A DNA stretch of 63,387 bases, the filler included, from Rhabdomonas costata (lineage: Eukaryota), in NCBI GenBank assembly GCA_019059605.1. It is 32 parts of 32 records of this genome, joined end to end, with 100 filler letters (N's around TTAATTAATTAA, not from the genome) between each part and the next. Parts side by side here need not be neighbours in the genome. Positions count along the whole stretch, not along the records: positions 19,845 to 21,729 come from JAHMHO010007785.1; 31 more parts are not named here. The stretch is one strand, 5' to 3'. Each line of letters starts with the position of its first letter. The stretch's first letter is position 1. This document shows positions 1 through 63,387 of this stretch, one piece after another. The notes below the pieces were generated by a model. That model did not search any database and was not told the origin of the DNA. It saw nothing but the letters and a program-made list of their open reading frames with translations. The position numbers and the translations under genes are program-made.

Positions 1-1885
1 GTTTTTGGGTTCATGGCTGGGATGTTGGAATTGGGCATCTGGGTGTTGGAGTTGGCCTTGCCTTGGGTGTTGGAATTGGTGTTTGGGTTCAGGTATTCGA
101 TCTTGAGGGGTTCGGTAGTCGGGGTTCAGGTCTTGCGTTTCTGTCTTCTGGCCTTCTGGTGTCGTTCTTTAACCTTGGGGTTCTTGTTGAGAACTTCTGG
201 ATATGGTGTTGGCCTTCGTGTTGGGTGTCGCGGTCTTGAGTTGGGGTTGGTGCTGGGTTTGGGTTGGGGTTGGTCTCCTTCGCTGTACTGTATTTTGGTT
301 TTCGTGAGTGGTCTTAGTATTGAGAAAAAACTCGATACCGGAAAAGTGAATCTGACATCGTCCTTGAGTTCCGATAAGGAATTAACAAAAGCAGCGTGAA
401 CAATGAAGTCGGTGCTCTTAAGAAGGTCATTACTGAGAGCACACATGCAAATGCCTTTTCATTGACTGCCCGGTAGAGGCGTCCCCCAGATAGAAGTGAA
501 GCGATCCCTCCGCGGCCCGTGGACACCACACGTCAAGAATTTCCACCCATGGCATTGCCAAAACCGCTCGCACAACTTCGGTGGCTCCATTCTGCACGAA
601 GCTCACCGTGCGCGGGGTGTTGGGAAGCACCCGAACCAGCAGTGCGGGAACAGCGGTTGAATCCGCTGCACTCAAAAAGGAGCCGTGCAGCACAATGTGA
701 GGAACGGACCCCTTGAGACTTTTCAAAACGGGTTCCACGGTTGTCTGTGCAAAACAATTGATGTTGAAGGGAGGGGAGGGAGGCAAAAAAAGTAGTAGTT
801 CGAAAAGATGAAGCACCCGCGGCGCGGGCCACCGCGGTGGGGTAAACAAACTTCTGATAGTTTAAACAACTGCACAGTCGTTGCCACCGGATTCAGTACA
901 AGGTCGCTCGTCGTCCACCAACCATTATGACGTCAAATGCTCCATTTTCGCTTTTATCCAACTACTATCCCCCGTTAATGCGAGACAGTATCGCTTCGGA
1001 CGCACGCCTGTATAAAAATGAAGCGAAAAGAGAGCGTCCACCTCCCACTTTTCAAGTTCTTGATCACGACGAGCAAACACTTGCTCCCAGTCTGGTCGAG
1101 AATGAAACTGATCAAACGGAGTTTGCAAAAGCACCGTGCTCGTTGTGGAGACGTTTGCCGAAAAAGACGCCTTAACGCCAAAAAGTGGGCTGTGCTGAAC
1201 CACAACAGGAGCAGAGATGCCGCAAACGAAAGGAATTCGCAGCGCCAATCTGGAGGCTCCATCAAAAGAGGAGCAGCGCAGAAAACCTCGAAGCATGACA
1301 ATAACTGGTAAATCACGCTGAAAAACAACAACATAACACTTATAACGTCATACAAAACGTATTTCATCGGCAAAACATCTTGCCTCGGTGCATTCCTGTG
1401 GGAACGCACCTGTCTCTGTTTGCGTTCGTTTGGGTGGCTGTGCTCTGTCTGTGCTCTCCAGTAAACGTTCCCCTAACAACGCTGGTGAATGCTTCTTCAC
1501 AAAAAGCCAGATCACCCGAAGCACGATTTTGAATGAACCCGTGTCAGTGACACCGACAATCGTCTGCAATGATATCACAGAAAGTTCTCACTATCACGTC
1601 CTCATCACTGCCCTCGTTAGTGTCCTCGAAGAAGGATTTTTTTGACCCAGCACGTTTTGCATCTAAAATTATCCCTTTATTTAATTACAGCTGCACTTCG
1701 CATCAGGTTCACATTTTTTTTTTGCGAGGCATTCGTTAGCATACAAAACAGGCGTATTGAAATGCTGGTAATGCTGCCGTGTCAAAAAAAAAGTGCGGGC
1801 AAAGGACTTGACCCAAACTGAAATTTGGCAAACAACACAAGTTGGGAATGCAGCAGGCCGGACAAGCTCAACCAAATTAATCAGG

Positions 1886-1985
1886 NNNNNNNNNNNNNNN
1901 NNNNNNNNNNNNNNNNNNNNNNNNNNNNNTTAATTAATTAANNNNNNNNNNNNNNNNNNNNNNNNNNNNNNNNNNNNNNNNNNNN
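1886..1985. other. Artificial contig linker N44-TTAATTAATTAA-N44 (first of 31 copies, one about every 1984 bp)
   Basis: Identical 100-bp spacer recurs throughout; TTAATTAATTAA gives stops in all six frames; intervening contigs are all about 1882-1890 bp. Confidence 0.99.
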
Positions 1986-3970
1986 TTGTTGGAGGAGAGA
2001 GAGCTTCGGTAGAATTGGTACCACCAGATTTTGCGGAGGAGATCCGCAATCCTGATGACGATGTCCATCGCGTGAAAGGGCCCGGCGTGAAATCGTGGCA
2101 ACAAAAAAGCAATCGGTTTTCTTGTGCCATCGGATTTTCCCACACAGTGAGTTTCTGTTTCTGGATCAGGATGCTTATTGCCCCAATAAAAAGAAAGCAA
2201 GGATTTGGTTAAGGTGTTCTGGCACGAGTGTTGCGTTCCTCCGCGGCCAAGCCCTGTCTGACCGCTGACGAGATTTGACTGGAACTTTAGTTGCCTGAGC
2301 TTCTGTCGTAATGGTCTGGTCTCGGCGTTGTCTCACCGTGGGCCTTTGTTCTGAAACGGGAGTGGCGCATTTTTCGCTGGAATATGCTCCGCTTGGATGC
2401 TATAGGGACTGCTGGCTGTACCCACTGAACCTTTGCGGCTATTTCTCTCAGGGCACGGCTGGGCCCTTCGGGCCAAGGGAAGAGTTCCTGTCCAAGATCA
2501 TGATCTCCTGTATGCCGCCCCCCCTCCTCCCCCGTGTTTGCAGCAGCAGCATGTAAGAAACAGCCGGGACGCTCAAGGCCCAAACCTGTCCACGACCTTG
2601 ATTGTCTGTTGTGTGAAGCACCTCCAGCACGCACAAAAAGCGGAGCGATGGGGCCACAGGACTCGAAGGAGAGCGGAGGGCGAGGAGACCAAAAAGTATA
2701 ACGACGCGGATTGCGGCCGATGGTTTCCGAGTTCCTCCCGAAGGCTCAAAGTCTTTCAATGAGCTGAAAAGGAAGCCTAGAAAGAGGGAACAGCTCTTGG
2801 ACTCAGGGCCATTTATGGGCGACGGTTTGAATGCCGGAAATAAGTTTCAGTTTCCACAGTTCTGCCAGCAGGGGAGAAGTGGAGAGAGAGAGCAGCGGAG
2901 CTGCCATTACTGTGGTGCTTCTGAATTCCTAACCGATCGTGGCCCTGACGAAAAACAAACCACGCCAAACAAATCCGGGAATGCGGGAAACATGATTTGC
3001 TGCGTCGTTTGGTCCCCTTGCATAAGGCAGAGCGGCGCGAATGGTCACATGACACGTTAGCTCAAGGCACCGATGAGTGCATACTGCATGGAAACGGCGT
3101 CGGTCAGCTTCCGCTGCTCCTTGCGCACCAGGCTCTCCAGTACACACAACGGAAAGTGCTCGATGTTCTCAGGGTATTGGGTGGACTTTTTTCAGCAACT
3201 TTCGGAGTGGCACGCTTGCAAAAAAGTCGCAATTGGCTGAATCAGTGCCTCGGAAAACTGCGGATGAGCCTGCAACATCTCCATCTGCTTGACGTATGAT
3301 CCCCACCAGCCACCCGGGAGTCAGCGCAACGGGCACTAGGGTGTTCAGTCGAGGGACCGCTCATACTACCACAATTTATCTAACAAACGTGTCCTCCTTC
3401 TGAAAACAAGCAAACAAAAAAGAGACAATGGAAATCGTTTATGGAAAACGTGTCTCGCAAGGATCGTTGCAAAACCTGTCCCTTTAAATAAATCTGTTGG
3501 CAACAGTTTCAATTGATACGGTAATTCCACATTCACTATTTACACCACTTTGGTGAGGGTTATTATTCCAACAAAACTGGTCACAGCTGCGGCGGCTTGG
3601 AGAAGGAAGCCTCTATTTGAGCCTCGGTTCCATACTGGTCTGGACAAACAGCGCCTTTTGTGTTAAAAACCGTTGTATCCTCCGCTTCCGCAGCTTTTAA
3701 ACAGCCTTGTAAACACATGGAAATAAGACAAATAATAGAAAAGCTGGACGGGAGAGGTCGAAACTGTTTGCACTACCAGGTGTGACGAATTGGGACGTCG
3801 GCTGGTAAAATGCACACAGCCTTAGAGTATTTAGTGGATATTTTAACCAGATGAAAGAAACAGCAACACCNNNNNNNNNNNNNNNNNNNNNNNNNNNNNN
3901 NNNNNNNNNNNNNNTTAATTAATTAANNNNNNNNNNNNNNNNNNNNNNNNNNNNNNNNNNNNNNNNNNNN

Positions 3971-4445
3971 GCAATTGGAAGGGCGTAAAAATTTGAGTAT
4001 TACATGATGACTGCATCCACTGTGCAAGGGAATGCGGGCTGTGATTTTGGCCAAGTTATCTTGCTGAATGATGTTGTATCTATACAGCACGTTGGCAAAA
4101 TTACGTTTTTCATGTATGTTTCTTTTTGCTTTTTCATGCCAGCTACCCCTGTGTTCTGATTATGCACCATCAAACCAAATTACTAAATTACTTAGTCCAT
4201 GGCGATAGTTGCACTTCGACTATTAACTGACCCGTGGCAACGCGGTGCGTGCATCAAGCCTTCCAAAATATTTGTGAAAAACGTAATTTTGCCAACGTGC
4301 TGTCTAGATACCACATCATTCAGCAAGATAATTTGGCCAAAATCAGTGGATTCCAAAGTCTACACAAGTTCGGAAACACAGCCCGCATTCCCTTGCACAG
4401 TGCAGTCATCATGTAATACTCAAATTTTTACGCCCTTCCAATTGC
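3971..4445. repeat. Long imperfect inverted repeat (foldback/MITE-like); arms about 3971-4112 and 4275-4445
   Basis: GCAATTGGAAGGGCGTAAAAATTTGAGTATTACATGATGACTGCA at 3971 is the reverse complement of the sequence ending at 4445; pairing continues to TTACGTTTTTCA with a few substitutions and two indels. Confidence 0.9.
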
Positions 4446-4791
4446 TATTTAGTGAAAAAGTGTTCGCGTACTGGGATTGCCATGAGAAAAGAAAACGGTT
4501 TGTTGCCCAGGGCCATATTAAACTGAAAAGCTCAAACAAAAACAAGCTACTTTGTTCGCCACAACAATGTGTAGAGCCCGCACACACGACACAGAGGGAA
4601 ATAGGGTGCGCGCAATAGAACCGACAGTCTCCGTGAAAACAAGCGACTTGGTTTCATTTGTTGAAGAAGGAAACCACTTCGCCGCCACCACTGCTGCCGT
4701 AGCCGTCAGCTCTTCGGAGCTTTGTTTTTTCCAATTATTACCCAGACATGAGGCCCTTCCACGTTCTGGCTGTGTTGGTTTTACCCATCAG

Positions 4792-5552
4792 CCTGCCGGA
4801 GAAGGAGAGCGTGAACCTGAGCCTGTGCCACTCTTTGCTGGAGTCCTACGGGAAGGCCCAGTGCCTCTCCGAGGTCACCGCGACGCTGCAGCGGATGCAC
4901 CGCCACCGGGTGTCCCCCACCCTCACCACGATGAACCTCGTCGTGCGCAGCTGCTGCCGCGCCGGAAACATTGAGCAGGCCGAAGCCATCGTGAGGGTGT
5001 GTGTGTGTGTGTGTCTCGGGTTGGCTGTTTTTTTCCGGGGAGAGGGGATGGGTTTTTGAGGGCCTGGATTTTGTTGTCAGTGATTGTTTTCGGTGAAATT
5101 TTTGCACAACCATCTCAGCGTGTCGTGTTTTCGCAGGTGCGATGTAACAGGAATAGGCCAGGAATAGGACAATCAGGACTGGGGACAGGAGTGGGTATTG
5201 GGAACGTCCAAACTGAAGCACTCGGTGTGACTTGCGGTCAGTCATTCCCCGCCTGCTAACGTCATCCGTCATTGGCCCATCCAGTGGTAACGGCATCGAA
5301 TGCTCTCCGCGACATGTTGCCTTGGGGCCTCTATCTTCAAGTTCGGTGTTGTTAGTGTTGTGTATTAGCTGTGCGCAAACCGCTTGTCACTCTCTCTTGT
5401 TCTCTTCCCGCGCTTTCCCCTTTCCCAAAAGGAGCTGCCGTCGTACGGCCTGCACCCCAACGCCTTCACGTTCACCGTGTTGATCCAGGCCTGCGGGCAG
5501 GCCCGCGACTTGACGCGGGTGGAGGGCCTGCTTCGCGATATGCACACGGCAG
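4792..5552 (+). CDS. Pentatricopeptide-repeat (PPR) protein, internal exons 4792-4996 and 5432-5552
   Basis: Spliced reading CHSLLESYGKAQCLSEVTATLQRMHRHRVSPTLTTMNLVVRSCCRAGNIEQAEAIVR|ELPSYGLHPNAFTFTVLIQACGQARDLTRVEGLLRDMHTAG gives three consecutive 35-aa PPR motifs; in-frame GT-AG intron. Confidence 0.9.
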
Positions 5553-5954
5553 GTCTCTTTCTTTGTGAGTGAGAGAGGGAATCGCCTGGCTTTGCTTCAG
5601 TCCTCCTTCTGTACAATTCCAGGCCCAGAAATGTCGGTCTCACGTTTAGCAGCGTAATTCCTGCGTTTGGGCCTCTTGTATATGGGAGTGGGGGGCAGAA
5701 AACCTGTAAGCGAACTGGGGTTACCCGTCATTACAATTCGTGGGGTTAAGTAAACATAAATGCATCTAGAGGTATTTACCTCACCCCCGTAATTTAAAAT
5801 AACATCCCCAAAAATGTAATCGGATTCGGACGTGTAGCACCGCCCCCCCCACAANNNNNNNNNNNNNNNNNNNNNNNNNNNNNNNNNNNNNNNNNNNNTT
5901 AATTAATTAANNNNNNNNNNNNNNNNNNNNNNNNNNNNNNNNNNNNNNNNNNNN

Positions 5955-7420
5955 GATGGGCGGCTCGCAGCCTCAGAGTAGGCCAAGCCCAAGATGTTGT
6001 TCGTGGGGGGAGAATCTTCGTCATCGGACGCGGGTGGAGACACTGGAGTGGGCTTGGCGGGGCTTGCAGCCACGGGAGGCTTTTGCACCGCGCTGACAGC
6101 GGGCGGTGCTGCGGAAGAGGTTTCTGACGTTTTGCCTAGCTGCAAGGGAACACCAGCAAAAGATCGTACTACTTTCTAAAAACAATTGGCTCTTTGTCTC
6201 GGTCTCAGGAAAAATAAGGGCAACGGGAACCTCGTCACTGGGCTTGCACTCCATCAGCCGGCGGATGGTAGGCTTCTGACTGACCACCTAAAGAACGAGG
6301 CAGGAATCACAACTTTGACTGGTGACGAAAGAAACCAGCCAAAACGATGGGAGGAACCTAAAAACCAATACAATAGACGATGCAGCCGGGTGCAGGGGGT
6401 CAATGAAATGGATAGTGAGCCAGTCTGCAGCAACTTCTCTTGCTGAACAGATTAAATGTGGAGATACAGCTCAGGAGTAACGCTGAGCAAAGCAAAGGGT
6501 GCGCAGCAAGGTGAACCTAAGGGAACCTGGGAATGATTAGGGCTGCGGCAGACCACAGGGCGTATGCTACGGTTGCGATCCATGCCAGAGTAACTGCGAG
6601 GGGAAAATGGGGGGGGGGTTACAGGCAAAGTACTTCGGCGTTAAAGAGGTCCTGCACGCAAGCAACACAGCCATTCGATACCTCCGAGAGATTTCCCGGA
6701 CTCGAGGGAGAGGGCTTTGTAGGGCAATTGCATTTGGGAGGTACACGTTCGGCAGCGTTAAGCGGTCGCGATCCCCCCTCATTAAACCGTTAGAAGATCA
6801 TCTCGGGAAGTGTCAAATTGATATAAACAGAAAATTCGAGTTCGGCCATTAACACCATGCTGAACAACGTAAATTAAATTACACGTTAATTAAACTAAAA
6901 ATCTAAACATCTCTTTTTGGGAATGTTATTTTCTGTGCACAGAACACTGAGGTTCGTTTAACATCGAGTGTCCCCACCCCACCCCGAACTTGTTTTGGTC
7001 CGATTAGGTTTAAAATTCGAAAGCTAAACACTGTGTTGCACGTTTGACGTTCAACGCTGCGGTCCTCCCAACAATACAATTGCCGAGGTTTGGTGGAGCA
7101 GCAAAAACCTGCTTTGGAGCAGTTGCCGACGGTGTCACCACATTGGGGCTCACCAACTCCGGAGGGGCAGGTGGGGGGCGGGCCTGCTGATTATTGAGAC
7201 GCTGCTTTTCCAGAGCCTGCTTGAGCTTCAACTCGCGTTCCTGTGTTTAGGGAGATTTCCAAGAACCCGCTCACAACGGCATCAAGGGCAAAAAGGAAGA
7301 AACCCCATCTACGCAAAAAAAATACCACTGCCTCAATAAGTTCCTGCTCCTCGCGAAGTCTCTCCTCATCGAGCTTCTTCTTCCGCTCCTTTTCCCGCTT
7401 TTCCTGACGTATGCGCTCTA
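5955..7420 (-). CDS. Multi-exon protein fragment with charged coiled coil and Pro/Ser-rich tail, function unknown
   Basis: Exons ERIRQEKREKERKKKLDEERLREEQELIEAV|ERELKLKQALEKQRL..., VVSQKPTIRRLMECKPSDE|LGKTSETSSAAPP... joined in frame by GT-AG introns. Confidence 0.6.
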
Positions 7421-8226
7421 AAGACGCCAGACAGAAAATGCGAAAAAAAAAAAGAATGATGTGCAGAGTCGATATAGAGACGACGATTGTAAATTCGCCG
7501 TCAATAATCAATGGGAAAAAAAAGGGGGGGGGGTAATGCAAGGAAGGTGCATCTTACAATAAAAGAATTGTCTAAAGAAGCAAATAGGCAAAATCTAGAC
7601 CCTTTCGCACACCAAATCACTCACACCAAATCCAAGATCCGTTGGGAAGCAAAGGGTGTGGTGCCCAGCATGATCAAAACCAGGGAACCCGCTGTAAAAT
7701 TCCGGTCGAGGGTTGTGGCAGTTTGTCGAGAAATGGAGCCAACGTTGGAGAAGCATCGGAGAATTGCATTGCAGCGAAAAAAAGGCAAGCTAGAGAGAAG
7801 AATAAAGTGATGCAAAGAGGTGCAAAGCTACACACAAACNNNNNNNNNNNNNNNNNNNNNNNNNNNNNNNNNNNNNNNNNNNNTTAATTAATTAANNNNN
7901 NNNNNNNNNNNNNNNNNNNNNNNNNNNNNNNNNNNNNNNGGTTGTTTTGTGCAATTTAATACGAGCCCAGACCACCACTATTTTCTGTGCAGATCTTTTT
8001 TGGGGGGATAAAGGACCCAAAAGAATAGAAAATTGCTGTTGAGCGTTCCCCTCGGTTCCTCGGTTGGAAGTATTAGGAACTGTCAGCGATGTAAAGCTGA
8101 TGGCCTGTCAGTGGCGTCACTGTTCAGCTCCTCTGAAGTTTTAAAATGAGACAACGTGCTGTCACTGGATGTCAATGTATTTTTTGCAACCCAGTTTTTT
8201 TAAATTGTTTGTTTTTCGGGGATCAG

Positions 8227-9430
8227 GTGGACCGTAGCCTGCGTGACCTGTGAGAGCGCGCAGAGCTTCGAGGCCTTCTCTGCGGTGGTGGTCCAGGTGG
8301 GCGCCACCCCAGTGCGGTTTGGGCTTCCCCAGAAGTCATGGGAGGAGCCAGAGCTCATCTTGATCCAGGCGAAGCTAAGCGCCCTGCTGGACTCCGAGCA
8401 GTTCACTCAGGTCGTCACTCACGGCCCGGACGGGGAGAACGGCAACAGCCAGCACAAGCAGGTCGGCTGCCAGTCTGCTCCCCTCCCACCCGTTCAATGT
8501 GTGTTATCTGCGGTCCCTTACAAACGAGCCCTTTTCAGTGCACCCTATTTTCAGCTTGAGTTATGCCCCAAATCACTGCTGTCCGTTATCATTCTCTTAA
8601 AGTCGAACAGAAACGGATAATCAAAAATCGAATGAGGTACTCGTAATCGCTTTGCTTGGTGCAGATCCGCGCCCACCGGCGCGTCATATCGATCATCATA
8701 TGCGCAGCAGCAGCAGCAGCAGCAGCATGTAAAATGCTCTTACTTTCTGGTTTCTGTCTGCCTGTGCCCAGTGTCGTGAGGGAACAGTCCTTTTTTGTTT
8801 GCCGGTGTGGTCCCCTCGGTTATGAACGGACAAGTGGTGCAATTGAGAGACAGGTTTATATTTTTTCAGATCGCCTTCACACTCACCACCCGTGAGAGGA
8901 AGAGAACCAACAGCAAAGCTTCAGGGTAACGAACGTGCTTTGCAGGAATGGAGGACCATTTTTGGGCTTTGAACAACGACAGCTGCAGAGTGGATAGGTG
9001 GCATCCCCGTTTTGTTGGTGTTCATTTTGCAGTTAAATAGAGTTAAATGGAGCGGACACAGATTTTATTTTTGAACTGAAACCCCCTTGGAGCTTGATTT
9101 TTTTTGAACGGGGTTAAGTGTGGAGTTGGATCGAGTTGAATAGTGCAAATGGAATTTCGGACACCACCATTCACTCCACTGCACATGGCGAAGTGAACAA
9201 CTAGGCACCGTTGGCCGTGGTGGTGGTGGTGGTGGGGTTCGCAGACCTTCAAAGTGGTCGCCTCGACTGCGGAGCTTCCCCCTCTGCTAGTTTTCGCCGC
9301 CACCCGTCGCACCGTGCCCAGCTCTGTGGTGCCCTTTTTGCTGCAGAGCCTGGGGCGATATAGCGGGCTGGCCCCACGCCCCCTGAATGGCCTGCGGTGC
9401 GCTATGCACCAGGCAGTGAGGCCGTGCGAG
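8227..9430 (+). CDS. PIG-L/LmbE-family deacetylase-like protein, exons 8227-8461 and 9245-9430
   Basis: WTVACVT...QVVTHGPDGENGNSQHKQ|TFKVV resembles the family motif vvTh.p.GeyGHpqH; AG/GT exon borders in frame. Confidence 0.55.
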
Positions 9431-12400
9431 GTTGGGGCGAATCCCAATCCCTCTTTCCCCCCTCTTCCTTCTCCCGAACACGACCACCACTTCTTGGGGT
9501 GGCGACGCACTGCGGTGTGCTTGCTCGTTGAAAGCAGCGCCAAATGGCAGAACATGGAAAGGGAGTCTCATCTTTTCTCTGTCCCATATCCAAAATCAAG
9601 GTAACAGCAGCAAACAGCCTTATTGAGGTACAAGTGGCACAGCGGAAGCAGCAAACTTTCTCCCTCAAGCACCCTTTCCAGGATAGGAGATTCCGTGAAA
9701 GGCGCTGTGGTTGTCCTTGGGGATTTGCCTCTTTGCCGCTTGGTTCACAGGATGCAGATGGTTTGTCAATTATCTGGGGAAAACATTACTTATATCACAG
9801 AGGGAAATAGTGGGAAAACGCAAANNNNNNNNNNNNNNNNNNNNNNNNNNNNNNNNNNNNNNNNNNNNTTAATTAATTAANNNNNNNNNNNNNNNNNNNN
9901 NNNNNNNNNNNNNNNNNNNNNNNNTGTTGTTTTTCGAACCATTCACTGAACTGTGACGGCGTCAATCCGTGCATTTAATGCTTCGAATAACAAGAATCAA
10001 AACCCTGAACCTGAAGCTGTGAACAGTCGCTCTTGTCACGTCTACTTTGCCTTTTTAGCTGAAAAAGCTCATTCTGAATCGGAAGCTCGCTCCCTGCTTT
10101 GCTGGCTGCGAGCAGCGAACTTCTGCTGATTGTGAAGAGTGTCCAATTTGCATGTTGGTATTTCTTTGGCCCCTATTTTTGCTTTTTTGTCTGTCTTTGT
10201 TTGTCGTTTGTCGTGGAAAACGTCTTCTTTCCTGTTTAGTTTTACCCGGGAGGCCTCAACCGATCTCGGTGCTGCAAGAAGCCAATTTGTACAGGTTTCG
10301 CAGCTGTTTTCTCCGTGGTGGAACATCGCTTGAAATGACATTTTTGGTGGCACATATCTCTTTAGCAGCCTTCATCCGAGATCACATCTGAAAACACAGC
10401 TCTGGTACACCGAAAGTTAGCCAAACTTGGTTGCGTAGCTCCAACCTGATTTGTAACCTCCTTCTATCTCGTCCCACACACACGTCTGCCGATGTGGCTG
10501 CCTTGGCTTTCGTTTTCGTTTTGGTTACAGAGTGCTTTCTGCAACTCAAACCGCTGGATAAACCTGCACAGATCCCGCATTTCTTGTGGTCATGTTCCAT
10601 TACACCTGTATCCTGACCAACGCCTGCTTCATTATCGGATCCAAGTCCTCCACATGCCCCTCTACCTAGAAACACGGTTCTTAAGACTCTTATCTCCACC
10701 AACTTGAATCTATCCTTACCCTGGAGCACCAACGCCACGAGTCACCGCGGAGCATGGAGCCGTGTCACCACGGCAGAGCCTCTGATGCCGCTGAGCGCAA
10801 ATCAGCGTGAAGCTAAACACGCAACTGTGAAAACCATGTGTTAATTATTCGGGTTCGGTTCGGTTTTGTTATATGCCTTGCGTTTTTTCTTTTGAGAAGT
10901 TGATAAAAACGATAGCGAGAATAAGAGGGAAGACACCAACAAGGCGAACGATGGTTGAACACAACGAAAGTTCATAACCAAAGCCGACCACCGAAACGTC
11001 GAAGGCAAACAATCCTATGTTGGAAGGGGGCTTTCCATGGCACAGCCGCTCCGAGTCGAACGGCGGATCTCCCCCTTAATTCGCATGTATCATAACCCCC
11101 GATCCGGTGATCCATGCTGGTGTGTCCTGGAAAGGAGGGAAAGGGAACGGGAAGCGGAAGGAAGGGAGAGCTGTGTATCTGTGAAGTAGAAAGATTACCT
11201 GCCTGTGCTCAGGAAACTTCTCTGCCCTGCTGCGTCCTTTGGACCTCTCTACCTTCTACTTCGTCGTTCCCCATAGCGCGGCGTACCCCTCCTCGGTACC
11301 ACTCTTCCCCGATTCCACCCATCACCCTTTTTCTGGGGGCATCTGAAAGTTTTTTTTGCGGGGAGGGGGGCGTCAAACTTTTAGCACTATTAATCGTTTT
11401 TGGCTCTTGCGGGTCGTTGCTGGGCTTTGGCTATACAGATAGGACAAGGTTTTGTTTTTGGTGCGGAGGCCAATCCGAGCGGGCGCTCCTGTCTTCGGAA
11501 AGGGGCGCTTAGGATTCCGATTGCAATGAAGGAGGTGGGAAGTGGTAATATGATTAGCATTACTATTGATAATGAGTAGCAATCATGCTGACCAGTATCC
11601 ATCAATATTACTTTTGGTACCATAACAAGTGCAACCAATCGGAAAGACTTTAACCTTCACCCCACTCTTCAGTCACCAACACCCATTCACGCAACAGCCA
11701 GCGCTTAACACCCTTTCACCTCAGCCCAGCCTTGTGTTTCAATCCGCTCAATCTCGCACTTTCTTGCTTTTAACTATGAACTGTGGAGAAATCGTCTCTC
11801 AAAAACAACNNNNNNNNNNNNNNNNNNNNNNNNNNNNNNNNNNNNNNNNNNNNTTAATTAATTAANNNNNNNNNNNNNNNNNNNNNNNNNNNNNNNNNNN
11901 NNNNNNNNNGTGGTTGTGTACAAGTGTCACAATTACATGGTGACGGTGAAGGGGCCCGATGGGCCAAGTTCAGAGCGAGATTCTTAAAGACCCAGACCTT
12001 TAAAACATTGCAGGGGGTTGCTTTGCTCTCGAGCAGTACAGTGAGATTCGGCTATTAATGATGCCTCTGGCAATGGGATTTTGTATCAGTGATTCTGGTC
12101 CCATTTACGCCTGTTATATTAATTCGGTCGTTCTTTGTGCGTGTACCGGGGTCCTTCAGGTTTCCATCTAGCACACGACTGTGACTTGGGCCGGGAGACG
12201 TAGCGTTCGAGCTGCAAGAACAACAAAACAGCTCTTGTGATTTATCCTCCTGTATCCGTGAGGATGAAGACTCAACATTTCATTGACTTTGCCTCATTGC
12301 TCTTTATTGGCTTGCAGTTGGTGTGCAGGAGCAACTATTTCTTTGTAAAATGTAAAAAAAACAACCTGAATGCCTCTAACCTACAACACACCCCATGGGT

Positions 12401-12440
12401 TAATCTGAAAGCCGGAATGTTAAACCCGCAATGCCGGGTT

Positions 12441-12508
12441 TGGGGACAAAACAGGACCCTTCCCCTAAAAGGAATGGGGACAAAACAGGACCCTTCCCCT
12501 AAAAGGAA
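12441..12508. repeat. Perfect 34-bp tandem duplication
   Basis: TGGGGACAAAACAGGACCCTTCCCCTAAAAGGAA x2. Confidence 0.9.
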
Positions 12509-13617
12509 GAAGTGCTCTACATTTAGAAATTCTAACAGAAGAACGGCAGGGGGTTAGCGCTTTGCACGTTTATGTCCAGATTTGTCCTTTTGGGGGGTTC
12601 ACCTGGTGCATTCAGGATCTGGAAAGCATTCATTACAAGTGGCTGACATGTGCTCGCTCGGGGGCCGAACCCCCCCATATATGCATGTGGGAGCACATGT
12701 GTGGCTCCTTCATCCCATGTGAGACCTTCTAAAGAACACGTGTATCGTTCCCTAACAGGCGTGGTTTTCTGTTGTGTCCTCCTCATAGGTGGACCAGACG
12801 TGCACACTGTTGGGTCCGTAAATGGGGGAGGGGGGGTCCCCAAAATGCACTTGATATGGTTCACCCTTCATTAATGCTCCTCAGGAGGGGGCCATGCAAT
12901 CCATTACTGTCTTTTGGCGTGTATAGATGGTGATGCACGCTTCGACGATGATGACACAGTGTTTGTAATGCGTCTCCGAAGACCCCGTGTTTGAGAGAAT
13001 TTTCTCTTTTGGGATCTTACTCTCCCCTTCGACCATCTGATGAAAACATCCGTGCCTCTTTGGAGATGCTGTCTTGTAACTTCTGTGTACTCCATTTATG
13101 TGCTGTGTGGGCGTCCCTGAACTGCCGTTTCCCCAAGCTGCCGTGAAGAAGGACAACGAGAAGAGAAGAGTGTGCATATATCTACGCTAAATTTTTTTAT
13201 CTAACAATACGAAACCGAAAGTACAAAAGTTCTTGCGGTAGCAGGAGTCAGCACAAACAAAAAACAGGAAGAAGAAAGGCAAGGAAAACCAGTGTGGATG
13301 CGAATGTAGCAAAGCAGAGGGCTGGATGCACACGGGATGCACACGGCAGCAACAGCGGCGCAAAAGCACAAGCGTAAAGTTGGGTGGGGAATACAATGAG
13401 CAAATCTACGCTAAAATGCAATACTACGCCCGTCGGGTCCTTTCACCACGCGAGCGGAGCCCTTCGCTAAAAAAAGCATGATCAGCTGCCGATATCTATG
13501 GATATTCTATGGATATGTGTTCGCATGTGCCCAAGAGCTCAGCATGCCAACGACTACTCACAATATGCCAACCCCCTCCCCCCTGCAAGACAAAGCATGC
13601 AAAAGACGCCACAAAAC

Positions 13618-13770
13618 CTCGCCGCGCTGCTTCAGCAGGGCCACACGCCCGACCCCGCCCAGCCGGCGGGAGGTCAATGCCACCGCGAGGTTCTCACGGG
13701 GTCTCAGGAAGCCCAGCAGTACGGCCCACACCTCGTCGGGCAGGCCCAGGGCAGAGCCATGGGGCCACCC
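13618..13770 (-). CDS. F-box motif exon (partial; start runs off contig)
   Basis: LGLPDEVWAVLLGFLRPRENLAVALTSRRL matches the F-box consensus LP.E....I..yL...dl..v..vsrr; GC-rich coding-like bias; ends at a GT donor. Confidence 0.7.
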
Positions 13771-14526
13771 CACCCCACCACACACACCCAACACNNNNNN
13801 NNNNNNNNNNNNNNNNNNNNNNNNNNNNNNNNNNNNNNTTAATTAATTAANNNNNNNNNNNNNNNNNNNNNNNNNNNNNNNNNNNNNNNNNNNNTGTGTT
13901 GGGTGTGGGGGTGTATGATTCTTTCCTACTCGCTGCAGTGAATTATATCGCGTGTGTGTGTATGTGTTTAGGTGTGGGTGTGGGTGTGGGTGTGCGTGGT
14001 GTGTACACGCTGCGGCTAAACAGAAGAATCTCTGAGTCAGCAAAAGCATCAAGAGATGCAGCGCTTCCACAGTGGAATCGTTGTCCTCTCGGCGGTGGTT
14101 GGGTTCGAAAATCATATTGTTAAATTTTCACTGGGATACTTGGTGCTCATCCTTTCACCAGCCTTGCTATTCGTCCTGTGCTCTGTACAAGGTGCACCCT
14201 TGCATTTACAGGTGCATTGGCGAAGAGGAATACTATCAGATGCGCTCGAAGAGTCCTGCGGGCAGCGAATGTTGTACTTCCGCGACTGAGACTGTGGGTG
14301 TTGATGGGGGTGGTAGCACTACTGGTGGTTGCATCAGTGATGTTTCCACAACATAATTTCAGTGTTTGAGTTTTCTGCACCCGTTTCACGCCTGGTTTCC
14401 AAATAAAAATATCAAAATATCAAACGCGTCAATTGGTCACGCCGTTGAACTTGTGAACGTCACTGCAAGTGAGCCAAGTTGACGTTTTTGACTGTGCATG
14501 ACCAAACCCCTGCGCATTTGTGCCAG

Positions 14527-14883
14527 GAAAAACCCTATTTCGAATTCCCCAACTCCGACATTGTGGCTGTTGGAAAAACCGGCCTTAGGGTGAGCGTCGT
14601 TCAGCCTTTGTCAAACCTTGTGAAGAGATTGCATCCATTAACCGTTGCTGTTCAACGTGTTGTGCGCGGCGTCTCGGCCGATGTGAGTGAAGCTATCATT
14701 AGCGACGCCATAAGCAGGTGCGAGGCAGCCATCGATGGAATATCGTTTCTTCCTTTGGAATTCTCGAATTTTGTGTCAATGTTTATGATTGACGTGAAAA
14801 GACAGCTTGGAGAGCTTGAACAACATGGCTTTGTCCACGCACTATCACGGCAGATAGAGCCACCACCAGGCGTCCAGGGCAAG
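14527..14883 (+). CDS. Probable exon of unknown protein
   Basis: Open frame EKPYFEFPNSDIVAVGK...VKRQLGELEQHGFVHALSR following CAG; no family recognised. Confidence 0.35.
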
Positions 14884-16181
14884 GCTCCCTCCGTTTTCTT
14901 GCCTCCTCGTGCCTTCTTTTGTTTGCGGCACGCTCATGCCACCCATTGCGCTCGTTTCCCGGTTGTCTTCTTTGCTATCCTCTTTGTGTGGTTCTGTCCT
15001 TTGTGGCCTGTTAATGTTCTTGGTTTTTACGCTTGGGGTTCAAGTCCTGCCCGGGCCCTCTGTTTTGGCGCCCGTTCGTCTCTTTGTCTTCCTCTTTTTT
15101 TTTGCCATTCACCGTATCCTGGTGACTCAGATTCCCAAAACCCCCGCACCCACACGTGTGGTGATTCTTCCTCCGGCCGGCCGCCCAAAATACCAAATGC
15201 AACCGCCCTCCCGTTTAGGTTTTTGCGCTGGCAAGTTTGGCCCCCGATGGATTCAGCCAAGGTCAGATTTAAAAGCACTCCTTTGCCTGTGTCCTCTTCC
15301 TTTTTGGAACTTGAATTTTTTGCCTTTGCTGCCGCTTCATGTTGTCCAAACAGATGTTAGTAACGATCGAAAACTGAAGCAATTCCCAGCGAATGCATGC
15401 CAGAATGTTGATGCGGCAAGGCTACTGAAAGCAGTTCCAGTAGAAGGTCTTAGGAAAAGCGCAGTGGGACCACTGTGCTGGCCCGAAAGACAACGAGCAG
15501 AAGCAGATCTGGAATAGAAGCTTAAGAACAACAACCACAAAAGAGCATATCAGATCGGAGCAGGTGCGGCTCGAATCAGCAGGAAATCAATGCAGGGCAA
15601 AGAAGGTAGGAGAGCAGCCCGATCCAAAATGGCAGCAAATCCGGAAGCACAGCGCAAGGTTATATATCATGGGAGAAAAAGTAAGACAAGGGATGTAAAA
15701 GCGGAGAGAAATAGAGACAGATATAAGCAGAGACGGAGTAGATAGATCAAAAGAGAAGCAAAATAGTTGTAGTAGCANNNNNNNNNNNNNNNNNNNNNNN
15801 NNNNNNNNNNNNNNNNNNNNNTTAATTAATTAANNNNNNNNNNNNNNNNNNNNNNNNNNNNNNNNNNNNNNNNNNNNGCTGGAAGGCGTGAAGGACCGGG
15901 GGGGAGGGGAGAAGACAATACATTTATGGAGTTGAATACAAGTTCTGGGCAATCAATGCAAGCTCTCATGTCCTTTTTCTCTCCCAAAAGTATCTCACTT
16001 TGGCACTCTAGTTGGAACTTTCGAAGCGTAACGGTGACTTTTGGACGTGGAGCGTACGGACACCGTCGGCCCCCACAACTTTATGACCTGCTCCGTATAT
16101 GCAAGGACCCATACTTCGGTTGGGTTTCTCGCCTTCTTTCAACTTGGCCTCTTTTTTTTTTGCTCTCTTGCGCTTATTCAG

Positions 16182-17049
16182 ATGCTTCAGAAGCAGCCGA
16201 TAGCCGAAGTTCGGATTGGCCCCACGAATCTGTGCGTTGTTTTGCAAGCCTCCGTTGGGGGTGGACAGGTACTGTTTGTGGAGCGGGGCACTGTCAGTGT
16301 GCTGCCCCGGGGCGCCACTCGCCATGAGCTGCGCGACCTCACCGCGCAGAACGTCGGGGAGTTCCTGCGGGCGGCGACGCAGGACGCCACCGCAGAAAAT
16401 GACACCATTCCCGAGGATCTGTGCTACCTCGTGGGACGGAAGGTAAGCTACAACCCGTTGATGATGGCGGAGCTGGCCAGGCATGCGTCCGGATGCCGTC
16501 CCCCATCCCCCAGTGCACGCCTTCAATCTGAGTTCAGCAGTGAGGCGGCGCAGTAGCTAAACTCTGAGGAACTTCAGCACTGCTCGAGAATAAAGCTGGA
16601 TTTGCAAGAAAAGCAGGGGCCTGGGAGATGAGGCTGGCACTCCAGTGCCCCTTTTCCCGAACTCCTTCACGAGATTCTACTGTGATGCTTCTCGGGGCTA
16701 ATTCGGCGGAGAAAATGGGATCTTTCGCGCTGCTTTGTTGCTTATGCGCTTTCCTTGCTCTTGTCGGGGTCCCCTGGATTGCCGGGAAAGGCCAGTGCTC
16801 CCCCCCCCTGCAGTTTTCCCTCCTTAGGTGTATTTGCACAGGGTGGTTTCCAGCCCGGCAGTGGTGAAAAAAGTCTACACGGATGACCAAGGGGAGGTCC
16901 GGCTTCGCCTCAGTGGGTTATCAGAGGTGCTGGAGTACGACTTCGCCTCGTCCTCGAGGATCACTCAAATGGTGGCCCACGGGTTTGACTGTATGGACGC
17001 TGCCCAGCAGATCGTGGCGAAGGTTCGCGCTCGTGGGGTGAAGACATGA
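16182..17049 (+). CDS. Probable exons (16182-16442, about 16842-17049) of unknown protein
   Basis: Pyrimidine tract plus CAG acceptor, GC3-rich frame, GTAAG donor at 16443; second segment ends RARGVKT*; joining phase unresolved. Confidence 0.45.
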
Positions 17050-18442
17050 GGGGTGAGATCCGTGTGCCATACTGTGGAAAGTGGAGCACTCCACAGGATC
17101 ATTCTTCTCGCGAGACATCCAAGGCATCATGAACCTTCACGCGGGCTGGTAATCTTGGCATCTCGCCTACCCGCTCATAAGAGTTCACTGGAAGATGAAT
17201 TGGAAATGTGTCCTGGATGTCTGGACATTTGCAGCGCAGGAAAATGCCATCGGAATTGAAGCAGTTTATCCGCCAAAGGGACACTCGGACACTCCTCCAA
17301 AGGAGGGGTATGATATGTGTCCAAGGGAAGGGAGGGGGCGTAGGTAGGCAATTTTTGCCCTGGGAAGACCCCCCGCCCGCGTCTCGCGCATTTTCGCGTG
17401 CATCGCACCTGCGATATAATATTATACAAAATTCTACGAATGGGGACTAATAGGGTTAAAGACTCATTCGTGGTTTTTGGCACACTGACTCACATGAATT
17501 GAGGTAATTCGACGAATGACAACAGGATGCAGACAGGCTCTCCTGGAAGGACCTCCAAGAATAACCACAAGAGCTCAGGGGCTTGGCACTGATGCGATGG
17601 GGGAGTGGTCAAAACGAGCGCTTGGTGAGCTCACCGTTCGTTCTCTGTGCTGTTTCCGTTCTTCAATCTCTTTCTCGGATTGGGCTCAGGCCGCCGCCGT
17701 GGTGCTGTCGCAGCCAGAGGCTCGGCTGTACCGCCCGCAGCTCTACCACCTCCAACACAANNNNNNNNNNNNNNNNNNNNNNNNNNNNNNNNNNNNNNNN
17801 NNNNTTAATTAATTAANNNNNNNNNNNNNNNNNNNNNNNNNNNNNNNNNNNNNNNNNNNNGACCAGATAAACCGTATCGCGCCCCAGCAAGGGGGGGATA
17901 GCCTCTTTATGAAGCAGACGCGGGCCAGGATACTCAATGGTGGAATGGAGGAACTATAAGAAGGGAACGATTTCCATCGGTTTTGGAAGGGGGGGGGGTG
18001 CCGTATGCGCCAAGACGCCTTTTTTCTGGGGAAGACTCGGGTTTCTCTTCCCCCTGGGCTCCCTCCCCTCGATGGGGCATGGCCCCATCGGGCCTCACCC
18101 CCTTCTCGCCTCGCTGCCTCACCCCGATATACGCACACAGAGAACAACAGATGCATGTAAGATGCTGCGTCCGTCTGCTGTCAACTCCCACACCGTCTTG
18201 TAAAAAGTCTGCTCCACCACGTCGTCCATTCTCTCCTTCCACCCCTACTCTTCCCTTACTCTTCAGACCTGTACGCCCTCGTCGTGCTCATATTCCTCCT
18301 CTGCAATTTCTCCCCCGCCCCCCTCTCTTTCCGATCACTTGTGGCTCTTTGGGCCAACGTCATTTCTACAATCATTCCAAGCTGGAACCTGTAGTGAGAA
18401 TCATGGTTAGCGACTCATACGGAGATGTTCTGTCTGACTTAC

Positions 18443-18608
18443 CTTGGATGAAGAACCGCACGATGTCTTGCATGCTCTGAGAGCTGTTTGTGCGGAAGTC
18501 AGAGTCCTGCAGCTCGCCCTCTTCTGGGCCCAGATGGTCGCTCAGCACGCAGGTGATGTCCATGGTCATGTTGGGGTAGTATGGCTTGCTGGAGAGGCAG
18601 CCACCCAT
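18443..18608 (-). CDS. First exon of a putative dually acylated protein (MGGCLSS...)
   Basis: MG-x-C-x-S N-myristoylation/palmitoylation pattern; upstream pyrimidine tract and AG; GTAAGT donor after 18443. Confidence 0.6.
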
Positions 18609-20614
18609 ATAGGATAGTTTATCTTCGGAGCGCAATTCAACTAACGACACAGAGAAAAAGCGGTGGAAAAGGCAAAATACGGCAGGCACAAGGGCACAAG
18701 AACAATAGCTAATCCACGCACAAGGGAAGACGACATACTGCGTGCCCAGACGCAGCGTTGCTGGCATTGGGGTTCTGAATTCGAAAGAGTCAGCAGAAGC
18801 GGAAAATTGCGAGTTCGGACACGGCCTGGGCTTTGGAAGGGGACCACGATAACACAATGATTCCTGATCAACAACACATTATGGATTATGTGGGGTTTGC
18901 CCCGCATTGGGATCGCCGTCACGGAGTCGTCACCTTAGTAGAGTTACCCCCGGAAGCCCTCAAGGATTGGAGCCTTCTGAGATTAAGGCCCACCCTCCCG
19001 AAATTCTGATGACTCTCTCGTGTATGCCTCGGTACCTTCCTTTACAGCCCCTGGAATCCCCTCTTATAGTGTCTCTTGCTCTCACTTCCTGCCGGTACGC
19101 GTTCACCCTCTCACCTTTCCTCTTAATTTTGTGGACGCCGTTCCGGACTTCCCCTCTTTCGGATTCGCACCAGATTCTCCTGCGCTCATCCAATCTCACT
19201 GCACTCACACGTACCTTCAAAGTGTGCAACGTCGTTGCTTCTGGCACAGGGCCGATTCCCTTCTCAAACTTCTTTCTTGAATCGCCGTGTCCCGTATCGT
19301 TACGTAAGAACAAAACGTATGTGTGGCTGCAATGTTTTGCCAAGCGGGAAGCAGAAGGAAGTTTCCGAAGGAAACTTGCTTTAACCTGTATGTGGAAAAA
19401 CATCAATCGGCTGCAGTTAGGCAACCAGGCATTCGCACTCTCAGCCGAAGAAACCTCCCAACGTCTATCCCAACCTACCCAAATTTAGGGCAGTGCACAG
19501 ATTCTCGCTTGCTCGAGGGCAATACAGTATTGGGAACCAACATTCCTTTTAATACTCTTCCCGATCGAGAGGTAGGTGAGTGTGCAGGCGTTGCCACACG
19601 AATCAAATTTCGTTCTGCCACGGCATAGCACGGCTAAGACAGAACTTCACGGATCACAGCCACAGCCGCTGTTACTTGGCAATACGCAGCCAATTGTGTA
19701 AGCTGCTGCAAGCACGTAATCCATCCCGCAATGCCACCAAAAGGNNNNNNNNNNNNNNNNNNNNNNNNNNNNNNNNNNNNNNNNNNNNTTAATTAATTAA
19801 NNNNNNNNNNNNNNNNNNNNNNNNNNNNNNNNNNNNNNNNNNNNGTGGTGGGTGTGTTTGGGTTGTGGGGGCTCACGGTTACCATTGGTTGCCAGTGGAA
19901 AATTTTCCATCAATCTATTTTTCTAGAGAACATAATTTAAAAAAAAGTGGGCAAATGCTCCCCACGTCACGTTTCCAACCCAACCACCCACTCCGGCCGC
20001 GATACCACTGGTGACGTTCTCTTTCCCTCTCCACGCCCCAAACGTCAATTGCACCAAATCATTTTCTGCCCCCCTGGAACGTTTGTCTTCGACGAAAATG
20101 TCCTCCTGAATACACTGTGATGACGCAGCTGTTTTCCTGTGCTCAAATTGCTCCACGCATACCCAGAGGTGGCATAAGTAAGGGTGATGATCATGCTTTG
20201 TTGTAGATTTGCAGCCATGCTTGTGAGGACCCAGCAGGTTCACTATTTTGGATTGCTTTGGTGCTTAGAAACGTTTCCTCCCATCCGATGTGTGTCTCCT
20301 GCGGTGCGTGGAAAAGGCGAAGGAGTATCGCATAAAACACGGGCAGTAAGTCGCGTGCCCCAATCTTTCGAATCTCGGCTATAGTCCACGACAAGCAGCA
20401 TTTGCGGGCACACACATACACACAATCTCACTGCAACCTCAAAGGCGAACATCTAAACGCCACTTTTTTATGGAGTGGGGTCGGTGATGCAATAAAAACA
20501 ATTTCGCTCCAGATGCATACCTTTTATGCATATCTGGAACTATGTGTCTCAGTCACAGCATGGTCTCATTGTCTCTGAAGAGGATGGTTGTGACCTCCGT
20601 CCCATCCGCCACAG

Positions 20615-20809
20615 GTGCGGTACAAGTACAGACTGCACATGCCCCCGTCGATCTACAACTTCAAGGACGTGCATTGCAAGAATCCCGCGTGCATCTCCAA
20701 CCCCTCCCACTTCGAGCACGCTCTACCGTACTTCCGCCAGATCGACGGCCAAGTCTTCACGTGCAGATACTGCGACACCCACCACACTTACAAAGAAGTA
20801 TGGCATTGA
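20615..20809 (+). CDS. pyrI: Terminal exon encoding the PyrI-type Zn-binding domain of aspartate carbamoyltransferase regulatory chain (PyrBI-fusion-like)
   Basis: VRYKYRLHMPPSIYNFKDVHCKNPACISNP...FTCRYCDTHHTYKEVWH*: C-x-N-x-x-C-I-S...C-x-Y-C signature of the PyrI C-terminal domain; preceded by a CAG acceptor at 20614. Confidence 0.85.
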   Translation: MRYKYRLHMPPSIYNFKDVHCKNPACISNPSHFEHALPYFRQIDGQVFTCRYCDTHHTYKEVWH

Positions 20810-21952
20810 AAGTGCAGCACGCGGAGAGGAGTTGCTCATCCTCCCATCAAAACACATAAGCCCACACAACACGGACGCGTACTCACCTCTCCACCCATTC
20901 CACTCATGCCCAAGTGTCTGGGCTCACATGCTCTCCAAAACTGTTGGGAAGTGCGGTGGAGTGTGGGCTGGTGTCGAGCGACTTTTATTTTTTATTTTAT
21001 GACGCTATCTGCTTCTTAGCGGAATGGCCTTTGGTTTGAGTTCACTTTTCCACTTCAAGACTTCAAGACTTCGGGTTGGCCGGTTTCCTCTCTTGAATCA
21101 TTTTCCGTCCTTAAGCTGGATACCTCGCGATGCATTCGCCCTTCCCGGGGGTTGAATTTCTATCTTAACAGAGTGGTGGCCGATTCACAGGCGTCCTGTG
21201 TGGGATTGTGGTTGACGACGTGAGAATGCCACGACCTTTCATACTGCACGGGTGCACATTTTCACCGCCAACTCGATTCAAAAGATGGGGGGGGGCATTG
21301 CTGGCGATCCTGCGCTGAAATGGGAATGCGAGTGACTGTCTACTGCCTCCCTCCCGCATATTCTGCCTTGTTTTTTCCGCTGGCGCCCACCCGCCGTATT
21401 GCGCCCGGTTTCCGGTCGGGCGCCGGGGCGCTTGCCGTTCTCGCTTTTGTTCTTGTGGAATGTCTTTCCCACTGTTTTAGTGTTTTGTTTTGGGTTTTCC
21501 TGCGGCCCAAGCCTTGGCTAGATCAAGCGTGCTTTTACCTCAAGCGTCCTTTTGTGCCGACATCTCTGCTTAATGTTACCGGGCCTGTGTCCTCTGGGGA
21601 GCGCCCATCCCCTTACCCCAAATCTTCTTAATTCCGGCCTCGTTGTTCAACAAACGTCCTACCCGACACCCAGAAAGAATGGCCACCTTTATGCGTATGG
21701 AAATCAAATTGTCAAAGCCAAACGTCCATNNNNNNNNNNNNNNNNNNNNNNNNNNNNNNNNNNNNNNNNNNNNTTAATTAATTAANNNNNNNNNNNNNNN
21801 NNNNNNNNNNNNNNNNNNNNNNNNNNNNNGGGGTGTGTTTGGGGTTGTGTTGCTTTCGATTTGTTTCTTGGCTGAAGTTGGATGCAAAGGACAATGGGCT
21901 CAGTCATTCTTCCGCTTCGTTGGTGAGGGCGCCTTTTTTTCTTCCGAAAAGC

Positions 21953-22599
21953 AGTCCAGTTCCACAGGGGCGTGTGAGTCTGTCGATCGAATCAGCCGAC
22001 ACAAACACACACGCCATCACTCAATCGCGCGCCATAGGTTTCAGCGCGGACTCGCCTGCATGGCAACCCTCGGCGGAACCCCACGCCCCCACCTCCCAAG
22101 GCACGACGACCTCTACAGAATCGGCCCCCGTGGCTTCGGCAAATGCGGGCACCTCTACAGACCCCATCCCTTCTTCCATGCCTCCGAAGGCCTCCGGGCC
22201 TGGCACAACGTATGAGCACTGATGAGGGAGTGGGGGATTGACACCGATGAACTGAGAGTGCTTGAAAATCAGTCCCTCGCGGAATCGAGAACTGCGCGTA
22301 TCGGGTGTCTGTGGGACCTGCTATATCACCAGCCCGCGCCCCTACCCGTAGCTCTGCACCGGACTTAGTGTTACGTGGTTCAAATTCTTTTTATGTCTCC
22401 TTCGGTGATCTTCCATTTGATGAGTTCCATTTGCTATGGACATTGGTATCCCACTTTCGCTCGTCCTCGGGTTGTTGCTTCCTTAGCAGCGCCGCGGTGA
22501 CCGTCTCCGCCAGCGCCTCCGCATCGCAGCAGTTGGGCCACCAGGCGATCCTGGAGTATGATTCCGACAGCAGTGATGGGGAGCAGCCTGCACCACAGG
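21953..22599 (+). CDS. Ser/Thr/Pro-rich low-complexity exons of unknown protein
   Basis: Two open segments (SPVPQGRVSLSIE...; SAAVTVSASAS...EYDSDSSDGEQPAPQ) bounded by AG/GT. Confidence 0.4.
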
Positions 22600-24188
22600 T
22601 CATAGTGACTTCTTCTCCTTCGAAATCTTGGCCCCACACCCCTCACCTTCTCCTATACTTGGGCATAATTCTGTTGCCATCAGCACGGCGGCTTGGGAAA
22701 GGGTTACTTTTTTCCTTTCTAACGCTAGGCCCTCTCTAGCATTCCAATCGCTTCGCTCATGGTAGATCCCTATTACTTCCTGGAGATGTGATGAACAGAT
22801 ATGGAAGGTCAGACGTTGTGCCGTGCCGTCACATGAAGCACTCCCTTTGATGACGAGATGCAATGCGTTCTGCCGGATTCGTTTTAGTGGCACAGCTTCT
22901 GGGGAAAGGGTTACGGAATGACGTCCGTTAGGACCAGATATTTGATATCACAGTGTGTTACAGGGCGAAGCATCTACCCCCAGAAAAAGATTTGCTGCTG
23001 AAGGTATGCCGATTTAACGCGAATTCTGCTGTCCAGTCAAAATCAGACCCCGTACCTCCACATCACCGGAGCTCCAGGATTCGCAGTCTTGTGTATTGAC
23101 GCGTGCAGGACTGCCGTGGCCGGGGTAGGGGTCGCGGTGCCCCGCCCAAGTCACGGTGATGGGCGCAATATGAGTCGTTTCCGCCCTCCTTATGTCCTCA
23201 AGATTGAGGACACGGGAATAGAAGTTGTGTGTGGTTTACTGTTGTTGTTGCTGATGTATGTTGTACTGTTGCTTTTTTTGTACCTTTTTTCCATGATGAA
23301 AGTTGTCTTCTGTCAAAGAGATGCTTGGCGGGGAAGCTCCTACACCTAACCCCTTCCTTTTTAAAGAGTGAGAGGGTGAGAAGTTGTATAAGTTTCATAC
23401 TCCCATCCCTCCAACGCAAAGCTCAGTGCGACATTTGGAGTGGTTTAGCTCAAGACAGTGACCACTTGTGTTTGCAATGGTTTGCAAGAACCCGCTGTTG
23501 TCTTGACTGTCGTGCCCTGTGTTTTTTGCGATTTCCGTGGAACGCCCTTTTTTTCCTCCTCACTTCACTCCTTCCATTTCCGCAAAATGATCATCCCGCG
23601 GAGAGCCTGCCGGTTGCACGGTCTCTTCCGCATGCCGCGCACCGCGCCGTGCCTCTCACCCTCCCCTGTGTCCTCCTCGTCGTCCTCCTCCCTGCTCTGC
23701 CTCCCCACAACCCNNNNNNNNNNNNNNNNNNNNNNNNNNNNNNNNNNNNNNNNNNNNTTAATTAATTAANNNNNNNNNNNNNNNNNNNNNNNNNNNNNNN
23801 NNNNNNNNNNNNNTTTCTTGAGCTCACCGCTTCTTTTTTTTTGGAAGTGTAATTGCATGTCGGATCCACGATGGATCCGGTCAAGCCTCACCCTCAATCC
23901 GTTAACAGAGATATATGGCACAGGTTCACTTAACGGGCCCAAGGGAGGAAACATTCTTCAGGGGGTTAGGACGACTTGCACGTGCGGGGAGGGTCTGGGG
24001 GCGGAGCTCCCCCAGCTACGTTCCTAGGGTTAGGGAGTGATGCTTTTCCGTTGGACGCTGATCCGTTCATTTCGTTGCTACCCTAACCTCCATCCGAGAC
24101 GAATATATATACCCTTAACCACAATTGTGCAGGTCAGCACAGGTGAGGCCACTCACTCCGAGTCGCTTCCCCCCGTCCCTTTCCAAAG

Positions 24189-24359
24189 GTTCGACCACCA
24201 CTGCGGGGTGCTGGGTAACTGCATTGGCCGCCGCAACCATCGGTTCTTTCTCCTTCTGCTTCTCACCGGGGCCGTGGAGCACACCCTACTGGTGTCCTCC
24301 GCGGTGTTTCTGGTGGCGCAGATCTTCCACGAGCAAGGCCGCGCGGCGTGGGACACGTG
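24189..24359 (+). CDS. DHHC palmitoyltransferase, exon with the catalytic motif
   Basis: RFDHHCGVLGNCIGRRNHRFFLLLL followed by a TM helix; AAG acceptor at 24188. Confidence 0.95.
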
Positions 24360-24496
24360 GTATTATTACTTCCCGTCTGTGCTCTGCTCAAGTGGCTTCA
24401 GAGTTTTAGCCAATGCCCGTCCATCACTTCGGATGCTGTTAAGTCCTTCACTCATTGGTTGTTACGCTGTCCTTATTATTCCTGCTGATCAGATAT

Positions 24497-24670
24497 AAAC
24501 CTAACCCCTACGCCTACGCCTACAACTCGGCCTACGCCTACGCCTGCGACTACCCCTGCACGTACCCCTACCCTTACCCTAACCCTAACCCTAAGCCTAA
24601 GCCTAAGCCTAAGCCTAAGCCTAAGCCTAAGCCTAAGCCTAAGCCTAACCCCAAACTAACCCAACCCTAA
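24497..24670. repeat. Degenerate telomere-like hexamer array (CCCTAA / GCCTAA / GCCTAC)
   Basis: Run grades from GCCTAC and CCCTAC through CCCTAA to about 9 GCCTAA units. Confidence 0.85.
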
Positions 24671-24714
24671 ATTTAAAAATCCCTGCCTCACTACCAATCA
24701 CTGATTGTTTTCAC

Positions 24715-25689
24715 TTACGCCCGCCCCTGTGCGCGAAGCAGGCGAACTGCGACCTTCCCTGCGTCTCTCAGCTCGCTGGACCCCCAGTGGCCAACCCTGA
24801 GCCGAGCTGGCTTGGAGTCGGGCTCGAAGATCACGGAATAGTGAACGTAATCTGATAAATCGAGCCATTGGTTAAATCGTGGATTGCTTGCCAGTGAAGA
24901 GTGCTTTCCAGGGACAACAACGGAGGCACGGGTCTGGTGCACCACCACCTGAAGCGTCTGCCCTGGGTTCCGACGGTCATCTGAGGACATCAGGGACAGG
25001 GTAAAATCTCCGAGGGCTTCGAAATAGAGGTACAGGGGTTTGGTAGCCACTCGTCGCAGCGGAACAAACGTCTCCTCGGCACTGGTGCCAAGGCTGGAGA
25101 AGCAGAAGCCCCGAATCGGCTCTGCCACCGGCGCCGTCGCGAGGCTGTCCGAAAGGGTCTGCACCTCGGCCTCGGTGGCCTTAACGTGAAGGTGATTCGG
25201 CCCCACAATCTCCTTCATCGCGTTCTGCTCCTCCATGCTGAACAAGTTCAGGCATTCCGTGGTCATCACGATGTCCTCGACAAAGCGAAAGGAAAAGCTC
25301 CCCGGAAGATGGGCCTCCGGAGCCTGGTGGGAAGTCATTCCAGTGCGGGAGGCGAGCCAGGCCTTCACATTCTCTAGGGTGGGCTGCTTCCCTTGGGCAA
25401 TGACCCTCCCGCAAAGCTCCAGGGCGAGGCAGCGGCAAAAGTCGGGCTCCCTGGGGCCGTTGGCAACCACCACGGGGTGCAGCTTGTGTTGCTGCAGATG
25501 GGTTTTGCCTTTGCTCTCCCATTCCGAGACGGTCACCCAAGGCCGGTCGGTGCCGTACTTTTTGGACTTGAAGTAGGCCGCGGCGATAGGAAGAACATAA
25601 GAATTGGGGTGGGCAAGAATGTCCTGCGAGAATATCAGCCGAATGGTACCATACATGTCAGGGGCGGAGTGGTTGATGCCCATAATCAC
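24715..25689 (-). CDS. Uncharacterised protein, 324-codon uninterrupted frame (5' truncated)
   Basis: Longest ORF in the window, strong GC3 bias, globular composition with motifs YGTIRLIF, HPNSY, RPW, KLHP, SHQAPEAHLP. Confidence 0.8.
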   Translation of the reverse strand: MIMGINHSAPDMYGTIRLIFSQDILAHPNSYVLPIAAAYFKSKKYGTDRPWVTVSEWESKGKTHLQQHKLHPVVVANGPREPDFCRCLALELCGRVIAQGKQPTLENVKAWLASRTGMTSHQAPEAHLPGSFSFRFVEDIVMTTECLNLFSMEEQNAMKEIVGPNHLHVKATEAEVQTLSDSLATAPVAEPIRGFCFSSLGTSAEETFVPLRRVATKPLYLYFEALGDFTLSLMSSDDRRNPGQTLQVVVHQTRASVVVPGKHSSLASNPRFNQWLDLSDYVHYSVIFEPDSKPARLRVGHWGSSELRDAGKVAVRLLRAQGRA

Positions 25690-27266
25690 AAAACCACNNN
25701 NNNNNNNNNNNNNNNNNNNNNNNNNNNNNNNNNNNNNNNNNTTAATTAATTAANNNNNNNNNNNNNNNNNNNNNNNNNNNNNNNNNNNNNNNNNNNNTTA
25801 ATTTTGCTCTCGCTTTGTTTCTTCGGGGTTGGTTTTTTTAGCTTCACTTCCACTTCTTAATGATGTCTGGTGGTGGCAAGTGGTGCTATTTGGCATCCAG
25901 CGTTTGTCAGGGTTGCGTTATTTGTACTGCCTTCCGGGCTGCCTTGGGGTAGGATGGCAGGAGTTTGCGCAGTTTGCAGACTTCCTGCAGCGGTGGTAGC
26001 ATGAGCAGCTCGGGTTTTGGGGAATGGAACATTTTTGGGACAACCGTATCTGGGTTTCTTGGTTTTTTTTCGCCAAGATGTTCCTTTTCCTCTCCCATGC
26101 GGACCTATGTGGGCATCTCTGCAAACCTTTGTGTACACCGTGTTGCTGTGCTTTGTTCGGGTGTGCTTGAACTTCTTCTCTGCGCGGAGTTCAGTCTCCT
26201 GCATCTCTGGCTCAGCTTAGCCTGCTAGCTGGCCTCCTCTTTGTTTACTGTCACGAACTTTTGGTGTCCATTCAGTTGGGCTTGTCTTGGACTGCTACAT
26301 GGCCGACTCCCCTTCCGTTGCCTGTCCGCTTGTGGGGATTGATGTTGGATACGTTTAGGAGGCCACTTGCTGTTTCCATTCGGTTCTTCATGACTGCGAT
26401 TAAGTAGAAAATAAGAATTAAGGAGAACCCCAGGAAACTTGCTCAGGGGCTGCAAAATGTATTCTATGAGAGTTCTGTAAGATGACGTGCCAATCCAATG
26501 GAAAAAGTATTTCAGCAAACCGAATGTAACTTGCAAACAGGACTTGGTTTTGGTCCGTGAGTGCAGTGTGTGAGAAGTTGGAGAGTTGCACGGTTTGCTA
26601 GCTCCTTTGCTGAGCAGCACTTGGCCGCCAACGCCAGACCTGCGGCTGTAAGCTCGACCGCACACCAACTGCCACCGCATCGTTGTTCCTTTGGTGACGT
26701 TTTCTGTGTGCGGTGCACCGCTGCTCTTATATATCGGCCTCCCCCATTCCACCAGTGCCGAAAGAAATGTGGTCTTTCTTGGGGACCGAGACTGCATTTC
26801 AGGCACTGAAGTGCATTACGCGCTCCCATTCTTTCCTTGGAACAGCCCAGCGTCTGCGTTGTAAGATCGCACAATGAAACCTGCCCTCTTTGGCTGTGTG
26901 GTTCCACATGTTTGCACGCTGAGATTGCCCGAAGTTTGTCCGCGTTTTCGTTGCTATTGCTAAAGTTTGTGTCTTCTTCACGTCGAACGGTTGGCCGGTA
27001 GTCGTGTTCGGCTAGCTACTCCATGATCATCGCAATGACAGTTAGACCTTAATTTTCGCAAACAGAATCCTTCGGCACCCTCCTGACGGAAACCTCGACG
27101 GACGCTTTCCTGCTGTGTTTTGTTCGGGCTGTGTGAAAATGGCCGTCTTCATGCTTCCATTCTTCATGGGGTTGGGGCTGGACGCTCAGAACGGTTCTTC
27201 TTTTTTTAATCTTGCTGCTTTGCTTCACTGTCCGACTTTGACAATAACTTACTTTACACTATCGCG

Positions 27267-27640
27267 ATGAGAGTTAGTATTCTTCTCGCTGCAGTCGTGG
27301 TCATCCTCTTGGCAATCGTTCCTGGGGCAATTTTTGCTTCCTTGTTTGATGCCCTATCCCTTGCGGCCCTGGACCGTGCGGGGGAAGGGACTACCAGCGC
27401 ACACAGCATTGCACTCTCTGCTGAGCGCTCCATTGGTGTGGCCACAGAGGCCTCGAGTAGCTCAGCAAATTCATCAGAGGTCAGCCTGCTGGCCACCGCG
27501 GAGGTCCTTGGATCGATGCAGACCCTTGTGCTCCAAATGCACGCCAGGGCGATGGAGCACCTGGGCAGTGCGGTGAGGCGGCGGTTGGATGCTGCGGAAG
27601 CGGTGACAAACGCCCTTCACAAGGCTTGGGAGCTTGGTTT
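27267..27640 (+). CDS. N-terminus of a membrane-anchored receptor-like protein
   Basis: ATG after a pyrimidine-rich leader; hydrophobic segment ILLAAVVVILLAIVPGAIFASLF followed by a long helix; 3' end lost in a fold-back. Confidence 0.55.
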
Positions 27641-27925
27641 TGTGAAGGGCGTTTGTCACCGCTTCCGCAGCACCCAACCANNNNNNNNNNNNNNNNNNNN
27701 NNNNNNNNNNNNNNNNNNNNNNNNTTAATTAATTAANNNNNNNNNNNNNNNNNNNNNNNNNNNNNNNNNNNNNNNNNNNNTGTGTTTGGGTGGGGTGGGA
27801 AATCGATTTCTCTTCTTTTTACGACTGTGGTGTGAATATGCATGTTGCGTGTGGCTTGCACACATTGCTTCTTTTTCTTGTGAAGAGACTCCTCTGAAGA
27901 GGTTTTCTTCAACTTCTCTCTTCAG

Positions 27926-29622
27926 GGCTTGACCGCGAAGGCCATCGCCGATCTTGACGCGCTGCTTGTGCAGCAGCCCGACTCCCCTGATCTCCTGCTG
28001 CGCCGCTGCATGGCCCATCAGCTCGTGGGTAACACTGAGGCCGCTCTGAGGTTTTCCCGTGCCTAGTCCGAAACACTGCAATTTGGACCTTGTAAGGAAA
28101 GCGAAATGTGGAGATGGGTCATGAGCTTACATAATAATACGGTTCTGTTTCCAAAGCCCCTGCGTTATTTCGGCCTTAGTTCATCTCGAACAGAGGTATA
28201 AAAAAACACTACGTTTTATCGCACAAATGATGAGAGGGGGCCGGCCACTAGGTGGCATACAAATTGGACAATGAGATTCTTCATAGCAATCTAAATTATT
28301 CTTGCTTATCGTTGTTCTTTGCTGGTGCAAAAAAAATTCTCGCGGCATACGGCTAGACATTGGCAGGATGGCACATGATCACCGCTGTTTTCTCGCTGCA
28401 TCGTTATCTTATCTTTTTTCCTCGTTGACGTGTTGTGTCATTGCTCGAAAATCTTATTGTTATGGGTCGTCTTTTTTTCAATTGCACAGGGACGCCACGG
28501 CGGCGGTGGAGCGGCGGCCCGACTCCCCACGGCCCCACCACACTCGGGGCCTCGCGCTTGTGCTCGCAGAGCGCATCCCAGAGGCCATCCAGGAGTTCAC
28601 CCGTGCTCTGGAGCTGGACCCCACGTGCGAGGAGGCCCTTGTGAATCGCGCGGTATGTGTCTCTGTGTTTGGGTTGCTGCGCATCGATGGCCCCACTCCC
28701 CTGCCGAATGTACATCAGATGTATGAATGGAATGGTTTGTTTCCGCTTCTCCGCTTTTCACTTTTTCTGACCTTTAGTACCAATGTCATGTTCGAGCCGA
28801 TCTGGGCATACACCTCACACTTCAGCGCACACCGCTCCTGGCAGGCGGCCTACCGTGCCCGCAACGAGATCGATCACTGCCTGGAGGACTGTGAGAGCGT
28901 TCTTAAGCTGAACCCCAACAGCGACGAGGCCTTCTACCATCAAGGGCTCGCCCACAAGACGGTTGGGGACTACCCGAGTGCCATTGAAAACTTCTCAAAG
29001 GCAGTCGTGCCTCTCTTTTTCTCCGGGGACAATGTTTCGATCCCTCTTCGATTTTCGAGGGGCAGCGGTTTATATTTTGCACGGGGTGGTCAGAGTTGGA
29101 GCATCCACATTGCAAAAGGGGGAACTTGTTTTTTGGTACACTGCAGATAGCATTTTTAGTACGACACGGTTCTCATCCAAAAGGAAGGTAGAACCTTCCT
29201 GGAATAGTTTGTGCCTCCCTCTCCTGGAGATGTTTTTTTTCACATTTCATCTTTTCATGTTTTCCATGCCTATGACATTCTACTTTGTCACCCTTCTTTT
29301 GCTTTCTGTCAGGGGAACTGTCTGAATCTGCATTTTGGCATTTTGGCACTTTGGCATTGAGACGTAATTGTTACATGTAACACGGCAATGAGATGAGCCT
29401 CTGCAGATCTGTACCATCGAATGCGATAGCGATTGGTTTGTTTTGCCTCCCGGCCGTGTTCTCGGCTGTTGCAGGCCATCGAGATCAACGACAAGGTGGA
29501 CTCGCGGTATTACCACAGAGCTCTGGCCTACTTTCAGCTCGGGGATTACGAAAGCAGCGTGGTCGACTTCTCGTCGTGCATTGCTCGGAACCCCAACAAC
29601 GAGATGGCGTACCACAACCGCG
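27926..29622 (+). CDS. TPR-repeat protein, exons 27926-28050, 28490-28652, 28845-29000, 29475-about 29622
   Basis: Consecutive TPR motifs (HHTRGLALVLAERIPEAIQEFTRALELDP; AFYHQGLAHKTVGDYPSAIENFSK|AIEIND; YYHRALAYFQLGDYESSVVDFSSCIARNP); all exons splice in frame. Confidence 0.93.
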
Positions 29623-29972
29623 GTTTTGGTCGACTTCTCGTCGTGCATTGCTCGGAACCCCAAANNNNNNNNNNNNNNNNNNNNNNNNNNNNNNNNNNNN
29701 NNNNNNNNTTAATTAATTAANNNNNNNNNNNNNNNNNNNNNNNNNNNNNNNNNNNNNNNNNNNNTGTGTTGGTTGTTTTGGTATTTAGACTTCAAAAGTC
29801 AATGGTTGGGGGATGGAAAACGTTTCCAGACTACTGGTGACAGGAAACTGTCTGTTCGCCAAATTTGCTGAAAAACGGTCAGTGTATGAACGTGGTCTGG
29901 AGGTCCTTGACGACTTTTTGTTTAGCTCGTTTGTATAATTTCACCTGATACGCTTTATGACATTGTCACGCA

Positions 29973-30193
29973 GCACGAAGAACTTGCTCCCGTTGAAGGA
30001 GCACCTGGAGGCGGTTTGGTTTGACGTGCACCTGGAGGAGGTTAACGAGGAGGGCATCCTTCAGATATTCATTGACGGGAAGTTTGCTTTGAAGGCGGAC
30101 GTCCGTGGCTTCTACCCGTGGTCCCCAGGCACCGTCGCAAAGACTGTGAACCAGCTTCAGGAGAAGCAATCTCCACACCCTCCGTCTACCTAA
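29973..30193 (+). CDS. Probable terminal exon of unknown protein
   Basis: CAG acceptor; coding-like frame KNLLPLKEHLEAVWFDVHLEEV...QSPHPPST*. Confidence 0.45.
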
Positions 30194-31823
30194 CGCAGCA
30201 ATCTCGCTCTTGCTTGGTTAGTAAAACAGATGAGACTCCAATATACTCCAAGGCCGTGGTGTCGAACACCTGGTGAAATTCGTGCGTTACGGTACTCGGT
30301 ACTTGCAGCCTTATTTTCATACTGCGTTGCATTTTGACTCGAACCGAACACCCTCGATTAACTCTTGTTTACTTTATGAGTTCTTGTGTCCTTAGGAGAT
30401 TGTTGCCTTGAATGAGGAGAAGGCCGATACTGAGAAGGAGACCCACAATGAATCCACAAAGTTGGAAGGGAAGCTAAATCGGGAGAAGGGCATAACCAGG
30501 GTTGCGTGATGTCAAGCCAGGAGGGATGGCAAGACCTGATCTTGCCGACAGGAGGGTGAAGGGCGGGATTAAACCCATCTCTGCCTTTACCACCTTCCTC
30601 GCCGGTGTGTTGGTGCTTGTGGGTAAGCCGTAGCTGCTTGTGGTCTTGCATTTTCTTGGATTTCTCATCTTGGACCCCCCCCCCCCCCACGCCCCTGAGC
30701 GAATGAAGGGCTGGGAGCAAAGATCTCTTCTGGTGAGAACCTCCTTGCCTGGAAAACTGTCTCTGAGTTTGGCGTGGGACGCAAATTTCCTTGGCAGTAA
30801 GCGATTTTTTGCGGCAGGCTTCGCGCTGTATTTCGTTGTGTTTTTGGTCAGTAATATTTTGTGTCACCGTTACTTCGTGCTCGTGCCTGAGAGCTTCCCT
30901 GTTCCACGACAGTCTTTGTTTCATTTTATGTACTAGTTATGTACACGGTGCGCTTAGCCTTAGCTACCATCTGGTTTTTGTTTTTTTCCTCTTCTTCTTA
31001 ACAGAGGTGGTTACGGTTCCGATTTATTGCGATTCCTGCTTACTAACTGCGCTTCAGCTCCGCTTCACCACGCCTGAACTGCTGCTTGATTCTGTCTCAA
31101 GGGGCTGCACTTCGCGCCCCGAAGTCGGTCTGAGTTGACTTCCCGCGTGCACCATAGTTGTACTTATAGTGATTGACTTTCATCGTTGGTTATTCTACGT
31201 TTGAAAGAGTGGTGGTTTGAAGGGGATGCGTTAAAAAAGCGAATCGAAAAACCGTCGGGGCGCGCATGTCTCAAAACCCTTGAAACTTACTTCAACGAAA
31301 AAAGAAGCATTGGAGGTTCTCACTTTTGGTCCAATCCGTATCTGTCTGGCGCTTTCCCACCCGTAGGTCTCTTGTGCGTTTGTCGGGCCATGCAAATGGA
31401 GTCCAAATAGAAAATAGTGTTCCACCAGCCGGGCGCTGTTGCACCGGCACAGCCCCTTGTCCAGTTGCCGGAACCCTCACTCGTCGTACAGGAAGTCCTG
31501 CGCGGAGGGAGTGCAGTCATTTTTTGTCAGACAAATCCAAAACACGGCAATTCCATTCCTTCCCCTTTTTGTTTCATTTTCCAGCACACTGCACCACACC
31601 ATTCTTGAACATGCGCAGTCTTTTCCAAATCTTGGTCCAAAACAACNNNNNNNNNNNNNNNNNNNNNNNNNNNNNNNNNNNNNNNNNNNNTTAATTAATT
31701 AANNNNNNNNNNNNNNNNNNNNNNNNNNNNNNNNNNNNNNNNNNNNGTTGGGTTTTTTTTTAGTCTGTGCAACTGAGTTGTTGTGACGCAGTGCCGTAAT
31801 TTCAACCGGAACTAAAAAACGCT

Positions 31824-32174
31824 TTAATCAGAAATGAGAGGACACGCCAAGGTAAGCGTGAGTTCCTCCAGTAAACCAATGACTCCATTTGACTTTTGGC
31901 GAGCAGACTGCAAGACTGCAAAACTATCAACCTGGGTTCTTTCCGTATCGGAGAACCAAGACTCTATGCCACCGACTCTGGTGACGTAGTCCTGGAACAT
32001 CTGAAAAACGGTTCGGTACGCCACTCCGTACGGCGCGAACCGCCCTGTGGTGTGGTGGAAGGAGACCACCTGGTAGATCGTGCCAGTCCAGTTGGAAACT
32101 CGGAGGTATTCCACGCCAATGGCGCCCCACGAAAGAAAAAGCAGGAGAAAGGTCAATGCATGAAGAAGAGCCAT
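31824..32174 (-). CDS. Signal peptide plus start of a type-1 periplasmic-binding (Venus flytrap, LivJ-like) domain; likely receptor ectodomain
   Basis: MALLHALTFLLLFLSWGAIG signal; TTGRFAPYGVAYRTVFQMFQDYVTRVGGI resembles the lTG..A..G......a...iN..GGi motif; 3' boundary uncertain. Confidence 0.6.
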   Translation of the reverse strand: MALLHALTFLLLFLSWGAIGVEYLRVSNWTGTIYQVVSFHHTTGRFAPYGVAYRTVFQMFQDYVTRVGGIESWFSDTERTQVDSFAVLQSARQKSNGVIGLLEELTLTLACPLISD

Positions 32175-33894
32175 CTTAGCCAAGAGAAAGCCTGAAGTAT
32201 CCCGGAAATAACCAGCTACAAAACAACTTCATAACACAGCCACAACAAAACTGCTGGCACGCTAAGTGCAATGTCATTAGCAAAAGGCTAAAGGATCAAA
32301 CCCAGGTCTGTCCTGGTGAATTTTCCACTCACCACTTTCTCCTCGCTGGTACAAATTTTTTGTGTGACCTTGTCAACAGATACAGAGTCGATACTCTCGC
32401 GGGGACTGATCCGCAATAACCCCACCACTACCACCTCGTTAGCAAACGCTACCGACCCAAAGTCCCCTAGGTAGCATTCACCATCGGCGATTCGAAACCA
32501 AATGCTACGCAGCTCGACCAACTGGTCGGAGTTCCATAGAATTAGAAGCTGAAGAACAGACGAAAAAGAATGTTGGGGGGTCACGAAAACAAACCCTCAT
32601 CGCATAAACAAGTGTTGGACATATCCCATATCCAAAGCTTCTGAGTGTAACATCTCAACGACACTTCTCAACCGACACATTAGCATCTGCTACTAGCAGG
32701 TTGCACTGATGAAGAAAGCCAATTTTGGTGCAGGACAGCCCTATGTTTATTTTTTCTATGTTTTGTTTTTTTTGCTATTTTTTGTTTTTTTTTATTTTCG
32801 TAAATGACGCAGCAGATTGAAATGACCAAGTCCCCGCTGTTGCCTTTGCTGTGTATGCGTATTGTGTATTGTTGAATAGTATTTGCGTTGCCAATATTTT
32901 TGTAGGGATGATGCTAATTTATTTTTCGATTGTTTGTCCCTCCCACAGCTGAGCTCGGCACATCGCCAGAATGCGTCCTGGACTGCGGTCGACCCGCACC
33001 AGCACAAATCCAGCCGCCCAATAGTCCTCCTCGCACCAATCAGTTCCCGCTGATTCACCACCGGTGCATGTGACTCCATCCAAGGTCCAAGAGTCCGCAG
33101 CGTGGGCTCCAAAACAACCGCAGCAACCTTCTGAGCCCACTCATCAGTAACAGGCCTAATGCCGCAAGAACAGCCCTACCCTCCCGGATTGCTTTGCAAT
33201 CCACTGCAGCGAGATATAGTTTCGGACACTGCAACCGTGTCATACCGCTTGACGCCCCCCCCCCCCACAGAAAAATAGCGCTGGCAACAGAACTTCAAAG
33301 GTCGCAGGAGAACAACTTCACCAGTTGAGCACGCCACACTGTCAGTACAACGCAATGTTGTTGACCTCGGCTCTTAAAGAGACATGCTCAGAAAATGCGA
33401 TGTTGCGATGTTGTTGAGAGTAAACATCGCAGCGATCCTCAATGCAGCAACAGTATCAAGGTACAGTATGGCGGCAGACCAAGTATGGGACGGCAAAGCA
33501 TCCCTTCAGCGACGAAACCAAGTGTCACACAATGACCTCACCAAGGCCACGAAAACAGCACCACGCCAAGAAAAAAAAAGTGGCATGCAAACACACACCG
33601 ACAAGAACAAAAACCACCACCACACAAACCNNNNNNNNNNNNNNNNNNNNNNNNNNNNNNNNNNNNNNNNNNNNTTAATTAATTAANNNNNNNNNNNNNN
33701 NNNNNNNNNNNNNNNNNNNNNNNNNNNNNNTTGTTGGGGGAGATCTGGAGGACGGTTGGGGTCCGGGCACATCATACTCGCGCGAAAAAACAGGCAGTGT
33801 TTTTTCACACTTGCATTAGCTTTGAAGAGCAAAAAAGAAACGGCGAAGATGCAGTTGAGGGTTCAGATGAATGGGGCTGGGGGGCGATGCCCAC

Positions 33895-35010
33895 CGCAGC
33901 AATCATATCCCCCAGTACTGCGCGGCGCAGCGAGCCACCCGCGTCGACCACCAGCACCTTGCCTGCACCAGGCTGGTCCAGAGTCTGCCGTGATGAGACA
34001 AACGCAGTACAGATGAGGGGGGTGCACATACATTCGCAAGTCACGCTAACTCTGCTTCAATCCAATTGTTTCAAGCTGCATTGTGATGACGAGCACCAAC
34101 ACCCGGTGCAGCAAGACATATGCGTGCACACACTGCATCCGCAAGGCATAAGTTCGTTTGGCGTTCTCTTCCAGACCTACCGATTCTCCAGCCTTCGTGG
34201 CCACTGCTTCGGGTGGGGGGGGATGACCACCCCTTCCTCAACTGCAGGTCCTTAAGAAACCTCACTGATGCACAAGAACCGCGGATTGATGGGCGTCCAA
34301 TCTCTGCGCCATGTATGCCCAAATGCGAATCCATACCCGAATGCATACCCGAATATTAACCTCAAGCCACTCCCAATTCCACTCCAGACACAGAGCCCGC
34401 ACGTGCTCTCCAGGTCAAAGTGAGATAGCAATCTACCTTGAAAGGGAACCGACCCAACGTACATTTGCGTACAGTTGTGTTCATTTAGGAGGGAGGGTAA
34501 CCGAAATGTACTGAATTGCTCGAGCAGGCCTCTTTTCATAGGAATAAGTTTCTCTGTGCGATTCTGGGCTTTGGACTTGGGCGCGAAAATTCAGTTGAAC
34601 ACAACGTTAGGTTTACGCAGTTAAATACATACGTACAAAATACAGCCTCTGGCGCAGCCTATGCCGTATAAGAAAAAGCAACACTACAAAACTGCAGAAC
34701 GACCTGCGTGTGAAATTTGGAGCAAGAGTGCCTGGTTGGGTTGGATGGGCCGGAGTCCCCTTCCGTACACCGGAACCAGGGATGAGCTCTCCCACACGCA
34801 CGCAAACACATACGCACACACACACGCAACGGTGCAGACCGACTTCACAAAGGAGTTGTCCTCGAAGCACTTCACGGTGACGGCCTGGCCCCAGAAGTGG
34901 GCCCGCCCGCCATAGCTCCGGAAGATCGGCTCCATGTACCGCAGCTTGTCCCCGAACTTGTCGCACAGGTCAGCCGTGGCCAAGCACTGCGGGGCCGCGG
35001 CAGAGGCCAT
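33895..35010 (-). CDS. rraA: RraA-family protein (regulator of RNase E / HMG aldolase-like), exons 35010-34840 and 33984-33895
   Basis: [10 protein letters not shown]...[58 protein letters not shown] are hallmark RraA motifs; GT-AG intron in frame. Confidence 0.95.
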
Positions 35011-37185
35011 TTCCTGCTGTGGGGCTTATTTTGCCTTCTTTCAGAGGAGAGAAAGGGAAAAGGGTGAGGGCAGGATCCTTCCAAAGGGTGAAGAAGGTAC
35101 CCGACAGGGCACGGTGCTTAAAAAGCAAGAAAGCACCCAGCTCCATCTCAAAAACATACTTGCCATTCCTCACTTGCCCTGCTCCCCACCTAACCACAGT
35201 ACACGATCACTTGAGCAAAAGAGTCTTGGGCAGCCCAAGCAGGGGCACCACACACGAGCATTTTGGTGTGCGTTCCACAACTCGGCGCGTGGAGCAATTT
35301 TCCGGAGATGAGGCCAACCCACGAAACCGGTGCTACTCGATGGCCCACCAATCACAACTCGCCAGAAGGTACAACGCAGCAAATCACGACAGTGCCACAC
35401 CAGAAGAACGACTGCAATGAACGAACAGAAAAATTCGCACGTATTAACACAGGAAGACGAAGAACAACAGGCAGGGCCCCAATATACAGTTCCAAATCGC
35501 CTCCAGCGCCTCCACAAGAGGAGGGACGAATGGAAGCGTGGGCAGGAAAATCTCCCAATGAAAAACCAAACAGGGTAAAGCACGCCAAAGGAAGATCTCA
35601 GCCCCCCCCCCACCNNNNNNNNNNNNNNNNNNNNNNNNNNNNNNNNNNNNNNNNNNNNTTAATTAATTAANNNNNNNNNNNNNNNNNNNNNNNNNNNNNN
35701 NNNNNNNNNNNNNNGTTTTTTTGTTTGCGGGTTTTGCCTCCCTCTCCCCCCCTCCCCACGTGGTCGAGACGGACCTGTACGCGGTTTCATTGCAATAGGT
35801 GTATATGTTGGGAAAGATGTTTCTCAAGCCCTTATCTGGAGTGCATCCCCCTCTGGGAGCTCTGGCTTCACGGTGCCTGTTGCGAAGGCGCGGAGACCGC
35901 CCCACCGCCGCCGAGGCAGTGGCGGAAGTCCTGAAGCTGATCCAAGCCCTCTGAGCATGAGGGGAGTTGTGTCACGCCGCTTGCTGTTGACGCTATTTCG
36001 ATGAAGGCTGCCCCCCGCACCGTTTCCACCGGGCGAGCGCATCTCAGGCTGCTGAACGCAGTGGCATGTGATGGCGGGAGGGGAACCGGATGTTTCCTCG
36101 TTTGATAAAAATGCAGAACGTGATCCCCAGCACTGACCTGCGCAAGTAAGGTTGCAGGCAGGAGTGCAAAACAAATGGGATAGTATGGTGATGGCGATGG
36201 TGAGTGGGTGTAATGAAAGCTTTCCGCTCTGCCTGGAAGTGGTCACGTTATGCTGTGTTGCTTTTTTGGACGCGCCGGGAGCCCTGTTTAAATGAGAGGA
36301 GGTGATGCGCTGAGTGGAACTTCAGGATACCCTCGCTTCTGTCCCTTGATTGGAAAAATGGATACCCTGCTACGAACGATTGTTGAGCTTTTCGTTCCTC
36401 TGGAGAACATGAAAGGTTGCGCATGTTATCGGTGTGGTTGGTGGTGTTGGGATCAATCACGTTACTTATTAGGCTAGTACTTGGGTAGCTCTACCAGTCC
36501 TAGATGACGTTTCATCATTTGGGCAAATGTCTGATGGCCTACTCAGAAAATCAGTTTTTTCACACCACTACTCTTGCAATCACATCGGAAGGCTGTGGCG
36601 CGATTGCCCAAATTTGGTTTAATTCCATACCGTCCCGTATGTTTCAGCGCAGTTTCCAGCCCCTGCTTTATGCTATGGACGCTGTGAAAAACGTTTAGCT
36701 ACTCCCCACTGCAGCACTGGCTGACACCCGGACAGTAACCTGGAGCTTCTTGTGTGGTCTTCTCGTATTTTTATTTTCTGCCCATTTGTCAATAATAGTA
36801 CGCTGTTCAAACCGACTGTTTTTATGCATCGCCTGAAGCACAGAAATTTCAGAGCGAGTGAAGCGCTCGTAAATTCGTCCAATTTACACCATATTTCTGT
36901 GACCGTGCGTTCTGTGTTGTTCGGATGTGAGCAGTTTGTTTTTGATAGAAGGTCACGTTGTCTAATCGCTCTTCAAAACTGAAGCCTGACTTGCAAACAG
37001 TTTCATCACACTAACGCAGCACTCTGACGTGACGTACTGGTTTAGCAGGGGCTTTCTTGTTCTGTTTTTCTGGTGCCTCGTGTTGGTTTCTATTGCTTTT
37101 GCGCCAGGGAAAGGGCGAGGGCGTCTTTTCGGTTTCCTCCAAGGGAGTTTGGCGGTCGGGGGTTGAGCGCCAACGCACACGCGAA

Positions 37186-37311
37186 ATGTGGCGGGTTGCG
37201 GCAGTAAGGAGTAGGGCAGGTCTGACCTCCTCCGGGCGCCACCTGCGGCGCGGCTATGCCCAGGGGATGCTCTCCAGTGCTAAAACACACTTCACTCAGC
37301 TGATGCGGGAG
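37186..37311 (+). CDS. First exon with a mitochondrial-presequence-like N-terminus
   Basis: MWRVAAVRSRAGLTSSGRHLRRGYAQG is Arg/Ser/Ala-rich with no acidic residues and an R-x-Y-A cleavage-like motif; ends at a GT donor. Confidence 0.55.
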
Positions 37312-39325
37312 GTTCTCCACCCCCTCCCTTTCCTCTTCTCGTTCTGACATGCCCCCCCGCTCCTTCTCCGTATGAGTTCGCCCAACAGATTTCTGCTCAC
37401 TTTTTTTTTGTGACGTTGCGAAATTAGGGTTCAGGTGAGTCCGAGTATTTGAAGAATCACATCCAGAACCCAAGAATCCGCGTTGCCCGACGGTACAAGA
37501 AACAGTATGGCTGTGCACTGGGGAACATAACAATAAGGAAACATCTCTAGATATGTGCGCGAACGATCTTGCACAAGGTTTTGAGACCAACCACAACCNN
37601 NNNNNNNNNNNNNNNNNNNNNNNNNNNNNNNNNNNNNNNNNNTTAATTAATTAANNNNNNNNNNNNNNNNNNNNNNNNNNNNNNNNNNNNNNNNNNNNGT
37701 GGGTGTGTTTGGGGGTGGTTTGCCAAATCAAAACAACCGTTTTGTTTCCCCTTCCCATCTTTTCGTTCCTCCTTGTACTGTTTGTTTGTTGCCGAACTCC
37801 TGAACTCCGGTGATGATTATGTTGTTTCCATACTTTTGAGGAGACTGCGCTCAGTGAAGGAAAGGATGGCCCAACGGGCAAAATATCACGCCTCGAAGAA
37901 TGAATTATAAAAATTCAATACCGGACGTATAAATATAATACAATTCTAAACTAACGCCAAATATAATAATTCTGAACCGGACGTAGAAGCAGTCGGGACG
38001 CGGGGTGATGTTATTTTACAAACCATAGGGCCACTCAGCATTAATGGATCTACCGCAATTGCAGCACTGGCCCCTCAGAAAGTTTCGAACCTTGGCCACA
38101 GGGCTTCTGACAAGCAAAAACAGGAACGCAGGACCACTCACATTATTCGCCTCCCCAGAAGCTGGAACCTCTCCACGGAGAGCAGATCCCTCACTTCCCT
38201 CCTTTGCTTAGCCGCGGAAGGGGAGGAGGAGTCCAGGCCCGTCTCCCGAGCGCCGCCCGCGGAGGCATGCCGGAAGGTCGGGCTGCCCACGATCGTAGAG
38301 CTGGAGTGCCCTCCCACAAAACCGAAGCTCAGCGTGACTTCGCAGGCACGGCCGAGGATCAGCAGACGGAGCCACAACCAAAGAAGAACCACAGTCACCA
38401 TGAAGAGAAGTGCTACCAGAAGGGAGCCGAGCACCGCCCAGAGGGATGTCTCGCCGTAACCCAAGAAGAAGGGCCGCTGAGACACCACAACTTTACACAC
38501 TTGCTTCCACGGCTGAGATATGGTTCCCATAGGCTACACCTGCACGACAGCGCAGATGTCACCTGTAACGAATAGTATTCAATTCAAACTTTAAGCAACA
38601 ATTAGTATCATATTATTACACATCCGCGAAAAACACTGACAAGCTTCACTGACTAGTCTGAGCAGCAACATTGCGCTACTCGTGCAGTTCCACTTGGTTG
38701 TGATGTGTATTGCTGCAGTAAACAGCTTGTGTTTCGGTGCATAAGCTCCTTAGGAAATATCAACGGCCCCCAATGGCGAAGGAAGAAAGTCCGGCACTGA
38801 GCTCAGCGCGAACCGCGCCGAGAGCGCCGCCACGGGAAGCATCACAACTCCCATTCGCCGACGCAGGGACACCGCAGGAGCAGCCGGGGAGGCTGCGGCC
38901 ACGGCGAGCCCAGCGACGTCCTGGCAGAGTACCCTGCCGACAGATGAAACCAGCAAAACGTCCACATTCACCAAGGTAGCAGATCCAGGTGGTTACGCAC
39001 AGGAAATTCGAAAAGGAGGAAAGCGTTGCTCTGAGTTGATAAGGCAATGCACAATGGTGTATTGAGAGATTGGAGGATTAAAAGTCACTTCAGCATGGTG
39101 CTGGCATGTGCAACTGAGTGTGTGTGTGTGTGTGTGTACCGAAATGTTTAGGCAGACAATTATTCCAACCCCAGGCAACTTCCCAACAACTCAGCTGACC
39201 GTTCCGGTCTGCGCCTTCAGCAAATACGTCCCACTAGAACGTCAATGCCCAGATCGTCCAACCAAAACCCAAAACAATTACCCGTTCAATCGTCCCCACA
39301 CACAAAGACGCAACCATACATTTGT

Positions 39326-39574
39326 GTGAATAGAGACTACCGAGATCTGGCCAAAAGACAGAACAAATAGAATATCACTCTACCAATATTTCCTTATCTT
39401 CAGGGAGACGATAGAACCAATCTGCACAATGCATCAACACTCCAAATACGGCAAAAATTCAGAATCGTGAATAGAGACTACCGAGATCTGGCCAAAAGAC
39501 AGAACAAATAGAATATCACTCTACCAATATTTCCTTATCTTCAGGGAGACGATAGAACCAATCTGCACAATGCA
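39326..39574. repeat. Direct repeat of about 108 bp, period 141 bp, running into the contig end
   Basis: GTGAATAGAGACTACCGAGATCTGG...TGCACAATGCA at 39326 and 39467. Confidence 0.9.
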
Positions 39575-41794
39575 CCAACACCNNNNNNNNNNNNNNNNNN
39601 NNNNNNNNNNNNNNNNNNNNNNNNNNTTAATTAATTAANNNNNNNNNNNNNNNNNNNNNNNNNNNNNNNNNNNNNNNNNNNNGGTTTTCATTGTTTTCAC
39701 TCTCGCACGCGTTTGAGTAGAAACTTGAAAGACACTGGTACAAGCAAGCTACTACGGAGAGCAACAGTATGACGCGCTGTGAGTGTGTGGGGAATTTTCT
39801 TGGCGAAAGGCGGATTAAGGAATCAACAGAGAACGCATTTGACGGCCGCTGAAGACTGGAGAAGGGAGGGTATGCAGATGTTCGAGGCGATGGTTACCTT
39901 CCGGCGCGGGTCCACGTTGGGATCCTCAGGCTTTGGAGGGTCTGTGGCCAGTTCCCAACCCGAGCAGTGGTGTTCGCGTCGGCCGTGGTGGCGTTGAATT
40001 GGGCAAACGGGTTCCCGGTGCCTGCCCACCCCCACCCAAGGAGCACTGAGCTGAGACCTACAATAATAGGTAGGCACACGTTCGCAGTGATTTTCGCAGT
40101 GATTGTTGCGTCCTCAATAGATCAACACACAACATTATGCACACAAGGAAGAGCAGATCACAGAAACCTGATTCCTACCCAGAGCGTCGGCTGATAGCCA
40201 TTTGCCTGTGCCCCACTTTCGCGGGATATTTGCAGGAGGGTTTGTTACGTTGTGGGTACGGTCATTAAACCCCCCGCTGCGCTGGGGAAAGAAGCGAACA
40301 CCAAAAAGGGAGAGCCCCACCAGAAAAGACCCCAGCTCTGTTTCGAGCCTGCTTCGGCTTGCCCCCCGATAAGTTTGCCGCAACTGTGAGTTGCACGCCT
40401 CACTGTTCATTCATTTCATTCTGGATTTTTGGGACAGAGAGCACACCACAAACGGTAAGATGCCCAGTGATATAAACAAGAAAAAAAGTGCTGAATGATC
40501 CAACTTCAGACATTTCAGACAGTTCAGTTCTTCAGCTGCTATGGTTGCACTCAGTTTCGTTGCTCATTGACCCTTCCTCAGGTATGCCTTCTTCTCCAAT
40601 CGCACTTCTTCTGAACCTTTGAAGCGGGAGGTTGTGAAACCACGGAGGGTAGGCAAGCATACTGGAGTTGCAGGTCAGGTTCCCCGCACTGGCGTTGCTT
40701 GAAACCCGGAACAGCCCCAGGGCTTGGCTGGGAAGCCCCAGCCCAGCGCCATCCACGACGGCGTAAAACACCGCACCTCCGGCAGGGGCCTGTCCAGCGG
40801 CCACGGGGTCGCCCCCGATCACCGTGCCCCAAACCACAAACAGGGGGGCGACAAAGGGCCCCAGGGTAAGCGAGGCCAGGGGAGTCCACTGGCAAGCCGT
40901 GGAGAGCAAGTACCACACCGCTGTGTGTGCAGGGGTGCGAACTGGTGTGGGCGTGTGTGTTGGGTAACACCTGTGACAGGAAAGGTCCATGCGACCTTTG
41001 AGTTGCGGTATATCTGCGCGTTCCTGCCAATTCTCTCACGTGTCGCCGCATCAATAACCTGTTCAGCAATTTTCAAAGGGACCGGAATCAGGTGGAAGCT
41101 ATCTAAGATTCAGATTCAGACCCAGACTCTCAGTTTGCCGTTTGCTGGGCATTCGCAGATAAATGGGACAAATTTATTTGGCGCCGCTGCGATAGCCCGG
41201 CACGCTTTGGACGAAGGTACTTTATGGATGGATTGGGACGTTCCATGGGGTGGGCAACGCTCAGTTAGCACTGCTACCCCCTCCCCAATCCAAGAGGTCC
41301 AACACAACGAAAAAGCACATACTCAGCACTTGGACGTTTCGCGGGTACACGGTTGCCTGTACCGTGGTCCGGGAACTGTTGTCCCACACCGCTCCAGTCT
41401 GAGTACAGGACAGAAGGAAGAAAGTCTCCCTGTCTTCTCCCGGCTCTTCTCACTTTTGGCAAGGTGGTGTGGCACAACATTTGCTTCGGAGGGTTTGGGT
41501 GTTCGCACCCTCATGCCCCTCAGTGAGGGGAGACACGGCTGCCCTCTCCCACACCCCCCAAACACCNNNNNNNNNNNNNNNNNNNNNNNNNNNNNNNNNN
41601 NNNNNNNNNNTTAATTAATTAANNNNNNNNNNNNNNNNNNNNNNNNNNNNNNNNNNNNNNNNNNNNGGTTGGGGGGTACGAGTGCTGTTGGCCGTCTTTC
41701 GTTCGTTTGAAGAGGAGCAGAACAGTTTTTCTTTCAGATTTCTTCTGCTTCTATTCGGATCCTGTTTCATCCTTCCGTTCGTTGTTTTCCACAG

Positions 41795-43454
41795 TTTAGC
41801 CAAATCTGGGACACCGACGCCACGCAAGAGGATATTCACGGATACTTCTGGCCCAACGTGGAAAGTGCGTTAGCTGACACCTTGCGACACTTGTGGTGCT
41901 GTAAAGTGGGAAATTTTGCTGCTTCATGGCTGGTTTTATCTTTCAGACAACCTCTTCAATGGATTCAACGCCACCATCATGTGCTACGGGCAGACGGGTG
42001 CTGGGAAAACGTTTACCCTTTGTGACAATGTGCGTCTCCATTTGGCTGCGTTTGTTGCATTCGCCTGCACGAGGAAAACGCTCACTGTGTATCCTTCTTT
42101 TCTCTTCTAGGGGCTGCTGACTCGTCTCTGCGGAGCCGTTTTTCAGAAAATACAAAGAGAGCCAGGGGCGCAGTACGAGTGCAGCGTGTCCTTCATTGAA
42201 ATATATCAGGCGTGCGCTGCTCTGTTCGTGTTTTTCTGATGTTTTGTTTAAACTCATCACTCAAAATTTCTGAAACTTTCCCTATTTTGTGGTTGTGTAG
42301 CTTCACTCATCGCTAGGCTGCAGAACATTTTTTCTTCCCACAGGAAGCGGTTTACGATTTGATCTCGTCGGAGTGTGACAAGCGTCGCTCGCATGGTTGT
42401 GTGATGTGTGGTTTTGGTTGTTTCCATCCGGCATGAACATTTCCTGAAAGTTTTTTTCGGGCCACAACGCAGCGAAAAAATGCAATGAAAGTTCAGGTTT
42501 TTTTGTTTGCTTGCATGGCCTAGTATAGTTTTGGGAGTAGTGTGGGAACCTTCGGTGTGTGACACGTCGTAATAGGGACACGCTGAAGCATTTAAAGTGG
42601 CCGCTGAAGGATTGCCGTCAAGTGCATGCCATAGGAAATCCATAGGACGCCGTTTGAATCATATTTTCAGCGGGAGCGACATATGCAATAGCATACCCTT
42701 GGGGCACTTTCTGTCTCGTTTTCATTCATTTTTTTTAGGTAAGTAGTACTCCTTCTGCTCTTTGCACAGGGGGTGGGGCACCAACCGGCGCCAACAAGAT
42801 GAACTTCTTCGAGGGCGAGAAGCATCTTCGGGTGTGTGTATTTTCCAAATTGTGGGGCTTTTTAGGGTTTAAAGAGAGAGAAAAGCACCCCAAATGGTGG
42901 CGGCATCTGTTTTGACAGTTTTGACAGTCCAGTTTCTTCCTTGGCATCCCTCCTATGGAGGGATCAAAGGGATTGCGGGTGGTTCTCCGGGTATTCTCAG
43001 TTTGTAGGGTTGCGAAATGACAAGAATTTCCCTTCCGTATCACAGCAAATAGTGAAGCTTTTAAATCATCAAGGGCTGGTAATGTACCTCGAGGCCGTTT
43101 TGGCGTTTTGATGATGTTGCTTGGTATTTTTTTTCCAATGGGGACTCTCAGCTTCCTGTGTCCAGCGTGGAGGACGTTGCTTCGGCGTTTGAGATGGGCA
43201 ACCGCTTCCGCCGCACAGCATCTCACGGTGTGCTCTCCCCCCATAGCGGTAGCAGTTGTGTTCTAAGAAGAAGAGACTAGTTTCCAACCTCAAAGCTTTG
43301 GGGTTTCGGTGGACGGGGGGATGGGGCTTCAGACTTAAACAGCCGCAGCTCAAGGTCTCACTCCCTTTTCTACCTGCACATCTGCAAGCGGGCTCGGGGC
43401 AAGGAGATCTGGCATTCCAAGCTCACCATTGTCGACCTGGCCGGATCTGAGCGG
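41795..43454 (+). CDS. Kinesin motor domain, at least 7 short exons
   Basis: FSQIWDTDATQEDI; GFNATIMCYGQTGAGKTFT (P-loop); VSFIEIYQ|EAVYDL; GNRFRRTASH|DLNSRSSRSHSLF (switch I); KLTIVDLAGSER (switch II). Confidence 0.97.
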
Positions 43455-44049
43455 GTGTGTCCGTGTGTCAGGGAAGGGCAAGGAGCATGTTGACATTCAA
43501 CAGCTTGCTGAAAATGAAAATGAACGAGGAACGTTGCCTTGCTGACGAGTTTNNNNNNNNNNNNNNNNNNNNNNNNNNNNNNNNNNNNNNNNNNNNTTAA
43601 TTAATTAANNNNNNNNNNNNNNNNNNNNNNNNNNNNNNNNNNNNNNNNNNNNATGTGGTGTGGGTGCAGGCGCGGCGGCGGAGGCCGCAGGGCAGCTTCT
43701 CGCGGGAGTTTGTCCGAGACCATCTACCAAGGCAGAGAACACACATTTCGCAATTTGCCAGCGCTCCATGCCACACATTCAGTGGGCCTTTTGAATATTT
43801 TTTTTGGAAGGGGCGTTACACGCTTACTGCGGAACGGCCTTGAAGGTACTAACCTCCTTAATTAAAATATGGATGTCTGTCTACGGGGCGGAAAACAATC
43901 CTTTACTCCATTTTGCACCATAAATTGCATTTAGAGATTGTTGACACAGTTACCTTAACCCCCCTGCATTTGAAATGTCGCCGGTGACCGGTGACCGGTC
44001 CGGTGGTTTAGCACTGCTGAACGTTTAGCAGTGCTACACGGAGCATCGC

Positions 44050-44900
44050 CCACGCATGGCGTCCCGACCGACCGAGAAAAATACAATTGTCCTCCTTCGG
44101 TGACCCTACAACAGCTCACCTCGACATACCGTCCGTGTACCACTCTCACTGATCGCCTTTTCGATGTCATCATTCCACACATACGCACATACCGACGACA
44201 CTGTAATGGGGGAGCTGGGCGCACTATCCGCGTCGACGAGGCCAAGGCTTCCACCTCCAACACTGCGGCTCCTTAAGTGGGCAGGGAGTTCTTTAAACAC
44301 CACTTCCACCTCCAACCCTGCCTCGGCCCTTTCCAGTTGGCGGCACACCGCCCGAAAGACCCCCACTCCGATCCGGGTCTGACATGCCCAGCCTCAGCGC
44401 GGGAACACCCTTGCTTGCCCAAACTCGCACCACCGTCTGAGTGAGGCAGCGCTCTCCCCCTCCCCAACCGCCAAGTGCTTCGACCGCAGAAAGCCCGGCA
44501 TTGCCAGCCAAGGTCGCCTTACCTCTACTTGGTGTGGTCTGCTGTTGTGGTGCGGCAGAGCTGGGGAGACCTTCTCACCTTGCAAGGCTTCATGGCGCAC
44601 CTCTTGTGGAAAAAGTACGGCACATTCAGGTTGGTGCATTGGTCCACTCAAACGCAAAGTGGAGGCCACACAGCCAGCCGTTTTCACGGCTCTGTCGGGT
44701 GCACTTCCGCCATATCTGCGTAGAGTTGTGGAGAATAAACTACCGAAGAGTCACCACGCAATCCGCAGGGCGGTCAAGGGTTCCTTCCTTCGGGACCCTT
44801 CTCAGAGTCAACACGCAGGCCAGCTTCCAAGCACAGCCCGGAGACGAACGAAGGCGCAGGGTCATTGTGCCTGGCGTAAAGCTCAAGTCTTGGGCAGCAT
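44050..44900 (+). mobile_element. Degenerate tyrosine-recombinase relic (DIRS-order, TATE/VIPER-like retroelement)
   Basis: With one frameshift, LLLWCGRAGDLLTL resembles YR box I; SHHAIRRA fits box II H-x-x-R; no introns, several frame breaks. Confidence 0.4.
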
Positions 44901-45779
44901 AAAGCATGGTCGCCAGGGCCCTCCATATGGCGAGAACATCCAACACAACTTCCGCACACATCCAGGATATTGCAGGCCGGCCCCCTCCTCCTATCCCCGG
45001 TGATGAATGTTTCCGGGAGGAGGAGGAGGAGGGGGGGGGGGTTGCTGCGCTCACCCAGACCCCCCGTACGATTTTCGAGATCATTGCGAACCTCGGACGC
45101 GAAGTCAGCGTTTGCATGATCACCGGTTGAGGAGTTTACGATTTCATTCTTGCGAAAAGTTTAGGTCCTCGTTTTCTTTCGAGAAAGCGAATTCGTCTTC
45201 TCTTTCTCTGTGGCCGTTGCTGTGCAATTTTTGACTTAAGTTTCACATTTGTGCGTGTTATAGAGGTGGAATCTCTCCTTTCTCCCTGAGACTGCCAGGG
45301 CCACACCGGTATTTTTTCCGCGCACATTTCCCGTATGACCTCCCACGCCTGCACACCTGTAGATGTAGGTTGTGCGAAATCAGGGATCCCTTGCTTATTA
45401 CTTACCTGGGAGCGGTTTGTCACCTTCACACAAGAGAGCCTGAGCCCTTCTTCTGTACCTCAGCGGCTTACGCCCCGCGGTGCGACCACTGTATGGCTCT
45501 CCCCGATGACCCCTCCCCAGGGTCCCACACCAACCNNNNNNNNNNNNNNNNNNNNNNNNNNNNNNNNNNNNNNNNNNNNTTAATTAATTAANNNNNNNNN
45601 NNNNNNNNNNNNNNNNNNNNNNNNNNNNNNNNNNNGGGGTGTGGGGAGAGGTAGTGGAAGGGGGTGAGAATCTCACGGGACGGCCTCGGTGGCATACGTC
45701 ATGCGACGAATAGTGGGATGGAGTAAGACTGCTGTAAATACCTGTGGTTGGGGGATTATGAAATTCTTATATCAATATG

Positions 45780-46250
45780 CTTATGATCCATGCGCGAAGA
45801 TTATTGTCCACGCGCGAGGGACTCAATACCCGGTTGCCTGCGCGCGTGTGGTGAGCTCTAGGTTGTTATTACGGCTTCTCTGCGCGGCCGTGGTGGAGCG
45901 GACCTGTGGGGTTGTGCAGGCTTTTGGCTGCATTGTGCCCCAGAGTCTCCAAAGTCTCGCACACCCCAACACTCAAAGTCTCCCTACTAACGTCGCGGAT
46001 TCTCAGGGCCAAATGGAACACCACGCATTTCCGAATGATTATCAGATGGGCGACGTCGGCCAAGGCATGGTACCGTTGCTGCTCGGCACGGGCACGGGAC
46101 GTCTCGATGCTAGGGCGGCGAAACGCTTCCGAAGGGTCTTCATACACCTCACTTTCGTACCGCGTACCACGGGGATAGCGAGATGCGATATATACCCCCT
46201 TATCTGCCATCGGCACCAAAACTCTCGTCTGCATCAGCCGCAATGTCCTG
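45780..46250 (-). mobile_element. Possible highly degenerate reverse-transcriptase relic
   Basis: Frameshifted segments EDPSEAFRRP, KCVVFHLAL, WRLWGTMQP and RVDNNL fall in the order expected for DIRS-type RT motifs; weak similarity. Confidence 0.25.
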
Positions 46251-47619
46251 TTACGGGGTTAACCATCTCCATGACGATAGTCAGGATTTCCATTGAATAT
46301 CACCTGATGACCCAGGTCTGACGCCTGGAATTTGCATGTCGGCATATCGGGGGCAGGAGAGCTCGAAAGGTCCTCAAGATCAATTGGAGGACGCCTCTGT
46401 AAGGGGCAAACTGCTTCCTCTGGCGATGAAATGGGATGTTGGTGAGGTTGAGATGCAGAATGAGCGACGCGCCACTGCCCTGGAACAGAGTCCTCCGTGT
46501 ATTGATGAGTTTGCTCGTTATTCAAGATGCCTGATGATTTTGTGGAAAGACGTATCTCTGAGGAGAACTGCAGTTCTGGGTTTTTATATGGGTTGAGTGA
46601 GAGACGCGCCCCTTTCCGTAAGGGGAAGGAACAGCGTTCTCATCAGTTTTCGGTGTCGCGTGGGGCAGCATGTTGTGTGAGAGGGGTAAGTTATGGCTCG
46701 ACGTGACTGTTTCCCCTTTATCATATGAAACTCCAGAACCACCCACGCCCCCAGTACGAATGCCTTCAAAGGAAGATGCAAGCATTAGACGAAACAGGTC
46801 AAACCCAATTCCTGATGTTCATCTCCAAATTGCATCGGATGCAGTTGAGACCCGCCACAGACACCCAGCGGTGTTCGACCTGGCAAAATGTGCACACGCA
46901 CCTGCTCAAAAGGAAATTGTGTCCATATCAGGAAAAAGGGCGTCAAAGACAGGCAAGGGAAAAAGGTCAACTTTCAGGCATTCAGTCACAGCCTGAATCT
47001 TTGCACCACGGAGCGAAAGAACCTCTGCAGCAGCTGGACCTCAGCACGTGAATTCATCACGCGAGCGCAGTAGTAAGCGCATTCCACGTGTGGCATCGCG
47101 ATCCGGGGGGGGGGGCACCTGATTTGCTGCACCTACCTTCTGCACAATCGAGGCTATCAGGTCGGCGGCCTCGCCCTGGCTCCTTCTAGCCATTCGCTTT
47201 GGGAGTGCGCCACAATCTTGTGGCCAGGAACTTGGCGAGCTCCTCCTCAGAGTGGTATATGGGTTCGAGTTGGAGAGCCCGTGCACCCAGAAATGCCCAA
47301 ACACCGTGGTAAAGAAAGAAAAGGAGAAGGAAAAGGAAAACGACAGCCCGAAAAAATGCCTCGTGTCAAACGGGGCTCCTTCTCCGCCCCTCCGCCGCCC
47401 GCAGCGTTCCCCGCTGGGGACGACGGGGTGCCCGAGTAGCGCCGGGCCCTAGCGGTAAGCACCGGCAGCGACGCGTGGAGAGGAAGGGGCGGCGAGCGAC
47501 CTCGGCCACAACCACCCCNNNNNNNNNNNNNNNNNNNNNNNNNNNNNNNNNNNNNNNNNNNNTTAATTAATTAANNNNNNNNNNNNNNNNNNNNNNNNNN
47601 NNNNNNNNNNNNNNNNNNC

Positions 47620-48230
47620 AAATCTGCGATCTGGGGGGGGGGAGGTCTCACAGCTCCAGATCCTCCACCACGACTGTGCTGGCTGGCTGTCGCCCCACCC
47701 CTTTTGCAAACCCACAGAGATCTGGCACCACAATGCCTCCCCCCTCGGTCTCCTCAACCACCGGGGAGAACGCACCCCTTGTGCGTGGCAACAGGCAGCA
47801 GAGTGTTGGACCTTTAGCTGCTCGTGGACGCCAGAGTTCCACGGCAAGGTCTACCCCATGGTCGAACGACGCGATCAAGAAGTCGCGGGGCGGCGTAGTG
47901 AGCTTACCTCCCGCTGGCAGGTGAAGCCCGCCGCCTCGGCAATGTGCAGGATGGTCTCGCGCACCGACCCAGCTGGGCGCAGCATAGAACGTGGTCCCCT
48001 TAAACGTCTCCTAGGCTGCCGTATGCAGGGCAGAGTGCAGCGTCCAAGGAGGGGAACAGGTGAACCCCGAGCCAGCGGCGACACAGCAGGTGGAATCAGA
48101 GTGGGCGAAGCGCATACCCAAGGCTTCACACGGTGGTGCGGCGAGCCATGCAGCGGTGTGGGGTTGAGCCTGGCACTGCCGGCGGAATCGACGGGAGTTG
48201 CGTGTCATGTCTACCAACCCGAAGTTTAGC
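47620..48230 (-). mobile_element. CRE-clade (restriction-like endonuclease) non-LTR retrotransposon 3' relic, frameshifted
   Basis: QAQPHTAAWLAAPPCEALG; VRETILHIAEAAGFTCQREV..RRP/DFLIASFDHGVDLAV; FSPVVEETEGG, matching the C-terminal RLE motifs of CRE/SLACS-like elements. Confidence 0.75.
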
Positions 48231-50365
48231 AGAGAGAACGAACTGTAATATAATGTGCAGGAAAGTCAGGTGTTCAGCATCAGAGAAGGAGAAAAACAAC
48301 TAGAAAAATAGTTATCAGCACAAAGGTACACGAAAGAGAGCGCGAAGGTGGGGAGACAAAAATGATCGAGGGATTATCAAGGTTGCGTAACCACAGCACA
48401 TCCAAGCACAGCACAGCACAGCTTAACGTTACGGGAGGAAGGCGGGAAGGCAAAAACTGAAGGAATTTCTCCTGAGACTGCGCCACTAAAAAGGAGAGAA
48501 CGTGTCCTTTTTCTTTTTGGTCTCCAACAATGCAAATTCTTCATGTTCTTGTTCCTGTCCGGGTTCCAGCAATTCATCAGTTTTGGACTTTTCCTCTCTG
48601 TTGGTGAACTTTCGTTTTCCGCTTTTCTCTTCCAGCTATTGTTCATGGGTTTTCTCGCATTATCGGGATGTCTTGTCTGCATTTTTCTCTTGACCGCGGT
48701 GGAGGTGGATACTGGTTTTGTCAATATTACTTTCGATGCCGTGAAGGTTTCCCAGAGCCAAAACTGTTCTCTTAAAGTGTCGTTATCGACACTTTCTTCA
48801 ACACTGAGTTGCCTGCTGACAGTCGTTGTTAATGCAGAAGGTTTCCCCATTTTTTTCCTGCGGGTTGCCGCTCAAGGGTTGAACAAAGGTTTAGAAACTC
48901 GTTTCATCCACGTTTGGGCGCTGTGGATTTGATTACACAGCCGTTTAGTGTGCGCTTTACATTTTTTGTGTGTATGGGGAGGCCCACGACGCTGTCGCAC
49001 CACCGCAGGGAGTGAGAAAAAACACCCAGTGTGGCGGAAAAAGGTAACCGAGAGTTTTTGCAACATCCTTTATCACAAGGGAACCCCGAAATGGATCCAA
49101 AGGGCTGAAGGAAAGGAAAAGGAAAAGGGGTGATGAGCGTATAGCATCATTCACTGCGAGCAAAGCCAAGAGTGATTGAACCAAAAACCGGTCAACGGCA
49201 GAAACACGGTAGGCTCTTCCACATGTTCAGATGGAAAGGAAGAGACTGTATGGGTGCTGGTGACCGAACGACTATGACTGTCAATGACCCACCACACATT
49301 CACAGCTTCTGGTGTGCCTCTGGAAGGGGAGACGAATGGACAATCACGCACGGACGCATATGAGCGACGAAAGTTTGCCTGTGACTGGCAAATCGCGCGC
49401 AAGCGAACCAAAAAAATGCTGAAACTCTTGAGGAGACTTTGAGATGACAAGTAACTGCAGTGTAAAAACGAAGGCCACCCCATCACCACCACCACCCAAC
49501 CNNNNNNNNNNNNNNNNNNNNNNNNNNNNNNNNNNNNNNNNNNNNTTAATTAATTAANNNNNNNNNNNNNNNNNNNNNNNNNNNNNNNNNNNNNNNNNNN
49601 NGTGGTTTTGGGTCTGACAGTCCTCTCTTCTTTGTTATTTTTTTTTGCCTCGGAGCATTTTCATTCCATGCGTGTGTACATAGTTTGCGTTTTTTTTGGT
49701 TGTCTGTGATTTCCGCCATTGTGCAAGTGGGTCGCTGCCTTGCTCTCTTTGCGGTCCCGCGACCTTTCGTTGTCCGATGGTTCTCCATCTTTGTTGTGTT
49801 ACGTTCTTTCTGGTTTTCAATTTGCCTCACTTGGCTACTTCCGTTCTTGGTGATCAGACTGATCTTTCACTCTTCCTCCTTGGTTCCAATGGATGTCTCG
49901 ATAGTTGGATAGTCCTGGAATGTTCGAGCGGGGTGGTAATTGATCACGTCGCTCCCGACTTCTGTCCACCACTGCCACAACTCACGACTGTGAGTATTGT
50001 GCTGTAGTTTGGCGTAGGGTAGGATAAGATGGGTACGGTTGCCCCTCGTGGCTTTCCTGACCACACGTTACCATTTTGCAGGTCGCCCAGTCGCCCAGGT
50101 CGCGTGACAGTGGTTGCCACACTGTCCCTGGGAGTTGGTAGGCGCTTCTCTTCTTCTCTTCTTCGGGGGATACACACCGCCCCAGAGCTAGTGGTGGCCT
50201 CACCTCAACATAGTCATGACAGATGACACACCTTCAAGGTGGCACGGGCTGTAGCTTCTGATGGGCGTCGTGGACACCTGGGGCCCCCAGGTAAGTATTT
50301 CTGGGAATCGTTCCCACAGTTGTTTTTTAACCGGCGCTTCGTCTTTTCCGCCGCCCCATCTTACC

Positions 50366-51197
50366 ATGAACCTTGTTGAGAAAGCCGACGCGACCGAGGC
50401 CAACGTGGACACCTTCGACCTGTTTCTGCGGCAGCACGAGTTCCGGCAGACCTTTGTGGCGGTGCACCACCTGAAGGAGTGCCCCGTGGACCCCAAGTTC
50501 TGCCCCAAGGCCACGGTGGGGGCAGTGTGCGCCGCGCTGCTTGTGGTTCGCCGCAATCTGGTTGTGCTTCGGCTGCGAAACTACGTCTATCGAGTTCGGC
50601 AGGTGCAACGGTGGTTCCGGCGTTGGCTGGCCGCGCGCAACTCGGCGCTAGAGATGGTTTGCGCACGATCACCTCTGATTTTTCCGTTTTAAGGACTTTG
50701 TGGGCGTTTGTGTATCTTTGGATGCACACGAAATCCTTGGAAATGTCCTTATTTTTCTTTAACCTTACAGCCAGATTTTTTTAACATGGCGCGGATGAGT
50801 CATTCATGATGAGACAATGGGCCACTGTGTTGTGAGAACCGTTTTTAAAGTTTTTTGTGGGGTTGGTCAGACTCTCATAAGGGTTTGCTTCTGCACACCG
50901 CCATCCAGGGCACGTCGCTCATGAGGTAGGTGGGAAACGGCGTGCCGACTCCAGCTTTCCACTCAACCAAGTCGCTTTGTCCTGTCATCGTCCTCAAAGG
51001 ATGCATGCGCTGGGGGCCGGTTAGAGTGCGTTGCCAACCAGAATTTCCGCGCTCTTCCCACCGTGCTCCGCAGGGGTCCCTCCTCTCACCACCACCACTA
51101 TCACAAAACCTGCTCCTTCCCCCGCCAGGTCATTCAGCGCTGGGAGCAATCGGAAGGGGAGCTTCGGGACTTGATGAGGGCAGAGAACTACAAGGAC
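50366..51197 (+). CDS. IQ-motif-containing protein, exons about 50366-50656 and 51129-51197
   Basis: VRQVQRWFRRWLAAR is IQ-like; in-frame splice EM|VIQRWEQ. Confidence 0.6.
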
Positions 51198-53312
51198 TGT
51201 AGGTCTGTGTGGCCTCCGCGTTTCTGCTTCCCGTCGACCCCACCAAGTAATTTGGTTTCTCACTGAAGTACGTTGAACCGTAAACTCAGAACTGCACCCC
51301 AACACATGGCTGGGTTTAAACCCATTCTTCACGAGCAGCCGCTTACGCAATCTCACAATTTGTTTCAAAAGAAAGATCAACACAAGCACGGAATCACCGG
51401 GAAAAGATCGCGCCTTCGGCTCAGTAACTCTTCGAAGCATTCCATACATGCATGTACATAACTGCTTTTTAGGTCCAACCCCAANNNNNNNNNNNNNNNN
51501 NNNNNNNNNNNNNNNNNNNNNNNNNNNNTTAATTAATTAANNNNNNNNNNNNNNNNNNNNNNNNNNNNNNNNNNNNNNNNNNNNGTGGGGGTTTGTGACC
51601 AGAGCATCGGTTCGAATTCCGGGACATTGATGTTTGCGTACAGCAGGGAGGGAGGTCCTCAGCGGTCCCTTGACCGCGGGAGGCACCAAAACCACCCCTT
51701 CTCTTTCTGCTTCCCGCATCCGGGGGCTCTACTTTGAGGTGTGGAGAACCCCATCGCAGGGCAGTTCGCCCTCCACGGCGCTGTCGCAGTGCTCGAGAAG
51801 AGCCCTGGACGGGCCGTCGATGGGAAGCACGGAGAGAGCCTCCGCAAACCACGGCCGCGCGGACTGAGGGTCACCCCCCAGAAAGGCGGCGATTCCCTGC
51901 GAAATCGGAACAGGAAAGAAAAAGACCATGCCCAATGCTGATACAAGCGAAGGTGCGAAGGTATTGGGGGCCAAGGTAGAAGGCATGTCTGCTTCCATGG
52001 CCCCTCCCCGCCCCGCTTTTTATCAATTTTTTCTTACAACGTGTTAAGCTTGCTCTCAAACCTCCCCCGTTTCCGAAAAAGGAAATTGAAAAATTCGTCG
52101 CTTGACAGTTTTATTCGATGCTTAGATGCAAAGACATCAGATCCCGAAGCCAGCCGGTTCACAACACTCCGGAACAAAAACCTTCCTTGGGTACCCCCAG
52201 AGGTACCCAGACGGCAGGACCCTTTTTTACAGTTAGCAGCGCAAAAAGCACAGTGACATTCAAATTTACAATCATTACCAAATTTTGAGGTCGGTCGGTG
52301 TATATTTTTCGCTAGTGCGGTACCCAAACAACAGCAATGTCTAGGCCTGTTATACCACCACATTTCGGCCACCGTCCTGGGCAAAGTGTCGCGGAAGTCA
52401 ATTCCGGCTTCACGGACCCCGCCCCATACCCCCCAATCTTTTTTTGGTCCGAAAAGCGATTTCAATAAAAAGCGCTGTGCTGGGCAATTTCGCAGGATAC
52501 CTCCGCCGTATCACACCCGCGAACGTACCCGCAAAAGGGGAAAGCAGAATCGCAGAAACAAGAGCGACCTTCTCGTACAGGTTCGCCGCTCGCAGAACAA
52601 GCTCGCGGCGTACCCGCTGCCAGCGATACAGCATCATCGGACTTACTGCCCCTGGTGGAGAAGTGGTACCCGGAAGGAATGAAGGCCAGTGTGTATGTGT
52701 GTAGAGCGTACGGCGCGCTGCTGTTGGCACTCAGTTTTGATTTTTAATCCAGAATCTCATAAACTCCGCCAAAAATTCCTTCCTTACAAATCTTACAATG
52801 CTCCAAACTAACAAGTCAAGCACAGCGGGACTAAGCCGAAATGGGCGCGTGGTCTTTCGCAATTCAGCAGCATTACCGAAACGCTGCAGCGAAAGGTTAT
52901 TGGGATGACAGGTTTCCTGAACCTCGACCGGTTCCCACAGGGATTGGAAAAGCCACCAAAGGAAAAAAATCCGGACTCCCACGGGAACACGGGGACTGTT
53001 CTTCCATGGGCAAATCCGGAACTAATAGAGCAGACAACCACACCTGGGCCCCGAAAACCAGGAGGGAGCAGAATTGCTCTAGGTTTGGTGCTGTAATTGG
53101 AATGGCTCTGCTCAGCATTTAGCAGTGGTAGAAATCAAAGAAGCCGCTGGACTTGTCGGATTTCTTTTTTGCAGCGCAGAAACGGGCGATGAAACGCAAC
53201 CCGATGAGCTTATTACACTGTTTCCTAATTTGCGAAATGGATCTTGATTGATTTCGTCAAGATTCAGGGAGTCCGCTTCTTTGACAACGCCTTAAAAAAT
53301 GAATGCAGGCAC

Positions 53313-53466
53313 CGGAGCCATCCGAGGACGCTTTTTCGCACAGCAGCTCGTACACGGCAACCACCTCGACCTTGCCGGGGACGGCAATACGCCCCAGCTT
53401 TCGGAACAAAAACCCCCGCTCTGCACCTTCCATAGTGCTTTCCGAGACCATCGCCACAGTCCCGTA
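53313..53466 (-). CDS. Class III adenylate/guanylate cyclase, C-terminal part of the catalytic domain (partial)
   Basis: YGTVAMVSESTM...FLFRKLGRIAVPGKVEVVAVYELL matches yGt.ilvSe.T....f..R.lg.i.VkGk...v.vYEl. Confidence 0.85.
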
Positions 53467-53838
53467 GNNNNNNNNNNNNNNNNNNNNNNNNNNNNNNNNN
53501 NNNNNNNNNNNTTAATTAATTAANNNNNNNNNNNNNNNNNNNNNNNNNNNNNNNNNNNNNNNNNNNNTGTGTGGTGTGTTTGGTGGGTTTTGAAGCACTC
53601 TTCAGCAGGTCACACCATGTTTGTGATGCTCCGATGGAAGTGAACATCATCATCCGGATCCGGGTTCTGTGTCCACTGGATGTGTTGATGTTGTGTTTTT
53701 TCCGGAGTTTTTTCTCCCTCTCTTTGCACTTGAATTTTCCTTTGGGTTCTTGTATCTCTAAACAGACTGTCAACCTTGCTGAGATGTGTGTGTGTTTTGT
53801 CGTAGCAAAGCTGGTGGGTGGTGGGGACATGTTGGCAG

Positions 53839-54838
53839 GTATGCCACTTGAAGGGGGATGGGATTGCTGCGAACCCGGTGAAGGCCGTGGAGTTCTTCCG
53901 GCAAGCTGCGGCGCAGGGCCACCGCAGCGGGCGGTTCAACCTCGCTGTGTGCCTGCTGACGGGCACCGGAGTGGAAAAGGACGAGACTCAGGCCGTGCAG
54001 CAGCTGATGGAGCTGGCTAACTCCGCCGGCCACTCCGGCGCCATGTTGATGCTCGGTATGTGTGGTGGCTCTTGTCCTTATGAGGTGGCTTTGTGAACGG
54101 CGACTGTGTGTGAGACTCCAGGGGGGTTGTATGGTTCAAGGCTGCGAGATAATGTTCTCCAGGCGCACGGCAATTGTCATGATTTAAAGCCAAAGCCAAA
54201 TGCTGCTTCTGTGTTCGTTTTAGCACGGACGACACGTGGTGCTCTAAGTATCCCAGTGTATCGCGCAAGCAGATGGAAGGTTTCGACACACGCGCATCCC
54301 CTTCTGTGCGCTGGTTCCTGTTCCCTTCTAGGCAATCCCCAAGTGCGCTGAAAACGAGAGCACTCATTGACACGCAAACAAGCATACCATTTCGGTATTT
54401 CTTCGAGCAATGGCACCACCTCCACCGCCCTCAGCAGGTTGTCTTGACCTAAGTGCGAGCTTCCTCTTGCCCCATCTTCCACACCACCATGTCTTCCCCT
54501 CTGCTTTCTACAACTCCGCTTCTTCCATTTTTGTTGTTCTCTGCAGTTTATATTTTCCCCAACCCCCGTTGCTTTTTTTTTGCGAGGTGGGGGTACATTC
54601 TCTTTCTAGGGAACTGCTACCGTGCCGGCCGGGGGGTTCCCCGGGACGAGGCCCAGGCCTTGCATTGGCTGCAGCGTGCCGCCTCCCAGGGCAACCTAGA
54701 TGCCCAGGCTCAGCTTGCCTCGGACCACGTGCAGCCCCCAGCGGGCTCCAGCCCCGCGAGCACAGCCTCCTCCTCCCCCTCCTCTTCCACCTCCAAGGCC
54801 TCCGCTCCCGCCGATCCGTCAGAGGAGGAGTCCGAGAA
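53839..54838 (+). CDS. Sel1-like repeat protein, exons 53839-54055 and 54610-about 54838
   Basis: GDGIAANPVKAVEFFRQAAAQGH; FNLAVCLLTGTGVEKD; LG|NCYRAGRGVPRDEAQALHWLQRAASQGNLDAQ. Confidence 0.93.
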
Positions 54839-55402
54839 GTGCGCCTGCTCGCCCACCCCCGACCGCCGCTTCTTTCCTTTTTTATGAGGAGGGGGGAGGA
54901 CACAGGGGTTTTTTTGCCAATCATTGCTCTTGCAGAGTCACCGCATTGCCGTTTTTTTGTCCGTGTGCAAGAAGAAGTCCCCTTACGTAGATGCACATAC
55001 GGCGGCCCAACTCCTGGCAATCCCAAACACCACCCAAACACCACCTTCAGACCGCCCCCCATCTCATGTGTTCCCTCTCATCTGAACACGGCCCCGCCGT
55101 GGTGCAGTGGTTAGTCCACTGAATCTATTCTCATCGCACTCGCACACGCGTCTCCCGCGAACGGCATCTTAAAACAGGTGAAACAGCAGGTTAGTCAGGA
55201 TCTGTTGGTAGCTCACCATGAGGAACTTTCTAAAATCCTGAAAAGAGGATTTTTACGATTGTGGCGTGACAAACCATTTTCAACAAAAAGCACAAGGCCC
55301 ACTAATTTAGGCATTACGTATGAGAAGAGGGCGTGTGAAAGAGAGCTTTGATACGGGAAGGAGAGGGAAGGAACCAGAACACAAGGGGGAATGAACGGAG
55401 GA

Positions 55403-55433
<31 letters not shown>

Positions 55434-58400
55434 CAGGTGACCACAAAACNNNNNNNNNNNNNNNNNNNNNNNNNNNNNNNNNNNNNNNNNNNNTTAATTA
55501 ATTAANNNNNNNNNNNNNNNNNNNNNNNNNNNNNNNNNNNNNNNNNNNNTTTTTTGGGGTTTGCGTTTGTTTCAGGACTCCTCGTTCTTTTAGGAATGTT
55601 GCTTCGGATCGGCAAGGTGCCTTCTTTTTTCTTTTGGCTTTTTCTTTCTCTGTCTCTCAGCGCCTCTTCCTTTCCATCTGCGACTGGGGTGATTGACAGA
55701 ATGCTGGCCTCGTCTTCGTCACACGTTTGTCGATCCTTTTCGTAAGTACGTGAGATTCCTGGAGGGTTTTCCCAGGGTGTTCCCAAGCTTCTGTCGTGCA
55801 TCTTTCGTCATGACTTCTCTGCAGCACTCTTACTCTCCCTGTTTCCTTTCCGCTGTCGTGGTTTGCTACTGTATCACTGCGCTCTTCTGCACTGGTACCT
55901 TTTCTGGCTTATCTTTGGTTGGCGAGGATTCAGACTGGGATTGGTTGGATCTACCCGATAAGGAGCAGTCGTCTTTCCTACCAAGAAGCAGCAAAGCACC
56001 GATGCAAAGTTGGGAGCAGATGTACCATCTCAATTATCGCAGTTAAATGTTCGTTTTTCCTGCTTTGTTTTTTGCGATTAAGTTCAAAAGGTCGGTTCTT
56101 TTAACAGTTTTTGCCCGCTCGGGTAAGTGGACAAGAACATGTTTGTGGAGAATGGGTTGATGCTAACATGTGGTATTGGAAAAGTTGGTCTGTGCTGCCA
56201 TAGCGCACGTGCATACTCAGTGCTAACCACTACTGGTCAGCCCTATTCGTCTCCGTTTTGAAGCTTGTAGTGGGCATAACAGTATAACAGTGTCCTGTGC
56301 ACTGTTGTGAAGTCTGGCCATGTTGCTGTCAGCACTTCGTCGTGGTTCTCAGCTGAGTCAAAAGGTACGACTCAAAGTGCACGCATAAATTCGGACGTCT
56401 TATATGCGTCGTGTTGGCAAGGGTTTGTAGTTTTAAGACTGCCCCCTTCCCTTACCTTCCCGCCCTTCAAAGGTTTCCAAAATTCTTTCACCGTTTACGG
56501 CCATCTTGAAAGTTCCTGGTCGTTCAATATTGTTGCAGCACCTTCGCCGCCTGTCTCTCAGGAGCTATCACGGCACATATCCGAACCTTTCTAACTTATG
56601 CACAGGCGTAGCGCTCTGCTTCTTTTTTCTTTGGAGTGTACTGTTTTTGGAGATGTCTTGAGCCTGGGCAGAAAGGCTCGAAACCCGACCAGCAAAAAAA
56701 TGGCGAGCTCCAGCGCACCCCCACTTCCTGCTGATGTGTGTGCAACCCCATTTAGGTTTATGCCATGCCCTTTCATGATGTTTTCTTCGCTTCGCGCCCG
56801 TTGTCGTACATCTAACGGCCCTGCCCTCACTGGATGCCAAGTAAACCTCTTCTCAGGATTTAGCTCACTACGCCGCCCCCCCCCCTCATGCCGGAACAGT
56901 CGATAGCGGTTAATTTAAACTGTCAGACATCTTTCTGCTTGCTACTGAACCTCAAAGTAAAGGTGTTCGGAAAGCTGTGTGTGCGTCCTGTGGTTTGGTT
57001 GTTTGGAGCACTACGAGCAAGTTTCCCTCTATAGGCATAAGTCGCCTCCTAACGTCATGTGCCCTCGTTTCACATCATCGCCATGAAGTGCTCTTTTTCT
57101 TTTGCGGGCACCCTCTTTTTTGTTGCTCTTTCGTCTCACCCTCTCTTCCTTTCTTCTCTCGGTGTGTTGCACCGGCTTGGTTTTGATAAGCCGAAACAGG
57201 TTGTGATATAGCCCAACATCGTCTTTGTGGACGCCGGGAAACGAAAACTTCGGAAAACCACTCAACTGCCCTTTATGATAGGCATTGAAAAGGCCGCTTC
57301 TGAGGTCCTCCTCAATCTTATCCCGGACTTGGTCGAGCCTTAGCGAGTTCTTTCTGCTTTGATGGTGCTCTGTTTTGCTTTTGCCAGCACCGCGTCCTCG
57401 CGGGTTCGCCCTCCGTGGTCACGCGAGGATGCNNNNNNNNNNNNNNNNNNNNNNNNNNNNNNNNNNNNNNNNNNNNTTAATTAATTAANNNNNNNNNNNN
57501 NNNNNNNNNNNNNNNNNNNNNNNNNNNNNNNNTGGGTGGGGGGAGATCAAGGGGCGAACGCATTCTGAACGGGAAATCGATTCCTCGCAAGAAATGAACG
57601 AACAAACTCAGGGAGCGGTCACAGGAAGAAATCCTAAGAGAGTGGGAGCACAAGTAAAGAAGAAGAAGAAGAAGAAGAAATGCACAGCAAGGTTGGAAAT
57701 TGTACAGACCGCTTAAAAACTGAGGATATAAACTGAAAACCAATGTTAAAGAGTATGGGAAACATCACCGCGGGCAGGAGCAGCTGTTCGGTTTTGATTC
57801 TTCGACCCTTTTTTAACTATGAAGTCGGAAATTCTCTCCTTTGAAGGATTTTGAAGATAAGAAGACAATATTACCGGGTGTTTCATTAAAATGGCACTGT
57901 ATCGTTAACAGTAGCCTCTCGATGAGCTGATCATAACGGATAACGAAGACAGAACCCATAGTGTAATTATGGTCGGCTTTTTCGACCCTTAAGGGTCCAC
58001 TGTAGCGAAGAAAAATGTTGAGGATTGGGGTTTGGTGTTGGGGGCCAAACTCCCTACCTCCCTACCTCCCTACCTACAAACCCCCTACGCCCCGTCCAGG
58101 AATGCGATCGTGCGCGTTTTGGGGGAAACGTTGTGCACGAGGCTCCACGAGAAGAACGATGTTTCCCTGAGCATTTAAACGGCCGAAATGCTTGCAATAA
58201 AATCATCTAAACTGTAGCCCACGGGCTCGGAAAACGTCACCAAAACCGGGAAATTTTGCACTTAACAGTGGTCAACGGTCAGCCATCAGTGTTGAACGCA
58301 AAAGGGTAGTTTTTCAGCTTTCCATTCTAGCTCCTTGTGCACGAACTTTCTTACAAAGCGCCGCAAAAATGGCACTGGGCTTACTGCCCCACCAAAACTA

Positions 58401-61072
58401 AGGTTGAACCTGTGTTGTCGTTCGTAAATTCAAATTACGCAGTTGACAGCTCAAGCTCTTGGTCAGGCTTCTGTTCCAACTGGTCCCAGCCGTCTTTTTG
58501 AAGGAGGTTTTTAACCAATGGGTTATGCTTCATCAGACTCTTGTGAACCTTTATGCCGCCCACCTCAAGCATGGCTGAAGCAAGGGAACCACACTTTTGT
58601 GTCCATGGAGAAAAAGGAAAGGGCACGGTGCAAGACAAACGGCATGAAGGCAGAAAAACATACACGCGCACATACACACACAGCCCAACGACCGTGTGGC
58701 AACGCGTTTTTCCTACCGGCCCCGACAAACATTGCCCGAACCACATATACCACCCCAAACAACCAGAAATGAGTCCTTCAAGCTATGGGGCCACGGGAGG
58801 GCGATGCTCCACGCAAATGCGAAGGGGCATCTATCGCATGCTTTGCAAGGGAGTGTTTGGGGAAAAGCAAAGGGAAATACACACGCACCGGATGGAAAAT
58901 GACCCGCGCAGGTTATGAGAATGTGTACAAGGTGGGGACGCGATGTCACCTCCCTCTCGGCAGGATTACAAAGACACTGCCATAAAAAGAAACACACCTA
59001 GCACGCCCAAGGCACCAAGGACGGTCACAGGAGGCTGCCACGCACCCTTCGCACCGCACTCACATACACAAGAAAAAATTCACCAGAAAGGAATTGAAGG
59101 CCAAGGAAGCCCTTTCAACAACCCTTCCAAACGCTGATCGGCAATCACACAGCAGCTTTCGGAAACCTTCCAGGTGTAGACCACGGGACACGCAATCATC
59201 AAAGGTCCACAAAAGGAACCTGTAACCCAGTGGGGTACCTCTCCATGATCCCCTGCAGAGCTGACAACCTTGTCTGAGTGTCATTCCGCACCCCCACGCT
59301 TACCTGAGGCTGGCCACACAGAATTCTTTCCTGTGCAGCCGAAACCTCCAAGCCAATCCCAGTCGCTCCCGCGGTGGTCGCAGCGTGACCAACACCACGA
59401 GAAGACGGGGACGGNNNNNNNNNNNNNNNNNNNNNNNNNNNNNNNNNNNNNNNNNNNNTTAATTAATTAANNNNNNNNNNNNNNNNNNNNNNNNNNNNNN
59501 NNNNNNNNNNNNNNTCGGGTTCCTCTTCTCTCTTCGGAGGGCGGTTTTGAAGGTAGCTAGGTAAGGGTCTGCGGATCCAGGACAAGGTCGGTAGTGGTAG
59601 AAAGGACTTTCTTCATAATACGCGCTGCACGAAATAAGCAAGCCAACGTATCCCAGTAGCTGCGAGTAGTAAGGGCTGGTCACCCTGAAGTTCAACGTCT
59701 GGGTTGTGCGGTGGTGTCAGGTTCGCCTGGAAATACGTGTGTATGTTACCTTGAGTGGCACAGTGCTGTTCCAGGGGGCGGTCCCTCTGACGAAAGACCT
59801 AGTGATGGATGCTAGGCTATGGCGTAAACCAGCCCCATGATGAGGTAAGGCGCACGATAACCGGTGGAACGGTATGGGTATATGCGTATATCACACCCAA
59901 GTACACTCAAGTCGTGATGCTGAACCCGATCTTGGCGTGGGAGGTGAGCTTGCTGGGTAACCATACCTATACGTATGGCAATGCCTGTGAGCCTCTCAGA
60001 GACTGGCGCCCTATCAACATCTCACATGAACCTAAGTGCAGGACTCATGGATGTAGTAGAACCATGCGTAAGGGCATACGGTACAACACACCAAGAGGAA
60101 CCCACGTGTAGTAGTAGTGGCGATGATGATAGTGGTCGTAGCGATCATACCCACTGTTGGTAGCATCACCACATCAGATGGCATAGCACCACAGCTGGCA
60201 ACTATACGCTCGATCTACACACTCACACCAACCCTATCGTGGTGGCTGTACTCTATCCCTTACGTTAGAGTCAGTACGCACATAGAGGTAAAGGGTGATG
60301 TTGTCGTAGCATCGATGCTGTAGCGTATGATCGTACCAAGCACCAACACCCCAACCCACCACAGGCAATGATGCGTAGTGGAGGTCGCCGAGACCGACCA
60401 TGACACACACCTGATGGTTTAAGGGTTGATGGAGTGGATGTGTGCTTGAGACCTGATGCTGGCTACGACGCTGGTCAATGGGTAACGCTACGGCAATCCC
60501 TAACCACCATGTCAGATCCACGCATCGGTTACCAGTGACCACCCTCAACGTAGGGATGATGTGATGCAAGGTGAAATGCCCACCTGATGCAACGGCTGAT
60601 GCTGATGCTGATGTCGATGCTGTCATGGTGAGAGGCGTAAACCCACCACATGTCCCAACCATGCGTAGAGGGAATGGTACTGGTGATGACCAAGGGCGTA
60701 TTCCCACCGCAAGAGGGAGTCACCTTACGCTAACAGCAGGAGAGGAAGGTGCAATGCCAACTCCGACGTAAGGCTGATGGATGATGCGTATGTTAAACGC
60801 TGAACCAACCCCCGGTGACAGAAACGCCCCTCCACCCAACATCCCACGTAAAGGTGAGAGATGCCATGGATACCTCGACGCAAGGCACAAGGGGACCCAG
60901 ATGCATGAAACCCTGATGTGAGAAAGATGCGAAGAGGAGCCCGCCGAGGGCGACACGTGATCGACAGAACGTATAGAAGGGTGTTGGAGGAACGTAGCGC
61001 CTTATGGCGTGGAGTGACGACCAGGGTAGAATGCCTTGATGTCGCATGCTCGGTACCTCGCATGCTCCAGGG

Positions 61073-61404
61073 GGTTCTTGCTGTCGTCGATGCTCACTAC
61101 GTTCGCATCTCCTCCTAAATGCAGTGGTTCGGTCGCTCCACCGCGGTGCGGCTACGCTCCCTCACAGATACAGAAGATGTTGCTTGTCACTCGGTCGCTG
61201 CGCTCCCTCGTTCCTGTATCCTGTCGGCATTCACTACGTTCATGCCTCCAAACCCCACTCACTGCGTTTCGTGGGGGCCCTAAGGTTCTTGATGTCGTCG
61301 ATGCTCACTGCGTTCGCATCTCCTCCTAGAAGTGATGGTTCATGCATTCCACCGGCATAAGCCGCTTACATGCATTCACCTTCTACAGATACCCCACTCA
61401 CTGC
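61073..61404. repeat. Degenerate direct repeat, period about 211 bp
   Basis: GGTTCTTG(C/A)TGTCGTCGATGCTCACT(A/G)CGTTCGCATCTCCTCCTA at 61073 and 61284; CCCCACTCACTGC occurs twice. Confidence 0.8.
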
Positions 61405-61565
61405 NNNNNNNNNNNNNNNNNNNNNNNNNNNNNNNNNNNNNNNNNNNNTTAATTAATTAANNNNNNNNNNNNNNNNNNNNNNNNNNNNNNNNNNNNNNNN
61501 NNNNTTGTTTGTTGTTGGAATTTTGCATTTTCTTTGGCTACTGCTTGTTTCCTGTCTCTATGCAG

Positions 61566-63256
61566 ATTGTCACATCGTGGGATAAGACAGTGAAGGTATG
61601 GGAGATTCAAAAGTCCCAGCAAGGTCCAATTGTTGCCTGTAATGCGGTGAAGGGCCCAGAGCACTCCCACGACCTGCCCGTGCTCTGTTCCGCCGTGTCC
61701 CGGGACGCCCGAGTATTCTCTGGAGGCTGTGACAAAGTGGTGAAGTGCTGGGAGCTCGGCTCGCAGGGCAAGGCGCCGTATCCAGTTGCGGGGGTGTGTT
61801 TCTGCCCTATTGAAACTAACACTTAACGAAAAAAATCGAGGCAACTCCCAAGTCAATGAGCACCTTTTTTTTTTTTGAGATTGCTCCTTTGAGAGTACTT
61901 CTGAAAATCAGATTGCAACAATCCAGGCAAACTGAAGACTTTTTCATTCGCAATTGTTTCTCAGCATGATCAGCCAGTGAAGTGCGTCTCCTATGTTGAG
62001 GAGGTGTGCGTATGGTTGTTGATTTGGAATTCGTTACACCAATTTCTGACAAGGATGTTACGCGTTTTCTCGTGGTTGTTGTTCTGCGCAGGGATCCTTT
62101 CTGATCACTGCGGGGTGGGATTCAACGGTGAAGTTTTGGGACTTGCGGACGCCGCAGCCTGTTGGGCAGCTTTCCATTCCGGGTAGCGCCGTGGATATGG
62201 ATGTGACATTCCCCATGGCGACTTTCTTGGCTCCCCGGGAGATCTTGATCTATGACCTTCAGTCCAGAAGGGAAATCAAGGTTGCCCTTTGCTCGAGTCA
62301 CCCACTCGCATTGAGCATTTTCCCGTTATTTTCCGTTGCTTCGGATTCGGCCCTTCCCGGCAAGTTGTTGTTTTTGCTATTTTTTTTTGGCCGATGAGCC
62401 TTCGGCCTTTGGACTGCAGGCATGGGATTTCGCATGAGGCACTTTTCATTCAGAAAATGGAGCCCCACCACACGATGAAGGAGCAGCTGCGGTGCATCGG
62501 AAACTTCCCGGACGTAAAGGTTCTTTGCCGTCCTTTGTTTCTGCGCCCCCCCCCCCCAATCATGCCGCCCTCCATCCTTCCTCCGAGCTTTTGTGTCGTC
62601 CTATTCCAGTTTTTGTTCAGCACACCTCCCCCATTGTGTTGGGGCCTTGTGCGCTTTATGTAGCATTTCCCTCGTTCCTCTGTCGCGCTGGAGCCTAGTG
62701 GTGTTCGAGAGTGTTGCAGCGTTGGTTCTACTCGTTAAGATTCTGTTATTTGTCTCCTCCTTTTTCTCCTCCTTTTTCTGTGCTTCTGTGTCTTCCTGTT
62801 GACAAGCCTCTTGGCGCTGTGCTGCTGAATACCCTAGTACTCTGTCCTGTTAAGATAAAAATGTAGTCCTGGAGTGGGTGGGGTCTCCTCTCTGCCATGC
62901 AGAACAATCCGGGCTTCGCCGCTGGTTCCATCGAGGGTCGAGTGTGCATCATGTACATGAACGACACACCCCAGGTTCGCCCTCTACCCACCCCACATTT
63001 TCCCATCTCTTCTCTTCCACTCTCTTTTAAGGGTCTTGTGGGGGGGCTTTCTCACCTCTTGCCAGCAGTCCGAGTGCACCATCTTCCCTCTTGCGCTTCA
63101 TAGAACTCCAAAAACTTCAGCTTCAAGTGCCACCGCGAGAACAACGGAATCGATGTGTATGCCGTCCACGCCATTAGCTTTCATCCGACGTTTGGGACCT
63201 TCTCCACCGTCGGGGGCAACGGCAACCTTTCCTTCTGGGACAAAGACGCTAAACAG
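61566..63256 (+). CDS. RAE1: mRNA export factor Rae1/Gle2 (WD40), exons 61566-61793, 61965-62003, 62092-62280, 62454-about 62513, 62903-62974, 63104-63256
   Basis: [64 protein letters not shown]...[33 protein letters not shown] (WDKD favours Rae1 over Bub3). Confidence 0.95.
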
Positions 63257-63387
63257 GTGAGCACCTCTGTCTCTCCCCACCCCCCTCATTTTGAAGCGCA
63301 TCCAACCGATTCTTCCCAAAAGGCGCCACAGACAGCGACGTAGTTAGTGATTGGAGGTGAGAATCGTAAAAACGTCCACAACAACCC

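What the first reader, a model, noticed from the sequence alone, without database searches (positions are those of the whole stretch)
20615..20809. Prokaryote-type ATCase regulatory (PyrI) Zn domain in a spliced eukaryotic gene, resembling PyrBI fusions
Seen: four Zn-ligand cysteines in PyrI spacing, a stop codon, and a CAG acceptor directly upstream with no in-frame upstream domain, so it behaves as a terminal exon. Established: PyrI is a bacterial/archaeal subunit; typical eukaryotic ATCases (CAD/URA2, plant and trypanosomatid enzymes) lack it. Inference: the lead-in KYRLHMPP.IYNF and the ending KEVW look, from my recollection, like the fused PyrBI proteins of Thermotoga and spirochaetes. 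That suggests a horizontally acquired, intronised ATCase with prokaryote-style allosteric control in a protist.
Basis: partly seen in the sequence, partly recalled or inferred. Interest (0 to 1): 0.7.

Follow-up and report, generated by a model that had tools for sequence, protein, structure and literature searches.

The report
Bacterial-type fused ATCase in a protist
This is the last exon of an intron-split gene for a pyrimidine-synthesis enzyme built on the bacterial plan, with catalytic and regulatory parts in one chain; related genes in Euglena, diplonemids and dinoflagellates point to a third kind of eukaryotic enzyme that the reviews consulted do not list.

Summary
Observation confirmed. 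Window 20615-20809 encodes a PyrI zinc domain (Pfam 39.8 bits, cut-off 23.4). It fits the C-terminus of the fused PyrBI family far better (78.6 bits) than free PyrI (25). It is a real terminal exon. Two metagenome contigs carry the same exon (81-83% protein identity, dN/dS 0.14-0.15), and DNA similarity runs only from the acceptor AG to the stop. A second contig of this genome holds two PyrBI catalytic-domain exons around an 857-nt GT-AG intron, one with a one-base slip. The two contigs could not be linked, and only 112 of about 530 residues were recovered. The gene is not peculiar to this organism: full-length PyrBI fusions occur in Euglena gracilis, diplonemids (NCBI already labels the Diplonema protein PyrBI) and dinoflagellates. 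They fall on one side of a branch against prokaryotic PyrBI (support 84-98), nearest free-living spirochaetes in two trees. The root and the donor are not settled. Nucleotide-site residues are invariant in euglenozoan copies and eroded in dinoflagellate-side copies. Allostery is inferred, not shown. No paper found discusses this eukaryotic type.

The parts
19845..21729 (.). The contig that holds the finding (G000:C7785); the flanking window segments are unrelated contigs
19845..20614 (+). 3' part of the last intron (donor lies off the contig); in-frame stop at 20591-20593; acceptor CAG at 20612-20614
   Evidence: no PyrBI homology upstream of the exon; 5 stops in 256 in-frame codons; DNA similarity to the related exon begins at the AG
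20615..20806 (+). Coding part of the terminal exon, phase 0: last strand of the allosteric domain plus the whole zinc domain of a PyrBI regulatory half (Euglena residues 464-527)
20624..20626 (+). Lys aligned to E. coli PyrI K94 (a nucleotide-site residue; role recalled), kept as in euglenids, diplonemids and prokaryotes
20675..20773 (+). Four zinc-ligand cysteines (codons at 20675, 20690, 20762, 20771)
   Evidence: invariant in 227 of 227 homologues aligned
20807..20809 (+). TGA stop, at the same place in the related exon of L020 and L021
20810..21729 (+). Presumed 3' UTR and downstream DNA; T-rich run at 20983; transcript end unknown
   Evidence: inference

Best explanation
The stretch is the last exon of a nuclear, intron-split gene for a fused aspartate carbamoyltransferase (PyrBI, about 530 aa) in a euglenid-like protist. 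Shown: the exon, its PyrBI-type zinc domain, purifying selection, and separate catalytic-domain exons in the same assembly. Inferred from orthologues: one chain with a catalytic half, a linker, an allosteric domain and a zinc domain, which makes carbamoyl-aspartate, the second step of UMP synthesis. Inferred from E. coli and Thermotoga class B enzymes: the four cysteines bind zinc and shape the domain that docks on the catalytic domain, so that nucleotides bound at the allosteric domain can shift the enzyme between low- and high-activity states. The gene most likely entered eukaryotes long ago from a spirochaete-like bacterium and then gained introns.
For: PRK13376 78.6 bits against 25 and 16.5 for free PyrI models. 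34 of 64 identities, no gaps, to the C-terminus of Euglena gracilis PyrBI. The same exon lies in metagenome contigs L020 and L021: 160-161 of 192 nt identical, against 20 of 100 upstream and 36-37 of 100 downstream; same acceptor position and stop; differences by codon position 9/4/18-19; dN/dS 0.14-0.15. G000:C33363 (L002) has two exons that meet in phase 0 across an 857-nt GT...CAG intron, at the motif MP|EEY also seen in Euglena; spliced in silico they score 65.1 bits on a PyrBI profile, against at most 0.8 for 500 shuffles. Exon GC3 is 0.81, near a spliced OTCase exon of this genome (0.88), in 49-52% GC flanks. The genome has paraflagellar-rod genes (9 matches) and an OMP decarboxylase in two pieces on one contig. 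A TIGR00670 search gave 4 matches, all read as OTCase pieces, none a plain PyrB. The careful tree puts the piece inside the eukaryote group (96/97), sister to euglenids (80/82). His before the first Cys with a 23-residue spacer occurs in 4 of 240 stored full-length proteins: 3 euglenid-like ones and one distant outlier. The model has pLDDT 82.6, and the first 21 listed Foldseek rows are all ATCase regulatory chains.
Against: The two contigs are not linked: no bridging contig and no transcript. Only 112 of about 530 residues were found; searches for the remaining exons were empty or gave chance hits. The second L002 exon has a one-base slip as assembled. The AU test does not reject placing the 112 columns with prokaryotes (p 0.167). 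The piece went with the dinoflagellate side in one quick tree and was unresolved among eukaryotes in another. No Foldseek hit reached E 0.001 (best 5.7e-3). With an outgroup the root fell among eukaryotes, on a flagged long branch, so the direction of transfer is not shown. The residue aligned to E. coli K60 is Ser in most PyrBI proteins, so the effector pattern may differ.
Confidence: 0.85

Rival explanations
1. The exon ends a stand-alone regulatory subunit (a split PyrBI or a free PyrI) or a zinc-domain-only peptide starting at the ATG at 20639, with the catalytic chain made separately.
For: The link between C7785 and C33363 is not shown. A gene caller made a 56-aa product from the matching ATG in the related contig (P0002).
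Against: Conservation starts 8 codons before that ATG, exactly at the AG. All named euglenid and diplonemid orthologues retrieved are fused. Free PyrI models score far lower.
Confidence: 0.06
2. The gene is a decaying copy or pseudogene in this organism.
For: One-base slip in the second L002 exon; most exons not found.
Against: Intact frame, four cysteines and dN/dS 0.14-0.15 against the related exon. The assembly has 104,289 contigs for 97 Mb, so gaps and base errors are expected. No other ATCase was found with TIGR00670, while OMP decarboxylase is present.
Confidence: 0.05
3. The contig comes from a contaminating or symbiotic spirochaete-like bacterium.
For: Highest raw identity over the 112 columns is to an unnamed prokaryote-side protein (58%). 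AU p 0.167.
Against: In-frame stop 7 codons upstream and no upstream PyrBI sequence on a contig with 770 nt to spare. Acceptor position shared with another organism. GT-AG intron in the catalytic part. The upstream DNA shares a 76% match with another G000 contig.
Confidence: 0.02
4. The zinc domain is kept only as a structural part of the fused enzyme and carries no nucleotide regulation. This is compatible with the gene identity above and rivals only the allosteric step.
For: In 66 dinoflagellate-side sequences the four Cys are invariant while D19, H20, K56, N84 and K94 vary, so the domain can persist without the site. The allosteric-domain exons of this genome were not found.
Against: Those five positions are invariant in 3 of 3 euglenid-like, 4 of 4 diplonemid-like and 154 of 154 prokaryote-side sequences, and the window exon keeps K94 and V91.
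Confidence: 0.25

Closest known systems
Fused PyrBI aspartate carbamoyltransferase (NCBIfam PRK13376/NF009916; Thermotoga maritima, spirochaetes)
   Same: Best-scoring family; the exon covers profile 461-524 of 525 and the L002 exon 195-221. Eukaryotic orthologues match end to end at 630-747 bits.
   Different: Nuclear and intron-split. The full-length eukaryotic proteins stay under the 800-bit cut-off, as do Spirochaeta thermophila (761) and another spirochaete-type protein (728). No fused chain among the best 60 of 79 PDB sequence matches.
Euglena gracilis EG_transcript_7470 and Diplonema papillatum KAJ9461491.1 ('Protein PyrBI')
   Same: Probable orthologues: 53% and 46% identity over the exon, same end position.
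   Different: Database entries only. The Diplonema label appears in one supplementary table row and not in the main text of PMC10161547.
[quoted passage not shown]
   Same: Four zinc cysteines, K94 and V91 align; same fold.
   Different: Separate chains; about 28% identity in the zinc domain; K60 is replaced, mostly by Ser, in PyrBI.
Known eukaryotic ATCases (CAD/URA2, plant trimer, Trypanosoma cruzi enzyme)
   Same: Same reaction and catalytic fold.
   Different: The reviews describe them without a regulatory chain. The T. cruzi chains are 327-334 aa and only about 26% identical to the Euglena protein.

Membership tests
PyrI zinc-binding domain (PF02748) | Score above the curated cut-off | tested here: met
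   39.8 bits against 23.4
PyrI zinc-binding domain (PF02748) | Four cysteines matching E. coli C109/114/138/141 | tested here: met
PyrI zinc-binding domain (PF02748) | PyrI zinc-domain fold | tested here: met
   Model pLDDT 82.6; first 21 listed rows are ATCase regulatory chains (TM about 0.6), the next at E 2.9; but best E is only 5.7e-3
PyrI zinc-binding domain (PF02748) | Binds zinc | not testable with these tools
   inferred from the ligands
Fused PyrBI ATCase (PRK13376) | Regulatory domain of the PyrBI type at the C-terminus | tested here: met
   78.6 bits over profile 461-524 of 525, against 25 for free PyrI
Fused PyrBI ATCase (PRK13376) | Catalytic and regulatory parts in one chain | tested here: inconclusive
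   PyrBI-type catalytic exons lie on another contig, not linked; orthologues are fused
Fused PyrBI ATCase (PRK13376) | Whole-protein score over 800 bits | tested here: inconclusive
   Only fragments here; Euglena scores 746.7 and S. thermophila 761.4, so the cut-off also excludes some bacterial fusions
Fused PyrBI ATCase (PRK13376) | Intact ATCase active site | tested here: inconclusive
   The exons with these residues were not found in G000; S52, T53, R54, T55, S80, K84, R105, H134, Q137, R167, R229 and Q231 are kept in Euglena and Diplonema (roles mostly recalled)
Fused PyrBI ATCase (PRK13376) | Allosteric response to nucleotides and higher oligomer | not testable with these tools
Stand-alone PyrI (PRK00893, TIGR00240) | About 150-aa free chain over the cut-off, with its own start | tested here: not met
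   25 of 171 and 16.5 of 148.6 bits; no start before the homology; PF01948 not found in G000
CAD/URA2 or plain trimeric eukaryotic ATCase | No PyrI-type regulatory domain | tested here: not met
   The exon is a PyrI domain

The most novel reading that the evidence does not exclude
Eukaryotes have a third, apparently undescribed ATCase type: a fused class B enzyme taken once from a free-living spirochaete, given introns, kept in euglenids and diplonemids with its bacterial nucleotide site intact, and shared with dinoflagellates by eukaryote-to-eukaryote transfer, where the nucleotide site decayed while the zinc domain stayed. Trypanosomatids, by contrast, have the short enzyme.
Probability: 0.4. 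Interest if true: 0.65.

Novelty: new variant of a known kind. Interest (0 to 1): 0.5.

Why it matters
Two reviews list eukaryotic ATCases as CAD/URA2 fusions or plant-type trimers and cite fused regulatory chains only through Thermotoga. A zinc-domain, class B enzyme in euglenids, diplonemids and dinoflagellates would add a third architecture in abundant plankton groups. It would also give a natural experiment in keeping or losing a textbook allosteric site after gene transfer, testable with the Euglena enzyme. The interest is limited because the protein family is known and the Diplonema protein already carries an automatic PyrBI label.

Tried and rejected
Treating window neighbours as context: rejected, they are unrelated contigs. 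Search for longer homologues with the 64 aa: no candidates. Searches of G000 for further exons: whole proteins gave only this exon, an OTCase exon (L009) and a chance hit (L008); parts of homologues, three degenerate patterns and PF01948 gave nothing, apart from L010, judged chance. DNA searches for bridging contigs found none. The 4 TIGR00670 matches were read as OTCase. The PD-1 hit at E 0.14, L022/L023 and P0029/P0063 are chance. Rooting with plain PyrB proteins was unreliable. AU tests were inconclusive: window piece with prokaryotes p 0.167, Euglenozoa as one clade p 0.262. Chen et al. 1998 was not held. Paper search was badly formed (a word stem under whole-word matching) and carries little weight.

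Full report
Setting. The window is 32 stretches of about 1.88 kb joined by N-linkers. The finding lies on 19845-21729, identical to G000:C7785, in an assembly of 97.2 Mb in 104,289 contigs. A Pfam scan of the 150 longest of 188 window ORFs of 100 aa or more gave 7 ORFs with hits: TPR, DHHC, Sel1, PPR, RraA-like and two WD40. G000 has 9 paraflagellar-rod matches, with none in 14 prokaryote controls, and GT-AG introns in an OTCase gene. This fits a euglenozoan with introns. An earlier AI note on another piece also called it euglenid-like (e1-7141149); I treat that as a lead only.

Observation. 20615-20809 gives 64 aa and a TGA. It scores 39.8 bits on PyrI_C (cut-off 23.4) and 78.6 bits on the fused family PRK13376 over profile 461-524 of 525, against 25 and 16.5 bits on free PyrI models. 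The four Cys align to E. coli C109/114/138/141, and V91 and K94 are kept. An in-frame stop lies at 20591-20593; the only AG between it and the homology is at 20613-20614, and the first ATG is at 20639. An AlphaFold2 model from 47 sequences has mean pLDDT 82.6. The first 21 listed Foldseek rows are all ATCase regulatory chains, although none reaches E 0.001 (best 5.7e-3; next family at E 2.9).

It is an exon under selection. The best of 68 hits in the representative library was an 80%-identical fragment, P0002. A metagenome scan with it gave 4 loci. Two of them, L020 and L021, are near-identical to each other and carry the whole exon at 81-83% protein identity; L022 and L023 are chance. DNA similarity to the window contig runs from the acceptor AG to the TGA only: 160-161 of 192 nt in the exon, 20 of 100 upstream, 36-37 of 100 downstream. 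The acceptor there is TAG, itself an in-frame stop. Differences fall 9/4/18-19 on codon positions 1/2/3 and dN/dS is 0.14-0.15. These are pairwise counts over 64 codons.

The catalytic half. A PRK13376 search of G000 gave 2 matches: this exon and C33363 (L002, E 0.15, profile 195-221). L002 holds a 21-codon exon, an 857-nt GT...CAG intron and a second exon that continues the alignment in phase 0, at the MP|EEY motif also present in Euglena. Spliced in silico it scores 65.1 bits on a PyrBI profile built without window rows; 254 of 500 shuffles were reported at all, the best at 0.8 bits. The second exon has a one-base slip as assembled, which may be an assembly error or real. All other exon searches failed and no contig bridges the two pieces. 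So 112 of about 530 residues are in hand, and the fusion in this organism is inferred. TIGR00670 found 4 matches, all read as OTCase; no plain PyrB was found with that query, which does not show absence. OMP decarboxylase is present in two pieces on one contig.

Relatives. Full-length fusions with named sources are Euglena gracilis EG_transcript_7470 (531 aa), Diplonema papillatum KAJ9461491.1 (named 'Protein PyrBI' by NCBI), D. japonicum, Namystynia, Artemidia, and the dinoflagellates Alexandrium monilatum, Gymnodinium smaydae, Yihiella, Dinoflagellata sp. MGD and Effrenium (a longer gene model); Pfiesteria and Durusdinium entries are shorter or partial. The window exon matches Euglena 464-527 at 34 of 64 identities without gaps. 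Nine eukaryote-side proteins score 630-747 bits on PRK13376, under the 800 cut-off, as do two spirochaete-type controls (728, 761). Catalytic residues are kept in Euglena and Diplonema (S80 and K84 from passages of PMC4581275, the other roles recalled). The Euglena model has pLDDT 92.1, with catalytic domain, linker and regulatory domains, and matches ATCase catalytic chains. No fused chain is among the best 60 of 79 PDB sequence matches. On the prokaryote side, the Atlas's two nearest clusters are mostly Spirochaetota and Thermotogota. In a sample drawn around spirochaete genome G002, 5 of 81 genomes had the fusion, and T. maritima was the only control over the cut-off.

Trees. Rows were representatives chosen from 240 stored full-length proteins at under 68% identity plus named ones; I dropped many dinoflagellate-side rows and, in some runs, long branches. 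The branch separating eukaryote-side from prokaryote-side rows had SH-aLRT 98, 97, 96/97 in the careful tree, 96, 84 without the window row and 96. In some searches the group lay next to Salinispira and Spirochaeta thermophila (86-87 and 95); its sister was unresolved. The window piece was sister to euglenids (82; 80/82), on the dinoflagellate side and unresolved. Forcing it among prokaryotes was not rejected (p 0.167). A euglenid link is also suggested by His before the first Cys with a 23-residue spacer, found in 4 of 240 proteins, 3 of them euglenid-like. With plain PyrB outgroups the root fell among eukaryotes on a flagged long branch. Bacterium-to-eukaryote direction therefore rests on the prokaryotic range of PyrI (established knowledge; 7 of 14 controls), not on a rooted tree. 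Many rows have no taxon name, so 'prokaryote-side' and 'dinoflagellate-side' are my labels from rank and tree position.

Mechanism. [quoted passage not shown] That the zinc domain docks on the catalytic chain, and that D19, H20, K56, K60, N84 and K94 line the nucleotide site, is recalled. In 227 aligned homologues the four Cys are invariant. D19, H20, K56, N84 and K94 are invariant in 3 euglenid-like, 4 diplonemid-like and 154 prokaryote-side proteins, but variable in 66 dinoflagellate-side proteins (D19 24 of 66, H20 13, K56 7, N84 12, K94 17); K60 is mostly Ser throughout (P0212, P0227, P0301 and two partial proteins left out). The window exon keeps K94. I therefore put the gene identity at about 0.85 and retained nucleotide regulation at about 0.65-0.7. 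The oligomer state is open.

Literature. Ten searches of the held library (listings seen) showed no paper on a eukaryotic PyrBI; several returned far more papers than were listed, and one search was badly formed. PMC7052976 (passages and supplement search) scores euglenozoan ATCase only as a separate gene. PMC10161547 has the label in one supplementary row and none of the search terms in its main text. PMC8611851 and PMC5052871 (passages) do not treat it. Chen et al. 1998 was seen only as a reference title. Subscription papers on euglenozoan pyrimidine genes were not searchable and may bear on novelty.

Verdict. A real, selected terminal exon of a PyrBI-type ATCase in a euglenid-like protist. 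The family is known and one eukaryotic member is already auto-labelled, but the eukaryote-wide group and its split in nucleotide-site conservation appear undescribed in what I could search. Interest 0.5.

Noticed in passing
whole window: Length-sorted contigs of about 1.88 kb joined by 100-nt linkers (N runs around a short palindromic spacer); many contig ends are GT-rich or AC-rich low-complexity tails.
   Followed up: yes
L002:925-1004 (G000:C33363): The second PyrBI catalytic exon has a one-base frame slip as assembled; error or real is open.
   Followed up: partly
L009, L011/L013, L012: At least two different intron-split ornithine carbamoyltransferase genes in G000.
   Followed up: partly
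proteins P0048, P0193-P0259: Dinoflagellate-side PyrBI proteins carry insertions in the zinc domain and have lost nucleotide-site conservation; P0059 and P0069 look like a second, more divergent copy.
   Followed up: partly
protein P0069/P0191: The Artemidia (diplonemid) protein groups with dinoflagellate-side sequences on a long branch, not with the other diplonemids: paralogue, second transfer, contamination or artefact.
   Followed up: no
protein P0061: A 636-aa PyrB-plus-PyrI-like fusion far from the PyrBI family, possibly an independent fusion.
   Followed up: no
L020:1-273 and 1883-2154; L021: The related exon is flanked by a long direct repeat (97% over 273 nt at the two ends of L020).
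   Followed up: no
window 19919-20001: Part of the upstream intron matches G000:C42713 at 76%, probably a dispersed repeat.
   Followed up: no
window 24034-24495, 28287-29147, 54453-54884, 4703-5056, 34687-35025, 61506-62394: Pieces of ordinary genes on other contigs: DHHC palmitoyltransferase, TPR, Sel1, PPR, RraA-like and WD40.
   Followed up: no
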